Below are positions 1 through 64,000 of a stretch of DNA of 64,000 bases, piece by piece (the stretch's first letter is position 1; each line of letters opens with the position of its first letter). The notes under the pieces were generated by a model. The model was given only the letters and a program-made list of their open reading frames with translations, made no database searches and was not told the origin of the DNA. The DNA is from a virus. The stretch lies in IMG/VR virus record IMGVR_UViG_3300021373_003070. One strand, 5' to 3'. Both the position numbers and the translations under genes were made by a program.

Positions 1-810
1 ATCGCTGGTTGGAAACTCAAAGAATTGGTATATCATGATCCACTAAGAACGATTGGCGGAGTCACGATATACGAAGAACCTGAAGCAGAAAAAAAGTACG
101 TCATAACCGTCGATGTTAGTCGCGGCAAAGGACTTGACTATTCAGCATTTCAAGTAATCGATACCACTAAAATGCCGTATAGACAAGTTTGTACGTACAG
201 AAATAATATGATAACACCGGTTGATTATACTGCAGCTGTTCATAGAGCAGCTATGTTTTATAATCAAGCTTCAGTTATGGTAGAAATTAATGATATTGGT
301 GATCAAGTAGCAGGTATATTATTTGAAGAATATGAATATGAGAACATGCTATTAACGGAAAATAACGGCCGAGAAGGTAAAAGATTAATATCTGGTGTTG
401 CTGGTTTTAATGGAAGGGCAGATAAAGGTATAAGGACGACTAAACCTGTGAAGGCTTTAGGCTGTTCAATGCTAAAACTGTTAATCGAACAAAATCAGCT
501 TATAGTAAATGACTTCGAAACGATTAAAGAGCTATCTACCTTTAGTGCGAAAGGCACATCATATGAGGCCGAACCCGGCAATCATGATGATTTAACAATG
601 TGTTTAGTACTCTTTGGATGGCTCACAAATCAAAGATACTTCAAAGAATTGACTGATATAAATACGGTCATAAATCTGAAGGAAATGAACGAAGAGAAAG
701 TTTTTAGTGAATTGACGCCCTTCGGTTTGATAGATTCCGGGCATGAAAACTACGAAGATAAGGTGCCTGTGACTGTGAAAGGCGACGACGACTGGGGTTG
801 GCTGCGCTAA
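1..810 (+). CDS. gp17: Terminase large subunit, C-terminal nuclease part (5' truncated by window edge)
   Basis: Frame is open from position 1; motifs VDVSRGKGLDYSAF, VEINDIG and EAEPGNHDDLTMCL typical of T4 gp17; lies directly before the sheath gene. Confidence 0.95.
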   Translation: MAGWKLKELVYHDPLRTIGGVTIYEEPEAEKKYVITVDVSRGKGLDYSAFQVIDTTKMPYRQVCTYRNNMITPVDYTAAVHRAAMFYNQASVMVEINDIGDQVAGILFEEYEYENMLLTENNGREGKRLISGVAGFNGRADKGIRTTKPVKALGCSMLKLLIEQNQLIVNDFETIKELSTFSAKGTSYEAEPGNHDDLTMCLVLFGWLTNQRYFKELTDINTVINLKEMNEEKVFSELTPFGLIDSGHENYEDKVPVTVKGDDDWGWLR

Positions 811-827
811 TTAGAAATGTTGTTTGT

Positions 828-835
828 TATAAATA
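828..835 (+). promoter_or_regulatory. T4-type late promoter TATAAATA
   Basis: Exact TATAAATA upstream of gp18; gp55 is encoded in the window. Confidence 0.85.
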
Positions 836-883
836 AATGTACGATCTAGATTATATTTAAAATTTTTACAGGGAGAAACAAAT

Positions 884-3406
884 ATGCCTTTTCAATTAAG
901 CCCAGGCGTTAATACTACAGAAATCGATTTGACGACTGTAATCCCTGCCGTGGCTACAACTGATGGCGCCATTGCGGGCGTATTTCAGTGGGGTCCGGTA
1001 GATAAGCCCGTACTAGTTACAGGCGAAGACGACATGGTAGCGCAGTTTGGCAAGCCAAATGCTGGTAATTTTGAAACATTCATGACAGCCGCTAGCTTTT
1101 TGTCTTACAGTAACAGCTTGTATATTTCACGAGCTCATCACTCATTCGGTTCTGATATTCGTCTTTCAGTATTTACTGTCGACGGTGCTGACTACTTTGT
1201 AGTTGCAGATAGCGATTCAACAGGTGTTTCGACTGGCGATGTAGTTGCTGCTCGTGGCTCTGACGTTGCTGAAGCTGTTGTCACTGTTGATGCTTCAGAT
1301 CAAGTCGAAGCTATTACTCAAACCAATATCGACACAGTTGGTAATAAGATTGATCAAACTTTGACTGTTCTTCGCGAAGGCGAGAAAGTCACTGCTACAT
1401 CAGATAACGCATTACCTACTGTACTTGGTGGCGGAACTGGCCCATCAGCTGAACTTTACGTCATTAACGTAAACGCTGGTGACTTCCAGTTAACTACTTC
1501 ACAAGGTTCTACAGGTGATATTGTTGTATTCGGTGATACTGGTAGCGGCACAATGACGCTAACACGCTCCGGTTCAACACGAATCACTATGACCGGCGAG
1601 ACTTTCTCCGGTGGAACTGGTTCAACAATTCTCGAATTCCACGATGCCGACTATTCATTCAACGCTGTTGCTAACTCAAGCGTTCGAGCTGCTTCACTTG
1701 CATCTAACATCGTTAAGAACGAAGACACCTACGACGGTGCTCTTGCTTCATTCGATGATAGTGTAGAGTGGATTGCTAAGTATCCCGGTTCTCTTGGAAA
1801 CAGCTTACAGATTTCAGTTTGCGATTCAGCGAATGCTTTCTCATCCACCGTAACTGTCGCTCAAGGTGCTGCAACTGTACTGGCGATTGAAATTGGTGCA
1901 TCAAATGGTACTATTACTACTGACGGCGCTGATTCACTTATCACTGATGTAACTGCTCAATTGGCAGTAGGCGATAAGATTCTGGTTGGTAATACTACAA
2001 TCGGCGAACAGTACCTCGAAATCTCAGGTATCGATACTACTTCAAACACTTCATCAGGTGTACTTACATTTACTACGCCATTGACTACTACTGAAGACGT
2101 TTCAATTGCATCAACTGCAGGTGCAAATGCTACATTCACACGACTATGGCAACATTGGGATCTTGTAGATGGAGCGCCCGGCACTTCAGAGTATGTTGCA
2201 GAGAAAGGCGGAACTGGTAAAGATCAGGTTCACGTAGTTGTTCTCGATGAAGATGGATTGATTTCAGGTGTCCCCGGCACTGTACTTGAAGTATTCAACT
2301 CACTATCTCGTGCAACAGACGCAAAAGACGAGCAAGGTTCATCTCTTTACTATAAAGATGCGATCAACAGCCGATCTCAGTATGTCTGGTGGGCGAATGA
2401 TCGTACTGGCGCAGCTTCTGCTCCTGCGATTAGCGTTGCATCTTCAACCAACAATGATCCTTCAACATTGTCATTCGCTAGTGGCCGAGATAACGGTACT
2501 GAAACTTCAGCTCCTCTCGGTGATATCCTTCGCGCATACGACGTATTTAAGTCAGCCGAAGATGTTGATATCTCACTAGTCATGGCAGGTAAGGCTCGTG
2601 GCGGTGCACACGGTCAAACACTACCCAACTACATTGTAGATAACATTGCTGAATCTCGTAAAGATTGCGTTGTATTCATCTCGCCAGAGCGTGGAGATGT
2701 GGTTGACAACGTTAGCGATATCGCTGCAGACGTAGTTGAATTTAGAAACGCTTGCCGATCAACTTCATACGGTGTTCTAGATGGCGGATACAAGTACATG
2801 TACGACAAGTACAACGACGTATATCGCTGGGTACCATTAAATGGTGACATTGCAGGTCTCGCAGCTTACACAGATGGCGAGCGTGATGCATGGTGGTCAC
2901 CTGCTGGCTTCAACCGCGGACAAATCCGCAATGTTGTACGCCTCGCTTGGAACCCCAAGAAAGCCCAACGTGATCTTCTATACAAGAACGGTGTGAATCC
3001 AGTAGTTAACTTCCCAGGTCAAGGTGTGGTGCTCTTCGGTGACAAGACTATGCTTGCTCGCCCATCAGCATTCGATCGAATCAATGTACGTCGATTGTTC
3101 ATTGTCCTCGAGAAGGCGATTGCGACAGCATCACAATCAACCTTGTTCGAATTTAACGATGAGTTTACAAGAGCGAGCTTTGTAAATCTTGTAACGCCAT
3201 TCCTTCGCAGTGTGCAAGGACGGCGAGGTATTACCGACTTCGTAGTCGTATGTGATGGAACAAACAATACGGGCGACGTAATTGACCGTAACGAGTTTGT
3301 TGGTGACATCTATGTCAAGCCTTCGCGAAGCATCAACTTCATTCAGTTGAATTTTGTTGCGGTTAGAAGCGGCGTAGAATTCTCCGAAGTTATTGGAAAC
3401 GCATAA
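884..3406 (+). CDS. gp18: Tail sheath protein (840 aa, with insertion domains)
   Basis: N-terminal LSPGV..TEIDLT and FQWGP; C-terminal WWSPAGFNRG, FDRINVRRLF, KPSRSINFIQLNFVA. Confidence 0.97.
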   Translation: MPFQLSPGVNTTEIDLTTVIPAVATTDGAIAGVFQWGPVDKPVLVTGEDDMVAQFGKPNAGNFETFMTAASFLSYSNSLYISRAHHSFGSDIRLSVFTVDGADYFVVADSDSTGVSTGDVVAARGSDVAEAVVTVDASDQVEAITQTNIDTVGNKIDQTLTVLREGEKVTATSDNALPTVLGGGTGPSAELYVINVNAGDFQLTTSQGSTGDIVVFGDTGSGTMTLTRSGSTRITMTGETFSGGTGSTILEFHDADYSFNAVANSSVRAASLASNIVKNEDTYDGALASFDDSVEWIAKYPGSLGNSLQISVCDSANAFSSTVTVAQGAATVLAIEIGASNGTITTDGADSLITDVTAQLAVGDKILVGNTTIGEQYLEISGIDTTSNTSSGVLTFTTPLTTTEDVSIASTAGANATFTRLWQHWDLVDGAPGTSEYVAEKGGTGKDQVHVVVLDEDGLISGVPGTVLEVFNSLSRATDAKDEQGSSLYYKDAINSRSQYVWWANDRTGAASAPAISVASSTNNDPSTLSFASGRDNGTETSAPLGDILRAYDVFKSAEDVDISLVMAGKARGGAHGQTLPNYIVDNIAESRKDCVVFISPERGDVVDNVSDIAADVVEFRNACRSTSYGVLDGGYKYMYDKYNDVYRWVPLNGDIAGLAAYTDGERDAWWSPAGFNRGQIRNVVRLAWNPKKAQRDLLYKNGVNPVVNFPGQGVVLFGDKTMLARPSAFDRINVRRLFIVLEKAIATASQSTLFEFNDEFTRASFVNLVTPFLRSVQGRRGITDFVVVCDGTNNTGDVIDRNEFVGDIYVKPSRSINFIQLNFVAVRSGVEFSEVIGNA

Positions 3407-3434
3407 ATAGAATAAACAATAGGAGAATAAACTA

Positions 3435-3947
3435 ATGGCTTTTAATTTACAAGAGTTCAAACAAAATGCGATCTCAGCTGGCGGGTTCCGACCCGCCCTC
3501 TTTGAGGTAAGAGCGCCTGCAGTATTGGGTGGCTCACCATTTAGTTTTCTTTGTATGTCGACACAGGTACCAGCTTTTACCCACGGTGTCATTGAAGTGC
3601 CATATTTCGGACGTAAGATCAAGATCGCTGGTGATCGAACTTACACCGAATGGACAACTACACTTATGATCGAAGAAGACTTTGGTGTACGCGACAGCCT
3701 AGAAGCTTGGGCAGATCAAATCAATGATCCAGTTTCAGGTCAACGTACATTTGGTGCACCAGAAGATTACAAGAATGAAATGGAAGTTATCTTGTATGGA
3801 AAAACTGGTGAAGCTAAGCGCACTTATAACCTTGAAGGATGCTGGCCAACAGACGTAGGCACTATCGAGTTGGATTGGAATACAACTGACACGATTGGCA
3901 CTTACACTGTAACTTGGGCGTTTGATAACATGCCTAAGGGCAGCTAA
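3435..3947 (+). CDS. gp19: Tail tube protein
   Basis: RPALFEV, VPYFGRKIKIAGDRTYTEWT, WPTDVGTIELDW; position after the sheath gene. Confidence 0.93.
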   Translation: MAFNLQEFKQNAISAGGFRPALFEVRAPAVLGGSPFSFLCMSTQVPAFTHGVIEVPYFGRKIKIAGDRTYTEWTTTLMIEEDFGVRDSLEAWADQINDPVSGQRTFGAPEDYKNEMEVILYGKTGEAKRTYNLEGCWPTDVGTIELDWNTTDTIGTYTVTWAFDNMPKGS

Positions 3948-3984
3948 TTTAGCTTTAAGTCAAATTAACAAAAAGTAGTACCTG

Positions 3985-4021
3985 AGGGGATTATAAATAA
4001 ACTTATAATCCCCTTTTTTTT
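3985..4021 (+). terminator. Intrinsic terminator with a late promoter (3992-3999) embedded in it
   Basis: 12-bp stem AGGGGATTATAA/TTATAATCCCCT, 6-nt loop, T-tract; TATAAATA spans the stem and loop. Confidence 0.8.
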
Positions 4022-4034
4022 ATCGGAGCATTGA

Positions 4035-5741
4035 ATGGAACTTTTTGGATTTGAAATTAATCGTAAGAAGGAGCAAAAGCAGCAAGAAAAACTGCAATCA
4101 TTTGTTCCTCCATCTAATGAAGATGGTGCGCTTACGGTTGCTGCCGGTGGTGTTTATGGTACGTATGTCGACTTAGATGGATCGGTAAGAACAGAAGCAG
4201 AACTCGTTAATAAGTATCGAGCGATCTCTTTTGATCCTATCATTGATCTAGCAATACAAGAAATATGCAATGAGGCCATCGTAGAAGACAGCGACGAAGA
4301 GACCGTGTCTATTGTATTAGACGACGTAAAAACACAAGATTCTATTAAGAAAACGATTATAGCCGAATTCGAAGAGATACTTAATCTCCTCGAGTTTAAT
4401 CGTTTGAGCTATGACATATTTAAACGATGGTATGTCGATGGTAGATTATACTATCATGTAATCGTTGACGAGAAAAAACCAGCACGTGGCATATTAGAAC
4501 TACGTTATATCGATCCACGAAATATTAAGAAGATTCGTGAAGTTAAAAAAGAAAAAGATAGTAAGACTGGTGTCACCATTGAAAAAATCGTCAATGAATA
4601 TTACATGTACAGCCCATCCGGATTTCTTAAAAGAACGGGCTCGTTAACCGGTTCTACGATGAGCTCATATGGATCTAGTAATCCATCCGCTGCCGAAGGT
4701 GTCAAGATATCTCCTGACTCTATTTGTTTCAACACAAGTGGATGTCAGAGTATGGATAATAAGCTCATATTATCTTGGCTACAAAAAGCAATACGCCCGC
4801 TGAATCAGCTTCGATCTATGGAAGATTCGATGGTTATCTATCGTATCTCACGAGCACCTGAGCGTCGTATTTTCTATGTTGATGTAGGTGGATTGCCAAA
4901 AGCTAAAGCTGAACAATATTTGTCAGACATTATGACAAAGTTTAAGAATAAGACTGTCTATGATTCTGCAACAGGCGAAATCAAAGATGATAGAAAGTTC
5001 ATGACCATGCTCGAAGATTTTTGGTTACCTCGTCGAGAAGGTGGTCGTGGTACAGAAATCACTACGCTGCCTGGCGGTCAGAATCTCGGTGATATTGAAG
5101 ATGTTCAATATTTCCAAAGCAATTTGTATCGGTCGTTGAATGTACCGATTACTCGTTTGCAACCAGAAAACACTTATAGTTTAGGCCGTGCAACAGAAAT
5201 TACGAGAGACGAAGTAAAGTTTGGTAAGTTTATTACTCGACTACGCCAAAAATTCTCTGAATTATTCCTTAAGTTGCTTGAGCGCCAGCTAATTCTAAAA
5301 GGTGTATGTACAGTAGAAGATTGGGATGAATGGAAATCTAAAATTAATTTCGACTTTGCTGTAGATAACTACTTCGAAGAATTAAAGATGCTAGAAATGA
5401 ATCGCGATAGAGTTGGTCTATTGCGTGAAATGGAAGAGTGGGTTGGTAAATACTATTCGCATGAGTATATCAGACGCTATGTTTTGCAACAGTCTGAAGC
5501 TGAAATGAAAGATTTAGATAAGCAAATAACTGATGAAGCAAACGATCCTCGCTATAATGAAGTCGAAGAGGAACCACCTGAAGAAGAAGCACCACCACCT
5601 GTACCACAACAATCATTTAAGTTGGTACCTGACGACTCTGCAGAAAAGGAAGGAGAGGATAAAGCTGATAAGAAAGAAGAGTATGATGCTCTTCAAATGA
5701 ATTTGCTTGAATCTATGACAAGATATTTAGACGATGAATAA
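4035..5741 (+). CDS. gp20: Portal vertex protein
   Basis: IYRISRAPERRIFYVDVG, MLEDFWLPRREGGRGTEITTLPGGQNL. Confidence 0.97.
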   Translation: MELFGFEINRKKEQKQQEKLQSFVPPSNEDGALTVAAGGVYGTYVDLDGSVRTEAELVNKYRAISFDPIIDLAIQEICNEAIVEDSDEETVSIVLDDVKTQDSIKKTIIAEFEEILNLLEFNRLSYDIFKRWYVDGRLYYHVIVDEKKPARGILELRYIDPRNIKKIREVKKEKDSKTGVTIEKIVNEYYMYSPSGFLKRTGSLTGSTMSSYGSSNPSAAEGVKISPDSICFNTSGCQSMDNKLILSWLQKAIRPLNQLRSMEDSMVIYRISRAPERRIFYVDVGGLPKAKAEQYLSDIMTKFKNKTVYDSATGEIKDDRKFMTMLEDFWLPRREGGRGTEITTLPGGQNLGDIEDVQYFQSNLYRSLNVPITRLQPENTYSLGRATEITRDEVKFGKFITRLRQKFSELFLKLLERQLILKGVCTVEDWDEWKSKINFDFAVDNYFEELKMLEMNRDRVGLLREMEEWVGKYYSHEYIRRYVLQQSEAEMKDLDKQITDEANDPRYNEVEEEPPEEEAPPPVPQQSFKLVPDDSAEKEGEDKADKKEEYDALQMNLLESMTRYLDDE

Positions 5742-6873
5742 AATTGATCCTATTGTAACATCTTTTGCGATTGCTGCAGCCAAGAAAGAAGCTCAAAAAG
5801 TAAAAGATGCTATTAAAGAAGAAGTACAAATAATAGAAGGACCTCGAGGCGAAGTCGGTCAACAAGGTCCTATCGGTGAACAAGGTCCGAGAGGCTATAT
5901 AGGTCCTATTGGAGACACAGGCGCGCAAGGACCACAAGGAGAAAAAGGACCACAAGGTGAAAAAGGACCACAAGGTGAAACTGGAGAAACAGGTTTACAA
6001 GGTGAAGCTGGCCCTCAAGGCGTTCAAGGAGAACGTGGTGAGAAAGGCGAAAAAGGCGATCAAGGTTTATCTGGACCTGCTGGTGCTGCAGGCAGGATGG
6101 GTCCCCAAGGACCTGCCGGCGAACAAGGTAAAGAAGGACCTCAAGGACTTCGAGGAGCTGATGGGCCACGTGGCGAGAAAGGGGACAAAGGAGATACAGG
6201 ACCCGCAGGACCACAAGGAGAGAAAGGCGAGAAGGGCGATACTGGAGCGCAAGGTCCGCAAGGCGAGACTGGCAAAGATGGCCGAGACGCAGACTCGCAA
6301 GAAATAAAGGAGCAAATCAATACTTTATTTGAAGATGCCAAGACTTATCTCGACTCGCAACAGAAAAATTTACAAGAGCAGTTAGATGCAACGCAATTAC
6401 AAGATCTCACAGAGTTTAAATCTAAGCTAACAAAAGAAGTATCAGAAACGATTGAGAAACATAAGAAGTTTATTGATTCTCAAATATCAAACAAATGGGC
6501 ATCATCAGCAGGTGGTGGTTCAGTAAATATCCTACAGATGGATGACGTCAAATTTCAGAAACGTCATGAAGTCGAAGGTGATGCTATTCTTATCTTCGAT
6601 TCTGTTTCAAAGAAGTTTCAATCAGAATCATTCAACGATATCATAGAAAGGTTACAGGTAGGCATGGAAAAACAATACGATAGACTCGTTGATACAGATG
6701 GCGATTATGTTTATATTGGTGAAGCAAACCCAGGCACGGCACGTGATGCAGCTGGCTGGCGTATTAAGCGTGTCTATGAGTTGCCCGGTGATGATGTAGA
6801 AATCATATGGGCAAACAATACTGCCAACACTGAACTCATCTGGGATAATCGAGCAACTTACGAGTATAACTAA
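5734..6873 (+). CDS. Collagen-like virion fibre protein
   Basis: 50 uninterrupted Gly-X-Y triplets (5839-6288), then a coiled coil and a small C-terminal domain (YIGEA..G....A.WRIKR). Confidence 0.85.
5839..6288 (+). repeat. Collagen Gly-X-Y coding repeat (50 triplets)
   Basis: Counted from GPRGEV to GKDGRD. Confidence 0.9.
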
Positions 6874-7028
6874 TGAGCAGAAATCGAACAAGAATAACAG
6901 TTGATGGCACAGTAGTTGAGATGCTCAAAGATGGCGTTACTATCGTAACTGATTATGACACCGAATTAGAAGCACTAGAAGCTGCTAAAGCTCTCATCGA
7001 TACAGAAATTGCGGAGCAAAGTACTTAA
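6873..7028 (+). CDS. Small hypothetical protein (51 aa, [12 protein letters not shown]...)
   Basis: Fills the gap exactly, with TAATG coupling at both ends. Confidence 0.7.
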   Translation: MSRNRTRITVDGTVVEMLKDGVTIVTDYDTELEALEAAKALIDTEIAEQST

Positions 7029-8773
7029 TGGCTATTACATATAGTACAAACGCTGCTGATAAACGAATGGTTCAGTGGTGGTCAGGCGACACTCTTACTG
7101 GTTGGGGTGGACCAAACGACGGCCTAGATTCTTTCGGTGCTGAGATTGAAGGGACATCGTGCGTTGTAATTGCTGCTCGTAAAAACGAAAATCTTTCTAT
7201 TACATATACGAGTACTCTCACTAGTGTGCCGGCCGGATCACAACTTATTTTTAATACGTATACTATTATTGGTAATGTACTTACATCATTTGATATTGAC
7301 GTAAATGATGGCGCAACAGGTACAGCTAATTTTGATATTCTATCAGAATTTACCGGTGCAACTCCTTCATTAAACCTAGGTTCTTTTGTTGCTATCGCAA
7401 TGGATTTAGAAGCAGGCACTCTTAATGCACCTACAAATAACTTATCAGATATATCATATAATCTAAACGTTCAGAACGTAAACATTCGTTCAACTGATAA
7501 TTTCTTCTTAGACGCAGCTTATGTTGGCGATGGTGTAACACTTATCGGAACAACGGTTGGGGATAAACTCTTTACTGAGGCTCAGGCGCAAGATATTTCA
7601 AACGATATTCATAACGGTGTTTTACAGGCATTTGAGGATGTAATCTTTGCTCAGCATGATATTGATATTGATACGACCACAGGCAATAGCGATAAAGAGT
7701 CTTTGACCTTTATTGAAACAAATAACGGTGCAAACACTTACGAATTAAATGGCACTGGAACTGCGGTCTTTACTGGCACTAATATTCAGACTACCGGCAC
7801 TGTGACATGCACAGTCAATATGAGTAATATGACGTCGTTTAGTATGACTGCTGGTTCGATGAACAACATTACCACGATCACATTCGGATCAGGTCAAACT
7901 ATTACAAGAGCCAATTTCAACGATGTTACTACATTCAACACCGGCGCTTCTACATTTACGAATAATACTCTGAATACTATCACTACTGCTAATATTTCAA
8001 CAGCAGCTTCAGGTTGTACATTTAATAGTGTCACTACTCCGAATGTAACAGCTGCTTTAACAAGTTGTACATTTAATGAATCCGGCGAAGTTGATATCTC
8101 AACAGGCGGTGGTACTCTTACAAGCTGTGCATTTACAAATACGACAGCAGCGATTGCGTTGACTATTGCTGATTTAAACGATATTGATGATCTTTCATTT
8201 ACAGGCGATAACACAAGTCATGCTGTCGATGTTGGTACAATATCAACAAACACGACACGAACTTGGAATCACACAGTTGTTAGCGGCTATGCAGGCACAA
8301 ACGTAGCTGCGAATGCATCCAGCACTGCAGGAGATTCTGAAGTAATATTAGTAAACGTAGCGACTGGTGTAACACTTACAATTAATGTAGCTGCTGGAGC
8401 AACAGTTCCTACTTATCGAAATACTGGCCCAGGAACAGTAGTTGTACAGCAAACAGTTAATTTCGATGTAACGAATATATACGGTGGTACTGAGTTGCGT
8501 TTGTTTACAGATCCTGCACTCGCAGCTCTTGGAGGTGCAGAAGATGTGGCGAACACTTCTACATATGACTCAGGATTTAGTCAGTTATCTGGTCCTGATG
8601 CTTTAGGTAGATATAATGTAAGATATCAATATAATTATACTGCCGACACTGATATATTTGTCGTAGTACATTCACTTGATTATCAATATCTTAGATTGAG
8701 CACGACGTTGGGTTCATCTGATAGCAGTTTACAGATAAATCAAGTCTTCGACAGACAGTATGAGAATCCATAA
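7028..8773 (+). CDS. Putative virion structural/fibre protein (Thr/Asn-rich, possible beta-helix)
   Basis: Composition; repeated CTFN/CAFT-like turns; late-gene context. Confidence 0.6.
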   Translation: MAITYSTNAADKRMVQWWSGDTLTGWGGPNDGLDSFGAEIEGTSCVVIAARKNENLSITYTSTLTSVPAGSQLIFNTYTIIGNVLTSFDIDVNDGATGTANFDILSEFTGATPSLNLGSFVAIAMDLEAGTLNAPTNNLSDISYNLNVQNVNIRSTDNFFLDAAYVGDGVTLIGTTVGDKLFTEAQAQDISNDIHNGVLQAFEDVIFAQHDIDIDTTTGNSDKESLTFIETNNGANTYELNGTGTAVFTGTNIQTTGTVTCTVNMSNMTSFSMTAGSMNNITTITFGSGQTITRANFNDVTTFNTGASTFTNNTLNTITTANISTAASGCTFNSVTTPNVTAALTSCTFNESGEVDISTGGGTLTSCAFTNTTAAIALTIADLNDIDDLSFTGDNTSHAVDVGTISTNTTRTWNHTVVSGYAGTNVAANASSTAGDSEVILVNVATGVTLTINVAAGATVPTYRNTGPGTVVVQQTVNFDVTNIYGGTELRLFTDPALAALGGAEDVANTSTYDSGFSQLSGPDALGRYNVRYQYNYTADTDIFVVVHSLDYQYLRLSTTLGSSDSSLQINQVFDRQYENP

Positions 8774-8777
8774 TTTT

Positions 8778-8785
8778 TATAAATA
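8778..8785 (+). promoter_or_regulatory. Late promoter TATAAATA
   Basis: Exact consensus, intergenic, followed by AGGAG RBS. Confidence 0.85.
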
Positions 8786-8822
8786 AAAAGAACAATAACC
8801 CCCCTTAACAGGAGATTCAACA

Positions 8823-10913
8823 ATGGCAGTTTTCGTAGCTACAGACATTATTACTGATCCGGATGATTTGTCCGCAACAGTAAAATTGACAACTGAGACA
8901 CGAGCGGCAGCTGATGAGATTTTTATCGATACTACACCTGCAGGAACTCCTGCCGATCCTCGTACGATCGCTGTAATTATCGATGATGGTAATAATGGTA
9001 TGAAAGAAGCCGGTCTGACACTTAAGTGTCTTTATTCATTCCTCAAAGAAGAATGGCGTACTAACGCCGATCTAATCAAATTCCCTTTCCCCATGACTCC
9101 AATTACGGATGAGCAGTTTGAATTTACACAGGGATGGAACTTAGAAGCCACAACAACATCTGGTACTGGTAATGACGGTTCAGGTGTAACCACTCCCTAC
9201 CTCATCCGTACAGGTGGTTGGGCTGTAAATAACGCACGTGCAGGATACTCTGGTACAGTACGTGATTCAGAGCGTTGGTTTAGTGCGATTACTCTTGGTG
9301 CTCTTGATTCAAATGACCAAGTTTACTATCGTCAGATTGATGATACTACGACTGCACCTACAGATGTATTCCTCGAAGGCACTGTAAACCAAGCAGTACA
9401 ATTCTATCGCAATGACAATCCAGACGCAGACGGTGATACAGATGATACGAACGAATTTGATTATACAAACTTCTTTGAAATCTTTATTCGTACATTTGGT
9501 AAAACATATACGCAGACTAACTTGGCGGATATCGGTGCGGGCGACGGTGTAACATATCAGGCTTATCGTTTCCCACTTGCAAACGCATCGGATCCAAAAG
9601 TTACACAATCCGAAGCAGCAGCATCTGGTGATTCAATCACTATTTCTAATATCGACGGCGATGCTACTACGATCACTGTTGATACTACAGCTGCACACGG
9701 TCTTGCTGTAGGCGATACAGTTGATATCTTTAGTACAACTAACTATAACGCGAATGGCTTCGTAATTGCTACAGTACCTGATGCAAATACATTTACGATC
9801 GCAAACACTGGATTCGATCAAGCTGCAGAAACATCAGGCAACGTTGCTGGCCAGTTCTTCCGCAATATGAGCTTGTCATGGGCTAATACCACTGTTAATA
9901 CACAACAAACAGGATTTAACGACACGTTTGATACTACAGGTGTTTCTGTACCAGAAGCTTACTTCACAGTAAATCTAGATGCTGACGTAGCTGGTAACTT
10001 GTCAACGAAAGCATCTGCAGAATACATTTACATGTGGACTCAGGCGCAGCTGCGAAAGACAACAGACATCAATGAAAATACAAGTGATACTGGTGTACGT
10101 CGTGGTGATATTACTCCTCTTAAAGTACGTTTCGTGGGTGATGACTTATTCACGATTGGTAAGAAAGATGTACCCGGTGCTGTTGATTACGAAGGTGTAT
10201 ACATTACTGACTTCGCAACAGGCGATCAGAACAGATTGCACTTCTTCGGTTATGGTTCAGAGCAAAATGCAGCTGCAACTATTTCAGCTGCAGCACGTGC
10301 CTCAAACATCGTAACAGTTGATACTTCAGGTGATCACGGATTTATTGTTGGTGATTACATTACTATTGCAAACACAGACGCAACTACTGATTCGTTTAAT
10401 GGTAACTTTGAGATTGCGACAGTACCTGATGCAAATACATTCACATTTGCTCAAACTGGAGCTGATGAGTCAGCAACAGTAACTGGTTCATCAGTTGCAG
10501 AACCAGCGGAATTTGAAAACCTCACATTCCCATTCGTATCTACGTTGATTTTAAACTTCAACTCAAACCTAACAGACGACACTGATGCTATCTTCCGTGT
10601 ATTCTTTACAAATGACGACGCTGGTGATAATACCGGCCGAGACTTTGGTACAAAGGATGCATTGCTAGTACAAGATAGTTCTTCTACTGATATCTCAGGT
10701 ACAGTATCTGCTGCTTCGTTAGAGTTCTCATACGCTTATGATTCAAACGTTCAGCGTGGTTCTGCATCAGCTGGTGAAGATGTACCGATTACAGTAGTTG
10801 CAATTGGTCTTAATGATGCGCAGTATGTATCAGCTTCTGCGACAATTCAACGAGCTGACTTAACAGTATCTCTTGTTGCACCGCTCGAGAGAAACTACGC
10901 TAACCCAGCTTAA
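8823..10913 (+). CDS. Putative virion structural protein with a duplicated beta-domain
   Basis: Two internal copies of TVDT...HG..VGD...IATVPDANTFT; own late promoter. Confidence 0.65.
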   Translation: MAVFVATDIITDPDDLSATVKLTTETRAAADEIFIDTTPAGTPADPRTIAVIIDDGNNGMKEAGLTLKCLYSFLKEEWRTNADLIKFPFPMTPITDEQFEFTQGWNLEATTTSGTGNDGSGVTTPYLIRTGGWAVNNARAGYSGTVRDSERWFSAITLGALDSNDQVYYRQIDDTTTAPTDVFLEGTVNQAVQFYRNDNPDADGDTDDTNEFDYTNFFEIFIRTFGKTYTQTNLADIGAGDGVTYQAYRFPLANASDPKVTQSEAAASGDSITISNIDGDATTITVDTTAAHGLAVGDTVDIFSTTNYNANGFVIATVPDANTFTIANTGFDQAAETSGNVAGQFFRNMSLSWANTTVNTQQTGFNDTFDTTGVSVPEAYFTVNLDADVAGNLSTKASAEYIYMWTQAQLRKTTDINENTSDTGVRRGDITPLKVRFVGDDLFTIGKKDVPGAVDYEGVYITDFATGDQNRLHFFGYGSEQNAAATISAAARASNIVTVDTSGDHGFIVGDYITIANTDATTDSFNGNFEIATVPDANTFTFAQTGADESATVTGSSVAEPAEFENLTFPFVSTLILNFNSNLTDDTDAIFRVFFTNDDAGDNTGRDFGTKDALLVQDSSSTDISGTVSAASLEFSYAYDSNVQRGSASAGEDVPITVVAIGLNDAQYVSASATIQRADLTVSLVAPLERNYANPA

Positions 10914-10928
10914 TAAATAGTTTATGAA

Positions 10929-10951
10929 GGGCCCTTCGGGGCCCATATTTT
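10929..10951 (+). terminator. Hairpin GGGCCC-TTCG-GGGCCC, probable terminator
   Basis: C(UUCG)G tetraloop typical of T4-like phages; weak T-tract. Confidence 0.65.
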
Positions 10952-10962
10952 GAGAGGATAAT

Positions 10963-11511
10963 ATGATTACAAGACGCAATGTAAGAAATACATGCTTTAA
11001 GATGAAAAAAGGAAACACCGTGAAGTTTCCTGAAATCGTGGAAATCTTAGAACCTATGCTTGAAGAAAGAGGCTTTACATGGTTCGGCTTTTCTACGTGG
11101 TGGGATATTGCAATTGTCAAAGGTGAAATCATAATTATACGAGCTATTCATGACTTACAACAAGCTGAAATGGTTTGTGCACAAAAACAAATGGCCGAAA
11201 AAGTCGGCGCCGATCCTGAGTTTAGTGATGAGGAACTCGGTATTGTAGATTCCATCGAATCACAATTTCTAGATGATATTATGACTTGGCAAAATTATCG
11301 AGATGAGTGGGCTTTAACACAGGATCAAGATAATAAAAGAATTTTAACTAAGCTCATAAAAAGAAAGCCGGCGCAAAAAGTAGAAATTACACAAGACGTT
11401 ATCGATGAGATGATTAAGAAGCAATTAGAAGAAGCTTCAGGAGATCCGGACGTCGAAACTGCAAGACGAAATGTCACACCGGTCGAACACGTCGTAAAGA
11501 TATTGGAGTAA
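10963..11511 (+). CDS. Hypothetical protein
   Basis: GAGGA RBS, 182-aa ORF. Confidence 0.7.
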   Translation: MITRRNVRNTCFKMKKGNTVKFPEIVEILEPMLEERGFTWFGFSTWWDIAIVKGEIIIIRAIHDLQQAEMVCAQKQMAEKVGADPEFSDEELGIVDSIESQFLDDIMTWQNYRDEWALTQDQDNKRILTKLIKRKPAQKVEITQDVIDEMIKKQLEEASGDPDVETARRNVTPVEHVVKILE

Positions 11512-11514
11512 TAA

Positions 11515-13599
11515 ATGGCACTCGGAGATAAAAGATTTACACGTATACCACCGGAAAGTACTGGCGATCGTGTATACATGATCCATACTGCCGAGATTGA
11601 GTACAAAACATTCAACTCTGTAGCTGGTGGATCGACCGATCATTCTTGGCAAATAGGTCAGATGTATATGATTGCTGGCTTCGGTGGCAATGGTATGATG
11701 CATGTTCACGGAGTTTATGATAAAGGCGATGGCACTGGCGTTCTTGCTGTTCACTATAATAAGACTGCAAAGTATGAAAATCTTGAGCCAACAGTTGACG
11801 CTAACATCTCTTACAATGGCACTGCAGTTGCTCAAGTAGCCGCATTCTACGATGTCTACATTCCCGCGCAAAACATCATGGGCTACGATAATCCAGAATT
11901 TGGAATGGATGTTGACATCACAGGTTCAGCAAACATTCGATTCGCAGAAGGTCTCCCCCAATTAGACGCATGGGGCAAATTGCGTACATCAGGCGCTACT
12001 CATATCGGTGACTATGTATTTGGTCAAAAAGAAATTCTCGACAATAACTTCTCTCCTACACAATTAAATGGTGGTTCTGTTGTTTACGATAACGATAGAA
12101 ACTCTGTAACAGTTAAAGTGCCGGGAGCTACTGATCCTGAACATGTAACGAACGAAGGATTTGCCTCTTGTTCAAGTAATCTATACCACCACTATGTTGC
12201 GGGTAGTTCACACCTTTACATGGCCACCGCACGACTGAATAATACAGGCGGTGCATCGGGTTGTGTGAGAAACTGGGGTTTATTTGATGCTAACAACGGT
12301 TTCATGTTTAGGCTTGACGAAAACAATAATCTAAGTGTTGTTATTAGGAGTTCCACTTCAGGTAGTAGGGTTGATAATGTAATTGCACAATCTACGTGGA
12401 ACGGCGATAAAGTCAATGGATCTGGTGATTCACAGGCAACATTAGACTTATCAAAAGATAACATCTACTGGATTGACGTTCAGTGGCATGGTGCGGGTCG
12501 AGTACGATTTGGTACCTACATCGACGGCGCTCGTGTTGTAATGCACTCATACTATCATGGTAACAACTATGAAGTTGCTATGTCGCAAACTGCTTCGTTG
12601 CCTACATGTTGGAGTGTAAAAGCAGTCACAGGCCCAACCGATGATACGTCTATTGAAACATGGTCTGCGTCTGTGTGGACTGAGACAACATTAGATCTTA
12701 ATGAGAAAGGTCAGCAAGCAACCTATGCAACGCCACACACAACAGTGACATCAAATATTTCAGATGATTGGCAATACCTCTTTTCTATTTCTCCAAAAGT
12801 AGAACTTCCGAATGGAGAAGTAAACCATACATTGTATATGCCAACATCGGTTACTGCGTACGCATTTGATGCTGGATTCGACGGCGGTACTGCTAACACT
12901 TCCAAAGGTAATAGTTTAGACGCAATAATCGATCTCAAAGCAGAGATTAACTCTGTAGCCTCAGGATTTGACTTTACATCAGTCTCTGGCACTACAGTAG
13001 AAGTTGATAGTTCAGCCACATCTTACCAAAACGGAAAAATTCTTCTTGAAGAAATGTTCGCTGGGCGTTACGAAACAGATACAACCGATACGTTCAATAA
13101 CTGGCAATACGGTTCTGTTAAAAACTTTGCGGATGATGGCGGTACTATTATCAATAATATTCAAACCGTATCAAACGCTTCTCCTGCTGTGATTACAGTT
13201 ACATCTGGTGAAAGAGTCGAAGTGCGTGACCCGATTGCGGCAGGTGTTGCAGAATTTCCACTTAACATTGCAGAGTATGCATCAGACACAGATAAAAACC
13301 AACAGTACGAAGTCTATGATGCACCAGCGGGTTGGGAATCATTTGGTGGTGTTTACTACTATGTGAAGCCAATTGCGGCAAATCAGTTTGAAGTCTACAA
13401 TGACTATGACAGAACTACCGATACATTCTCAAATCCAGTTGATACTTCAGCACTTCCAGCATGGCCGGGTGGTAGCTCATACATCAAAGGATTCAGAGGT
13501 CCACGAGTCATCTGGTCATTCTATGCTAAGACAAGAACGGCTTTACATCACAATGTCAAGTTGATGGTTACTGTAAACTGGAAAGAGATTATTCAGTAA
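11515..13599 (+). CDS. Putative virion structural protein (beta-sandwich/lectin-like)
   Basis: DAWGKLRTS and IYWIDVQWHGAGRVRFG segments resemble marine phage virion proteins. Confidence 0.6.
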   Translation: MALGDKRFTRIPPESTGDRVYMIHTAEIEYKTFNSVAGGSTDHSWQIGQMYMIAGFGGNGMMHVHGVYDKGDGTGVLAVHYNKTAKYENLEPTVDANISYNGTAVAQVAAFYDVYIPAQNIMGYDNPEFGMDVDITGSANIRFAEGLPQLDAWGKLRTSGATHIGDYVFGQKEILDNNFSPTQLNGGSVVYDNDRNSVTVKVPGATDPEHVTNEGFASCSSNLYHHYVAGSSHLYMATARLNNTGGASGCVRNWGLFDANNGFMFRLDENNNLSVVIRSSTSGSRVDNVIAQSTWNGDKVNGSGDSQATLDLSKDNIYWIDVQWHGAGRVRFGTYIDGARVVMHSYYHGNNYEVAMSQTASLPTCWSVKAVTGPTDDTSIETWSASVWTETTLDLNEKGQQATYATPHTTVTSNISDDWQYLFSISPKVELPNGEVNHTLYMPTSVTAYAFDAGFDGGTANTSKGNSLDAIIDLKAEINSVASGFDFTSVSGTTVEVDSSATSYQNGKILLEEMFAGRYETDTTDTFNNWQYGSVKNFADDGGTIINNIQTVSNASPAVITVTSGERVEVRDPIAAGVAEFPLNIAEYASDTDKNQQYEVYDAPAGWESFGGVYYYVKPIAANQFEVYNDYDRTTDTFSNPVDTSALPAWPGGSSYIKGFRGPRVIWSFYAKTRTALHHNVKLMVTVNWKEIIQ

Positions 13600-14183
13600 T
13601 GCCTTCTATACACCAGTTTTATGGCAATCGATGGATGTGGGAAGATTACCCTAATCAAAAGGTTGTCTTTGATGGTCCTACGAAAACTATATTCGTAAAT
13701 GAAGGTGTTACAGAGTTAGATGTAAAAGAAGATATCTATTCGGCTTGGAAAGAGTGGAGTATCTATTCAACAGAACAGGGTACTGCAACAACATGGCCAA
13801 AAGCTATTACAGCGATTGGTGGTGACCCGATTACAGCTGATCAAAATGTTGGTACTACATTCTTCCTCGAGAATGGATGGAGAATACAACCGTTTGCTAG
13901 TAAAGATCCTTATGTTTTGACAGTAAACGGAAATATTTACACACGAGAAACTGGAGAGAATCCTTTCCTCTTTGCTGAAGGTGTATCGACATCTCTTGTA
14001 CGATCTAACATCGTAGATTTGATTAGAGTCGAAGCGCTTGGTGTAAATATCACAAATACAGATATTGCTGCGATTGCTGACAGTGTATGGGATGAAGCTT
14101 TATCTGATCATGTCACGGCAGGTACAACCGGTAATAAACTTGGCAAGATCGCAACAAAAATTCAAGATATTGCTTTAAGATAA
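13599..14183 (+). CDS. Putative virion protein
   Basis: DIYSAWKEW...FFLENGWRI resembles the N-terminus of the 8823 protein; C-terminal IADSVWDE. Confidence 0.6.
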   Translation: MPSIHQFYGNRWMWEDYPNQKVVFDGPTKTIFVNEGVTELDVKEDIYSAWKEWSIYSTEQGTATTWPKAITAIGGDPITADQNVGTTFFLENGWRIQPFASKDPYVLTVNGNIYTRETGENPFLFAEGVSTSLVRSNIVDLIRVEALGVNITNTDIAAIADSVWDEALSDHVTAGTTGNKLGKIATKIQDIALR

Positions 14184-14189
14184 TTTGAA

Positions 14190-14197
14190 TATAAATA
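14190..14197 (+). promoter_or_regulatory. Late promoter TATAAATA
   Basis: Exact consensus, intergenic. Confidence 0.8.
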
Positions 14198-14205
14198 GAT
14201 AGAAT

Positions 14206-14472
14206 ATGGAGAATACTATGACAGACGTAACAGATTTTATTCAAGCGGCCGTAGCCGATAAGCCAATTGCTGCACAACATGCATTTGCCGCTGCTATGGA
14301 CGACAGAGTCGATACTGCACTTACTGCCAAGTATGACGAAGTACAACAACAGATCTTCAATGGAGTTGACGAAGTTGAAGTCGACGAGACAGAATATGAA
14401 GCCGTAGAAGCTGAAATGTCCGATGAAGATCATACAGATTTAGAAACAGAAATGGAAGATAACGATGTCTGA
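14206..14472 (+). CDS. Small acidic protein, possible gp67-like prohead core protein
   Basis: Size, acidity and position upstream of gp21. Confidence 0.45.
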   Translation: MENTMTDVTDFIQAAVADKPIAAQHAFAAAMDDRVDTALTAKYDEVQQQIFNGVDEVEVDETEYEAVEAEMSDEDHTDLETEMEDNDV

Positions 14473-15250
14473 TATACTAAACACAGTTCTTGAAAAATTC
14501 AAGAAGGTAGAAGGTGGAATCCTAGATCCACAACGTTCCGGTGCAGACGGTGCTGAAGATAATTTTATCGGTAAGCATATTGATAATGTGCAGGCAACCG
14601 ACGGACCCGGCGTTGAAAAAGAAAAAGGCCATCCACATAATGCCGGTGAGAAAGTAAAGATGGCGGATCGCAAAAAAGATCGTAAAGGTTACGAGCCAAA
14701 AGAAGATGCTGAAGTATATGAATCATCTGATGAAGGTTATGATATCGAAGATTTCTATGTAGCCGAAGAAGACGATCTTGATGTTGAATTCGACATGGAA
14801 ACACTCAAGGAAGATAGTCTCTACTTCATGAACATTTTTGAAGAAGCTGTAGCAGAATTCATCGAAGAAGAAGCCGACGAAGAAGAAAAAGAGATGTTGG
14901 AAGAGATGATGTCTACCGATGAAGGTATGATGGAACTCATTGATTCTTTGTTCGAAGAGAAAGAGTGTGGCGAGTGCGGCAAGGCAATCGAAAATTGTAA
15001 GTGCGACGACCACGATCATGAAGGCACATCTGACGACGATGTCATTGACGCTAAGCCAAGGTTGAAGAAGACTGATAAAGAAACAACAAAAGAAGGCTAT
15101 GGCAAAAAGAAGTCAATGAAGGAAGGCGAAGAAGAAGATGGCGGAGCCACAGTTAACACTAAGCGCGCTGATGTAAAAATGATCAAGACTCGTACACCTG
15201 ATGGCCGTGTTATCTTTCGAAAGGATAGAAAGGACATCAAGGTTAACTAA
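14465..15250 (+). CDS. Highly acidic hypothetical protein, possible prohead core/internal protein
   Basis: Glu/Asp-rich with a small Cys/His cluster; head-gene context. Confidence 0.5.
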   Translation: MSDILNTVLEKFKKVEGGILDPQRSGADGAEDNFIGKHIDNVQATDGPGVEKEKGHPHNAGEKVKMADRKKDRKGYEPKEDAEVYESSDEGYDIEDFYVAEEDDLDVEFDMETLKEDSLYFMNIFEEAVAEFIEEEADEEEKEMLEEMMSTDEGMMELIDSLFEEKECGECGKAIENCKCDDHDHEGTSDDDVIDAKPRLKKTDKETTKEGYGKKKSMKEGEEEDGGATVNTKRADVKMIKTRTPDGRVIFRKDRKDIKVN

Positions 15251-15966
15251 TGGTTGCTCGTTATTATCCTGACGACTTCAGTATAAACATTGCTCGTGGT
15301 ATTGTAAAAGGTACCACTAGCAATCATAAGTTCGGCGCTGTTCCTCAAATGAGTAACGCCGCAACTGGTACTGTATGGGATATTAACGATACTGTTTATC
15401 CATGGTCAGCGTATGACGTTGCGAATACTGCTGTCATTCCTACTGTTGCTAGCGATGATAATGGAAAGACAATTACGGTACAAGGTTTAGATCAAGATTA
15501 CAATTTTGCTGAAGAAGAATTTGTTGTTTCTTCAACAGTAGCAACAACAGGTTCGGTAGAATTTAAAAGAATAAATCGAGCTTTTGTAAGTGCAGGAGCT
15601 GATAATGCAGCGAATGTAAATATAACATATAATGGAACAAACGTAGCAAGAATTGGTGCCGGCAATGGTCAAACACTTATGAGTGTTTACACTGTACCAG
15701 CCGGAACAGATGCTTTTTTATTAAAGTTTGTAGCATCTGCTAGCGCAGATGCTTCTTTGTTTTTTAGACGTAGAGATTTTAATCAAGAAGCATTTAGAAT
15801 CGCTCATACTGGTGAGCTTGTAAACTTTTACGAATACGAATTTGAAGTACCATTAAAATTTACAGAAAAAACAGATTTAGATGTACGTGCCACAACAGGA
15901 ACAAATAATGCTAGAATTACCTGCTGCTTTGACATCGTACTTATTCAACAAGGACTAGGATCATGA
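15250..15966 (+). CDS. Hypothetical virion-associated protein
   Basis: 238-aa ORF coupled to its neighbours. Confidence 0.6.
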   Translation: MVARYYPDDFSINIARGIVKGTTSNHKFGAVPQMSNAATGTVWDINDTVYPWSAYDVANTAVIPTVASDDNGKTITVQGLDQDYNFAEEEFVVSSTVATTGSVEFKRINRAFVSAGADNAANVNITYNGTNVARIGAGNGQTLMSVYTVPAGTDAFLLKFVASASADASLFFRRRDFNQEAFRIAHTGELVNFYEYEFEVPLKFTEKTDLDVRATTGTNNARITCCFDIVLIQQGLGS

Positions 15967-16205
15967 TCGTAAAAATGAAATCAGCTGAAGTAAATCTCGG
16001 CGCAGCGACAACGGTATCAAATGCTAATGTTGTACGAGTGTATAATTCGAATTCATCTACCGATTTTGAAATCACAAATAGCAATGGTAATTCTATGACA
16101 TTACCAGCTGGTGCTATCTCATTCATCGATAAGCTACCTACTGAAACACTAACAGCCGGAAATACTGACGTTCTTGCCGTTTCTGTAGCATACAATATAG
16201 CGTAA
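15963..16205 (+). CDS. Small hypothetical beta protein
   Basis: ATGA overlap; precedes gp21. Confidence 0.6.
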   Translation: MIVKMKSAEVNLGAATTVSNANVVRVYNSNSSTDFEITNSNGNSMTLPAGAISFIDKLPTETLTAGNTDVLAVSVAYNIA

Positions 16206-16215
16206 GGAAATAGCA

Positions 16216-16878
16216 ATGAAACTCATCACAGAAGTAACCGAATCAGTCAAAGTTATTACTGAAGAGAAAGACGGTAAAAAGAACCTTTATATCGAAGGTA
16301 TTTTTCTTCAAGGTAACATCGTAAATCGCAACGGTCGTCGATACACTACAGAAATTCTTGCAAAAGAAGTAGGCAGATATATGGCAGAGACCGTACAAAA
16401 AGGGCGCGCCTATGGCGAGCTAGGTCATCCTGATGGTCCAAGCATCAATCTCGACCGTGTATCACACATTATTACCGATCTCCGCCAAGAAGGCGACAAC
16501 TTTATCGGTAAAGCAAAAATTTCTTCTACACCTATGGGTAAAATTGCAGAGGGATTGCTCTCAGATGGAGCTCAACTTGGTGTATCATCTCGCGGCATGG
16601 GTTCTATCAAAGAAGGTAAAGATGGTGTTGCTGAAGTTCAAGAGGATTTTTATCTTGCAACTGCAGCTGACATTGTCGCCGATCCTTCTGCTCCTGACGC
16701 TTTCGTAAATGGCATTATGGAAGGCGTCGAATGGGTGTGGAATCAAGATAAGTTAGTCGCTATGCAAGTAGAAGAAATGCAGCGTGAAGCTGAAAATGCT
16801 GTACGCAATAGGAAATTGAATGAACGAAAAAAATTGGCTATGTTTGAGCGATTTATCAACGAGATTTCAAAAGTTTAA
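16216..16878 (+). CDS. gp21: Prohead core scaffold protease
   Basis: MKLITE, YGELGHP, LGVSSRGMGS, DIVADPSAPDAFV. Confidence 0.97.
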   Translation: MKLITEVTESVKVITEEKDGKKNLYIEGIFLQGNIVNRNGRRYTTEILAKEVGRYMAETVQKGRAYGELGHPDGPSINLDRVSHIITDLRQEGDNFIGKAKISSTPMGKIAEGLLSDGAQLGVSSRGMGSIKEGKDGVAEVQEDFYLATAADIVADPSAPDAFVNGIMEGVEWVWNQDKLVAMQVEEMQREAENAVRNRKLNERKKLAMFERFINEISKV

Positions 16879-16882
16879 TTCA

Positions 16883-16890
16883 TATAAATA
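16883..16890 (+). promoter_or_regulatory. Late promoter TATAAATA
   Basis: Exact consensus upstream of gp22. Confidence 0.85.
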
Positions 16891-16928
16891 GTATTTACTA
16901 GAAAAAAATACCTAGGGAGATATATCTA

Positions 16929-17984
16929 ATGTCTGAAGAAATGAACTACGAGGTAGAAGAGACAGTAGATGTTGAACAAGAGGAATCTCTTGAAGAAGCA
17001 TCAGCTGCTCAAGCTTCGCTTAAGCCTTCAGCGACCAAAACACAGATGCTTGGCGATCTGATGTCTAAAGTTGCTGGCATGACAAAGCAGGACTTATCTG
17101 CTTTTCTAGACAAAACTCTCGCCCAAGTTGGTAAGGAAGCTGATTCAGTTCCTGACACTTCTGGCAAGAATGCGTCTTCAGTATCAAACAGCGGCGCTGG
17201 TGTACCTTCACCACGTGTAGCTGTTCCTGCTAAAGCTATGAAAGAAGATTTGGAAGATTTATTCGGAGATCAAGAAGATCTATCCGAAGATTTCCGTGTA
17301 CGTGCAACTACAATCTTCGAAGCTGCAGTAAACAATCGTGTACAACTAGAAATGGTTCGTATGGAAGAAGAAGCCGAAGCTGCAATTGAAGCTGGCATTT
17401 CTGAGTCTGTATCAGAGCTACACGAGCAAGTAGAAAAGTACATGGATTATGTTGTTGAGAAGTGGATGGAAGAAAATGCCGTTGCTCTCGAAAACAACTT
17501 CCGTGTTCAGGCCACCGAGTCTTTCATCGATGGTCTTAAGAATCTTTTTGCCGAGAGCTACGTTGAAGTTCCCGAAGAAAAGATCGATCTCGTTGACGAG
17601 CTGCAAAGCTATGTCGCCGAGCTCGAAGAATCCTTAGAAGTAATTGAAGCAGAAAATGTCGAATTGACTAAGGTGATCAGCGAAGCAACAGTTGAAGCTG
17701 CTTTTGAAGACGTGTCCGAAGGTTTAGTTGATACGCAAGTTGAAAAACTTCGTACACTAGCTGAAGGCGTTGAATACGCTAATGCTGATGAGTATGCAGA
17801 AAAACTCAAGATCATTAAGGAACAGTATTTCACTGAGTCTAAGAAAGAAAACGAAGGATCTACTGGGCTAATTAATGAAGAAGTTTCTGTAGGTTCTAAT
17901 GATGAGATTTCAGAAAATGAGCAACGTGTCCACCCAGACATGGCGCCATATTTTGATGCATTGTCTCGAACCGCTAGAAAATAA
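16929..17984 (+). CDS. gp22: Prohead core scaffolding protein
   Basis: Acidic coiled coil, LSEDF...ATTIFEAAV, YMDYVVEKWMEEN; between gp21 and gp23. Confidence 0.92.
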   Translation: MSEEMNYEVEETVDVEQEESLEEASAAQASLKPSATKTQMLGDLMSKVAGMTKQDLSAFLDKTLAQVGKEADSVPDTSGKNASSVSNSGAGVPSPRVAVPAKAMKEDLEDLFGDQEDLSEDFRVRATTIFEAAVNNRVQLEMVRMEEEAEAAIEAGISESVSELHEQVEKYMDYVVEKWMEENAVALENNFRVQATESFIDGLKNLFAESYVEVPEEKIDLVDELQSYVAELEESLEVIEAENVELTKVISEATVEAAFEDVSEGLVDTQVEKLRTLAEGVEYANADEYAEKLKIIKEQYFTESKKENEGSTGLINEEVSVGSNDEISENEQRVHPDMAPYFDALSRTARK

Positions 17985-17990
17985 CTTTTT

Positions 17991-17998
17991 TATAAATA
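17991..17998 (+). promoter_or_regulatory. Late promoter TATAAATA
   Basis: Exact consensus upstream of the major capsid gene. Confidence 0.88.
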
Positions 17999-18039
17999 GT
18001 TAACAGTAAATCTAAAAATCCCAATAGGAGTTAAGCCAC

Positions 18040-19356
18040 ATGAATTTAAATGAACAAATTCAATCTAAGTGGGCACCAGTGATCTCGCATCCTGATCTTC
18101 CCGAGATCTCTGACCCCCATCGCCGTGCTGTAACAGCAATGGTTCTCGAAAACACAGAGAAAGCTCTGCGTGAGAATGCTGCTGTCGGCGCTTCACAGCA
18201 ACTTATGGAAGCACCAACCATGACCACCGACGGTGGAATGGGTTCTGCTGCCACTGGTAACATCAAAGGTTTTGATCCTATCCTGATCAGCCTTGTACGT
18301 CGTACTCTGCCTAACTTGATGGCATACGACGTCTGTGGTGTACAGCCAATGACTGGTCCAACTGGCCTCATCTTTGCAATGCGTTCACAGTACGCTGTTG
18401 ATCCTGCAAACAACGATACATGGTCAGAGGCTATGTACGACGAAGCCGACACTGACTTCTCTGGTAACACTACACCTGCTCACGCTGGTAACTCTCAAAC
18501 TGGTGCACACGGTATCGGTATGGAGACTAGCACTGCTGAAGGTCTTGGTGACGGTACCAACCCTGACTTCGGTGAGATGGCGTTTAGCATCGACAAGGTA
18601 ACTGTAACAGCTCGCAGCCGTGCGCTGAAGGCAGATTACAGCTTAGAGCTCGCACAAGACTTGAAAGCAGTACACGGTCTTGACGCTGAAGCTGAGCTTA
18701 GCAACATCCTTGCTGCTGAGATCCTGGCTGAAATCAACCGCGAAGTTATTCGTACAGTAAACAAGTCAGCTGTTGCTGGTTCACAAGGTTCTGTTACAAC
18801 TAACGGTACTTTTGACCTTGACGTTGACGCTTCTGGCCGTTGGTCAGTTGAAAAGTTCAAGGGCCTTATGTTCCACATCGAGCGCGAAGCAAACCGCGTC
18901 GCTAAAGACACTCGTCGTGGTAAGGCTAACATCATCATCTGTTCTTCTGACGTAGCTTCAGCTCTTCAGATGGCTGGTGTCCTTGACTACACTCCTGCTC
19001 TTAACAGCAACAACCTCGCAATCGACGATACTGGTAACACATTCGCTGGTGTATTGAATGGCCGTTTCCGCGTATACATCGATCCATATGCAACTACTAA
19101 CTACATGAACATCGGCTATAAGGGTTCAGGCGCATTTGACGCTGGTATCTTCTACTGCCCCTATGTTCCACTGCAGATGGTACGTGCGGTTGACCAAGAC
19201 ACTTTCCAGCCTAAGATTGGATTCAAGACTCGCTACGGCATGGTCGCTAATCCTTTCGCTCCATCAGTACAGGGTACTCCTGCAGTTGGAGATGGTTCAT
19301 TGTCTGCTGGTACTAACGGATACTACCGTATCTCTACAGTCCAGAACTTGCTATAA
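18040..19356 (+). CDS. gp23: Major capsid protein
   Basis: GVQPMTGPTGLIFAMR, EINREVIR, FQPKIGFKTRYG. Confidence 0.98.
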   Translation: MNLNEQIQSKWAPVISHPDLPEISDPHRRAVTAMVLENTEKALRENAAVGASQQLMEAPTMTTDGGMGSAATGNIKGFDPILISLVRRTLPNLMAYDVCGVQPMTGPTGLIFAMRSQYAVDPANNDTWSEAMYDEADTDFSGNTTPAHAGNSQTGAHGIGMETSTAEGLGDGTNPDFGEMAFSIDKVTVTARSRALKADYSLELAQDLKAVHGLDAEAELSNILAAEILAEINREVIRTVNKSAVAGSQGSVTTNGTFDLDVDASGRWSVEKFKGLMFHIEREANRVAKDTRRGKANIIICSSDVASALQMAGVLDYTPALNSNNLAIDDTGNTFAGVLNGRFRVYIDPYATTNYMNIGYKGSGAFDAGIFYCPYVPLQMVRAVDQDTFQPKIGFKTRYGMVANPFAPSVQGTPAVGDGSLSAGTNGYYRISTVQNLL

Positions 19357-19404
19357 CAATAATAATAGCAATCGACCTCGCATTGGTCTGAAATGCGAAT
19401 TTAT

Positions 19405-19430
19405 AGGGGATCTTCGGATCCCCTTTTTTT
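19405..19430 (+). terminator. Intrinsic terminator after gp23
   Basis: GGGGATC-TTCG-GATCCCC followed by T7. Confidence 0.9.
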
Positions 19431-19435
19431 GTCTG

Positions 19436-19464
19436 TGTACCTTGCATAAATAGTACTGTATAAT
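19436..19464 (+). promoter_or_regulatory. Early-type sigma70-like promoter (TGTACC-N17-TATAAT) overlapping a late-like CATAAATA
   Basis: Matches the promoter motif recurring across the window. Confidence 0.55.
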
Positions 19465-19481
19465 CTATTCATGGATATGAT

Positions 19482-19964
19482 ATGACTACATTCAATAAAA
19501 ACATGTTATCTCCTCTTGGCTTTACATTCGAAGTCAAGAAGCTGCCTGGTTTCAATCACTTCGTACAAGCTGTTTCAATACCGGGCGTAACATTAGGTCA
19601 ATCTGAAATACCAACACCGCTCAAAGCAATGCCTATCTATGGCGATCACTTGACATATAGCGAATTGGTTGTAGACTTTAAGGTCAATGAGGATCTGAGT
19701 AACTATATTGAAATCTTCAACTGGATCAAAGGTCTTGGTTTTCCAGATGACTTTCAACAATTCAAAGAGCTCGATCAAAAAGAATCTGACTGCAATCTCA
19801 TGATCATGTCGAGCAATATGAATCCCCTTGTAAGAGTCGACTTTCTCGATGCATTCCCTGTTTCTCTGACTGATATTCGAATGGATTCAAAGGATACCGC
19901 AGTGGAATACATCGAAGCTACGGCTACATTTAAGTTCCTCAATTATACGTTTACAAGTCTATAA
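19482..19964 (+). CDS. gp3: Tail completion / sheath stabiliser
   Basis: NMLSPLGF.F, Q.VSIPG, GD.L.Y..L.V.F.V.EDL.NY, F.DAFP.SL. Confidence 0.85.
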   Translation: MTTFNKNMLSPLGFTFEVKKLPGFNHFVQAVSIPGVTLGQSEIPTPLKAMPIYGDHLTYSELVVDFKVNEDLSNYIEIFNWIKGLGFPDDFQQFKELDQKESDCNLMIMSSNMNPLVRVDFLDAFPVSLTDIRMDSKDTAVEYIEATATFKFLNYTFTSL

Positions 19965-19978
19965 AAGTATGGTAGAAT
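19950..19978 (+). promoter_or_regulatory. Early-type promoter (G)TTTACA-N17-TAGAAT
   Basis: T4 early-like GTTTAC -35 with extended -10. Confidence 0.65.
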
Positions 19979-20004
19979 AGCCTTTTATTGTACGTAAACA
20001 CATT

Positions 20005-20442
20005 ATGACATTAGATGAAATTTTCGAAGAATGGTCAAGTGATACACAAATAGATCATACAGAGTTAGGTAATGCGGCATTAGAGCTAGCCAAATTACAT
20101 CATAAGTATTATCGAATGTTATCACGTGAAAGACTTCATGGCAAAAAACTCGAAGCCGATATCAAGCAACTAAAACTTGAGAAAACGGAGTTTTACCAAG
20201 ATGGACCTACTGAAGAGCATATTGAAAAAGGCTGGAAGCTTCCTGCTAAAGGACGAATACTACGTTCCGATGTTGGAAATTATGTTGATAGTGACAGCGA
20301 TATTATTGCTGCTAACTTAAAGCTAGCCTATCAAAATGAGAAGGTGAATTTATTGCAAGACATTATTAAGACGATTTCTAATCGTGGATTTCATATTAAA
20401 TCTGCGATAGATTGGGAGCGCTTCAAAACGGGATCTATATAA
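20005..20442 (+). CDS. uvsY: Recombination mediator UvsY
   Basis: LHHKY, RGFHIKSAIDW..F; upstream of uvsW. Confidence 0.9.
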   Translation: MTLDEIFEEWSSDTQIDHTELGNAALELAKLHHKYYRMLSRERLHGKKLEADIKQLKLEKTEFYQDGPTEEHIEKGWKLPAKGRILRSDVGNYVDSDSDIIAANLKLAYQNEKVNLLQDIIKTISNRGFHIKSAIDWERFKTGSI

Positions 20443-20522
20443 TGGAATTTAGTGACATGGTAAGTAAGAGTAGATCTAATATGTCAAGATATCATTTTGA
20501 TAATTGCAAAAATAAATTATGA
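20442..20522 (+). pseudogene. 26-codon remnant resembling a homing-endonuclease C-terminal Zn-finger tail
   Basis: MEFSDMVSKSRSNMSRYHFDNCKNKL; NMxRxHFDNCK is a typical end of phage free-standing homing endonucleases. Confidence 0.5.
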
Positions 20523-21964
20523 TTAGAATTCGTAAAGTCAATGAGGTATACAATCAAGTACTCGTTGACGATATGGGCATCGCTCAAGAAATCTCAGACT
20601 ATTTTACATTCCAAGTACCCGGCGCACAGTTTATGCCAGCGTACCGTAATCGTATGTGGGATGGGAAGGTCAGGCTGTACAATACATCTACACAGATGTT
20701 GTATTCAGGTTTAAATAATTACGTTCAGATATTTGCCAAAGAACGCGATTATGATGTCACATATGAATACGATAATTCTGCCAATGAGTTCTCTGTCGTA
20801 GAAGCCAAGCAATTCCTCAAAGATCAGAAGTTTACACTTGAACCTCGCGACTATCAAATCGAAGCATTCGTTGATGCTGTTCGTTATAATCGTGGTCTGT
20901 TCTTATCTCCAACGGCATCTGGTAAGTCGTTTATCATTTATATGATTATGCGTTGGCATCTCAAGCAGACACTACTCATCGTCCCCACGACTACTCTCGT
21001 CCATCAGATGTATTCAGACTTTCAGGATTATGGTTTTAACTCAGAAAAATATTGTCATAAGATTTATTCAGGTCAGGATAAAAAGACAGATAAGCCTATT
21101 GTCATCACCACGTGGCAGTCTATCTACAAACTACGTAAGGATTTCTTCAAACAATTTGATGTAGTCATTGGTGACGAAGCGCACCTCTTCAAAGCTAAGT
21201 CACTGACATCGATACTGACTAAGTTAGAAGATTGCAAATATCGATATGGCTTTACAGGTACACTCGATGGATCACAAACACATAAGCTAGTCCTCGAAGG
21301 TTTATTCGGTCCATGTCAACAGGTCACAACAACCAAAAAGCTGATGGATCAAAAACATCTTGCTGACTTTAAGATCAAAATACTGGCGCTCAAATATCCA
21401 GATGAGATACGAAAAGTCGTTGCAAAGATGAACTATCAGGATGAAATGGACTATCTGGTGGCGTGTGAAGCACGCAACAAATTCATTAAGAACCTTGCTC
21501 TATCGCTTGAAGGTAATACGCTTTTACTGTTTCAATATGTTGAAAAACATGGTAGAATATTACAAGATATGGTCGAGAAAGAAGCAGGTGATCGTAGAGT
21601 ATTTTTTATACACGGAGGTGTCAAAGGTGAAGAAAGAGACGAAATCAGAGGAATCGTCGAAAAAGAAACCAACGCTATCATTATTGCTTCTTATGGGACT
21701 TTTAGCACTGGGGTTAATATCCGAAATCTACATTCTATTATATTCGGATCACCTTCTAAATCCAAGATACGAAATCTTCAGTCTATAGGACGAGGACTAC
21801 GTAAGTCAGATACAAAAGAATCCGCCGTGCTATATGATATAGCAGATGATTTATCATGGAAGAGTACAAGTAACTATACACTTAAACATCTCATGGAAAG
21901 AGTAAAAGTGTATGACGAAGAAAAGTTTGATTATAAACTCTATAGCATAGGAATCAGTGGGTGA
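20519..21964 (+). CDS. uvsW: SF2 DNA helicase UvsW
   Basis: WDGKVRL, SPTASGKS, GDEAH, LQSIGRGLR. Confidence 0.96.
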   Translation: MIRIRKVNEVYNQVLVDDMGIAQEISDYFTFQVPGAQFMPAYRNRMWDGKVRLYNTSTQMLYSGLNNYVQIFAKERDYDVTYEYDNSANEFSVVEAKQFLKDQKFTLEPRDYQIEAFVDAVRYNRGLFLSPTASGKSFIIYMIMRWHLKQTLLIVPTTTLVHQMYSDFQDYGFNSEKYCHKIYSGQDKKTDKPIVITTWQSIYKLRKDFFKQFDVVIGDEAHLFKAKSLTSILTKLEDCKYRYGFTGTLDGSQTHKLVLEGLFGPCQQVTTTKKLMDQKHLADFKIKILALKYPDEIRKVVAKMNYQDEMDYLVACEARNKFIKNLALSLEGNTLLLFQYVEKHGRILQDMVEKEAGDRRVFFIHGGVKGEERDEIRGIVEKETNAIIIASYGTFSTGVNIRNLHSIIFGSPSKSKIRNLQSIGRGLRKSDTKESAVLYDIADDLSWKSTSNYTLKHLMERVKVYDEEKFDYKLYSIGISG

Positions 21965-22341
21965 TAGTAGTTGTAAAAATGAAGAGCGGCGATTTTATTA
22001 TGGGCAATCTTACAATCACTCATGAATCGAGCATCGAACTAAAGGATGCACTGATCGTTGAAATTGGCAAGAATCCTGCCGGTATCACTGTATACTTCTA
22101 TAAGTATTGTCCATTTAATACCTCATTCGATATCTCTTTGCAGAAAACAGAAATATCTAATATATTTGATGATCCTATTCCATCGTTGTCAGATTATTAT
22201 AAAGCGCAATGCAAAATACTAAAGCGCACATATGATTTAAAGCTTGAACAGGATGAACAAGACGAAGAGGATGAGCTAGAGGATGATCCATCTTACGAAG
22301 CCTTTTTTGAAAAATTGAAGACAGACCCGGAGGTACACTAG
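21961..22341 (+). CDS. Conserved T4-like hypothetical (Sm-like) protein
   Basis: Typical position between uvsW and gp55. Confidence 0.6.
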   Translation: MIVVVKMKSGDFIMGNLTITHESSIELKDALIVEIGKNPAGITVYFYKYCPFNTSFDISLQKTEISNIFDDPIPSLSDYYKAQCKILKRTYDLKLEQDEQDEEDELEDDPSYEAFFEKLKTDPEVH

Positions 22342-22850
22342 TGGCCAATTATATCAACAACAAAGAATTTTATGCATTGCTTGTAGATTACAAAGCAAAG
22401 TGCAATGAAGCTGACCTGAACAGTCAGCCAACGCCTCGTATTCCTGAGGACATTGGCAAATGCTTTATGATGATCGCTACTAAGTTATCGACGAAGGCCA
22501 ATTTCTCTGGCTACACATATAAAGATGAGATGATATGTGATGCTCTCGAAAACTGCATCGTGGCTGTGCATAGTTTCAATCCTGAAAAGTCTAAAAATCC
22601 ATTCGCTTACTTTACTCAAATCATTTGGTATGCATTTCTACGCCGCATCGAGAAAGAAAAGAAACAAACATATGTCAAGTACAAATCTCTCGAGCAATTG
22701 GTTGTCGATGCTGATCTCTTAGAAGACGATAACTATAAGAATTTTGATATCGCCAACGAGAAGATGAAACCTATTATTGATAAATTTGAACAAAAGAAAG
22801 CGAAGAAGCCACCTGAGAAAAAAGGTTTAGAGAAGTTTACAGATGAGTAA
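22341..22850 (+). CDS. gp55: Late-transcription sigma factor
   Basis: NYINNKEF, NFSGYTYKDEMICD, NPFAYFTQI..AFLRRI.KEKKQ. Confidence 0.96.
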   Translation: MANYINNKEFYALLVDYKAKCNEADLNSQPTPRIPEDIGKCFMMIATKLSTKANFSGYTYKDEMICDALENCIVAVHSFNPEKSKNPFAYFTQIIWYAFLRRIEKEKKQTYVKYKSLEQLVVDADLLEDDNYKNFDIANEKMKPIIDKFEQKKAKKPPEKKGLEKFTDE

Positions 22851-23004
22851 AGCTTGGTTAGTATGGAAGTATGCCATCGGATCATTTTCTGATGACAAGA
22901 CTGAAAACTATGATGACATTGTGGCGATAATTAGGACACTGGTTGTGCTGGTTAACTTCGTCACATGTTTTTTTATTATGAGCAACGTGGTGCATAACTG
23001 GTGA
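22843..23004 (+). CDS. Small membrane protein (53 aa)
   Basis: WKYAIGSFSDDKT..YD..VAIIRT motif, familiar from marine T4-like phages; coupled overlaps. Confidence 0.7.
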   Translation: MSKAWLVWKYAIGSFSDDKTENYDDIVAIIRTLVVLVNFVTCFFIMSNVVHNW

Positions 23005-24056
23005 AGATAGCATTAATTACAGATCAACATTTCGGCGCACGAAATGATTCAATACAATTTCATGAGTACTACAAAAAATTCTACGACGAGTATTTCTTTC
23101 CTATACTTGCTGAAAATAACGTCGATACAATTGTGGAGTTAGGAGATATATTCGATCGCCGTAAGTATGTCAACTTCGATACACTATATCGAGCGAGAGA
23201 ATACTTCTTCGATCCTATCATCAACAATGGATATCAGCTTCATTGCATCGTTGGTAATCATGACATCTACTTTAAGAATACAAATCGTGTAAACGCACCT
23301 ACTCTTCTTGTTGATGAGGCTGGTGATAATATACATGTATATGATGATCCAACTGTTGCCAACTTTGATGGGTTGAACATCTTATTGATGCCGTGGATCA
23401 ACAACGAAAACTATAATGATGCGATGCATTATATCGAGAATAGTGGATGTCAAGTTTGTCTTGGCCATCTCGAGCTGAAAGGTTTCGAGATGTACAAAGG
23501 CGCCGTGATTGATGCTGGATTGCCACACGGCGTGTTTAAAAAGTTTGATATGGTAATGTCCGGACACTTCCATCATAAGTCTACACGAGATAACGTGCAC
23601 TATCTAGGCGCACCATATGAAATGACGTGGTCAGATTATAACGACGATCGTGGTTTTCACATCTTCGATACAGATACTCGCGAACTGACGTACTATAAAA
23701 ATCCATACACGATGTTCAATAAGGTGTACTATGATGATCTAGAAGGTGAGAAAGTATTAGAGCAAACTTTCGGGCATCTTACAAATACCTATGTCAAGGT
23801 CATCGTAAAAAATAAAGATAATCCATATCTATTTGACCTGTTTATTGACAAACTCAATAGTGCCAATCCTGCTCATGCTCAGGTAGTGGAAGACAACTTC
23901 CATCTCGATATGGAAGACGACGACACCATAGTTGATGAGGCTGAAGACACGATCACAATCATCAACAAGTATATCGATAATCTACAACTCCAAAACAGCA
24001 AACCAATGAGTGATCTATTTTACGATCTATATCATGAGGTGATAAGTGCAGAATGA
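23001..24056 (+). CDS. gp47: Recombination endonuclease subunit (Mre11/SbcD-like)
   Basis: TDQHFG, LGDIFDRRK, VGNHD, SGHFH. Confidence 0.96.
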   Translation: MKIALITDQHFGARNDSIQFHEYYKKFYDEYFFPILAENNVDTIVELGDIFDRRKYVNFDTLYRAREYFFDPIINNGYQLHCIVGNHDIYFKNTNRVNAPTLLVDEAGDNIHVYDDPTVANFDGLNILLMPWINNENYNDAMHYIENSGCQVCLGHLELKGFEMYKGAVIDAGLPHGVFKKFDMVMSGHFHHKSTRDNVHYLGAPYEMTWSDYNDDRGFHIFDTDTRELTYYKNPYTMFNKVYYDDLEGEKVLEQTFGHLTNTYVKVIVKNKDNPYLFDLFIDKLNSANPAHAQVVEDNFHLDMEDDDTIVDEAEDTITIINKYIDNLQLQNSKPMSDLFYDLYHEVISAE

Positions 24057-24489
24057 AGTCATAGCTACCGATGCTGTACCTCACGAATGTGATGGATGCA
24101 TAGGATGTTGTGATGGTACTTTATCACATCGCTATGTGACACAGTCCGGTAAACAATTATATTGTGATAATGATGCCGCGTGCGATTATTGTGGACCATC
24201 AGGTTGTCTAGGATATGACGATAGACCACAAGGTTGTGATGAGTTCCAATGTTACTGGAAACAAGATTCTGGTTTGCCAATGTGGTTGAACCCCAAAGAA
24301 TGTGGATTCATGATTTTACCTTATCCGAAAGACGGTGGCAATTACTTTACGATCAAAGAGATAAAATCATATGACTTGAATTGGTCTTCGTTGTTGTGGG
24401 CATTGGCTTGGGCTAATGAGACTCATAAAAATGTGTACACTATTTTGGCAAAACAAGGTACAATGTACTTTGAAAACGAACGCGAGTAA
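24046..24489 (+). CDS. CxxCxxCC (YkgJ-like) cysteine-cluster protein
   Basis: CDGCIGCC...C..C...C..Y..RP..C..F.C. Confidence 0.7.
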   Translation: MQNEVIATDAVPHECDGCIGCCDGTLSHRYVTQSGKQLYCDNDAACDYCGPSGCLGYDDRPQGCDEFQCYWKQDSGLPMWLNPKECGFMILPYPKDGGNYFTIKEIKSYDLNWSSLLWALAWANETHKNVYTILAKQGTMYFENERE

Positions 24490-24491
24490 GT

Positions 24492-26192
24492 ATGTTATAT
24501 TTTAAGAAGATTCGTTGGCAGAATTTTTTGTCAACTGGTAATCAATTTACAGAGATATTGCTTAACAAATCACAATCTACATTGATCGTAGGTGAGAATG
24601 GCGCCGGCAAATCAACAATGCTGGACGCTATTTTGTTTGCGTTATATGGTAAGCCGTATCGAAACATCAATAAGCCTCAGCTAGTCAACAGCATCAATAA
24701 CAAGCATGCACTTGTCGAAATAGAATTTAGTACAAAGGGCAAAGACTACTTAGTTCGCAGAGGTATCAAACCGGCAAAGTTTGAGATCTTCTGCGACGAT
24801 AAGCTTGTTGATCAGAATGCAAGTGTCAAAGAGTATCAAGATTATCTCGAGAAGACTGTCCTCAAACTCAATCATAAGTCATTCACTCAAATCGTTGTGA
24901 TTGGTTCGGCCAACTTCGTACCATTTATGCAGATGAAAGTATGGGAACGACGTGATGTGATCGAAGATCTTCTTGATATCGAGATCTTTACGAAGATGAA
25001 CAACGCATTACGCGACCGCATATCCAAAAACAAAGACGAAGTCATCGAAGCAAAGTATCATATCGATCTGCTCAATGAAAAGATAGAGCTTACACGTAAG
25101 CATATGAACGAACTAGCGTCTATCAAAAAGTCTGATAAAGAAGCAAAAGAAAAACAGATCAAAGAACACAAACAACAACTGTCTGAGCTCACAGAAAAAT
25201 ACGAAGAGGTCAATGGTCAGGTAAAAGAATTACACGAAAGTATTTCTGACTATCAAAAGCTAAAGGATAAGAAGTCGCAACTCAATGAGTTGAAATATAA
25301 GCTTGATCATAAAGTCAAGACATTACACGAAGAGATTGATTTCTTTGAACACAATGACAATTGTCCAGCTTGCACACAACCTATCGATTCACATGTAAAA
25401 CAATGTGCCGTTGATGACAAGAACAGTAAGCGTGTTGAGTTGCAAGAAGCAGTCACACAGATGGATGAACACTTTAGTGAGGTTGAGAATAGACTTGAGC
25501 AGGTCATGGTTGTACAAGAAAAGATTCAAAGTCTCAACTCATCTCTTCTTAGTCTAAATAATGATATGCTATATCATTCCAATACGATCAAGAAATTGTC
25601 AGTTGAAGAGAAGAAACCAGAAGTCAAAGAAAATACAGATGACATGGCAGATTTGAAGGCTAAGCTAACTGCCAGTCAAGCATCTCATGAGTTTCTATTA
25701 TTTCAAAAAGAAACATATGAAATGGCATCATCACTGCTCAAAGACGGTGGTATCAAAGCAAAGATCATCAAACAATATGTACCTATCATCAACAAATTGA
25801 TGAATAAGTATTTAGCTGCCATGGAATTTTTTGTGCAGTTTGAGTTAGATGAACAGTTTAATGAGAAAATCAAGTCGCGATTCCGTGATGAGTTTACGTA
25901 CGACTCTTTTAGTGAAGGCGAGAAGATGCGTATTGATTTATCATTATTGTTTACTTGGCGAGCTGTAGCCAAGTTGCGTAATTCTATTACGACAAACCTG
26001 TTGATTATGGATGAGGTGTTTGACAGCTCTCTTGATAACACGGGTACAGATGAATTTATGAAACTGATTACGCAGTTGACTAGCGACACCAATGTGTTCG
26101 TGATTAGCCATAAAGGTGATCAACTATTTGATAAGTTTCATAGTAATATTAAATTTGAAAAGGTTAAAAATTTCTCGCAGATTGCTGCATAG
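24492..26192 (+). CDS. gp46: Recombination ATPase subunit (Rad50/SbcC-like)
   Basis: GENGAGKST, CPAC Zn hook, FSEGEKMRID, MDEVFD. Confidence 0.97.
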   Translation: MLYFKKIRWQNFLSTGNQFTEILLNKSQSTLIVGENGAGKSTMLDAILFALYGKPYRNINKPQLVNSINNKHALVEIEFSTKGKDYLVRRGIKPAKFEIFCDDKLVDQNASVKEYQDYLEKTVLKLNHKSFTQIVVIGSANFVPFMQMKVWERRDVIEDLLDIEIFTKMNNALRDRISKNKDEVIEAKYHIDLLNEKIELTRKHMNELASIKKSDKEAKEKQIKEHKQQLSELTEKYEEVNGQVKELHESISDYQKLKDKKSQLNELKYKLDHKVKTLHEEIDFFEHNDNCPACTQPIDSHVKQCAVDDKNSKRVELQEAVTQMDEHFSEVENRLEQVMVVQEKIQSLNSSLLSLNNDMLYHSNTIKKLSVEEKKPEVKENTDDMADLKAKLTASQASHEFLLFQKETYEMASSLLKDGGIKAKIIKQYVPIINKLMNKYLAAMEFFVQFELDEQFNEKIKSRFRDEFTYDSFSEGEKMRIDLSLLFTWRAVAKLRNSITTNLLIMDEVFDSSLDNTGTDEFMKLITQLTSDTNVFVISHKGDQLFDKFHSNIKFEKVKNFSQIAA

Positions 26193-26200
26193 GAGTCATC

Positions 26201-26377
26201 ATGTATAAGCTATATACAAAACTAAAAGAAGATCAAGAGTGGATTGCTGTTCTTGATGTCAAGCTCAGTCGAGTAAATAAAGTAGATCGTATTTTTATGA
26301 ACCGTGAAGAGGCTGAGGCGTTCGTTAAGCAACAAAACATTCCTGATAACATGTACAAAATTGAAGAACAAGAGTAG
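26201..26377 (+). CDS. Small hypothetical protein (58 aa)
   Basis: AGGAG RBS; MYKLYTKLKEDQEW... Confidence 0.65.
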   Translation: MYKLYTKLKEDQEWIAVLDVKLSRVNKVDRIFMNREEAEAFVKQQNIPDNMYKIEEQE

Positions 26378-26404
26378 AATAGATACATCATTGAGGAGAA
26401 AATT

Positions 26405-26818
26405 ATGAGTAACGATTGGGCATCAGACATTCGATCTATGCATGACAAATATGGTGTACACGAATGGGTACAGGAAAATCCAGAAAAGCTACGTGAGTTC
26501 CTACAGTTCCGAATGAAGTTTATACAAGAGGAATTTAGCGAGACGCTCGAAGCAATCATCAATAATGATCCTGAAGAAATGGTCGACGGTCTTATTGATC
26601 TATGTGTTGTAGCTATCGGCACAATGGATGCATTTGGTATCGATGCTCATAAAGCGTGGAACGAGGTCTTCGCTGCCAACATGGCGAAAGAACGTGGTGT
26701 AAAAGAAACACGTCCTAATCCTCTCGGTCTACCAGATCTGATCAAGCCAGAAGGATGGCAAACACCATCACATGCCGGCAATCACGGCCTACTGGCTGAG
26801 ATGTCACGATCGGAATAA
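26405..26818 (+). CDS. All-alpha (MazG-like) nucleoside triphosphate pyrophosphohydrolase; candidate dCTPase
   Basis: EEFSE...EEMVDGLIDL..V acidic motif; V..ANM.K and DLIKPEGW..P. Confidence 0.75.
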   Translation: MSNDWASDIRSMHDKYGVHEWVQENPEKLREFLQFRMKFIQEEFSETLEAIINNDPEEMVDGLIDLCVVAIGTMDAFGIDAHKAWNEVFAANMAKERGVKETRPNPLGLPDLIKPEGWQTPSHAGNHGLLAEMSRSE

Positions 26819-26854
26819 CCGATTAATTTTGTGTTTTTTTGCTGAAAATAAGTG

Positions 26855-26883
26855 TGTACTTTTTCTTGATTATGCTGTAGAAT
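26855..26883 (+). promoter_or_regulatory. Early-type promoter TGTACT-N17-TAGAAT
   Basis: Recurrent motif with ATGCTG before the -10. Confidence 0.7.
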
Positions 26884-26914
26884 AGACTAGTCAAATGGAA
26901 AAAGGTACACACTT

Positions 26915-27541
26915 ATGGCCTATTATTACGGCTCACTCAGAGACTCTCTGATCACAGAATGCCAGAACCAAGGCATGTCTCCATCTCATATCGAAAAGTA
27001 TGCCAAGTACTACATGGCAAAGCAGAGAGCTGCTCGAGGTGGCGGCCGTTCAAAGACTGGATATCAGGACTCCGATAAGACAAAAGTCTATCGTTCAGAG
27101 TGGGCATTTCAGTCAAAGGTTGACATCCGTCAATTCAAAGATATCGACGAAGCAACACAAAGATTCAAGCAAATCAAGAAGTCAAAGCTGTGGAGTCAGA
27201 TTGGTAAGCAATGCTATCTGATGGACAATCGCCGCATGGGTCGTGCTACTGCAGGTCGTGCACACGTTGGTGGTAAGATCGAGCTAGGTACAACAGGCAT
27301 GGATGAGTATACACTTATCCACGAAATGGCACATCAGACACATAACTCAATGCACCACGGTGTACAATTTCGTATCCACTTGTTAAAGTTAGTATCTAGA
27401 TTTATGGGACGAGAAGCACATGACATTCTCAAAGCAGAATTCAAAGAACGTAAGCTTAAGCTATCAATGCCTAAGCCACGTTCACCGGCTAGCTGGTTCA
27501 AATCATATCAACACATGCAAAAAGTAAGAGGTGAAGCATGA
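26915..27541 (+). CDS. Zincin-like (HExxH) protein
   Basis: LIHEMAH...HG..F motif. Confidence 0.65.
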   Translation: MAYYYGSLRDSLITECQNQGMSPSHIEKYAKYYMAKQRAARGGGRSKTGYQDSDKTKVYRSEWAFQSKVDIRQFKDIDEATQRFKQIKKSKLWSQIGKQCYLMDNRRMGRATAGRAHVGGKIELGTTGMDEYTLIHEMAHQTHNSMHHGVQFRIHLLKLVSRFMGREAHDILKAEFKERKLKLSMPKPRSPASWFKSYQHMQKVRGEA

Positions 27542-27879
27542 AAGAATCACTTAAAGTTTTACAAGAATGTGCTGAGGTACAAATCAAAAAGTCTAATGAC
27601 TATCAAAATGATTACTCTCGCATTCGTCAAGCAGACTACTATCCTCGTGGTGTAGCTACTATCACAGATCTCATCTATGCTAAAGTTCTTCGTATGCAAT
27701 CAGTCATCGAAGCTAGCGAACGTGATCCAGAATATACACCAAACTTCGAATCAATCGAAGATTCTGCTAAAGATCTAATCAACTATGCATCATTCGTTGT
27801 TGCATACATGCGTGGCCAAATGGATGGCCAAGAAACAAACCGTGACTTCCTTAATCGGGTGATTGATGATTCAGAATAA
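27538..27879 (+). CDS. Nucleotide-modification-associated domain protein (DUF1599/Nmad1-like)
   Basis: KKSNDY...K..R...ESIEDS..DLINYA pattern; adjacent to gp42. Confidence 0.65.
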   Translation: MKESLKVLQECAEVQIKKSNDYQNDYSRIRQADYYPRGVATITDLIYAKVLRMQSVIEASERDPEYTPNFESIEDSAKDLINYASFVVAYMRGQMDGQETNRDFLNRVIDDSE

Positions 27880-28543
27880 AGTACATGATATCCGTTCTTA
27901 TTTCAAAGAAGCTTTACACAAAGAACAATTCACAATTGACAAGACTGGTCAAAAGACTATCGAATTAATTGGTGCATCGTTTATTGCAGACGAGCCATCT
28001 ATCTTTGGTAGACCGGTTCAAAAGTATATCGATGCCGAGATCAATTGGTATATTTCTCAATCTACTAACATTCACGATATCTATGATGAAGGTAGAGCAC
28101 CACCTGAAGCTTGGAAGTATTCGGCAAATGAACACGGTGAGATCAACTCAAACTATGGCCATCTTATTTACAGTGAAAAGTATGGTAATCAATACCATCG
28201 TGTAATGCAAGAACTTCTCGCTCATCCGGATGGCCGACGTGCAACAATGATTTATAATCGTCCATCTATATGGAATGAATACAACGAGAATGGTAAGTCA
28301 GACTTTATTTGTACCAATGCTGTAACTTACTATGTACGTAATGGTAAACTCCACTGTGTGGTTCAGATGCGCTCTAACGATGTGGTTTTCGGTTACAAGA
28401 ATGACTATGCTTGGCAGAAATATATACTAGATATGTTGGCTTATGATATTTCTAGTCATCACACACAAATATTTTCTGGTGATATTATGTGGCAGGTTCA
28501 AAACCTTCACGTATACGAACGACACTTTAAATTGGTGGAATAA
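27863..28543 (+). CDS. gp42: dCMP hydroxymethylase (thymidylate synthase fold)
   Basis: Collinear with T4 gp42 as recalled: DKTG.KTIE.IGASF.ADEP.IFG, GEINSNYG, SDF.CTN (catalytic Cys), MRSNDVVFG..NDYAWQ with the dCMP-specifying Asp, LHVY.RHF. Confidence 0.9.
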   Translation: MMIQNKVHDIRSYFKEALHKEQFTIDKTGQKTIELIGASFIADEPSIFGRPVQKYIDAEINWYISQSTNIHDIYDEGRAPPEAWKYSANEHGEINSNYGHLIYSEKYGNQYHRVMQELLAHPDGRRATMIYNRPSIWNEYNENGKSDFICTNAVTYYVRNGKLHCVVQMRSNDVVFGYKNDYAWQKYILDMLAYDISSHHTQIFSGDIMWQVQNLHVYERHFKLVE

Positions 28544-29044
28544 ATGTGGATAATGTCCTCTCTTAGAATGATGTTTGTAGGTGCGCTGGCTTCGGCTGGT
28601 GTGCTTGCATATTTTTATTATGTTAATACTCAAGCTGAGTTAGAGTTACTACGCACTGAGATTGAACTATACGAAGTAAAGTTTGCCACACAAACTGAAA
28701 CTATTGATGAGCTAAGAGATGAAATACAAGCTCAAACTGAAAGGCTAAATACTTTAGCCATGGCAAATCAAGAAGCTGAAGTCGAGTTGAACAGATATCT
28801 TGATATTTTTAGACGACACAATTTGCAAAGGTTAGCGGCAGCTAAACCGGACTGGGTGTCGAATATTGTTAATAATGGAACGAAAGATGTATTTGACAGC
28901 ATTGAAGAAGTTAGTCGTGTTATCGACTCTATTGATGGTGACGGGGTGCAGTTGGCTCCATCCGAAGACGGAGATACAGATACAGACGAAACAGGTGAGA
29001 GTGCCAATAGCACAGCCGACACTTCCACGGGAACTGGATCTTAA
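28544..29044 (+). CDS. Putative inner-membrane spanin (Rz-like)
   Basis: N-terminal TM plus long coiled coil; overlaps a lipoprotein gene. Confidence 0.65.
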   Translation: MWIMSSLRMMFVGALASAGVLAYFYYVNTQAELELLRTEIELYEVKFATQTETIDELRDEIQAQTERLNTLAMANQEAEVELNRYLDIFRRHNLQRLAAAKPDWVSNIVNNGTKDVFDSIEEVSRVIDSIDGDGVQLAPSEDGDTDTDETGESANSTADTSTGTGS

Positions 29045-29267
29045 AGAACCAAAGTTCTACGTAGTATCGGATAAAAATCTCGACGATTTTCTCGTAGAAA
29101 TTGAGAAGCGTGCTGGTGGAATTGTATTCGTCGCCATCACTGTTGATGACTACGAACTGATGTCATATAACATGCAAGAGATTAAGCGCTATGTACAACA
29201 GATGAAATCTGTAGTAGTATATTACTATGATATCGTCGAAGACAACAATGCGAAGGCTGAAAAGTGA
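28887..29267 (+). CDS. Putative outer-membrane spanin lipoprotein (Rz1-like)
   Basis: Lipobox VTG-C at residue ~21 followed by a Pro-rich segment; overlaps the 3' end of the i-spanin in another frame. Confidence 0.65.
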   Translation: MYLTALKKLVVLSTLLMVTGCSWLHPKTEIQIQTKQVRVPIAQPTLPRELDLKEPKFYVVSDKNLDDFLVEIEKRAGGIVFVAITVDDYELMSYNMQEIKRYVQQMKSVVVYYYDIVEDNNAKAEK

Positions 29268-29899
29268 GAGTTGCGTATTACGTCAATGGTAGTATACGTA
29301 AGGTAAATCAAAACAATTTGCCATACGATCCTATTGATGTGCATACAGATTTTGCCAATAAGATTGGTGCAGATCTCGGAATGTCAACATGGGAAGTAAG
29401 TAGTGATCCAAAATCAATATCGCTTCAAGAGCTCATGGAATTGCCATTTGAGAGAAGTAAACAGCCGCCGGGTTATTATCCGGATTTGTTCTGGCAACAT
29501 GTAAATTATTGTGAATGGGCGGCATGCAATTATGAAGTATATGACGTATTAGTCAGAGGTCGTTGGGATAATATTTACAATGAAGATAACATCGACCTGA
29601 TCAGTGAAAGCATTACGGCGTGTTATACTGATAGAATGGCGTTTGGATTTTGCAACAGTCGATATCGAGCATTAGATGAATCACTCAAAAATATCAATGA
29701 TCATGTGATTATTCATCCAGCTAAATCGTTTGATCCGGATTTTACCTCAAATTTCTTTCGTACATTCACCGGCGTATGGGAAGAAATGGGACCAGTAAGA
29801 CAAAGTCAGCATGCTGCATGTAAAGCTGAACATATATGGTGGTGGCTACTATGTGGTCGAACAAATTTACCTTACAAGAATATTAGATTATCTGAATGA
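29264..29899 (+). CDS. Hypothetical glycosyltransferase-like protein (YD..VRxRxD family)
   Basis: YDVLVRGRWD and NDHVII; shares motifs with the 58142 and 60887 ORFs. Confidence 0.5.
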   Translation: MRVAYYVNGSIRKVNQNNLPYDPIDVHTDFANKIGADLGMSTWEVSSDPKSISLQELMELPFERSKQPPGYYPDLFWQHVNYCEWAACNYEVYDVLVRGRWDNIYNEDNIDLISESITACYTDRMAFGFCNSRYRALDESLKNINDHVIIHPAKSFDPDFTSNFFRTFTGVWEEMGPVRQSQHAACKAEHIWWWLLCGRTNLPYKNIRLSE

Positions 29900-31065
29900 T
29901 TGAAACTACAAAATATTATGATGAATTCATAAGGTACTTCAACTTAGCCTATAAACAGCAAGAGCTATGTAATGTATCTGATAAAGAACCTTATGGCATG
30001 GTCGCACATAAGGATTCGAATCTCGGTGATGATCTCATGGAGAATGTTGAATTATATGATGTAGTCGAACGCAAATATGCAGGCTTTTCTCAGATCATAA
30101 ATGATTGTTTTTATGGATGGACAGAAGATCATCCATATTGGAAAAAGATGCAGGCGGGCTTGTGTACCCGTCAACGAGAGACCGTCGCCAAAGACTGGAC
30201 CGGTAAACAAGACGTATTCTCTCTTCCTGAATGGCTCTATGTTTTTATCCTTCATAGAGTCACCGGTTCAGCAATTAACTATGCCCAGAAACCATCTGGG
30301 TATTTTAACACCATCCTCTTCAATCTCCATCAGTGTGATACAATAGAAGAGATGGTGCAGCTGGCGAAGCACTACCCGGTACCCTTCTATACCTCAGTCG
30401 GTTACCAGTTCCCAGCGTTTCCAAAACCAGTCGGCGACTATAAGAAAGGCGGTGATTATTACCTCGGTGAATTTGCCCCTCGATTAGCTCGCGATCTCGC
30501 GGACCATTTGACGATGGGTCCTCGCAAGGACCTTCGCGAGATTGGTGAGTTTATGCTGAAGTGGAATGAAGACAATGGTCTTCGACGCTATCAGTTTCAA
30601 TACGCAGCTGTAGTCGCTGACGTCGCCGACTGGTTTCCTCAATACGTTAACCGTGAAAGCATGTTCTATTACGGTACAAATGCAGTAGAATGTATCTCTT
30701 ACTTGGCTAAACCTGTCAAGAAGATGAAAAAAGAGTTGTTCCTTGATGCCGTCATGACGAAAATATATGATGATACAGGAAGTGTACCATATAATGCTGA
30801 AGATGTATGTTGCGACTTCATTCGTTATGTTGAAAATTATGTTCGCCCTGGTCCGGAATATAATCATTTAGATTATGATAATCTGTGGTCGTCATGCGGC
30901 ATCAAGGATCACCCTTATGGAAGACAGAAATATATGTTGGATATGGGGTTGATAGAAACTTTTAATGGCATGAAAAATCATCCATCTGATGATGCAATTC
31001 TAAAAAATAATGAAATGACTGTTGAAGAGTACCAACGTAATGTCGCTAACTTACTTTCTAGGTGA
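29896..31065 (+). CDS. aGPT-PPlase1/5-HMUDK-like helical (HhH-glycosylase-fold) DNA-modification protein, copy 1
   Basis: F.YA.VVAD.......G.NA...I..L and a C-terminal N.EDVCCDF.RY resemble the family's E..LC.F.KY motif. Confidence 0.55.
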   Translation: MIETTKYYDEFIRYFNLAYKQQELCNVSDKEPYGMVAHKDSNLGDDLMENVELYDVVERKYAGFSQIINDCFYGWTEDHPYWKKMQAGLCTRQRETVAKDWTGKQDVFSLPEWLYVFILHRVTGSAINYAQKPSGYFNTILFNLHQCDTIEEMVQLAKHYPVPFYTSVGYQFPAFPKPVGDYKKGGDYYLGEFAPRLARDLADHLTMGPRKDLREIGEFMLKWNEDNGLRRYQFQYAAVVADVADWFPQYVNRESMFYYGTNAVECISYLAKPVKKMKKELFLDAVMTKIYDDTGSVPYNAEDVCCDFIRYVENYVRPGPEYNHLDYDNLWSSCGIKDHPYGRQKYMLDMGLIETFNGMKNHPSDDAILKNNEMTVEEYQRNVANLLSR

Positions 31066-32032
31066 ACACGAAAATGATATCCAATATCAGAACATTGCTG
31101 AGGTGGATTACAAAAACGGCAAACCTACGTCGTCGTGGTTAAAAGGTTGGTGTCAAGAAGCTCGAACTGAAAAGTTTTTCGAGTTCTGTCGTGGCTACGA
31201 TGCACGTCAAGACTTTTTACTAAAGAACAACTATCAACAATTCTCACATCGATTGCACTGGCACGAATGTCCTTTTGTTGACGAGATGGCACAAGAGAAA
31301 GACAGAGTCAAGGTACTCGAAGCATGCGTTCTCTTCTCATTTAGCAACGAGCATTGGCAAACATTCAGAGCATGGCGTGATCATGGTCAAGACGGTATGA
31401 GAGTAAGATTTACAAGCTATCGTCATGCTCGTAGCGATCTGTTTCAGATCTACTATCCAAAAGATACGAAGGTCAAAGACTGGCTCATCGAAGCGCCAGC
31501 TCGTATTGCACTTGAGCTCGATTCATTATTCGATGGCATGCGTAGACCGTTCACGATGATGGAATTTGCCAAAAAAATGAACATCATCATGGTCCGCGAT
31601 TTTGGTTTTCGTAATGCCATGTACCCGTCAAAGAATGCAGCGCGACATGTAGCGATGAGCCATCCTGAGTGGGTTGATCCTGACTCGTTCTTACATGGTG
31701 GTACAGGATACTTCGATGGTTTGTCGCAGATCTTTGACTGTCCACATCTTATGTCAAGATCAAAGTATGAGATTGATGAGGATGGTGAATACGTACCGAT
31801 GAATAAATGGGCAGAGATGCAGATCCAACACATGGACTATCTCAAAAATCATCCTAGCAATCCTATTCATACACATCAGTATCTCAACTTAGAAGACAAG
31901 CTATGTATGCATTACAAGTTTATGTCAATGAAGCTAGGTTCTAAAAAGCAAACAAAGATGATACCATATAACTGGGTGTATCCAGAGAATTGGTCTCTTA
32001 AAACAAATAGGTATGATCGTGGCACACAATAA
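31040..32032 (+). CDS. aGPT-PPlase1/5-HMUDK-like protein, copy 2
   Basis: D.LL..NY..F..R, P.WVDPDS...GTG...GL..IF, NLEDKLC...K; paralogous to the upstream ORF. Confidence 0.5.
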   Translation: MSLTYFLGEHENDIQYQNIAEVDYKNGKPTSSWLKGWCQEARTEKFFEFCRGYDARQDFLLKNNYQQFSHRLHWHECPFVDEMAQEKDRVKVLEACVLFSFSNEHWQTFRAWRDHGQDGMRVRFTSYRHARSDLFQIYYPKDTKVKDWLIEAPARIALELDSLFDGMRRPFTMMEFAKKMNIIMVRDFGFRNAMYPSKNAARHVAMSHPEWVDPDSFLHGGTGYFDGLSQIFDCPHLMSRSKYEIDEDGEYVPMNKWAEMQIQHMDYLKNHPSNPIHTHQYLNLEDKLCMHYKFMSMKLGSKKQTKMIPYNWVYPENWSLKTNRYDRGTQ

Positions 32033-32903
32033 TCATGTAATCGATGGCGTCAACAAAGACGTAGGAGTTTTTGGCTATGAAGCAGCAAAAGAATACTACT
32101 TATCTCTCACTGAAGGATGGGAACCATTCAATCCAGATCCCGTTGTCCGTGAACATGAAGGAGTACGGGTCGTTAGAGATGACCTTATCATGGGGACAAA
32201 ATCGCGAGCTGGCGATCTCCTTGCCTTCAAAGCCCCTGCCGAAACGTTGGTATACTGTCAGCCAAGGACTGGACTCGCTGGGGTATCGTTATTAGATGTA
32301 GCTAAACATCACAATCGTAAGGTTGTCTTGTTTATGCCATCATCAAAGAGAGTATCACATCATCAGGCATGTTGTATAGAACGTGGAGCAGAAGTGCATT
32401 TCCATCGTATTGCAGCGATGCCAAATCTTAACAAAAAGGCAAAAGAATATGCAGAAAAACATGGATACTTTTTCATCCCTCTTGGTCTTAGACACGAGTA
32501 CGCTACCGCCGCAATTGTACACGCAGCTAGTAAAATACCTGAGCCAGATGAAGTGTACGTTGCTACTTCGACTGGAGTTCTCAATCGCGCTCTTCAAATT
32601 GCATGGCCAAATGCTCGTATCAATGGTATTGCCGTCGCTCGTAACATGAAGGCCGGCGAGCTAGGTCGATCTACCATTACATCAGAACCTTTGCCATTCA
32701 TAAAAGCAGAGAAGAAAGAAAATCTACCACCGTTCCCGTCCATCGACACATATGATGGTAAGGTGTGGAAATACATTCCAAAAAATAGTGGTAAAAATAT
32801 ACTTTTTTGGAATGTAGGTACTGAACCTAGTTTACAAGATGATACAATCTATGATAGAATAGATTCATATCGCGATTGGGAGAAAAATAATGCATCAGCG
32901 TAG
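32013..32903 (+). CDS. Fold-type II PLP-dependent enzyme (ACC deaminase/D-Cys desulfhydrase-like)
   Basis: VRDDL..GTKSR (Schiff-base Lys), YFFIPLG, V..STGV phosphate loop, D.YDGK, LFWNVG. Confidence 0.8.
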   Translation: MIVAHNNHVIDGVNKDVGVFGYEAAKEYYLSLTEGWEPFNPDPVVREHEGVRVVRDDLIMGTKSRAGDLLAFKAPAETLVYCQPRTGLAGVSLLDVAKHHNRKVVLFMPSSKRVSHHQACCIERGAEVHFHRIAAMPNLNKKAKEYAEKHGYFFIPLGLRHEYATAAIVHAASKIPEPDEVYVATSTGVLNRALQIAWPNARINGIAVARNMKAGELGRSTITSEPLPFIKAEKKENLPPFPSIDTYDGKVWKYIPKNSGKNILFWNVGTEPSLQDDTIYDRIDSYRDWEKNNASA

Positions 32904-33993
32904 TGGATTAGTAGCAACACCTTTTATTACAATCTCACGCCAATTAAGTAGCCATAGAGCTGCGCAAGGTGTTATATATGCCGATCAATTACAAGAAGCT
33001 AACGTTGGCCAGATTAAAGTCAACATGACAGGGGACCAATACGAAAGTGAATTCAGTAATTATGATGACCTGTATGTATATCATGGCAATGATTGGAGTG
33101 GCAATATTAATCTTTTTGGCGGTCTCAATAATTTCCCTTATATTGAAAACTTTGTCAATTTCTCTAGATTTACTGGTAAAGTGTATTCCCTTGTTATTGA
33201 TATGCCTGATTATTATGGCCTTATGAAAGAGAAGTTCGACAAGGCTAAAGAAAAAGGCAAAGAATGGAATCCTTTATGGGATGGCATCGATTGGGATAAT
33301 CTCAAACGAATGTGTGAAACTGCCGAAACGATTGTGCCTAACGAACTACACAAATTTACAAAAATGTCTGTCGGTGATAGTCATGCAATATGCATGTATC
33401 GCCCGGGCTGGAACAATCTATCCGTACCATTCAAGACATTACACGGCGCATTGAAAGAAGGACTCGAATCATTTCTCGAAGATAGAACATATACACATCT
33501 AGAATTTTACTTTGGCAACATCGATGTAAGACATCACCTTTGTCGTCAAGATGATCCTGTAGCTGCCACACGACAACTCGTTGCAGAGTATATGAAGCAG
33601 GCTCATGCCATTGCACAGAAGTATAATTGCAAAATTCGTATCTACGAACTCCTGCCAATCGAAGCAGAAACACGATCTATTCCAAAAACTGGTTGGTATA
33701 AAGGTACGCCGTTCTATGGCTCTCGTCAAGAGAGAAATGATATTCGCAAGTTGTTCAAAGAAGAAGTAAGAAAGAGATGCACAGACGAGGTGCAACTTTA
33801 CGAGTGGATTGGTGAGATGGTTAACTCGAGAGGTGAACTCGATTTTGAGTTTATGGAACGACCTCAGTCAGTACATTTATCTCGTCGTTGGTATCCACAT
33901 TGGCAAGGCTATCAGTGGAGTCACGCTCCGTATGTTGAATATATACCTACAGCAGAGCGAGAAACAACTACACTTGAGGATTTTTTTAGCTAA
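32890..33993 (+). CDS. Two-domain protein: BGT-N-like domain fused to an SGNH-like domain
   Basis: N-terminal NYDDLYV...INLFGG...GKVYSLVID; C-terminal GDSH, FGNID, SVHL blocks. Confidence 0.5.
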   Translation: MHQRSGLVATPFITISRQLSSHRAAQGVIYADQLQEANVGQIKVNMTGDQYESEFSNYDDLYVYHGNDWSGNINLFGGLNNFPYIENFVNFSRFTGKVYSLVIDMPDYYGLMKEKFDKAKEKGKEWNPLWDGIDWDNLKRMCETAETIVPNELHKFTKMSVGDSHAICMYRPGWNNLSVPFKTLHGALKEGLESFLEDRTYTHLEFYFGNIDVRHHLCRQDDPVAATRQLVAEYMKQAHAIAQKYNCKIRIYELLPIEAETRSIPKTGWYKGTPFYGSRQERNDIRKLFKEEVRKRCTDEVQLYEWIGEMVNSRGELDFEFMERPQSVHLSRRWYPHWQGYQWSHAPYVEYIPTAERETTTLEDFFS

Positions 33994-35201
33994 TGAAGCA
34001 TGCGACTATTATTCCATTAATTGGAGGTGAAGTGCTCGCCTCCGAAAAGGTGTTCGGCCATAAGCCGGATTATATCCTATCATATAATGCGTTTCAAGCA
34101 AACGAAGAGCACCTACTAAATTATTGGAATCATGAGGTACCGTACTACGTACTCGACGAAGGGGATCGCCACCCCCATCCCGTAGACGTAGTGTCCAGTG
34201 TATGTCCTTGTGCTGGCTTGTCATTGTTCAGCACGCGTTATGGAGAGGACAACAAAAACAATCGCTGGATGATTGAAACGGCTAAGTACGTTCTTGGCGA
34301 GATCAAGCCTCTTGTATTTTGGGGAGAGAATGCCCCAACCTTCACCGGTAAAATCGGTGCACCAATTCGAAATCAACTTATCGAAGTTGGTAAAGAACAC
34401 GGTTATGTTATGTCAATGTTTAAGACAAAAAGTCTTTTGCACGGCATACCACAAACACGCGAACGTACATTCTACTTCTTCTGGAAAGGAGACAAGGTAC
34501 CAGTGTTTGACTACTATCGTAGAGACATGACATCAATCGAAGATCTTATACTGAGTGTCGATCGTGATCCTAAGGATCCGATGTCTGAAGTCATTAATAG
34601 AACCAAACCAACAGACAATCCTTTCTACAAATATTTACTTGAGGAGATTCACGGTGGAATATCTCATCGCGATCATTTTGATTCCATTGATGTGCGGGAC
34701 CCTTCAACTCCTAATTATCTTGATGTATATAGCCTCATTGAAAGCCATAAACACGACTACGTCCGTGTTGGAAAATGGCTGGAAAATAAAGGCTATGACC
34801 GCGAATCGAAGCGAGCTTATCGAATGTATGATAAGTTGGAGTCAGGTGGTAATATTATGCGCCGCGGCACTATTCTGCCTAAAGGTCATATCGGATCATT
34901 TGTAGGTCACTATCCTCAGATGCTAACACATCCACATGAAGATCGATACATTACATTTCGAGAAGCAATGACAATCATGGGTCTGCCTGAAGATTATCAG
35001 CTTCTCAATCCTCGTGGTAGCTTCAATCATATATGTCAGAATGTACCTTATCAGACAGCTGTAGATATGGCTACCGAAGTAAAGGCAGCAATCGAAGGTC
35101 AACGACCATGGGTTGATGCTAACGTTTCTTTGCAGCAAAACACATCTAAAAAGTTTGAAATTTTAGACAAAGAAGAATCTACACTTGAATCATTTTTCTA
35201 G
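33993..35201 (+). CDS. DNA cytosine-C5 methyltransferase-like protein with atypical motif I
   Basis: PCAGLS (IV), GENAP (VI), PQTRERTF (VIII), R.IT.REA..IMGLP (IX), QNVP (X); motif I reads IPLIGG instead of FxGxGG. Confidence 0.8.
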   Translation: MKHATIIPLIGGEVLASEKVFGHKPDYILSYNAFQANEEHLLNYWNHEVPYYVLDEGDRHPHPVDVVSSVCPCAGLSLFSTRYGEDNKNNRWMIETAKYVLGEIKPLVFWGENAPTFTGKIGAPIRNQLIEVGKEHGYVMSMFKTKSLLHGIPQTRERTFYFFWKGDKVPVFDYYRRDMTSIEDLILSVDRDPKDPMSEVINRTKPTDNPFYKYLLEEIHGGISHRDHFDSIDVRDPSTPNYLDVYSLIESHKHDYVRVGKWLENKGYDRESKRAYRMYDKLESGGNIMRRGTILPKGHIGSFVGHYPQMLTHPHEDRYITFREAMTIMGLPEDYQLLNPRGSFNHICQNVPYQTAVDMATEVKAAIEGQRPWVDANVSLQQNTSKKFEILDKEESTLESFF

Positions 35202-35230
35202 TGTACATTCTTGTCCACATGCTGTACAAT
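35202..35230 (+). promoter_or_regulatory. Early-type promoter TGTACA-N17-TACAAT
   Basis: Recurrent motif. Confidence 0.7.
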
Positions 35231-35259
35231 TTATAAATCTTATCGAATATAGGTAAACT

Positions 35260-36237
35260 ATGGAAATCAATGTACCAGTCGAAGAACTTCGCCAATATAA
35301 GGTGATGATTGGCACACCAATGTACGGGGCTCAATGCTCAGGTATGTACACGCGATCGATGGCAGAGTTAACAACTACGATGCAGCGATATGGTGTTCCG
35401 ATGCAATTTTATTTCTTGTTCAATGAATCTCTTATTACTCGAGCACGTAACTATTGTGTTGATGAGTTTATGCGATCTGATTGCACGCATCTTATGTTCA
35501 TCGATTCTGACATCTCATTTAAAGCACAAGATGTACTATCGATGCTAGCTATTATGCATCAACGACAAGAAATGGATGTGTGTTGTGCACCATATCCGAA
35601 GAAGACAATTGCATGGGAAAAAATTACTCAGGCTGTCAAGAGTGGTGTCGCTGACGAAGATCCAAATGTCCTCGAAAATTTTGTTGGTGATTATGTCTTC
35701 AATCCAATCAGACCCAAAGAAAAGGGTGAACACTTTATCAAGTTATCAGAACCAACCGAAGTAGCAGAAGGTGGTACTGGTTTTATGATGATCAAGCGAG
35801 AAACGTTTGACAAGTATAAAGAAACATATCCACAATTTATGTATCGACCAGATCATGTTCGAACTGCACATTTTGATGGTTCAACAGAAATCATGGCATA
35901 TTTCGATGCATTGATTGATGATAAATCACAGAATCTAATACCTGAAATAAAAGCATTCTTTAAGAAGAATCCGAATGCTAAGAACAATGATGTCGTCAGG
36001 TTCCTTGAAGATAAGACAAAGGGTATCGATCAGAAGCAATACTCGAATCGATACCTGTCAGAAGATTACATGTTTTGTTATAATGTAAGACGTGCAGGAA
36101 TGAAAGTATTCATGTGTCCTTGGATGGAATTGAAACATATGGGTGCATACGTATTCGGTGGTTCTCTTGCAGCTCTCGCATCAGTTGGTGCAGCGGCTAC
36201 AGCGGATCCTGAAAAACTTGGAAAGAAAAAAGGATAA
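35260..36237 (+). CDS. GT-A fold glycosyltransferase
   Basis: TPMYG, ESLITRARN, LMFIDSD (DxD), GTGFMMI, YLSEDY.FC. Confidence 0.8.
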   Translation: MEINVPVEELRQYKVMIGTPMYGAQCSGMYTRSMAELTTTMQRYGVPMQFYFLFNESLITRARNYCVDEFMRSDCTHLMFIDSDISFKAQDVLSMLAIMHQRQEMDVCCAPYPKKTIAWEKITQAVKSGVADEDPNVLENFVGDYVFNPIRPKEKGEHFIKLSEPTEVAEGGTGFMMIKRETFDKYKETYPQFMYRPDHVRTAHFDGSTEIMAYFDALIDDKSQNLIPEIKAFFKKNPNAKNNDVVRFLEDKTKGIDQKQYSNRYLSEDYMFCYNVRRAGMKVFMCPWMELKHMGAYVFGGSLAALASVGAAATADPEKLGKKKG

Positions 36238-36245
36238 ATTATATT

Positions 36246-36899
36246 ATGAAACTCAACCAACGCTCGGTACAAATTCTCAAGAATTTTTCTACCATTAATC
36301 CGTCAATTCAGTTTCGAGAAGGTAATGCTCTCAAGACTATTTCGCCAAACAAAACCATTATGGCGAAAGCAGTTCTCGAAGATCAGATTCCACAAGACTT
36401 TGCAATCTATGACTTGTCGCGATTCTTAGGAGTGTCATCTTTGTTCGAAGATCCTGATTATGTACTCGCTGATCGCAATGTTGTGATTGCGGCACCGGGA
36501 CGACAGGTAAGTTATACTTTCGCTGATCCTAATACGATCGTGTCAGCTCCAAACAAAGACATTGATATTGGTGATGTCGATGTGCAGTTCGAACTGAAGC
36601 AAGAAGTATTTGCCGAAGTAATGAAAGCACTCGGTGTGATGAGCTTTCCTGAAGTTGTAGTTGCAGGCGAAAATGGTCGAATTGTTTTACGCGCAACTGA
36701 TACGAAGAATCCATCAGCAGATAAATATGACATTGAAGTTGGTGAAACAGATCTTGAATTCACCTCTGTCTTCAAATCCGAGAATCTCAAAATCTTATCT
36801 GGCAACTATGTTGTTGGTATCTCATCGAAAGGTATCTCACACTTCCGCGGTGATGATGTAGAATATTGGATCTCGATCGAATCGAACTCTGCTTTTTAA
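36246..36899 (+). CDS. gp45: Sliding clamp
   Basis: ILKNFSTINPSI, FAIYDLSRFL, ENLKI..G.Y. Confidence 0.95.
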   Translation: MKLNQRSVQILKNFSTINPSIQFREGNALKTISPNKTIMAKAVLEDQIPQDFAIYDLSRFLGVSSLFEDPDYVLADRNVVIAAPGRQVSYTFADPNTIVSAPNKDIDIGDVDVQFELKQEVFAEVMKALGVMSFPEVVVAGENGRIVLRATDTKNPSADKYDIEVGETDLEFTSVFKSENLKILSGNYVVGISSKGISHFRGDDVEYWISIESNSAF

Positions 36900-36901
36900 T
36901 A

Positions 36902-36919
36902 TAGGGGCGTAAGCCCCTA
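36902..36919 (+). terminator. GC hairpin after gp45, probable terminator
   Basis: TAGGGGC-GTAA-GCCCCTA; weak U-tract. Confidence 0.55.
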
Positions 36920-36930
36920 AATTATTTTGA

Positions 36931-36938
36931 TATAAATA
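36931..36938 (+). promoter_or_regulatory. Late promoter TATAAATA
   Basis: Exact consensus heading the 37.0-39.6 kb operon. Confidence 0.75.
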
Positions 36939-37001
36939 ATTCACTGATTTGTGCTTCCTTATATGATGTCTTTGTTACGAGACTTAATATGAGGAATAAT
37001 C

Positions 37002-37313
37002 ATGTCTGAAGAAAAATATCATCCTGCTGACACTAATGGTGATGGCAAGGTAAGCAAAGAAGAAGAATTGCTGTATCTGGAATTCAAGCGAAAAGAACTT
37101 GAAGATGCTGATGCGATGCGTGATGCTCAGCGTAATATGACTTGGTTTGCACTGGCTGGTCTTCTCTTATATCCATTCGCTGTCGTATTGACAGATATTA
37201 TAGATCTTGAACAAGCTGCCAAAATCCTTGGTGATATGGCTGCTACTTATTTTGTTTCCGTTGCCGGTATTGTTGCGGCGTTTTTTGGAGCGCAGGCTTG
37301 GAGCAAAAAGTAA
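37002..37313 (+). CDS. Membrane protein with an EF-hand-like loop and 2 TM helices (holin-like?)
   Basis: DTNGDGKVSKEE; two hydrophobic segments. Confidence 0.6.
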   Translation: MSEEKYHPADTNGDGKVSKEEELLYLEFKRKELEDADAMRDAQRNMTWFALAGLLLYPFAVVLTDIIDLEQAAKILGDMAATYFVSVAGIVAAFFGAQAWSKK

Positions 37314-37997
37314 ATGAGACATATGATCATATTCATTATGTTTCTGCTTTTATCAGGATCTGTAGCTGCTGAAAAAAGTATTCGTGAAGATTACATAGAA
37401 CCATCAGAACCAGTTGAAGATATTGTCGATCCTAACAATGAACAGAACGGCGATTTAAATTCTAATCAACAAAATTCAAACAATAACAATAGAAGTACAA
37501 CTAATATTGGTGCAGGAGCAGGAGCTCCGACGCCAGTACCTACGGCTATCGCTCCATCTCTCATGTCGTCTGGGAGTGATACCTGTTTACAAAGTCGAGG
37601 AACCGGTGTGCAATTATTAGATATCGGAGTTTCGCGTGGAGCATATAAGCAAGATGAAGAATGTAACCGACGACGTGACGCGAAAGTCTTCAAAGATTTA
37701 GGCATGGTGCTACCAGCAGTTAGTCGCATGTGTCAAAATGAAGACAATTGGAAAGCCATGTTTTCATCAGGCAATCCATGTCCGATATTAGTGGCCGGTA
37801 AAATGGTCTTTGGTAAGAGAGCCGTGCTGGCAATGAGAAACCAGCCAACGGTTTATATTCCTGATTACGATGAAAATAGAACTTACTACGACACAGTTTT
37901 AGGAATAGGACAAAAAGATGAAAAATCTGAAAAATCTGATGATGAGCGTAGCATTAGTGAGCGGTTCCGCACTAGCGGGTCCAGTACAGTGGAATAG
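37314..37997 (+). CDS. Secreted Cys-containing hypothetical protein
   Basis: Signal peptide; PTAIAPS..S..SD.C...C...MCQ...AM...G.PCP. Confidence 0.65.
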   Translation: MRHMIIFIMFLLLSGSVAAEKSIREDYIEPSEPVEDIVDPNNEQNGDLNSNQQNSNNNNRSTTNIGAGAGAPTPVPTAIAPSLMSSGSDTCLQSRGTGVQLLDIGVSRGAYKQDEECNRRRDAKVFKDLGMVLPAVSRMCQNEDNWKAMFSSGNPCPILVAGKMVFGKRAVLAMRNQPTVYIPDYDENRTYYDTVLGIGQKDEKSEKSDDERSISERFRTSGSSTVE

Positions 37998-38853
37998 CGT
38001 CGATAACCTCGTAACTGCTTCCGGTAGTATCAATACAACTTTAGACGCCGCTATTAAGCGTGTTGGTGGTGTACAAAGTGGAATTGGTGTTTCTGCTGGT
38101 AACATTACGCCCGATGGATTCCTAGAAACTTCTGCTACGTTGTTAACGAGTGCACAGCAAGATGCCTACAACCTTGCTGTCTTGGAAGTCACCGCGGATG
38201 TATTTTCGAAAACAGCAGCAGAGTATTTTGCTGAAGAGTATGAAACTGCGGGTATTAGCTTTAGTGAAGCAGTTGATGCATTCGTCAATGCTACTACAGC
38301 TATCGCAATTGCAAGTCATGTAGGAAATATGGCAACACAGGTACAAACATCCGGTGATGCTATTCAAGGTCAACAACTACAGGCGTATGTTCAGAACAAC
38401 TCTGTTTTGATTACGACTGCAGAACTTGATGCCTTTAACAACTCGCAAACTGCATTGCAAGATGCAGCTGATCAGTATGCTGCGGTTGCCGCAGTATATA
38501 ATGATGCGCAAATGATTTCTAATTTCCAGACTAACGCTGATTTAAACGGTGTAGATTTCTTGAATGCTGATTCAGTATTCTTAGATCGTATCGAAAATCA
38601 AGGGCTCACTGGCTTTCAGGCTGGTGTCGTAGTTGACTTTACATCAACTGCAAGCTTGATGTTAGTTGAAGATATTAGTGCTAATATTGAAACGACAAAC
38701 TTCTTTGTTAACGCAGGTGCCACGAGCTTCTTTTATACACAAGGCCCAACACAAGATGTTGACACAACTTGTTCTGTTGTAAATGGTGTACTCACTGGTA
38801 CATTCCAAAACGAAGATCCTGCAATGCCATGTTACATTGAACCAATGCCATAG
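37918..38853 (+). CDS. Secreted Ala/Thr-rich hypothetical protein
   Basis: Signal peptide ending in ALA; helical body. Confidence 0.6.
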   Translation: MKNLKNLMMSVALVSGSALAGPVQWNSVDNLVTASGSINTTLDAAIKRVGGVQSGIGVSAGNITPDGFLETSATLLTSAQQDAYNLAVLEVTADVFSKTAAEYFAEEYETAGISFSEAVDAFVNATTAIAIASHVGNMATQVQTSGDAIQGQQLQAYVQNNSVLITTAELDAFNNSQTALQDAADQYAAVAAVYNDAQMISNFQTNADLNGVDFLNADSVFLDRIENQGLTGFQAGVVVDFTSTASLMLVEDISANIETTNFFVNAGATSFFYTQGPTQDVDTTCSVVNGVLTGTFQNEDPAMPCYIEPMP

Positions 38854-38862
38854 GAAACTAAA

Positions 38863-39405
38863 ATGTCAATAGAAGAAATGGAACTAAATGTTGGCGGTAC
38901 ATCATTCAAAGGTGTATGGCTAGCAGTGCTTCTTTCATTTTCTTCTACACTTGGAGGCGGTATTTGGGCCGCCTCTGAGTTCTTCTCACGACTAAATTTG
39001 TTAGAGGAAACGGTAGAAGAATCGCTAAAAAATACTGAGCTAGTATCTGCTCGTTTCAATGATCTCAAGGAAGAGATTGATGAAGACTTAAATGATGCTG
39101 ATGTAGAAATAAACAAAGTGACTCAACAACTCTTAGACAATGATGTAGCTGGTCTACAAGGCAAGTTAGCAACACTAGGTACAAACCTAAAAAGTATTAT
39201 GGATCGACAACAAGAACTGATTACACTTGGTGAACGTATTGTCGAAGTTGAGAAAAAAATAACCGAAACTGAAACACTCGTTTCGAAAGCTGAGATACTC
39301 TTTAAAGATGCAGATAAAATCAACAATAAACTAGATGTGATTCAAAAAGAGATCGACGATTTATGGAACGGCCTCGATTATCTTTCGAATCCATACGGGA
39401 GCTAA
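38863..39405 (+). CDS. Membrane-anchored coiled-coil protein
   Basis: One TM helix then heptad repeats. Confidence 0.6.
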   Translation: MSIEEMELNVGGTSFKGVWLAVLLSFSSTLGGGIWAASEFFSRLNLLEETVEESLKNTELVSARFNDLKEEIDEDLNDADVEINKVTQQLLDNDVAGLQGKLATLGTNLKSIMDRQQELITLGERIVEVEKKITETETLVSKAEILFKDADKINNKLDVIQKEIDDLWNGLDYLSNPYGS

Positions 39406-39406
39406 T

Positions 39407-39592
39407 ATGACTGGATTTATTTTCTCTTTGTGGGAGTGGGTCAACGCGTTGACTCTACTAAGCGTAATGTGTTCGGCCTTTGTTGCCGCGACACCAACAC
39501 CAAAAGACGATGAGCTGTGGGGAAAGATCTATAAGTATATAGATGTCTTCGCACTCAACATAGGCAAGGCAAAAGATAAGTACAGCCTATAA
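39407..39592 (+). CDS. Small membrane protein (holin-like TPTPKDD family)
   Basis: TM helix then ATPTPKDD..GKIYK.ID..ALN.G.AK. Confidence 0.6.
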   Translation: MTGFIFSLWEWVNALTLLSVMCSAFVAATPTPKDDELWGKIYKYIDVFALNIGKAKDKYSL

Positions 39593-39657
39593 CATGTCAA
39601 ATATGTGAGGAATGCTGTATAATTTATATTGATCAACACCCTGAGGTTTTTTATATT

Positions 39658-40596
39658 ATGAATGATGATTTTTTATGGGTAGAAAAGTATCGGCCACGTA
39701 CTGTCGCTGATACTATTCTACCAGTCCAACTTCAACAAACGTTTCAACAGTTCGTTGATGATGGTAATGTACCAAATCTTATCCTCACCGGTACTGCCGG
39801 TGTGGGTAAGACTACTATCGCAAAAGCCATGCTCGAGCAACTCGATTGCGATTACATCGTTATCAACGGTTCGATGAATGGCAATATCGATACACTTCGC
39901 AACGATATCATGTCGTTCGCATCATCGGTATCTCTTCAAGGTGGTCGTAAGTATGTGATCCTCGACGAGGCAGATTACCTTAATCCAAACTCAACTCAAC
40001 CAGCTCTTCGTAATTTCATGGAAGAGTTCTCCAAAAACTGTGGCTTCATCCTCACATGTAATTTCAAGAATAAGATCATCGATCCACTACATTCTAGATG
40101 TAGCGTTGTTGAGTTTAAGCTTGACAAAGAACAACGTATGGAATGTGCAGCACAGATGTTCAAGCGTACATGCACTATCCTTGATAGCGAGAACGTTGAT
40201 TATGACAAAGCAGTTGTTGTTGAAGTAGTCAAGAAACACTTCCCTGACAATCGTCGTATTCTCAACGAGCTACAACGATATTCTGCAACTGGTCGTGTCG
40301 ATACAGGCATTCTTACCAATTTGCAAGAAGTGACTCTCGACAATCTACTCAAATCTCTCAAAGAAAAAGACTATACCTCGGTTCGTAAGTGGGTAGCAGA
40401 CAACAGCGATGCTGATAATACTGTCATCTTTCGTCGACTGTATGACAAATGTTCAGACTTCATGGAAAGCGGTTCGATACCTCAGCTCGTTCTTATTCTC
40501 GCTGACTATCAATACAAGGCTGCATTCGTTGCTGACCATGAAATAAATATGACTGCATGTCTCACTGAAATTATGGCGAATTGCTCATTTAAATGA
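39658..40596 (+). CDS. gp44: Clamp loader ATPase subunit
   Basis: LWVEKYRP, GTAGVGKTT, ILDEAD, PLHSRC. Confidence 0.97.
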   Translation: MNDDFLWVEKYRPRTVADTILPVQLQQTFQQFVDDGNVPNLILTGTAGVGKTTIAKAMLEQLDCDYIVINGSMNGNIDTLRNDIMSFASSVSLQGGRKYVILDEADYLNPNSTQPALRNFMEEFSKNCGFILTCNFKNKIIDPLHSRCSVVEFKLDKEQRMECAAQMFKRTCTILDSENVDYDKAVVVEVVKKHFPDNRRILNELQRYSATGRVDTGILTNLQEVTLDNLLKSLKEKDYTSVRKWVADNSDADNTVIFRRLYDKCSDFMESGSIPQLVLILADYQYKAAFVADHEINMTACLTEIMANCSFK

Positions 40597-41114
40597 TTGT
40601 TGTTCCTAAGTTCCTCACTCTCGATACCTGTCTCAATATCACTCGTGAATTGGATGACAGGCTATTGAAAGAAGGAATGTGGAAAATTAACAAGAACAAC
40701 TGGGCAGATCATCTTACTCGAGGCTTTGACGGAGCTGTATATCTTGCAGATTTCAGAGACCACATGGCACAAGATGACAAAAAGATTTGTTGGAAAATAC
40801 AGAATAGTGGTTACTTCGATCGTAGGATCAATTGGCAAAAGACAAGATTGGTCATGCAAGTATGGGACACTGGCTCAGGTTGTAACTGGCACGCCGACAA
40901 TCATGTTGACTTTGCCTGTACCATTTATCTCAACGATAGATGGCAAGAGGAATGGGGTGGTCTGTTAAAATATAGACCGAAAGACGAAGACAAGTATGTC
41001 ATACCAGATACAGGTACAATGGTCATCAACACTGATCAAACCTACCATATGGTCACTGAACAGAAGGCTCCATTCTATCGATACACTTTGCAATGTTTTG
41101 GAACATACGAATGA
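40593..41114 (+). CDS. 2OG-Fe(II) oxygenase (prolyl-hydroxylase-like)
   Basis: WHAD...IYLN..W..EWGG.L...H.V...R..L. Confidence 0.85.
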   Translation: MIVVPKFLTLDTCLNITRELDDRLLKEGMWKINKNNWADHLTRGFDGAVYLADFRDHMAQDDKKICWKIQNSGYFDRRINWQKTRLVMQVWDTGSGCNWHADNHVDFACTIYLNDRWQEEWGGLLKYRPKDEDKYVIPDTGTMVINTDQTYHMVTEQKAPFYRYTLQCFGTYE

Positions 41115-41296
41115 AAATATTTAAGAACAAGAGACCACTGTGCGAAGTAGCTGCATGTAGTAACTTTTTAGAAGACGATCCAGTCATCATCTATCTCGAC
41201 GAACATGAGTTTAAAGTTTGTAACGAATGTAGTATGGTATTAGAAGCAATAACGACCAAATTTGAAGAGCGAGAAGACGATGTCGAATCCATTTGA
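41111..41296 (+). CDS. Small Cys-containing hypothetical protein
   Basis: ATGA coupling; C....C and CxxC. Confidence 0.55.
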   Translation: MKIFKNKRPLCEVAACSNFLEDDPVIIYLDEHEFKVCNECSMVLEAITTKFEEREDDVESI

Positions 41297-41666
41297 TTAC
41301 CTTAATTCTATCAACACCACCAAGAAGAATCTTATGCGAGGTTCTAACGATGATGATGTGGCTGAGAAAGACTATCTGCCATTCATGATCAATCGAGGAC
41401 TGTCTTACTTTCAGGATACCATCGCTCTTGCCAATGAGATGAATCGCTATCACGACATCGACAAAAAAATGCAATACGAGTTTTATATAAATATTGTCAG
41501 ACCACGGAAGAGATTTTCTAAGTGGTTCAAAAAAGAAGAAGATAGTGACATCGAGGCGGTAAAAGAATATTATGGATATAATGACCAGCGAGCTTCTCAA
41601 GCACTTTCCATTCTCTCAAAAGAACAATTACAAATAATAAAAAGCCGACTAGAAAAAGGTGGTTAG
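41280..41666 (+). CDS. gp62: Clamp loader small subunit
   Basis: PFDYLNSIN, Y.PFMINRGLS, R.RKRFSKW.K, VKEYYGY. Confidence 0.93.
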   Translation: MSNPFDYLNSINTTKKNLMRGSNDDDVAEKDYLPFMINRGLSYFQDTIALANEMNRYHDIDKKMQYEFYINIVRPRKRFSKWFKKEEDSDIEAVKEYYGYNDQRASQALSILSKEQLQIIKSRLEKGG

Positions 41667-41669
41667 TGT

Positions 41670-42068
41670 ATGAACATCGACTCGTTAATTGAGGTCGAAC
41701 TTGTATCTCCCGATGATTTTTTAAAGGTGCGCGAGACGTTAACACGAATCGGTATTGCATCGCCACGGGACATGAAATTATATCAGTCATGTCACATCCT
41801 ACACAAGCGTGGTAAGTATTACATCGTACATTTCAAAGAGTTGTTTGCGCTTGACGGAAAGCCAACAAATTTCAATGAGCAAGATGAAGGTCGACGAAAC
41901 ACAATTACAAAGCTGCTGGCCGATTGGAATCTTATCAAAGTGACAAGACCAGACAGCATTAGCGAACCAATAGCTCCAATCAATCAGATCAAAATCATTG
42001 CTCATAAAGACAAAAATGACTGGCAATTGGTTGCTAAATATAACATTGGAAACAAAGGTAAAAATTAA
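41670..42068 (+). CDS. regA: Translational repressor RegA
   Basis: DDFLKVRETLTRIGIAS, LYQSCHILHKRGKYYIVHFKELF. Confidence 0.97.
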   Translation: MNIDSLIEVELVSPDDFLKVRETLTRIGIASPRDMKLYQSCHILHKRGKYYIVHFKELFALDGKPTNFNEQDEGRRNTITKLLADWNLIKVTRPDSISEPIAPINQIKIIAHKDKNDWQLVAKYNIGNKGKN

Positions 42069-42085
42069 TTTTAAAAGTGCTTTAG

Positions 42086-42143
42086 AATCAATAAGTTAGA
42101 GAGTGACAGAGGCATGTACATCAGTTATGAATTGTAGTAGAAT
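42086..42143 (+). promoter_or_regulatory. IHF-consensus site (42086-42098) plus early promoter TGTACA-N17-TAGAAT (42115-42143)
   Basis: AATCAATAAGTTA matches WATCAANNNNTTR. Confidence 0.65.
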
Positions 42144-42166
42144 GGTACTTCAAATTGGAGATATCT

Positions 42167-42694
42167 ATGGCTATCGTACGATCTTACGGTCTTGATCCAC
42201 TACAGAAGAAAATAGCTAAAAGCTTCTGCGATTTCGCGATGAAGAAGTTTATGCCTCGTATTCATAATAAGATATGCATCAAAATTAAAGGCAAGGACAC
42301 CTTGCTAGATGTAGAAGGCATACACGCTGATGTAATTTACGAAGAGTCTTGGTCACCTCGTGAATTCGTTTTACGTATTGATACTAAGCAATCTTACGAA
42401 CTTTTTACCAAGTCATTGGCCCATGAATGCGTACACATTAAGCAATGGGCCAAAGGCGAAATGAGACAATACGAACGTGACTACAAAATGACACGTTGGC
42501 ACAAAGAAAAAGTCAACGTCGATCGTGTTGCGTACGGTGAATTACCATGGGAGATTGAAGCTCATGGTCGTGAATATGGATTATATGTAGAATTCTTGGA
42601 AAATAATGAGACCCTTGGAGCTTTGATTGATGAAACACATACGGATTACAAACTGCTCGGACCAAAGCAGATGGTATTCAAATTCGGTCGGTAA
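42167..42694 (+). CDS. Zincin-like metallopeptidase (HExxH)
   Basis: LAHECVHIKQ, Y..LPWEIEA; GGAG RBS. Confidence 0.7.
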   Translation: MAIVRSYGLDPLQKKIAKSFCDFAMKKFMPRIHNKICIKIKGKDTLLDVEGIHADVIYEESWSPREFVLRIDTKQSYELFTKSLAHECVHIKQWAKGEMRQYERDYKMTRWHKEKVNVDRVAYGELPWEIEAHGREYGLYVEFLENNETLGALIDETHTDYKLLGPKQMVFKFGR

Positions 42695-42824
42695 GACGTT
42701 CCCTCTCCTTAAAGAATACGATACAGAGTATCTCACCTTGCAAGAGCCAGACGACAGCGTGTTGCCCGGCTATCGCTTTAAAAATTATATACTGAAACAA
42801 GACTCGGAGTTGTGTAATGAATGA
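42627..42824 (+). CDS. Small hypothetical protein
   Basis: Fills the gap; start uncertain. Confidence 0.5.
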   Translation: MMKHIRITNCSDQSRWYSNSVGKTFPLLKEYDTEYLTLQEPDDSVLPGYRFKNYILKQDSELCNE

Positions 42825-43086
42825 TGTTATGACGTACGTCACCATGGGTGGCGAGATTGTTGGTCGATTGAAAGAAGAGCTTGATGATCGTTTGATTATT
42901 GAAAATCCACGTGTGTTTGCAGCAACACCAGAAGGCGCAGCCTTTGTGCCGGGTGTATGTATGACAGGCGAAAAAGAATTGTCTGAATGCGAAGTCATGA
43001 AGACTGGCGTTATTCTTATCAGCCGCACTGATCCTCAAATTGTCAAAGCTTGGCAACAACAAACATCTGGTCTCGTATTGCCGTAA
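42817..43086 (+). CDS. Sm-like hypothetical protein
   Basis: G.EIVG.L, ENPR, C-terminal QQTSGLVLP. Confidence 0.6.
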   Translation: MNDVMTYVTMGGEIVGRLKEELDDRLIIENPRVFAATPEGAAFVPGVCMTGEKELSECEVMKTGVILISRTDPQIVKAWQQQTSGLVLP

Positions 43087-44573
43087 TGATTCTCGAGAAT
43101 GATCCCTTATTACCGATATATCATATCTTATATACTGGCGACAAGGAAGGTGTAAAAGGTCATAATGTAGAAAAGTACTTTGACGATTTTCGAACAGTGA
43201 GAATCGTCGATGCTAATACTGTCGCGCGACGTACACAGGCATGGGATTTTTACAATGGTCACATGCTGAAGAAGCACACCTTATCGATCAAAACTTTCTA
43301 CAAATCAAAAGAGAAAGTAGAAAACTTCCAGTACATGAAGTGTGCGCCTGACACACATCAGAACTACTATCGTGATATTATCAAGATGCAGTGGTTGTGC
43401 AATAATATTATCGATACTGGTCTACGCGAACCTGTTACAGCAGTCACGTTCCCATACAAAGACAAAGATATCGGTAAAATCAGATACAGTTCTGTGATAC
43501 ATCCCGGCACATTTAGATGGTATGCATTTCAAATATGTGACGTCAATCCACAATGCATTGTGTTCGATCCATTCGATCAGTTTACTGATTATCCAAAAGC
43601 AACATTGAGCGAGTGCTTAGACTTGTTTACTGAGGAAAGTAACAAGTATGAGATTGCAATCTTACCTAATAATGACAACTATCTTACACCTCAAATCATG
43701 AATATGAAAGATGGTTCTACGAATGCATCGATGACCAAAGCGGTCACAGAATATGAAGAACGTGTGAAAGAACATTGGCATTCACCTATCAATATCTTTG
43801 TTGGGTATGACTCAAGACATAACGATGTACATGAGGCTTGCATAAAGAGTATCAAACTCAGCAGCACAGGTATTGAAAACACACCTAATATCAACATCAT
43901 TCCACTTGACATTGCTGATATACCTGAATACGATCGTGAGTTTGCCAATCAAAGTGTTGAGTTCTCATACTCAAGATTTCTTGCACCGTACCTGTCTGAC
44001 TATAAAGGATGGAGTATTTTTGTCGACAATGATTACATCTTCGAGTCAGATATACTCAATCTATTATGGTTTATCGACGATACGAAAGCAGTGTCGGTTG
44101 TACAACATGACTTTGAGAAGAAATACGATAAGAAGTTCGGTGATACTAAAGATGTGTGGTATGACAAAAAGCTATGGTCAAGCCTGATGGTTTTCAATAA
44201 CGCTCATCCTGATTGCCAAAAATTGACACCAGAAACGATCAATACTGAGTCTGGAAAATATCTACATCAGTTCGAATGGACAGAGAATGTTGGCAAGATA
44301 CCTGACAAATGGGCATGGCAAGAAGGCTATAGTCCAGTCGATGAATTTGATGACGCTCGTTCCATGCACTGGACACGAGGTGGATACTGGATAAATAATA
44401 TGGACATTGATGATATATATGGTATGAATGTGCACGCAGCATATCATTACATCAATAATGACTTTCCATCGACGTATAAAAGCTATATAGATCCGAGGAA
44501 GTATTTTTACATGGACTTTATAGCAAGGAAAGATAATTCGAAATACTGTCAACCCAAAGATTTAGGAGAATGA
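43086..44573 (+). CDS. Two-domain protein with a C-terminal GT8-like glycosyltransferase
   Basis: IFVGYDSR, EFSYSRFL.P, FVDND, WSSLMVFN, LHQF.W. Confidence 0.75.
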   Translation: MILENDPLLPIYHILYTGDKEGVKGHNVEKYFDDFRTVRIVDANTVARRTQAWDFYNGHMLKKHTLSIKTFYKSKEKVENFQYMKCAPDTHQNYYRDIIKMQWLCNNIIDTGLREPVTAVTFPYKDKDIGKIRYSSVIHPGTFRWYAFQICDVNPQCIVFDPFDQFTDYPKATLSECLDLFTEESNKYEIAILPNNDNYLTPQIMNMKDGSTNASMTKAVTEYEERVKEHWHSPINIFVGYDSRHNDVHEACIKSIKLSSTGIENTPNINIIPLDIADIPEYDREFANQSVEFSYSRFLAPYLSDYKGWSIFVDNDYIFESDILNLLWFIDDTKAVSVVQHDFEKKYDKKFGDTKDVWYDKKLWSSLMVFNNAHPDCQKLTPETINTESGKYLHQFEWTENVGKIPDKWAWQEGYSPVDEFDDARSMHWTRGGYWINNMDIDDIYGMNVHAAYHYINNDFPSTYKSYIDPRKYFYMDFIARKDNSKYCQPKDLGE

Positions 44574-44574
44574 C

Positions 44575-44874
44575 ATGGATAATTTAATCGCACTTGTATT
44601 GTTCGCCGGCGCAGCAGTTGCCATTTATTACTGGCTTCAAAAGCGCAAAGAACCAAAACCCTTTTCGCCTGCAAACCCCGGTATTAGTGAAGCATATTTC
44701 AATCAGATTGTAGATGGTTATCTACGACTTGGTCGCGAAGGAATGATTCAAGAATGGTCACGCCTTATTATTGATAAAGGTGGAAACTATGTACCACCTA
44801 CACTTGGTGACGGCATGACTGATATGGAAATTGCCACTGAGATGGCAATCCTACAAACTGGCGTAAGATACTAG
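44575..44874 (+). CDS. Membrane-anchored hypothetical protein
   Basis: N-terminal TM; AGGAG RBS. Confidence 0.6.
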   Translation: MDNLIALVLFAGAAVAIYYWLQKRKEPKPFSPANPGISEAYFNQIVDGYLRLGREGMIQEWSRLIIDKGGNYVPPTLGDGMTDMEIATEMAILQTGVRY

Positions 44875-44903
44875 TTTACAAATGAATGCATACGATGTAG
44901 AAT
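44875..44903 (+). promoter_or_regulatory. Early promoter (G)TTTACA-N17-TAGAAT
   Basis: Recurrent motif; implies the next gene starts at 44927. Confidence 0.65.
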
Positions 44904-44926
44904 GGTATGGAAATGAGGAAACACGT

Positions 44927-45517
44927 ATGCAAGAAAAAGTAATTCTAACCGACTGTGATGGCGTACTTCTTGATTGGGAGTATGCCTTCGGTCGTTGGAT
45001 GGCCCGCCACGGATATGAAGTAAAAGTAGAGGGTGTCTATAAAATGGACGTCAAGTACGGTCTCCCTCGACAAGCGTCGAAGGCGTTAGTACGAATGTTT
45101 AATGAAAGTGCATCAATCAGGAAGATACCACCACTGAGAGATGCAATTAAGTATGTGCGAAAGTTACATGAAGAACATGGCTATGTATTTCATGCCATTA
45201 CTTCTCAAACAGATGACGAGTATGCACAACACCTTCGAATCAAAAATTTATGTGAACTGTTCGGACCATCTACGTTCGAAAAGTATGTCATCTTAGACTG
45301 CGGTGCAGATAAGGATGAAGCGTTAGCAGAATACAAGAACACAAATTGTTTTTGGATCGAAGATAAAGTAGAGAATGCATTGGTCGGTGAGACGATGGGT
45401 TTAAGATCAATCCTCATGGCTCATGGCTTCAACGAAAATCAAGAAGAATGGGCAGACTCTGAAATCATCAGAGTACAGGATTGGAGAGAGTTGTATGACG
45501 TCATCACCGGATACTAA
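44927..45517 (+). CDS. HAD-family 5'(3')-nucleotidase-like phosphatase
   Basis: LTDCDGVLLDW, ITS, WIEDK; GAGG RBS. Confidence 0.8.
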   Translation: MQEKVILTDCDGVLLDWEYAFGRWMARHGYEVKVEGVYKMDVKYGLPRQASKALVRMFNESASIRKIPPLRDAIKYVRKLHEEHGYVFHAITSQTDDEYAQHLRIKNLCELFGPSTFEKYVILDCGADKDEALAEYKNTNCFWIEDKVENALVGETMGLRSILMAHGFNENQEEWADSEIIRVQDWRELYDVITGY

Positions 45518-45662
45518 GAAATGTGTCCAGTGTGGTAAAGAATTTAGGGTTGTATTAGTTTGGGCTACGTATTGTAGCGGCGATTGCGAGAGAAAACATT
45601 ATGACAAAATGGCAGGAGCACACAAAAGAAGTGCAGATAAGCGAGTTCTTCGCTCAAGATGA
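45495..45662 (+). CDS. Small Zn-finger hypothetical protein
   Basis: CVQCGKEF...YCSGDC. Confidence 0.45.
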   Translation: MTSSPDTKKCVQCGKEFRVVLVWATYCSGDCERKHYDKMAGAHKRSADKRVLRSR

Positions 45663-45843
45663 TTCACGTAAAGCTGTATTGAGTCAAGATAAATACCATT
45701 ATATATGCCGATTGTATGACATAACACATTCCGGTATATTGAGAGAGTATGACACTGTATTGATTGCTGATAGAACACAACAATATGCAGAAGATTGCTG
45801 TGAGAATTTTGTAAATTATGTTGGTAGTTTCAATATTCGCTGA
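45601..45843 (+). CDS. Hypothetical protein
   Basis: Ends in YAEDCCENFV, a motif familiar from T4-like phage small proteins. Confidence 0.55.
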   Translation: MTKWQEHTKEVQISEFFAQDDSRKAVLSQDKYHYICRLYDITHSGILREYDTVLIADRTQQYAEDCCENFVNYVGSFNIR

Positions 45844-46170
45844 AGCTTGTAATAGGAAGTGCGGACGCGGGTTCGACTCCCGCCGCCTCCACCAAATGAA
45901 CACTGTTGATCTAAAGAGTAGTCATTTTAGTCTACGATCAAGATCCCGGCCGCCGGGTATGTGGGTGGAAATCCGACACAGTGTTCATCTGATGGGGGCG
46001 TAATGGATTCGACGGGCGACTGAAAGCAAGTGGAGAATCGTCAATGATGCTGACGTTAAACAGGGTCAAACAAAATAGTTGCAAACGATGACAACTACTA
46101 CGGTGATTACGCACTAGCTGCCTGATCCCGCGAGGCTCGCTCCCTCCTCGTCGCCCAACGGGAGCTTCGA
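45844..46170 (+). ncRNA. ssrA: Circularly permuted (two-piece) tmRNA; tag ANDDNYYGDYALAA
   Basis: T-arm, acceptor 3' strand and CCA at 45867-45894 lie upstream of the 5' strand GGGGGCG...GGATTCGAC (45994 on); 7-bp acceptor with G3.U70; tag ORF 46081-46125 after AAAATAGTT; outer ends approximate. Confidence 0.9.
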
Positions 46171-46184
46171 TTTAGGACTATAGT

Positions 46185-46484
46185 ATGACACCAAAAAGTA
46201 AAGGCGATCCAATGCAACGAGCATTAGGACGATTCAAACCAGATCGAAACTGGTATCCAGACGACTTCGATTGGTATCTCAAATGGGTTGCCTCGATTCT
46301 CGTTCTTATATCTCTAGCCATGCGTTCAGCTGGCATCGATTATCGTATGTACGATCTTGGCTTTGGTTTAGCTGGCATTGTTCTATGGACATGGGTATCT
46401 GTCATATGGAGAGATCGAGCTCTTATCATGTTGAATTCAATCTCGGGCTTTATGTTAGCAGTTACTATTCTTAGGGAAATGTAA
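46185..46484 (+). CDS. Small three-TM membrane protein
   Basis: DWYLKW.AS...W.DRALIMLN. Confidence 0.65.
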   Translation: MTPKSKGDPMQRALGRFKPDRNWYPDDFDWYLKWVASILVLISLAMRSAGIDYRMYDLGFGLAGIVLWTWVSVIWRDRALIMLNSISGFMLAVTILREM

Positions 46485-47212
46485 TGGCTCTGATTGCTGA
46501 AAATTATACACCTCTAAAATTATGGGCAACACCGATTGTCGAATACAATATCGAGTTTACTGAAGAAGAAAATCAGTTGATCGAAAAATTCAATGATGAT
46601 GCTTTCATTGAAAAGCACAATGCTACGATCGACGGTCCAGAAAAAAACTTTAGATTGGCATGGATGGGTTACAACATATTGAATCGTAATCCTGAGTTTC
46701 AATCAATCGCAAAGACAGTCGTCGAATTATCATTTCACTATCTACGTGATGTCTGGAATCAGAATATACCTGATGACCTCGCTCTTACGATATCAGATTC
46801 ATGGATTGTAAAGGTTGGAGGCGACAGCAACTTTAACGAACCAAATTACTTTAGAAATCACAATCATGCTGGTGCATTACTTACTGGCATCATCTATCTT
46901 GATGACAGCAGTCATGGTACTGTCATTAAAAACCCACAGTATGATTTTCCTTTCTTTCCATTCGTATGGAAACCGCTCGTAGATGATCCATGGCGCAAAT
47001 CCGAATACATCTCAGAATCAAAAAGAGGCAAGGTGCTCATCATGCCGGCCAAAACACATCACGAATTATTTCAAACTCCTGATGAATCCGACAGACGATC
47101 AACTATCATCTTTAATATATGGCCAACTGGTGTGATAAGTGCGCAAGCAGGTTCAGAGCTTGATGTTGAAGACTTTGCCAACTGTTATACTCAAGCTGAT
47201 TTAGCCGACTAG
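46484..47212 (+). CDS. Putative 2OG-Fe(II) oxygenase (TIGR02466-like)
   Basis: SW, HNH...LTGIIYL, G.VLI.P....H, R.TI.FN. Confidence 0.75.
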   Translation: MALIAENYTPLKLWATPIVEYNIEFTEEENQLIEKFNDDAFIEKHNATIDGPEKNFRLAWMGYNILNRNPEFQSIAKTVVELSFHYLRDVWNQNIPDDLALTISDSWIVKVGGDSNFNEPNYFRNHNHAGALLTGIIYLDDSSHGTVIKNPQYDFPFFPFVWKPLVDDPWRKSEYISESKRGKVLIMPAKTHHELFQTPDESDRRSTIIFNIWPTGVISAQAGSELDVEDFANCYTQADLAD

Positions 47213-47223
47213 TTACAAAAGCA

Positions 47224-47252
47224 TGTACATTCGTTTTGCAATGCTGTAGAAT
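47224..47252 (+). promoter_or_regulatory. Early promoter TGTACA-N17-TAGAAT
   Basis: Recurrent motif. Confidence 0.7.
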
Positions 47253-47279
47253 AGCATCTGTCAAATGGAGATATATACT

Positions 47280-47600
47280 ATGGGTATGATGTTCACTAAC
47301 ACACTTTCGTATGACATGAATGGCCGTAAGCGTAAGGCCAAGAAAGCCAAAGGCGAGGTGTATGGCAAATACAAACCAGAATTCAAACCTTATGTGGCTA
47401 AGCCAAGTACACCTCGTCGCGACGAAGGTGTTACATATGCATCTGTACCACTGTCTGCCAACAATGCTCAGACACCACGTAAGGAGTCAATGAAGTACAC
47501 TGGTACCTTGATTAAAGGTATCGCAACAATGCACAAGTCAAATGCTGTGCCAGTTATAGAGAAGTCTCACGCTGAAGACATCTCGAGGATGAGGAGATAA
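47280..47600 (+). CDS. Basic conserved phage hypothetical protein
   Basis: YTGTLIKGIATMHKSNAVPV...ISRMRR. Confidence 0.7.
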   Translation: MGMMFTNTLSYDMNGRKRKAKKAKGEVYGKYKPEFKPYVAKPSTPRRDEGVTYASVPLSANNAQTPRKESMKYTGTLIKGIATMHKSNAVPVIEKSHAEDISRMRR

Positions 47601-47601
47601 A

Positions 47602-47910
47602 ATGAAGTACTTTGCAATCGCGCTGTTCATGATGGCATCATCACCAGCTTTTTCTGAAGATAGATTCGAAGACATTCGCGATAAGTGGAAGATGTGCACA
47701 ACTTGTCATGGAGCTCAAGGTCAAGGTGGTATTGGACCAACACTTGCAGGTCAGTCTGCTGATGACATTATTGATAAGCTGTTGCATTATAAGGCAGGTC
47801 ATCAACTTGGTTCACAGTCCGCATTGATGATTCCATGGGCTCAACAATTAACTGAAGGACAGATCGGTACTTTCGGTGTATTTGTTCAAGAAGGATTTCC
47901 AGATCAGTGA
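47602..47910 (+). CDS. Class I c-type cytochrome (c553/c4-like) with signal peptide
   Basis: CTTCHG..GQG..GP.LAGQ; distal Met in SALM. Confidence 0.88.
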   Translation: MKYFAIALFMMASSPAFSEDRFEDIRDKWKMCTTCHGAQGQGGIGPTLAGQSADDIIDKLLHYKAGHQLGSQSALMIPWAQQLTEGQIGTFGVFVQEGFPDQ

Positions 47911-48062
47911 ACGGTAAGGGTGACAAGAGACGACCTCCTAGTGTAGATCAAAAAACATTTGATAGCAACTGGGATCGTATTTTTAATAAACAGCAACAAC
48001 AACCTGCGCAGCCTAATCTTGATGAAAAGAAAAGGCAAGCGCAGGATCGTCGGAATGGTTGA
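47907..48062 (+). CDS. Small conserved phage protein (GKG..RRP...F..NWDRIF)
   Basis: 51 aa, GTGA overlap with the cytochrome gene. Confidence 0.65.
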   Translation: MNGKGDKRRPPSVDQKTFDSNWDRIFNKQQQQPAQPNLDEKKRQAQDRRNG

Positions 48063-48064
48063 AT

Positions 48065-48319
48065 TTAAGCAACCACGATATTGATCTTCTCAACTTCACA
48101 TTGCATAGTTTTTCGTCCTTGTTTTACAAGGACTTTATCTACTGGAAAGTGACGTTGTTTAGTGAGTATCTTTACAGGTTGAGTGGGATCAATGGTGCAG
48201 TTTTCAACTGTGATGGCCCAAGTGTATTTGTCTTGTTCGACATATACTATTTTGGTTTCTTCTTGATTTGCGTATGCAAATGTAGATGTGAGTAGCAAGA
48301 GTGATGCTAGATATTTCAT
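48065..48319 (-). CDS. Small secreted protein
   Basis: Signal peptide (AYA), AGGAG RBS, minus-strand TATAAATA at 48374-48381. Confidence 0.75.
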   Translation of the reverse strand: MKYLASLLLLTSTFAYANQEETKIVYVEQDKYTWAITVENCTIDPTQPVKILTKQRHFPVDKVLVKQGRKTMQCEVEKINIVVA

Positions 48320-48432
48320 TTTTGTCTCCTTTTTTCGTCATCACGACGAGTTAATTGCCTCACGGCATAGTTTTATTTATACAAAATTGTAATACAACCT
48401 TAACATAGACTTAACAAAAAATTAACAATTTA

Positions 48433-48508
48433 GCCGCTATAGCACAATTGATAGTGCATTCGCCTTGTAAGCGAAAGGTTCTTGGTTTGAGTCCAAGTAG
48501 CGGCACCA
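48433..48508 (+). tRNA. tRNA-Thr(TGT)
   Basis: Full cloverleaf, anticodon loop CTTGTAA, encoded CCA; A19/T56 variant. Confidence 0.9.
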
Positions 48509-48515
48509 TTTTAAT

Positions 48516-48542
48516 TCCCTGTTAGCTCATGTTAAAGAGCAA
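48516..48542 (+). pseudogene. tRNA 5' fragment (acceptor strand plus D-arm)
   Basis: TCCCTGT-TA-GCTC-ATGTTAAA-GAGC-A resembles the 5' end of the downstream tRNA-Asn. Confidence 0.55.
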
Positions 48543-48566
48543 CTTTGTATAAATAAAAATACGGAG

Positions 48567-48905
48567 GTGCTTATGAAAACATGTAAACATTGTGGTATAG
48601 ATCTATCTACTGTCAAACATGAAGGTAGACAGTGTAAAACTTGTCGTAATGGATTGGCAAGATATGGTTTAAATCGCAAACAACAACAGGAGTTGTTAGA
48701 ATCACAGAATCATAAATGTGGTATTTGTGAACAAGAAGTAGAATTATTCGTGAATAATAATCAGGCAGGAGTAATTGATCATTGTCACGAAACAGGAAAC
48801 GTTAGAGGGATATTATGTGGACCATGCAATACAGTTTTAGGACGAATAGATATTGTTGGCCAACAAAAATTCTTATCTAACGTCGAAAAATATATTCCCG
48901 AGTAG
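48567..48905 (+). mobile_element. Endonuclease VII-type HNH protein, probable free-standing homing endonuclease
   Basis: CGIC...IDHCHETG.VRGILCGPCN; N-terminal CxxC pairs; late promoter at 48548-48555; stop codon lies inside tRNA-Asn. Confidence 0.75.
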
Positions 48906-48972
48906 CTCAGTTGGTAGTAGCAATTGACTGTTAATCAATGGGTCGTAGGTTCGAGTCCTACCTCGGGAGCCA
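48896..48972 (+). tRNA. tRNA-Asn(GTT)
   Basis: TCCCGAG/CTCGGGA acceptor, anticodon loop CTGTTAA, TTCGAGT T-loop, CCA. Confidence 0.92.
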
Positions 48973-49030
48973 TTTTTTTATATAAATGTGAAAAATTAAC
49001 AAAAATAATTGAAAATAATCGCACTTTTTT

Positions 49031-49097
49031 CTCAAAAAAGTCTAATGAAATCAATAAGTTACAAGTCTCAAAAAACTCTAATCAAATCAATAACTTA
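49031..49097 (+). repeat. Tandem 31-nt direct repeat, each copy ending in an IHF consensus site
   Basis: 49031-49061 and 49067-49097 are 28/31 identical; promoter TGTACT-N16-TATAAT follows at 49102-49129. Confidence 0.8.
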
Positions 49098-49156
49098 GAG
49101 ATGTACTTTCCTGACCATTGTAGTATAATGGTACCATCAAATAGAGGAAAGCAGAC

Positions 49157-49435
49157 ATGGCACGAATCATCTACCAAACAGAATGTGAAATCGCAGAGAT
49201 GAAGGACAGCGGTATCGACTTCAACCAAGCCCTTCGTATCATCAAGGGTTTCATGGGTACAGACGATACTCTTGACGCCCTTCAAGGTTTCGAGCGTCGT
49301 TATTCGAAAGCTGAGGTTGATGCTCTCGAGACTGACGACTACGATTTCGACCACGAATGGCGGTACGAGGTTTACTCTTACAACCTTCTGGTCGAAGGTT
49401 TTTCTAAATTGTTTGCTCCAAAGGAGGTAGCGTAA
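49157..49435 (+). CDS. Early hypothetical protein
   Basis: GAGG RBS after the early promoter. Confidence 0.7.
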   Translation: MARIIYQTECEIAEMKDSGIDFNQALRIIKGFMGTDDTLDALQGFERRYSKAEVDALETDDYDFDHEWRYEVYSYNLLVEGFSKLFAPKEVA

Positions 49436-49617
49436 TGCCAGTAACTGAATGGTGGATGAGAGGTGAGATGGGCGAGTATCTTCGCGATTGTGTTGAGCAT
49501 CGCATTTATAATGCGCCCAACCCTGAGTGGGGTGAGCTCGAGCAAGACGCTAAGCGTGCAGGCTTGTCTTACTCAGAGACGTTTGAATTTTTGCAGAATG
49601 TAAGAGAGGAAGGTTAA
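49435..49617 (+). CDS. Early hypothetical protein
   Basis: AGGAGG RBS; TAATG coupling. Confidence 0.65.
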   Translation: MPVTEWWMRGEMGEYLRDCVEHRIYNAPNPEWGELEQDAKRAGLSYSETFEFLQNVREEG

Positions 49618-49619
49618 TC

Positions 49620-49970
49620 ATGGAAGTTAAGTCAGGTCGTACCCCAGCATACGTTTGCACTTTAGATCCAATGTCAGTTGGTGATATGCAACACCTTGAT
49701 CACATGCGCGCAGCAATTGCTGCAGCAAATCGTACCGCAGAACGCGTGTACACGAAGTACGGTTCGAGCTACATTGCTAAGCAGCGTGTGACTGTCAAAG
49801 GTCGTAAGCCTATTCAAAAGCAACTCGTTAACGTTGGCGGTTATTACGGTAAACCAAAACTCGCTTGGAGAGGTCACAATTCTTTCGGCGACATCGTAGG
49901 TGGTCTTGCCAATGCTGGTGAGTATGACATCTACATTCATCAAGATCGACGAAATTGGGAGTATGCATAA
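49620..49970 (+). CDS. Early hypothetical protein
   Basis: Contiguous in the operon. Confidence 0.65.
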   Translation: MEVKSGRTPAYVCTLDPMSVGDMQHLDHMRAAIAAANRTAERVYTKYGSSYIAKQRVTVKGRKPIQKQLVNVGGYYGKPKLAWRGHNSFGDIVGGLANAGEYDIYIHQDRRNWEYA

Positions 49971-50095
49971 TGAATGAACAAAGAAACTGGTTGATACATC
50001 AACTATCAATGGAAGACATAAAAGTCTACCGACTTATGGCTCTTGAAACAGAAGAGCTTATTCGTCTCGCTAAGTCATATGGTATTGAGTTATGA
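49970..50095 (+). CDS. Small hypothetical protein (41 aa)
   Basis: TAATG and ATGA coupling. Confidence 0.5.
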   Translation: MNEQRNWLIHQLSMEDIKVYRLMALETEELIRLAKSYGIEL

Positions 50096-50634
50096 CACAT
50101 CCATTTAGAAAGATGCAGGAACGCCTGCGTCAAGAAGGCTGGTATGTTGGTTGGAACGAACCATGCTGTCAGTCATGTGCATGGTCTTGTCTACCTGACT
50201 ATCTTGACGAAGAGAAAGAGATCGACGTCGACTTTTCCAAGGTACTCTTCAATCACTCACAAGATTGTGAAGTCGATATGTACATGGATGAAATGGAATG
50301 TGAGATGTGTGATGGTGAAGGCTACTATTACGAAGAAGATCTCAACGAAGATCAAGGCGAAGATGATGACGATGAATGTCCTAAATGTGGCGGAAGCGGA
50401 TACAATCAAGCCTTACTCGAAACGATGTATGACGATGACGAATTCGATCGTTCGGTTGACGGCTTTCTATGTCTTACACCTGAAGCATCGAATGGATCAA
50501 ATTTCTGTTTCGATGGCAGCAAAGAAGGTGTCGAGAACTTCAAAGCCGTTATGCCAATCATTGAGGAGTGTGGCATCAAAATACATTGGAACGGTTCCGG
50601 CGATTCAAGGATTGAACTGACATGGAGAGATTGA
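50092..50634 (+). CDS. Cys-rich protein with DnaJ-type CxxCxGxG Zn-finger repeats
   Basis: CCQSC, CEMCDGEG, CPKCGGSG. Confidence 0.65.
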   Translation: MTHPFRKMQERLRQEGWYVGWNEPCCQSCAWSCLPDYLDEEKEIDVDFSKVLFNHSQDCEVDMYMDEMECEMCDGEGYYYEEDLNEDQGEDDDDECPKCGGSGYNQALLETMYDDDEFDRSVDGFLCLTPEASNGSNFCFDGSKEGVENFKAVMPIIEECGIKIHWNGSGDSRIELTWRD

Positions 50635-50650
50635 TAGATATTAGTATAGC

Positions 50651-51028
50651 TTGTACTATTATAGACATTACTCTCTTAATAGCATTTCAATTATTAGTCA
50701 ACCGAAGTATGATATGATGTCAGAAAAAACATACAAATACAGACAGGTATCGTTAACATTGATTGAGGGAGCTGCGTTAGTATCACGTAAGTTTCCTAAG
50801 TCATATGTTTATCTGCCCGAAGATCAACGTCTTAGCGATTTGATGAATGATGAACGACAGTTCCTCCCAGTGTATAAAGAAAATCAATATCACATGGGCG
50901 ACTATGATATGATGATTGTAAACAAAGCAGTCATCGCAGTGATTGAAGAGGAAGGTAATGGCGCGAAGAAAAAAATCAGTAGAGAAGGAATTAAAACCAA
51001 TAGCGGGATTCGTTTCGACACCGACTAA
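50651..51028 (+). CDS. Hypothetical protein (true start probably downstream)
   Basis: RLSDLMND.RQFLPV...IVNK motif. Confidence 0.55.
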   Translation: MYYYRHYSLNSISIISQPKYDMMSEKTYKYRQVSLTLIEGAALVSRKFPKSYVYLPEDQRLSDLMNDERQFLPVYKENQYHMGDYDMMIVNKAVIAVIEEEGNGAKKKISREGIKTNSGIRFDTD

Positions 51029-51278
51029 TAAGATACCCGGCTATAAAACAAGCTTTCGAAAAGGTGGTATCACATTTAATGTTGGTGATACAATCTTGGC
51101 TGGTGTAGGTGATGAGGCGATAGAAGGTCAGCTGACTTCTGTTCTCGCCTCGCAGTTCGTTGTAACAGGTGATCAAGCACCATATGGTAAGTTCTTCTTT
51201 TATAATGGTACGAAGCTAGTGATGATTAAATCTACAAAACCACAGAAGCCTAAGCGCAAGCGACGTACGAAGAAATGA
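50958..51278 (+). CDS. Basic hypothetical protein
   Basis: GAGG RBS; Lys/Arg-rich ends. Confidence 0.6.
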   Translation: MARRKKSVEKELKPIAGFVSTPTNKIPGYKTSFRKGGITFNVGDTILAGVGDEAIEGQLTSVLASQFVVTGDQAPYGKFFFYNGTKLVMIKSTKPQKPKRKRRTKK

Positions 51279-51826
51279 TTGAAACTCCAGTTTTTCCAAC
51301 GATGTTTTATGAGATGAATATTGATCCGAATCTTGCGATCGATATCATTGCATACATTAAAGAACAAGAACCAAGAATAAGATCGATATCAGAGGCATCA
51401 CAGCCTCATCCTATTACTGACTATGCAACAGATTTTGCTCATCCCATACACATACCATTATTTCATGAGCATGTCATTCCAGCTGTAGAGGCATCAGCTA
51501 GCTCAATTGGATACAAATTTCAGTTAGAAAATTATTGGGTGTCATGCTATACTGGACCAGCTGGTTCACATCCTATGCATAATCACCAAGAGAAATACAA
51601 TGGTAGAATCATGATGTCAGCCATTCTATATTTGTCTGATATTGGTTTTACTGATTTCTTTAACATGAGCTATTCAGCTGACCAATATATGTATAGCGTA
51701 CCATCGAAGATGGGTAAGATTGTATTCTTTCCTTCTATCGTACCTCATCAATACAGAGCAGAACAATACGACGGTAATAGCCGTTACACATTACCATTCA
51801 ACGGAAGCTTTATACGTGCAGACTAG
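51275..51826 (+). CDS. Putative 2OG-Fe(II) oxygenase (TIGR02466-like)
   Basis: VFPT, H..HNH, SAILYL, G.IVFFPS...H, R....FN. Confidence 0.78.
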   Translation: MIETPVFPTMFYEMNIDPNLAIDIIAYIKEQEPRIRSISEASQPHPITDYATDFAHPIHIPLFHEHVIPAVEASASSIGYKFQLENYWVSCYTGPAGSHPMHNHQEKYNGRIMMSAILYLSDIGFTDFFNMSYSADQYMYSVPSKMGKIVFFPSIVPHQYRAEQYDGNSRYTLPFNGSFIRAD

Positions 51827-52514
51827 AATTATATACGTAGAACAATCTGAAAAAAGTGTAAAAGCAGCAACAGCATTAAAAGAAAAGATGTTGGATTATT
51901 TTAAGAATGTAGAATTGTCTGCTGGTGTATGGAAAGATGACGTCGATATTTCTAAACACAAGTTGCTACCGTATTTTGGTGGACAACACGGCAGTGAAGG
52001 TCGACTAGATATAGCTGCTGAAGTGGCAACCTTTCTTTCTCATAAACAATGCTGGGAAGAGTGTGCCAAAGGTTTTGAGAATATGCTCATTCTCGAGGAT
52101 GATGCTGCATTCTTAAACGATCCGGATATGACAGCTATTGAGATGTTTCACGGTCATGTTCTTAATCTTGGCATACCAAATTGGGGCACACCAAATGGTA
52201 GACAGAAAAAGTCAATCATAAAACGCAGAGAGTTAAAGCGCCGGCTCGACTGCAACTATGATCATAACGTTATGAATATTACAAATGATAAATGTGATTG
52301 TGACAACATTAATTTATTCGGTGCACATGCATATATTCTGTCGCCAGCAGGTGCAAAATTATTATTAGCTGATGTAAAAAATGGTATTAGACCAGCTGAT
52401 GTTTTCATTCGACAAGAGATAGTCACCATATATGATTTGTTTCCACTCATTGCAAATCAATCAACATATATTGGAGAATACTTTTCAAACATAGTGAAAG
52501 ATTATAATGTATGA
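51816..52514 (+). CDS. Glycosyltransferase family 25
   Basis: FLSH..CW, LILEDDA, GAHAYILSP.GA..LL, PAD. Confidence 0.8.
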   Translation: MQTRIIYVEQSEKSVKAATALKEKMLDYFKNVELSAGVWKDDVDISKHKLLPYFGGQHGSEGRLDIAAEVATFLSHKQCWEECAKGFENMLILEDDAAFLNDPDMTAIEMFHGHVLNLGIPNWGTPNGRQKKSIIKRRELKRRLDCNYDHNVMNITNDKCDCDNINLFGAHAYILSPAGAKLLLADVKNGIRPADVFIRQEIVTIYDLFPLIANQSTYIGEYFSNIVKDYNV

Positions 52515-53223
52515 TGACATAGAAGGTTACGCCACTTCTGCTTTTTTCGAATGTGTTGGTATGATCAATGACGCGATTAAGAGTGATGCAGGTATCGCCG
52601 AAATAGGCGCATATAAAGGTAAGAGCTTTTGCATGTTGAATCACTATTCGAATGGAAAAGAATCATACGCATTTGATATCTTCGAAGATCAACAATTTAA
52701 CTGGCCGAGATCGGGCACAATTGATTTGACAATGGATATGTTTACCGAAAACTTACGTAAGCATGATCGTTGGTCCGGAAAAAATGTACATATCATGAAG
52801 TGCGATACGCTATATTCGACGAAGCTTATCACTGAAGATTTTGTAAAGAAGAAAGTAAAAATGTTCAGTGTAGATGGTTCTCATACGAAACATCATGCAC
52901 TCAACGATCTGTATATTGCTGAAAAGTGTATTACAAAGGATGGCGTTGTCATTCTCGATGATTTCTTTTCATCGCAATATGCAGGACCTACGGAAGCGTT
53001 GTTTGCCTATGAAGGAAACCTCGTTCCGTTTTTTAATGTTGATGGTGCTTTATTTTTGTGTGATCAGAGTTATCACAATCAATACTATCAACATGTTTAT
53101 ACCCGTACTATCAATGCACATGGAGGACATACAGAGTTCTTCAACAATATCAGTAATATTAATATTGTTAATTTTTCAAAGTTGTTAAATTTTGATGTAC
53201 TGTGGTATAAATATATGCCGTGA
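52507..53223 (+). CDS. Class I SAM methyltransferase (Methyltransf_24-like)
   Basis: EIGAYKGKS, FDIF, SVDGSH, GVVILDD. Confidence 0.8.
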   Translation: MYDDIEGYATSAFFECVGMINDAIKSDAGIAEIGAYKGKSFCMLNHYSNGKESYAFDIFEDQQFNWPRSGTIDLTMDMFTENLRKHDRWSGKNVHIMKCDTLYSTKLITEDFVKKKVKMFSVDGSHTKHHALNDLYIAEKCITKDGVVILDDFFSSQYAGPTEALFAYEGNLVPFFNVDGALFLCDQSYHNQYYQHVYTRTINAHGGHTEFFNNISNINIVNFSKLLNFDVLWYKYMP

Positions 53224-53276
53224 TGCCTAATGGGTCACATAATTCTTGCTTAATAAAAAAGGAGAAAACCACTATG
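53206..53276 (+). promoter_or_regulatory. Late promoter (53206-53213) and ROSE-like thermometer leader of hsp20
   Basis: TTCTTGCTT pairs with AAGGAGAA (SD) with a bulged G. Confidence 0.55.
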
Positions 53277-53705
53277 GTTACGACTAAACATTTTACGTTC
53301 CCTACCTCTAGCTTTATCGGATTCGACCACCTCTGGGATGAGATCACCAAGCTGCAACAAGTTGGCGATAACACATACCCGAGACACAATGTAGTCAAGC
53401 ACAGTGAGACGGAGTACAGTATCGAACTGGCTTTAGCTGGCTACGGGAAGGACGAGATTGAAGTAGAGTTGAAGGAAGGGATACTCGTCATCAAAGGCGA
53501 ACCGTCCAAAGATGACGTAGAGTACCTGCATAAAGGAGTCTCTACTAAGAGATTCACACGAACGTTCCGTCTGTCCGAACACGTTGTAGTGGATGGAGCT
53601 GACTTCAAGAATGGACTACTAGTCATAGATTTGAGAGTAGAAATTCCAGAAGAAAAGCGTCCTCGCAAAATTCCCATTGGAAAACAATTGCTAACAGAGG
53701 ACTGA
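53274..53705 (+). CDS. Small heat shock protein (Hsp20/IbpA family)
   Basis: IGFD, YPRHNV, IELALAG, YLHKG, F.NGLL.I.L...PEEKRPR.I. Confidence 0.93.
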   Translation: MVTTKHFTFPTSSFIGFDHLWDEITKLQQVGDNTYPRHNVVKHSETEYSIELALAGYGKDEIEVELKEGILVIKGEPSKDDVEYLHKGVSTKRFTRTFRLSEHVVVDGADFKNGLLVIDLRVEIPEEKRPRKIPIGKQLLTED

Positions 53706-53706
53706 G

Positions 53707-53934
53707 ATGAAAAAACTGGCCATTACGGCTCTATGTTTTTTTTCTTCATTATCGCAAGCATCTGACATGGAAGAGATGGTTGTAGTAGCACGGCAAGTAC
53801 GAATTGTATTGCTGTCTATCAACGAGACTCACCGGTACGATGCGTTTACACGCTCTTGGATATACGATGCCGCTAAAGAAAAGGCAGCGATGGCTAAGAA
53901 GCTTGCAGATATTGAAGACAAAAAAGCCGCCTAA
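53707..53934 (+). CDS. Small secreted protein with an N-terminal TonB-box-like motif
   Basis: Signal peptide ending SQA, then SDMEEMVVVAR. Confidence 0.6.
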   Translation: MKKLAITALCFFSSLSQASDMEEMVVVARQVRIVLLSINETHRYDAFTRSWIYDAAKEKAAMAKKLADIEDKKAA

Positions 53935-53935
53935 C

Positions 53936-53959
53936 AAAAAGGGGCTTCGGCCCCTTTTC
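53936..53959. terminator. Bidirectional intrinsic terminator
   Basis: A5-GGGGC-TTCG-GCCCC-T4 between convergent genes. Confidence 0.85.
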
Positions 53960-54406
53960 TTAGACAACCTCTAAACGGCCCATTAACCTTTCAGCGCGAT
54001 TAGTTACTTGACGATACCACAATGAATCACGACCTTCCACAGCAGCAGAACTCCACTCACCACATTCGAGGTGGGCATTCATCTTCTTAAATTTTGATAA
54101 GCGAGTACGACCCATATTGAACATCATATTGACAAGAATTTCTTGTACTTCACCGGGATATCCTTCCCAAATATCAGGTCCATATAATGCAACACATTCA
54201 CTTATAGCCAAATCGAGATCCGCTTCGAAGAGTTCGAAGACTCTTTCTTCCGATACTTTTGTTCCCACATCGGCTCCGTGTTCTGGCTCTCCTTCTTTAA
54301 TGAGGTGGCCGACTCCAAGGGTTGGATAGCCGAGGTGATCAAGGTAGATTTCATACTCGACGCCTTCATCGATCTTGAGTTGTTGATATACATTGTTTCT
54401 GTCCAT
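53960..54406 (-). CDS. T4-type lysozyme (GH24) endolysin
   Basis: LKIDEG...YLDHLGYPTLGVGHL, NMMFNMG..RL..F, S.WYRQV.NRA.RL; start MDRNN with AGGA RBS. Confidence 0.92.
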   Translation of the reverse strand: MDRNNVYQQLKIDEGVEYEIYLDHLGYPTLGVGHLIKEGEPEHGADVGTKVSEERVFELFEADLDLAISECVALYGPDIWEGYPGEVQEILVNMMFNMGRTRLSKFKKMNAHLECGEWSSAAVEGRDSLWYRQVTNRAERLMGRLEVV

Positions 54407-54410
54407 TATG

Positions 54411-54439
54411 TTTACTTTCCTATGTTTTTTTGGTAGAAT
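54411..54439 (+). promoter_or_regulatory. Early promoter (G)TTTACT-N17-TAGAAT for gp43
   Basis: Motif match; ATG lies 7 nt after the -10. Confidence 0.65.
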
Positions 54440-54445
54440 AGCCTT

Positions 54446-56998
54446 ATGACTAAATTTTATACTAATATCGATCAGCACGGTTCGCAGATACTCGTACGTG
54501 GCTATAATGAAGATGGCACACCTTTTCAACATAAAGAGAGATACGAACCTTATTTGTTTATGCGATCTCAGGTTGAGACCGGTTACACAGATATTTATGG
54601 TAATCATGTCAAACGCATGGACTTTCCTAACATCGGCGAAGCCAAGCAGTTTCGCAAGAAATACGAAGACGTTGAAGGTGTAGACATCTACGGTCTTGAA
54701 CGATATAAGTGTGTCTATATTTATGACAACTTTCGAAATCAAGTACCTGATACATCACGTATCAACATTGTCAACATAGATATCGAGGTTGCATCCGATG
54801 ATGGTTTTCCAGAACCTGAAGATGCCGACAAAGAAGTAACAGCCATTGGCTTACGAGATCGTACTAAAACAGTTGTGCTTGGTTGTGGTGAATTTAAACA
54901 TGACGATCCTAATACCTACTACGTAAAGTGTAAGAACGAGATTGAGCTACTCGATAAGTTCTTGAACATATGGCAGCATATGAATCCTGACGTAGTCACA
55001 GGTTGGAACACAGAATTCTTTGATATTCCATATCTTGTCCATCGCATTGCAAAGTGTGGTGCACTTGGCGAAGAAGCACTTAAAAGATTTTCTCCATGGA
55101 ATCTGCCACTACGTAAAGGTAGTGTGTTTCGGCCTGGCAGCGACAAAGCTTCAACGACATATCGCATCATCGGTGTAGCAAGTCTTGATTATCTGTCAAT
55201 CTACAAAAAGTTTAGATTGCAACCGCGTGAATCATACAAGCTCGATTTCATTGCCGAGACAGAACTTGGTACCAAAAAGATTGACTATAGCGAGTATGGC
55301 AATCTACACGAGTTGTACAAAAACAACTATCAAAAGTTTATCGAATACAACATTCGAGATATTGATCTGATCTTTGATCTCGAAGAAAAGCTAGGTTTCA
55401 TCGAACAAGTATTTACTGTCGCATATGATGCTGGCGTCAACTATGAAGACACGCTCGGTTCGGTAGGCATATGGGATGTGATTATTCACAACTATCTCAT
55501 GGACCAAAACATTGCGGTGTCAGACAAAGTCAACGCCATATCAGATAGACAGATCGAAGGTGGTTACGTCAAAGAACCAATCGTTGGCATGCACAAGTGG
55601 GTGATGTCATTTGACCTCAACTCGCTGTATCCTCACTTAATTCAACAATACAACATATCACCTGATACAGGTCTCAATAAGTTTGACGACCTCTTTCATA
55701 TTACTTCGCGTGCATCAGTCGACAATATCTTATCAGAAGAAATTGACTTTAGCGAATTAAAATCTTACAACGTAACCATGACACCGAATGGCAAGATCTA
55801 TCGACGTGATCGTCAAGGCTTCTTACCTGCATTGATGAAGAAGATGTATGATGATCGTGTATTGTACAAGAAGAAGATGTTGGAATGCAAACAAGAAGCA
55901 ATCAAGAATCCAAGCCGACAACTTGAGATTGACATCTCTCGCTATCACAACTTACAACACGCCAAAAAGATTCAGCTAAACTCAGCTTATGGTGCACTTG
56001 CCAACAAATACTTCAGATGGTTCGATAACGAGAATGCCGAGGCTATCACCATGGCTGGTCAGTTGTCTATTCGTTGGATCGAAAAGAAGATCAACATATG
56101 GTTGAATGACATACTCAAAACCAAAGGTCGTGACTACGTCATAGCGATCGATACCGATTCAGTATATGTGTCATTCGATAAGATGATCGAACTTACCAAT
56201 CCAAAGAATCCTGTTGAATTTCTTGACAAGGTGGCACAGCAACAAGTCGAACCATTCATCGATAAGTCTTATCGTGAGCTAGCCGATTATCTCAATGCAT
56301 ATGATCAGAAGATGATTATGAAACGAGAAAACATCGCTGATAAGGCAATCTGGACTGCCAAGAAGCGATACATCATGAACGTATGGGACTCTGAAGGTGT
56401 ACGATACGAAAAGCCAGATCTCAAGATGATGGGTATCGAGGCCATTCGATCAAGTACACCAGCGGTATGTCGTGATTACATTAAGAATACGTTGCAGCTT
56501 ATCATGTCAACCAGTGAAGCTGATGTGCAAAAATATATTGCTCACATTCGCGAAGAGTTCCGCACATTACCATTCGAAAAAGTTGCATTCCCTCGATCAT
56601 GTAACTTCGTAAAGTGGCAAACAAACTCACATACAGGTCAGCGATATCCATCTACATATGCTGATGATAAGACAATCTACAAGAAAGCAACACCTATTCA
56701 AGTCAAAGGTGCTCTACTATACAACTGGTACTTACATAAATATAACTTGACAAAGAAGTATGAACTCATAAAATCAGGCGAGAAAATTAAGTTTTGTTAT
56801 CTACGAAAACCAAACTCATTTCGAGATTCGGTTGTTTCGTGTCCTGATATTTTGCCATCGGAGTTTGGCTTGGAACAGTATATCGATTACGATACACAAT
56901 TCGTAAAAGGTTATCTCGATCCAATTGAAATCATACTACATGCAATCGGTTGGAAGTCTGAAAAGATTTCTACATTGGAGGACTTTTTCAGTGACTAA
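54446..56998 (+). CDS. gp43: Family B DNA polymerase
   Basis: DIEV (exo I), SFDLNSLYP, KIQLNSAYG, IDTDS, KKRY; uninterrupted. Confidence 0.98.
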   Translation: MTKFYTNIDQHGSQILVRGYNEDGTPFQHKERYEPYLFMRSQVETGYTDIYGNHVKRMDFPNIGEAKQFRKKYEDVEGVDIYGLERYKCVYIYDNFRNQVPDTSRINIVNIDIEVASDDGFPEPEDADKEVTAIGLRDRTKTVVLGCGEFKHDDPNTYYVKCKNEIELLDKFLNIWQHMNPDVVTGWNTEFFDIPYLVHRIAKCGALGEEALKRFSPWNLPLRKGSVFRPGSDKASTTYRIIGVASLDYLSIYKKFRLQPRESYKLDFIAETELGTKKIDYSEYGNLHELYKNNYQKFIEYNIRDIDLIFDLEEKLGFIEQVFTVAYDAGVNYEDTLGSVGIWDVIIHNYLMDQNIAVSDKVNAISDRQIEGGYVKEPIVGMHKWVMSFDLNSLYPHLIQQYNISPDTGLNKFDDLFHITSRASVDNILSEEIDFSELKSYNVTMTPNGKIYRRDRQGFLPALMKKMYDDRVLYKKKMLECKQEAIKNPSRQLEIDISRYHNLQHAKKIQLNSAYGALANKYFRWFDNENAEAITMAGQLSIRWIEKKINIWLNDILKTKGRDYVIAIDTDSVYVSFDKMIELTNPKNPVEFLDKVAQQQVEPFIDKSYRELADYLNAYDQKMIMKRENIADKAIWTAKKRYIMNVWDSEGVRYEKPDLKMMGIEAIRSSTPAVCRDYIKNTLQLIMSTSEADVQKYIAHIREEFRTLPFEKVAFPRSCNFVKWQTNSHTGQRYPSTYADDKTIYKKATPIQVKGALLYNWYLHKYNLTKKYELIKSGEKIKFCYLRKPNSFRDSVVSCPDILPSEFGLEQYIDYDTQFVKGYLDPIEIILHAIGWKSEKISTLEDFFSD

Positions 56999-57296
56999 AT
57001 CAGCAGTAGACTTACAAGACTTTGACTTTGGTTTTTCGCTTGTAGATGCAGACGAGTTAGACGTCGTACAGCAACTCAAAACAGAGACCACTAATATCTC
57101 TTCAACGGCAGAAGAGTGGGAAGCAAACGCCGAGCAATGGCGATTGAAAGCAAATACCATATACAGTGCAATTATACCTTTGCTTGAAAACCTATCGCAA
57201 TCACCTGAGAAGGAATATATTTTATGGCCGGGTGAAGATCGCGTAAACAAAATCAATGCATTCAAACTAAAGTTAATGCAAATACTGGAGGACTAA
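56991..57296 (+). CDS. Conserved phage hypothetical protein
   Basis: DFDFGFS.VD..EL...PLL.NL...PEKEYI.WP. Confidence 0.65.
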   Translation: MTKSAVDLQDFDFGFSLVDADELDVVQQLKTETTNISSTAEEWEANAEQWRLKANTIYSAIIPLLENLSQSPEKEYILWPGEDRVNKINAFKLKLMQILED

Positions 57297-58139
57297 ATGA
57301 ACATCAATCATCTCGTCTTAGTGATGGGATTGTTGTTGACGGCAGTTGGTGGGTATTTTTCGGTTATTGGTCTCGCAACAATTTTTGCTGGAGCATTTTG
57401 GTCGGTAGTAGTCATGGCGACTACGCTCGAATTATCTAAAGTAGTAGCAGCTTCTTGGATTTACAGAAGCTGGAGTATAGCACCGTTTCTTATACGTCTG
57501 TATATGATTATTGCAGTAGTCGTACTGGTGTTCATCACATCGATGGGTATCTTTGGTTACTTATCAAAGGCGCATGTCGAGCAGACAATCAATCAAGGTG
57601 GAAATAATGAACTTCAAATCGACAGCTTGGAAAGAAAGATTGCAAGGCAGCAATCAATCATTGTGGATTCAGAGACGGTACTCTCGCAATTGGATCAACA
57701 AGTCTCTGTACTCATTCAGTATGACAGAATTCGTGGCCCTTCAGGTTCGATTGCGGTACGCGAAAGTCAATCAGAAGAAAGGAAAGCACTCAACCAGAAG
57801 ATCGATGCTGCGTACGTTCGAATTGAAGAACTCCAAACGGACCTCGCACCGCTACAAAAACAGTCACTTGCGCTTGAAGCGGAAATTGGCCCGCTTAAAT
57901 ATATTGCGGAGTTAATTTACGGAGACGAAGCCCAGTCTTATTTCGATACTGCTGTTCGTTGGATTATTATATTACTCGTCTCTGTATTTGATCCTCTCGC
58001 AGTAACAATGATTATTGCAGGTAACGTTGGACTATCACGAAAAACAATGGTGATACCAATGACAGAAGAAGAAATCATGAAAGACGTTAATATAGATATA
58101 AAAAGAAGATCGAGAGAGGGCCATGGCCTAAGCGGGTAG
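57297..58139 (+). CDS. Multi-TM coiled-coil membrane protein
   Basis: FSVIGL..IF.G, TSMGIFGYLSKAH, EIGPLKYIA, VFDPLAV. Confidence 0.7.
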   Translation: MNINHLVLVMGLLLTAVGGYFSVIGLATIFAGAFWSVVVMATTLELSKVVAASWIYRSWSIAPFLIRLYMIIAVVVLVFITSMGIFGYLSKAHVEQTINQGGNNELQIDSLERKIARQQSIIVDSETVLSQLDQQVSVLIQYDRIRGPSGSIAVRESQSEERKALNQKIDAAYVRIEELQTDLAPLQKQSLALEAEIGPLKYIAELIYGDEAQSYFDTAVRWIIILLVSVFDPLAVTMIIAGNVGLSRKTMVIPMTEEEIMKDVNIDIKRRSREGHGLSG

Positions 58140-58141
58140 AT

Positions 58142-59098
58142 GTGAAGAAATGTTTAGTATTATTAGCTGGCATACCAGAATGGGATTTGATAAAACCCGG
58201 TGAAGATGGTTGGCCAGATTCGATCGTTGAGTCTATTAGATTTAAGCATGTACATCATCGATGGAGAAAGTGGTTAATAGAAAAAAATCCAGACGTTCAG
58301 TTTGATCTTAGACTGTCGTGGGATACTACATTCGTTTCTCCATCCGGTGAGTACCTTAAAAAACATATGGGACTCAAGAAAAGATATATCGATCACGACG
58401 AAACCATTAAATGGATATGTGAAAACTGCATGGGCCGCAATGGCTACAATGATATCGTCGTCAATGACCTGCCTATCGTAGGCAATGGCAAATGGGAACT
58501 ACCAACAGAATTGTCCGATCAAAAAATCTATAGTCCTAATATCATGCCCTTTGTTCGTATGTTTCGAGTATTTCAGCAGACAAAGAACATGGGCTATGAT
58601 TACTTCGTATATGCCAGACCTGATTCATTTATCAAAAGTTCTTTATATCTTGACAAATTTGAGAATACTGCGAGTATCTTTACGCCATCAGAAAATTGGG
58701 GCGGACTGTTCTTCAATAATAAAGACTTCGACTATATGTGGGGAGGCACTTACGAGGCTGTACAGCGTCTCTTACGTTTGTTTGTTAGCGCTCCACACAT
58801 ACAACTACAACCTCATCATACACACAAATTATCTGAAAAACGAAAGCTTGAAATATGTTCTAAGTATGATCTATTCGGCATTCAGTTTCGGAAAGAAGAT
58901 AATGTCACTCGAGATACCGATCAGAGATTATTAGATTATCTCGTTGAGATAGAAAATTATTGGTATGCATGCATTGATATATTTGAGAATGAAGGATACA
59001 ATTTTAGTACGACACATAATCATGGCATATTGTGTATACTAAAGCAAGCTATGTTACAACCGCATCCAAAATATGATAGAGGCGAACGACCTTGGTAA
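58142..59098 (+). CDS. Hypothetical glycosyltransferase-like protein
   Basis: YDYFVYARPD. Confidence 0.5.
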   Translation: MKKCLVLLAGIPEWDLIKPGEDGWPDSIVESIRFKHVHHRWRKWLIEKNPDVQFDLRLSWDTTFVSPSGEYLKKHMGLKKRYIDHDETIKWICENCMGRNGYNDIVVNDLPIVGNGKWELPTELSDQKIYSPNIMPFVRMFRVFQQTKNMGYDYFVYARPDSFIKSSLYLDKFENTASIFTPSENWGGLFFNNKDFDYMWGGTYEAVQRLLRLFVSAPHIQLQPHHTHKLSEKRKLEICSKYDLFGIQFRKEDNVTRDTDQRLLDYLVEIENYWYACIDIFENEGYNFSTTHNHGILCILKQAMLQPHPKYDRGERPW

Positions 59099-59553
59099 TT
59101 ATTGCACATCGTGGAAATACAGCAGGATCAGATAAAGATATCGAGAATAATCCAGAACAAATTGACCGTGTCTATCATCAATATGGTTTTCATAGTGAAA
59201 TCGATTTGTGGCGAATCAATGAGCAACTCTATCTTGGACATGACACGCCTGATTATAAGATAGATTCTGCGTGGTTGAAGATGCGTAGCAATATATTGTG
59301 GATTCATTGTAAAAACATTGAAGCATTTGCCATGTTTCAGAATCATCCATATCGCGAGAAGTTCAATTACTTTTGGCATGAGGAAGACGCATATACAATG
59401 ACGTCACATGGATGGATATGGGCATACCCGGGCAAGAAAGTACCAGACACGTGTAAAGCCATTGCTGTTATGCCTGAAATTACTGGTATGCTGCATAAAG
59501 ATTTGTGTAACTTTCATGGTGTGTGCACAGATTATGGAGTCAACTACCTGTGA
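59092..59553 (+). CDS. Glycerophosphodiester phosphodiesterase-like protein
   Basis: IAHRGN, EN, EID.W, LGHD, WIHCKN. Confidence 0.7.
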   Translation: MVIIAHRGNTAGSDKDIENNPEQIDRVYHQYGFHSEIDLWRINEQLYLGHDTPDYKIDSAWLKMRSNILWIHCKNIEAFAMFQNHPYREKFNYFWHEEDAYTMTSHGWIWAYPGKKVPDTCKAIAVMPEITGMLHKDLCNFHGVCTDYGVNYL

Positions 59554-60890
59554 TAAAACTTATATTATTTGATTTAGATGGTGTACTCATCGATGCAAAA
59601 GATATTCATTATCGAGCCTTGAATAGTGCACTCGGCAAACATTTTAATATCTCTCATGACGAACACTTAAACATATATGATGGTCATAAGACTCGTAAAA
59701 AATTACAGATGCTGACTGAGGCGAAAGGTCTACCACTCGAATTGCATGATGAAATATACAATCGAAAGCAAGCTATTACACAGGTAGAAATAGGTAATCT
59801 AAAACCTAGCAATAAGATAGTCAAACTCTTTCGTCGATTGACAGATGATGGATATAAGATCGGTGTGTGCTCGAATAGTATTCGACAAACGGTGTTGACT
59901 GCTCTCGCAAAATCACAGCTAATAGAATTCTGTTCTGTTATCATATCCAACGAAGACGTAAAGAATAGTAAGCCTCATCCAGAAATGTATTGGAAGGCAA
60001 TGTCAATCATGAGTGTGCTACCTGAAGAGACAATCATTATTGAAGATTCACCGCCAGGTCTATTGGCAGCTGAACGTTCACGCGCACAATATATAAGAGT
60101 AACATCTCCTCGTGATGTGACGATAGATAATATACTGCCGCAAATAAACGGTGATCCAATTGTACATAAATGGAAGAATGATAAGATGAATGTATTGATT
60201 CCCATGGCCGGCGCTGGTTCGAGATTCGCCGAAGCTGGTTATACTTTTCCTAAGCCTCTTATTCAGGTCAATGACAGGCCGATGATCGAACTTGTTGTCA
60301 ATAATATTGGCATCGAAGCTAACTATATTTTCGTTGTTCAAAAAGAACATCGCATCAAATTCAATCTCGACACAATGCTATCATTGATTGCACCTCGCTG
60401 TCAGATTGTCGAAGTAGATGGCATTACCGAAGGCGCAGCATGTACTGCACTTTTAGCAAAAGAATTTATTGACAACGATGAACCATTATTCTTTGCCAAT
60501 AGTGATCAATATGTTGAATGGAATCCTGTTGAATTCATGTATGAAATGCAAGAAAGACAGGCAGATGGTGGCATTGTAACATTTAAAGCAACACATCCAA
60601 AGTGGTCATTCGCTGAAGTTGTAGACGGATATGTGACACGTGTTGCTGAGAAGGATCCAATTAGTGATGAGGCTACGGTAGGATTCTACTATTGGAAATA
60701 TGGATCTGACTTTGTAAAATATGCAGAGCAGATGATTGAGAAAGATGTACGTGTCAATAATGAATTCTATGTGTGTCCAGTCTTTAATGAGGCCATCGGC
60801 GATGATAAGAAGATAAGAACATACCGAGCTGAGAAGATGTGGGGTCTTGGTACTCCTGAAGATTTGGAATATTATTTGGAGAAGAATTGA
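59550..60890 (+). CDS. HAD phosphatase fused to a sugar-phosphate nucleotidyltransferase
   Basis: FDLDGVL...KPHP...IEDS; IPMAGAGSRF...PKPLI, EKDPIS, LGTPEDL. Confidence 0.85.
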   Translation: MIKLILFDLDGVLIDAKDIHYRALNSALGKHFNISHDEHLNIYDGHKTRKKLQMLTEAKGLPLELHDEIYNRKQAITQVEIGNLKPSNKIVKLFRRLTDDGYKIGVCSNSIRQTVLTALAKSQLIEFCSVIISNEDVKNSKPHPEMYWKAMSIMSVLPEETIIIEDSPPGLLAAERSRAQYIRVTSPRDVTIDNILPQINGDPIVHKWKNDKMNVLIPMAGAGSRFAEAGYTFPKPLIQVNDRPMIELVVNNIGIEANYIFVVQKEHRIKFNLDTMLSLIAPRCQIVEVDGITEGAACTALLAKEFIDNDEPLFFANSDQYVEWNPVEFMYEMQERQADGGIVTFKATHPKWSFAEVVDGYVTRVAEKDPISDEATVGFYYWKYGSDFVKYAEQMIEKDVRVNNEFYVCPVFNEAIGDDKKIRTYRAEKMWGLGTPEDLEYYLEKN

Positions 60891-61843
60891 TGCCAAAGAA
60901 AGTAGCAGTATTTTTCTCCGGTCTATTACGTGGACCATTTGAAAAGTATGCTGAACAAATAACACAATGTTTCGATCCTGAATACACTGACTTTTTCTAT
61001 ACAACATGGAAACGAAAGTATGGTCAGAGTGAGTGGGATAATAAAACTGATGGATGGAAAACACGTCTTAAACATCCACCTCGTAGTGCACTCATCAATC
61101 ATTATTTCGATGAACCAGAGCAAAACTTTCAATACGATCTCTTATCTGTTCGTGAATATATTCGAGCATATAGGAAAATGGAAGAAGAATATAACTGGGA
61201 CATCAGCAAACTACCTCGCATTATTACTAACTCCGGTAAGAAAACTGTTGAGCAAGTAAAAGACGATCTCATCAACCCAGCACGTAATTTTAGGATGATG
61301 AGACATCAACACAAACAAACACTTGCACATGCATGGGCTGTCGATCATTTGATTGATCGCAGAAAATACGATTTGATTGTAAGAGTACGATACGATACTG
61401 TTGCAATGCGTGGACTCAGAGACAACATGTCCACACTCCTAGATCTTTGTTATGATACTAAGATGCCTATAGGATTCAACTACCTTAATTACTGGGGTAT
61501 GACGAATATGTATCCGGGCAGATTCGAGTTAAAGTATCATCCGACCGAAGATCTACATGACTTTATGATTATTCATAGAGCAGATCAGATTGACGTTAAC
61601 TATATCAACTACTTATACCAAGAGAAGAAAATGTGTATCGCTGAAACAGGATGGTATCAAGCACTGTGTTTGCCATACGACTGTTTTAGTTGGGAGACAC
61701 TCGGTCTTGTCAAGCTCCATGCTCAGCATGTAGATGAACAGAAATGGTTTGATTGGTACAGAAAACAACCGTCTGAATCATATAAGAATTCGTATCAAGA
61801 AAAAATGAAAGCTGTGGTAGGAAACGTAGGAGCAAACTTATGA
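60887..61843 (+). CDS. Hypothetical glycosyltransferase-like protein
   Basis: KVAV.FSG..R, FYTTW, YDLIVRVRYD, HDFMII. Confidence 0.55.
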   Translation: MMPKKVAVFFSGLLRGPFEKYAEQITQCFDPEYTDFFYTTWKRKYGQSEWDNKTDGWKTRLKHPPRSALINHYFDEPEQNFQYDLLSVREYIRAYRKMEEEYNWDISKLPRIITNSGKKTVEQVKDDLINPARNFRMMRHQHKQTLAHAWAVDHLIDRRKYDLIVRVRYDTVAMRGLRDNMSTLLDLCYDTKMPIGFNYLNYWGMTNMYPGRFELKYHPTEDLHDFMIIHRADQIDVNYINYLYQEKKMCIAETGWYQALCLPYDCFSWETLGLVKLHAQHVDEQKWFDWYRKQPSESYKNSYQEKMKAVVGNVGANL

Positions 61844-62160
61844 AGTTTACTGTGGTAACAAATCAAAAGTGGTTGTTCTGGGCAGGTGGCATGGTCATCT
61901 ATCCTTTCGTTATTATAAAAGGTCGTGTTCTCAGTAAACGTCTCTTTCGACATGAACTAGAACATTGCTATCAAATTGAACGCATGGGTGTCTGGAAATT
62001 TTATCTGAGTTACATTGGAAAATATCTGCTAAAAGGATATTGGCATCACCCGTACGAGAGAGAAGCACGTCAAGTAGAATACGATGCCCTTACATCTCGA
62101 GAAGAAGAATGGTATAAGACAGGCAAGATCGATCTGTCTAAGAAGTGGCTCGAAGACTAG
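61840..62160 (+). CDS. Small HExxH metallopeptidase-like protein
   Basis: RHELEH..Q...Y...PYEREA. Confidence 0.6.
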   Translation: MKFTVVTNQKWLFWAGGMVIYPFVIIKGRVLSKRLFRHELEHCYQIERMGVWKFYLSYIGKYLLKGYWHHPYEREARQVEYDALTSREEEWYKTGKIDLSKKWLED

Positions 62161-62189
62161 TGTACAAAATCATCATTATGCTGTAGAAT
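62161..62189 (+). promoter_or_regulatory. Early promoter TGTACA-N17-TAGAAT
   Basis: Recurrent motif. Confidence 0.7.
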
Positions 62190-62195
62190 ATGCAG

Positions 62196-62849
62196 ATGAT
62201 TGGTAAAAATAAATATGGTTCGTATTCGGTACCTGAGAGTTCTTCTTGGCGTGTTTGCGCGCAGCAAATACTTGCCGGTAAAGTATACGAGCCTGATACA
62301 ATCTCTTATATGATCGAAAATTGTGGTGATGGTAGTATCATACATGCCGGCACATATTTTGGTGACTTCTTACCTGCCCTTTCACGGCACTGTCAAAACA
62401 CAGTCTATGCATTCGAACCTAACACAGAAAATTATGAGCATGCTAGAGCGACATGTGACATGAATGATTGTTGGAATGTGGACCTTCATCACTATGCGTT
62501 AGGCAATGATGAAACGATGGTCAACTTAGAAGTCACATCTCATGGTAGATCTGCCGGCGGCATTAGTAAAGTCGTATCATTTGCTTCAGACAAAACTGAA
62601 AGAGTCAAACAGGTTAGACTCGATGATGTTATACCAGACGAACCTATCAGTATTCTGCAACTCGATGTCGAAGGACACGAAGCATTGGCCATCGAAGGTG
62701 CTTTACGTATCATCGAAGAAAATAATCCTATTATTATTGTTGAAGGCAAAAATGCATTCGACATACTACAACAACTTGAGTACAAATTAATCAAACACAT
62801 ACATCTAAATACTGTATGGAAACGAACATTAAATAATGGAGAGACTTAA
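62196..62849 (+). CDS. FkbM-family methyltransferase
   Basis: HAGTYFG, VYAFEP, LQLDVEGHE. Confidence 0.8.
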   Translation: MIGKNKYGSYSVPESSSWRVCAQQILAGKVYEPDTISYMIENCGDGSIIHAGTYFGDFLPALSRHCQNTVYAFEPNTENYEHARATCDMNDCWNVDLHHYALGNDETMVNLEVTSHGRSAGGISKVVSFASDKTERVKQVRLDDVIPDEPISILQLDVEGHEALAIEGALRIIEENNPIIIVEGKNAFDILQQLEYKLIKHIHLNTVWKRTLNNGET

Positions 62850-63904
62850 TGTCTGTATTGGCAAAACTAAAGAAAAATTCAACAATCAAGGATACAGCTA
62901 TCCTCACTGAATCAAAGTTCTTTACACAAAAAGACATGATTCCAACATCTATTCCTGTCATCAACGTTGCATTAAGTGGACGACTTGATGGCGGTCTTAC
63001 ACCCGGCTTAACAATGTGGGCCGGCCCTTCTAAACACTTTAAAACGGCATTTAGTCTACTCATGGCTAAAGCATACATGGACAAATATAATGATGCAGCG
63101 CTTTTATTCTATGATTCGGAGTTTGGTACTCCTCAATCCTATTTTGATTCCTTCGGTATTGACTCTGATCGTGTTCTACATACTCCTATTACTGATGTCG
63201 AACAACTAAAATTCGATATTATGAAGCAGCTTGATCAAGTTGATCGTGGCGATAAAGTGATTATTATTGTTGATTCCATCGGTAACTTGGCTTCGAAGAA
63301 AGAAGTTGAGGATGCATTGAACGAGAAAGCTGTGGCTGATATGTCACGCGCTAAACAGATCAAGTCATTGTTCCGTATGGTCACACCACATCTTACACTC
63401 AAAGACATTCCTATGGTTGTAGTCAATCACACATACAAAGAGATGAGTCTCTTTCCGAAAGACATTGTTGGTGGTGGTACAGGTTCTTACTACTCAGCTG
63501 ACAATATCTACATCATCGGTCGTCAGCAAGAAAAGCAAGGCAAGGATGTGGTTGGTTACAACTTTATTATTAACGTGGAGAAATCACGACATGTTCGAGA
63601 GAAATCTAAGATACCTGTTACTGTTACTCACAACGGTGGTCTTTCTAGGTGGAGTGGACTCCTTGAGATGGCCCTCCAAGGTGGATTCGTCGTCAAACCA
63701 AGTAATGGCTGGTACGCGAGGGTAAATGCAGAAACAGGTGAAGTCGAAGACAAAAAGTTCAGACTCAATGATACTGACTCATCAGATTTTTGGATGCCTA
63801 TTCTTACTCAATCAAACTTCTCAGAGTACGTAAAGAATACATATTCAGTAGCACACGATTCGATTATTAAAGATGACGAAGTAGAGGATTTCCTAAGTGC
63901 TTGA
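62849..63904 (+). CDS. uvsX: RecA-like recombinase UvsX
   Basis: AGPSKHFKT, FYDSEFG, DSIGNLASKKE, DMSRAK..KSLFR. Confidence 0.96.
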   Translation: MSVLAKLKKNSTIKDTAILTESKFFTQKDMIPTSIPVINVALSGRLDGGLTPGLTMWAGPSKHFKTAFSLLMAKAYMDKYNDAALLFYDSEFGTPQSYFDSFGIDSDRVLHTPITDVEQLKFDIMKQLDQVDRGDKVIIIVDSIGNLASKKEVEDALNEKAVADMSRAKQIKSLFRMVTPHLTLKDIPMVVVNHTYKEMSLFPKDIVGGGTGSYYSADNIYIIGRQQEKQGKDVVGYNFIINVEKSRHVREKSKIPVTVTHNGGLSRWSGLLEMALQGGFVVKPSNGWYARVNAETGEVEDKKFRLNDTDSSDFWMPILTQSNFSEYVKNTYSVAHDSIIKDDEVEDFLSA

Positions 63905-64000
63905 TGAATCTACAATAGCATTGCTTGTACTTTTTCTGCCAATCAGTGTAATATGGTGGTTGATCAAAGGCGGAGATGATGATGACTAGTGATGCTTCAA

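Follow-up and report, generated by a model that had tools for sequence, protein, structure and literature searches.

A permuted tmRNA gene in a T4-like phage genome

The DNA analyzed here is a stretch of 64,000 nucleotides from the IMG/VR virus record IMGVR_UViG_3300021373_003070, hereafter the window. It is part of the genome of an uncultured T4-like myophage, has a G+C content of 40%, and carries every large open reading frame (ORF) on the plus strand. Its genes include those for a tail sheath, a portal, a gp23-type major head protein, a helicase, an SbcC-like nuclease, and a gp43-type polymerase. The closest capsid proteins, at 60–64% amino-acid identity, were those of Stenotrophomonas phage DLP6, the Sinorhizobium phiM12 group, Melnitz, Mosig, and cyanomyophages. 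Between positions 45835 and 46165 lies a gene that ARAGORN called as a permuted tmRNA with the tag ANDDNYYGDYALAA. The general permuted tmRNA model of Rfam (RF04321, cut-off 47 bits), which is built from the alpha, beta, and cyano permuted lineages, matched positions 45835-46125 over its full length (model positions 1-213) with 108.1 bits and an E value of 4e-20. The initial annotation, which had read a phage-encoded circularly permuted tmRNA with the same tag from the letters, was thus borne out by both programs.

Direct reading and the permuted flag of ARAGORN both placed the 3′ tRNA-like half before the 5′ half within one gene (Table 1). The 7-bp acceptor stem with its G3·U70 pair (45996·45888), the T arm, and the encoded CCA all lay where they had been claimed to lie. 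The alanine identity of the tRNA-like domain is shown, as far as sequence goes, by G3·U70, A73, and the encoded CCA. The tag frame, likewise found by direct reading and by ARAGORN at the claimed position, begins with an alanine resume codon in place of a start codon and closes with ALAA followed by TGA. The H-type pseudoknot that had been proposed downstream of the tag proved real, with loops of 3, 1, and 8 nt. To the features of the initial annotation, we add a second knot, of the pk1 type, on the upstream side of the tag (46039-46068). As for the spacer between the two halves, it folds as a long closing stem with internal hairpins, and the fold of spacer plus acceptor stem reached −50.4 kcal/mol (z −5.3).

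One dimension had to be revised. The initial annotation had described the acceptor piece as very short, about 50 nt, because it counted from the TGA at 45841-45843. Conservation and pairing between the two pieces start at ~45835, that is, upstream of this stop codon, so the RNA overlaps the end of the ORF. Taking the conservation limits at ~45835 and ~46165, the mature pieces would measure ~60 nt (acceptor) and ~172 nt (coding). An acceptor piece of ~60 nt is what relatives and the wider phage family have as well, and the gene is therefore not minimised, as had been supposed.

Table 1. Features of the tmRNA gene and its surroundings (positions in the window)
Feature	Position	Strand	Basis or detail
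80-codon ORF	45601..45843	+	3′ end runs into the acceptor piece; TGA 45841-45843
Acceptor piece (3′ tRNA-like half, first in gene)	45835..45894	+	RF04321 alignment; conservation onset ~45835
Acceptor-piece strands pairing with coding piece	45835-45838, 45846-45849, 45858-45860	+	RF04321 alignment
T arm	45867-45883	+	stem 45867-45871 / 45879-45883, loop TTCGACT
Acceptor 3′ strand	45884-45890	+	followed by A73 (45891) and encoded CCA (45892-45894)
Intervening spacer, 99 nt	45895..45993	+	between CCA and G1
Coding piece	45994..46165	+	3′ end inferred from where conservation stops
Acceptor 5′ strand GGGGGCG	45994-46000	+	7-bp stem with 45884-45890
Coding-piece strands pairing with acceptor piece	46019-46021, 46027-46030, 46035-46038	+	RF04321 alignment
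pk1-type pseudoknot, upstream of resume codon	46039..46068	+	S1 46039-46042 / 46052-46055; S2 46045-46048 / 46065-46068
Tag reading frame	46081..46125	+	resume codon GCA, peptide ANDDNYYGDYALAA, stop TGA
Post-tag H-type pseudoknot	46130..46165	+	S1 46130-46135 / 46146-46151; S2 46139-46144 / 46160-46165
DUF6552 protein gene, 99 aa, downstream	46185..46484	+	Pfam PF20189, E 2.9e-15
tRNA-Thr(TGT)	48433-48508	+	ARAGORN and Rfam
tRNA-Asn(GTT)	48896-48972	+	ARAGORN and Rfam

The gene sits at the edge of the phage tRNA region, as it does in DLP6 and Mendera. The 80-codon ORF that runs into the acceptor piece had no PHROG or Pfam match and no tblastn match in any subfamily locus (the subfamily is described below), and it is probably not a conserved gene. 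Simple scans of the plus strand between 45300 and 46600 found neither a sigma-70-like site nor a terminator-like site; the nearest TATAAATA sites on this strand are at 41486 and 48548. A search for a glutamine riboswitch between 45500 and 46500 gave no match at E up to 10.

Immediately 5′ of the gene, an ORF of 79 codons (45423-45662) gave a weak match to an HNH endonuclease family (phrog_1271, E 3.5e-5) that covers profile positions 199-247 of 361, and it may be the remnant of a homing endonuclease. In one relative (L001), this segment of ~320 nt is missing, and the counterpart of the ORF at 44882 is followed at once by the tmRNA gene.

Conservation and covariation across a phage subfamily

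Pattern scans recovered the same kind of gene on 16 IMG/VR contigs, to which was added one 538-base contig from a bacterial metagenome-assembled genome (MAG). Together they comprise 11 distinct sequences, the window and the MAG contig counted in. All share the same arrangement, which rules out mis-assembly, a concern that the initial annotation had raised. The tags in this subfamily read ANDD[NS]YYGDYALAA, ANDDNYYGDFALAA, or ANDDYYQDYALAA, and that of the MAG contig is identical to the tag of the window.

The MAG contig itself is phage-like although its bin is assigned to Wenzhouxiangellaceae. This sequence (JALQZL010000292.1, L155 / L166; 538 bases, low coverage) holds a phage-type permuted tmRNA with AT-rich flanks, and it was probably mis-binned from a phage.

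Within the subfamily, the parts of the mature RNA are 78–98% identical. Spacers, in contrast, measure 20, 55, 83, 99, or 150 nt and are essentially unalignable. A freely varying spacer between conserved flanks is as expected for a segment that is discarded during maturation. In the tag frame, the shorter tag of L001 and L002 set aside, only two residues vary, each by a conservative replacement (N/S, Y/F); five further changes are synonymous or affect the stop codon. The neighboring proteins also keep their positions around the tmRNA gene. Upstream, the window ORFs at 42155, 43050, and 44882 have homologues with 41–69% amino-acid identity; downstream, a 2OG-Fe(II) oxygenase (28–36% identical) and the ORF at 47265 (60–73%) are conserved.

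The longest spacer, of 150 nt, occurs in L201 (633-1026, minus strand) and in the identical L208. It contains the Shine-Dalgarno-like motif AAAGGAG and, downstream of it, an ORF of 55 codons (MRIQMKGGDEY...) that extends into the coding piece.

One specified fold was evaluated on the alignment of the 11 distinct sequences. With this fold, 95% of the cells were paired, versus 41–59% when the partners were slid, and none of 500 shuffles attained the observed values. Six pairs were altered on both sides: the T stem and the post-tag pseudoknot contain two each, and two inter-piece helices contain one each. G3·U70 was invariant in all 11 sequences. In the post-tag pseudoknot, both stems are kept in the relatives: S1 is 100% paired, alternating between G-C/G·U and A-U/G·U, and it is S2 that contains the two pairs with changes on both sides. 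The pk1-type pseudoknot offers more modest support. Its S1 is invariant, and its S2, read by eye, occurs in two states: the window shares UGAU/GUCA with L001 and L003, and the remaining eight sequences have UGAAC/GUUCA. The two states differ by one two-sided pair change (U·G to A-U) plus one further pair and represent a single evolutionary event. As read from this alignment, strong purifying selection with compensatory base changes is shown.

The tag peptide and a possible host

The tag of the window, ANDDNYYGDYALAA, resembles that of the one-piece tmRNA of Pseudoxanthomonas, ANDDNYGSDFALAA. From these two we designed the pattern ANDDNYxxD[FY]AxAA and searched it, back-translated, across single genomes of 185,579 species. 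It gave 39 matches, 37 of which were one-piece tmRNAs of Xanthomonas, Pseudoxanthomonas, and Stenotrophomonas; every one of the 37 Xanthomonadaceae loci recovered was a standard one-piece gene. The remaining two were the phage-like contig of the Wenzhouxiangellaceae MAG described above and a 360-base contig filed under Solirhodobacter olei, which holds a partial gene with a Xanthomonas-type tag, ANDDNYGSDFAIAA.

The initial annotation had called the tag "gamma-type." This description holds in so far as the pattern is found, for 37 of 39 matches, in the one-piece genes of Xanthomonadaceae. It does not hold as a distinguishing mark, given that tags throughout the family of permuted phage tmRNAs start with ANDD and that the Rfam beta consensus also opens with A-N-D. 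Tags of Stenotrophomonas phages end in IAA, as does that of their host, whereas those of Xanthomonas phages end in ARYA. The Xanthomonadaceae host group has a high G+C content, as opposed to 40% for the phage. We considered a firm host assignment from the tag and rejected it in view of this G+C content, of the ARYA ends, and of the fact that tags are short and constrained. Matching phage tags to host tags is thus a lead only.

Subtype of the tmRNA and origin of the permutation

The Rfam gathering cut-offs are 84 bits for the beta-type model (RF01850) and 50 bits for the alpha-type model (RF01849). The window gene aligned to the beta model over its full length with an E value of 8.9e-18, but at 60.8 bits it remained below the cut-off. 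The same was true of its subfamily relatives, which scored 66, 76.3, and 82.6 bits, all under 84, with E values down to 2e-24. On the alpha model, the window reached 53.6 bits with an alignment spanning just positions 40-268 of 355, and none of six subfamily relatives attained the alpha cut-off. By comparison, the wider family of phage tmRNAs with ANDD tags, DLP6 included, scored 93–136 bits on the beta model, above its cut-off of 84, while Melnitz and Mosig scored 106.7 and 67.6 bits, respectively, on the alpha model. Two contigs matched the cyano model. A close match to the alpha or beta type, which the initial annotation had pointed to as a sign of simple capture, was therefore found in part: the beta alignment is full-length, yet the scores stay near or below the cut-offs.

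Individual features did not settle the subtype either. The T loop of the window is canonical (TTCGACT), unlike the alpha consensus, and the region after G7 is beta-like or canonical. The GC-rich hairpin that ends the RNA after the post-tag pseudoknot in most of the wider phage family is a gap in the window's RF01850 alignment and is absent from the subfamily. In relatives of the L166 type, S1 and the loop of the post-tag pseudoknot are nearly those of the beta consensus. However, the alpha-type Melnitz and Mosig have an equivalent knot, with a loop that matches the beta-passing phage family, which means that this pseudoknot does not discriminate between subtypes. A maximum-likelihood tree was built from the acceptor and coding pieces (198 columns) of phage sequences, without bacterial references and with a midpoint root for drawing only. 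The subfamily formed a group (86/95) and fell on the side of Melnitz and Mosig with weak support (91/93) and long branches. We had considered a firm label of "divergent beta-type" and dropped it in view of the equivalent knot of Melnitz and Mosig and of this position on the alpha-phage side of the tree. Outside the tRNA-like domain, the similarity to alpha-type and beta-type phage tmRNAs was weak (z up to about 5).

Bacterial sources were also considered. Among 151 sampled Gammaproteobacteria, none gave an RF01850 match over the cut-off, and a beta-type phage gene used as a DNA query found no match among 400 sampled Gammaproteobacteria. A recent derivation from a one-piece Xanthomonadaceae tmRNA was rejected, as BLAST against three genomes returned only a 35-nt match within the tRNA-like domain.

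Collectively, these data indicate that the subfamily is a distinct phage branch of the known two-piece kind, with which it has its overall architecture in common, and not a newly invented or minimised permutation. Common descent with the other phage two-piece genes is likely from the sequence comparisons, although the subtype scores lie near or below the cut-offs.

We leave a small chance that the subfamily is instead a separate, phage-only lineage of two-piece tmRNAs beyond the alpha, beta, and cyano types of Rfam. It would then represent either a fourth permutation event or a deep branch linking alpha and beta, with a tag perhaps shaped to copy the one-piece tag of the host. Were phage tags indeed copies of host tags, they would be usable for host prediction.

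The initial annotation had favored a further possibility, an independent permutation. In this scenario, a one-piece tmRNA of the gammaproteobacterial type would have been permuted in the phage lineage, unrelated to the alpha, beta, and cyano lineages. The absence of a clean subtype pass (beta 60.8–82.6 versus 84 bits; alpha 53.6 versus 50 bits in the window only), the weak similarity to alpha- and beta-type phage tmRNAs beyond the tRNA-like domain, and a tag pattern otherwise confined to one-piece tmRNAs of Xanthomonadaceae would all agree with it. Yet the beta-model alignments are full-length, with E values from 9e-18 to 2e-24, and the gene matches other phage two-piece tmRNAs in the order of its halves, in pk1, and in the post-tag pseudoknot. 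Moreover, the closest phages by capsid, DLP6, Melnitz, and Mosig, all have permuted genes, and the 35-nt match mentioned above is all that links the gene to the three Xanthomonadaceae genomes. An independent permutation of the window's gene is thus unlikely.

Proposed function

We propose that the window carries a working phage-encoded two-piece tmRNA gene that is vertically inherited in a subfamily of uncultured T4-like myophages. Judged from sequence, this joint reading has a probability of about 0.8 in our estimate. For the RNA, we infer cleavage into two pieces, charging, and tagging, and the following course of events can be envisaged. The gene would be transcribed within a long phage transcript, a view that we take because simple scans gave no promoter or terminator of its own. 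The spacer would fold back and let the acceptor stem close. Cleavage 5′ of G45994 would fall to host RNase P and trimming back to the CCA ending at 45894 to host 3′ processing, the spacer presumably being discarded during this maturation, and the ~60-nt and ~172-nt pieces would stay base-paired. Once charged by host AlaRS, the RNA would reach stalled ribosomes with the help of host SmpB and EF-Tu. These ribosomes would be freed, and their nascent chains would gain the tag ANDDNYYGDYALAA for host proteases. The use of host factors is probable since SmpB (PF01668) was absent from the related phage genomes searched, namely two relatives (91% and 89% complete), DLP6, and Melnitz. The likely benefit for the phage would be to keep ribosomes free and to recycle amino acids while the infection yields many broken mRNAs.

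A possibility compatible with this main explanation, suggested by the initial annotation, is that the gene serves as a spare part against host defence, replacing host tmRNA that anti-phage nucleases have cut or depleted. The gene adjoins phage tRNA genes, and these are often interpreted as substitutes for the translation RNAs of the host. However, a literature search gave no nuclease known to target tmRNA, and we saw no defence or counter-defence gene next to the tmRNA gene; we regard this role as improbable.

A role as a decoy appears less probable still. Here, the RNA would tie up SmpB, AlaRS, or ribosomes of the host and so shut down host trans-translation without any tagging. There is a precedent in the tmRNA-like gene of mycobacteriophage DS6A, which lacks a coding sequence for a tag and inhibits the endogenous tmRNA in E. 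coli (PMC11915505), and the lack of an SmpB gene in the searched relatives would fit such a role. In the subfamily, by contrast, the tag frame is kept, its changes being mainly synonymous, and so are the context of the resume codon, pk1, and the ALAA at the C terminus of the tag. Such conservation would be unexpected were coding dispensable, which makes a decoy very unlikely.

Finally, it is hardly credible that the locus is a dead remnant or a product of faulty assembly, such as a piece of host ssrA captured with an attachment site. The 3′ tRNA-like half by itself does resemble the ends of enterobacterial ssrA genes, which serve prophages as attachment sites. However, neither half is damaged, nor are the tag and two pseudoknots; compensatory changes accompany the conservation of the gene on 16 IMG/VR contigs and one other; and the gene content of the phage is that of a T4-like, lytic virus.

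Implications for annotation and for the two-piece format

Taken alone, the gene matters little: two-piece tmRNAs of phages are in the literature, GenBank annotates several of them, and that of the window is detected by ARAGORN and Rfam alike. Its practical value lies in annotation, as such genes are easily covered by spurious ORFs or left blank. The initial annotation had warned that ORF callers can hide the gene, and this was seen in two GenBank records. In that of BUDD (L214, ON758385.1), a "hypothetical protein" CDS lies over the acceptor piece, and in that of DLP6 (L122, KU682439.2, 102838-103059), the permuted tmRNA is unannotated. Both records could be corrected. Because the subfamily lies between the subtype models of Rfam, pipelines based on subtypes may mislabel or miss its members.

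More generally, phages of Stenotrophomonas and Xanthomonas have two-piece genes and their host family has one-piece genes, which shows that the two-piece format follows the lineage of the phage rather than the host. This raises the question of why phages favor a two-piece tmRNA.

Comparison with known two-piece tmRNAs

A two-piece tmRNA in a phage was described by Buchholz et al. (2022) for Melnitz (PMC9004378). In the same study, ARAGORN classed 53 of 133 unique tmRNAs from 18,146 phage genomes as two-piece, and aquatic phages contributed 50 of these; the Stenotrophomonas phages DLP6, Mendera, Moby, and IME-SM1 appear as "Permuted" in its Table S1 (PMC9004378). We confirmed permuted genes in DLP6, Melnitz, Mosig, Mendera, Marzo, and Xanthomonas phages BUDD and X1, and a broader scan of IMG/VR found 31 permuted genes among 116 loci. 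GenBank annotates a tmRNA in Marzo, Bhz51, Yut2, and Yut3, and phage forms were absent from the supplement of the tmRNA database paper. The full tmRNA database comprises 96,539 bacterial sequences, of which 11,946 are permuted (PMC11915505). The phage two-piece tmRNA was thus already known, and the window gene adds a member. With DLP6, BUDD, and others permuted and their host family one-piece, the pairing of a permuted phage gene with a one-piece host was on record as well.

Melnitz (OM43 host, Methylophilales) and Mosig (Pelagibacter host) are aquatic T4-like myophages whose capsids are 60–62% identical to that of the window. They share with it the permuted gene order and an equivalent post-tag pseudoknot, and the Melnitz tag ends in DYALAA, as do those of the subfamily. 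They differ by a good match to the alpha model and by non-canonical T loops, whereas the window has TTCGACT and scores higher on the beta model. In Melnitz, a glutamine riboswitch lies immediately 3′ of the tmRNA (L123:1886-1934, 52.8 bits), as published; the window lacks it.

DLP6, whose capsid is the closest to that of the window (64%), belongs with Mendera, Marzo, BUDD, X1, and a large IMG/VR family bearing tags such as ANDDVYEMALAA and ANDDSFTPMALAA. Genes of this type resemble that of the window in being permuted, in their ANDD tags, in pk1 and the post-tag pseudoknot, and in adjoining tRNA genes. Their acceptor piece measures ~62–64 nt, as compared with ~60 nt in the window. Unlike the window gene, they pass the beta model (93–136 bits) and most have the GC-rich terminal hairpin; outside the tRNA-like domain, the two are barely alignable.

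The wider phage family showed further variations. In four genes (L013, L033, L055, and L079), the spacer between CCA and G1 is merely 4–5 nt, so that the precursor would be an almost closed tRNA-like hairpin. In three cyano-type phage tmRNAs (L066, L068, and L056), the terminal CCA is not encoded: the acceptor strand ends in ...TCCAC, followed by 4–5 nt and then GGGG, whereas the window and the beta-like family encode CCA. One viral contig (L088:49-403) gave a sub-threshold match to bacterial RNase P RNA (61.1 bits; cut-off 100), ~1.8 kb upstream of a permuted tmRNA with an unusually long tag of 26 residues.

Lastly, the bacterial two-piece tmRNAs (RF01849 alpha, RF01850 beta, RF01851 cyano) share with the window gene an acceptor half that comes first in one precursor, alanine identity, and a tag ending in AA. 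That of Caulobacter is functional according to Keiler et al. 2000, as this work is cited in PMC9004378. What sets the window gene apart from them is its location in a phage genome, its score below the beta cut-off, and its partial alignment to the alpha model.
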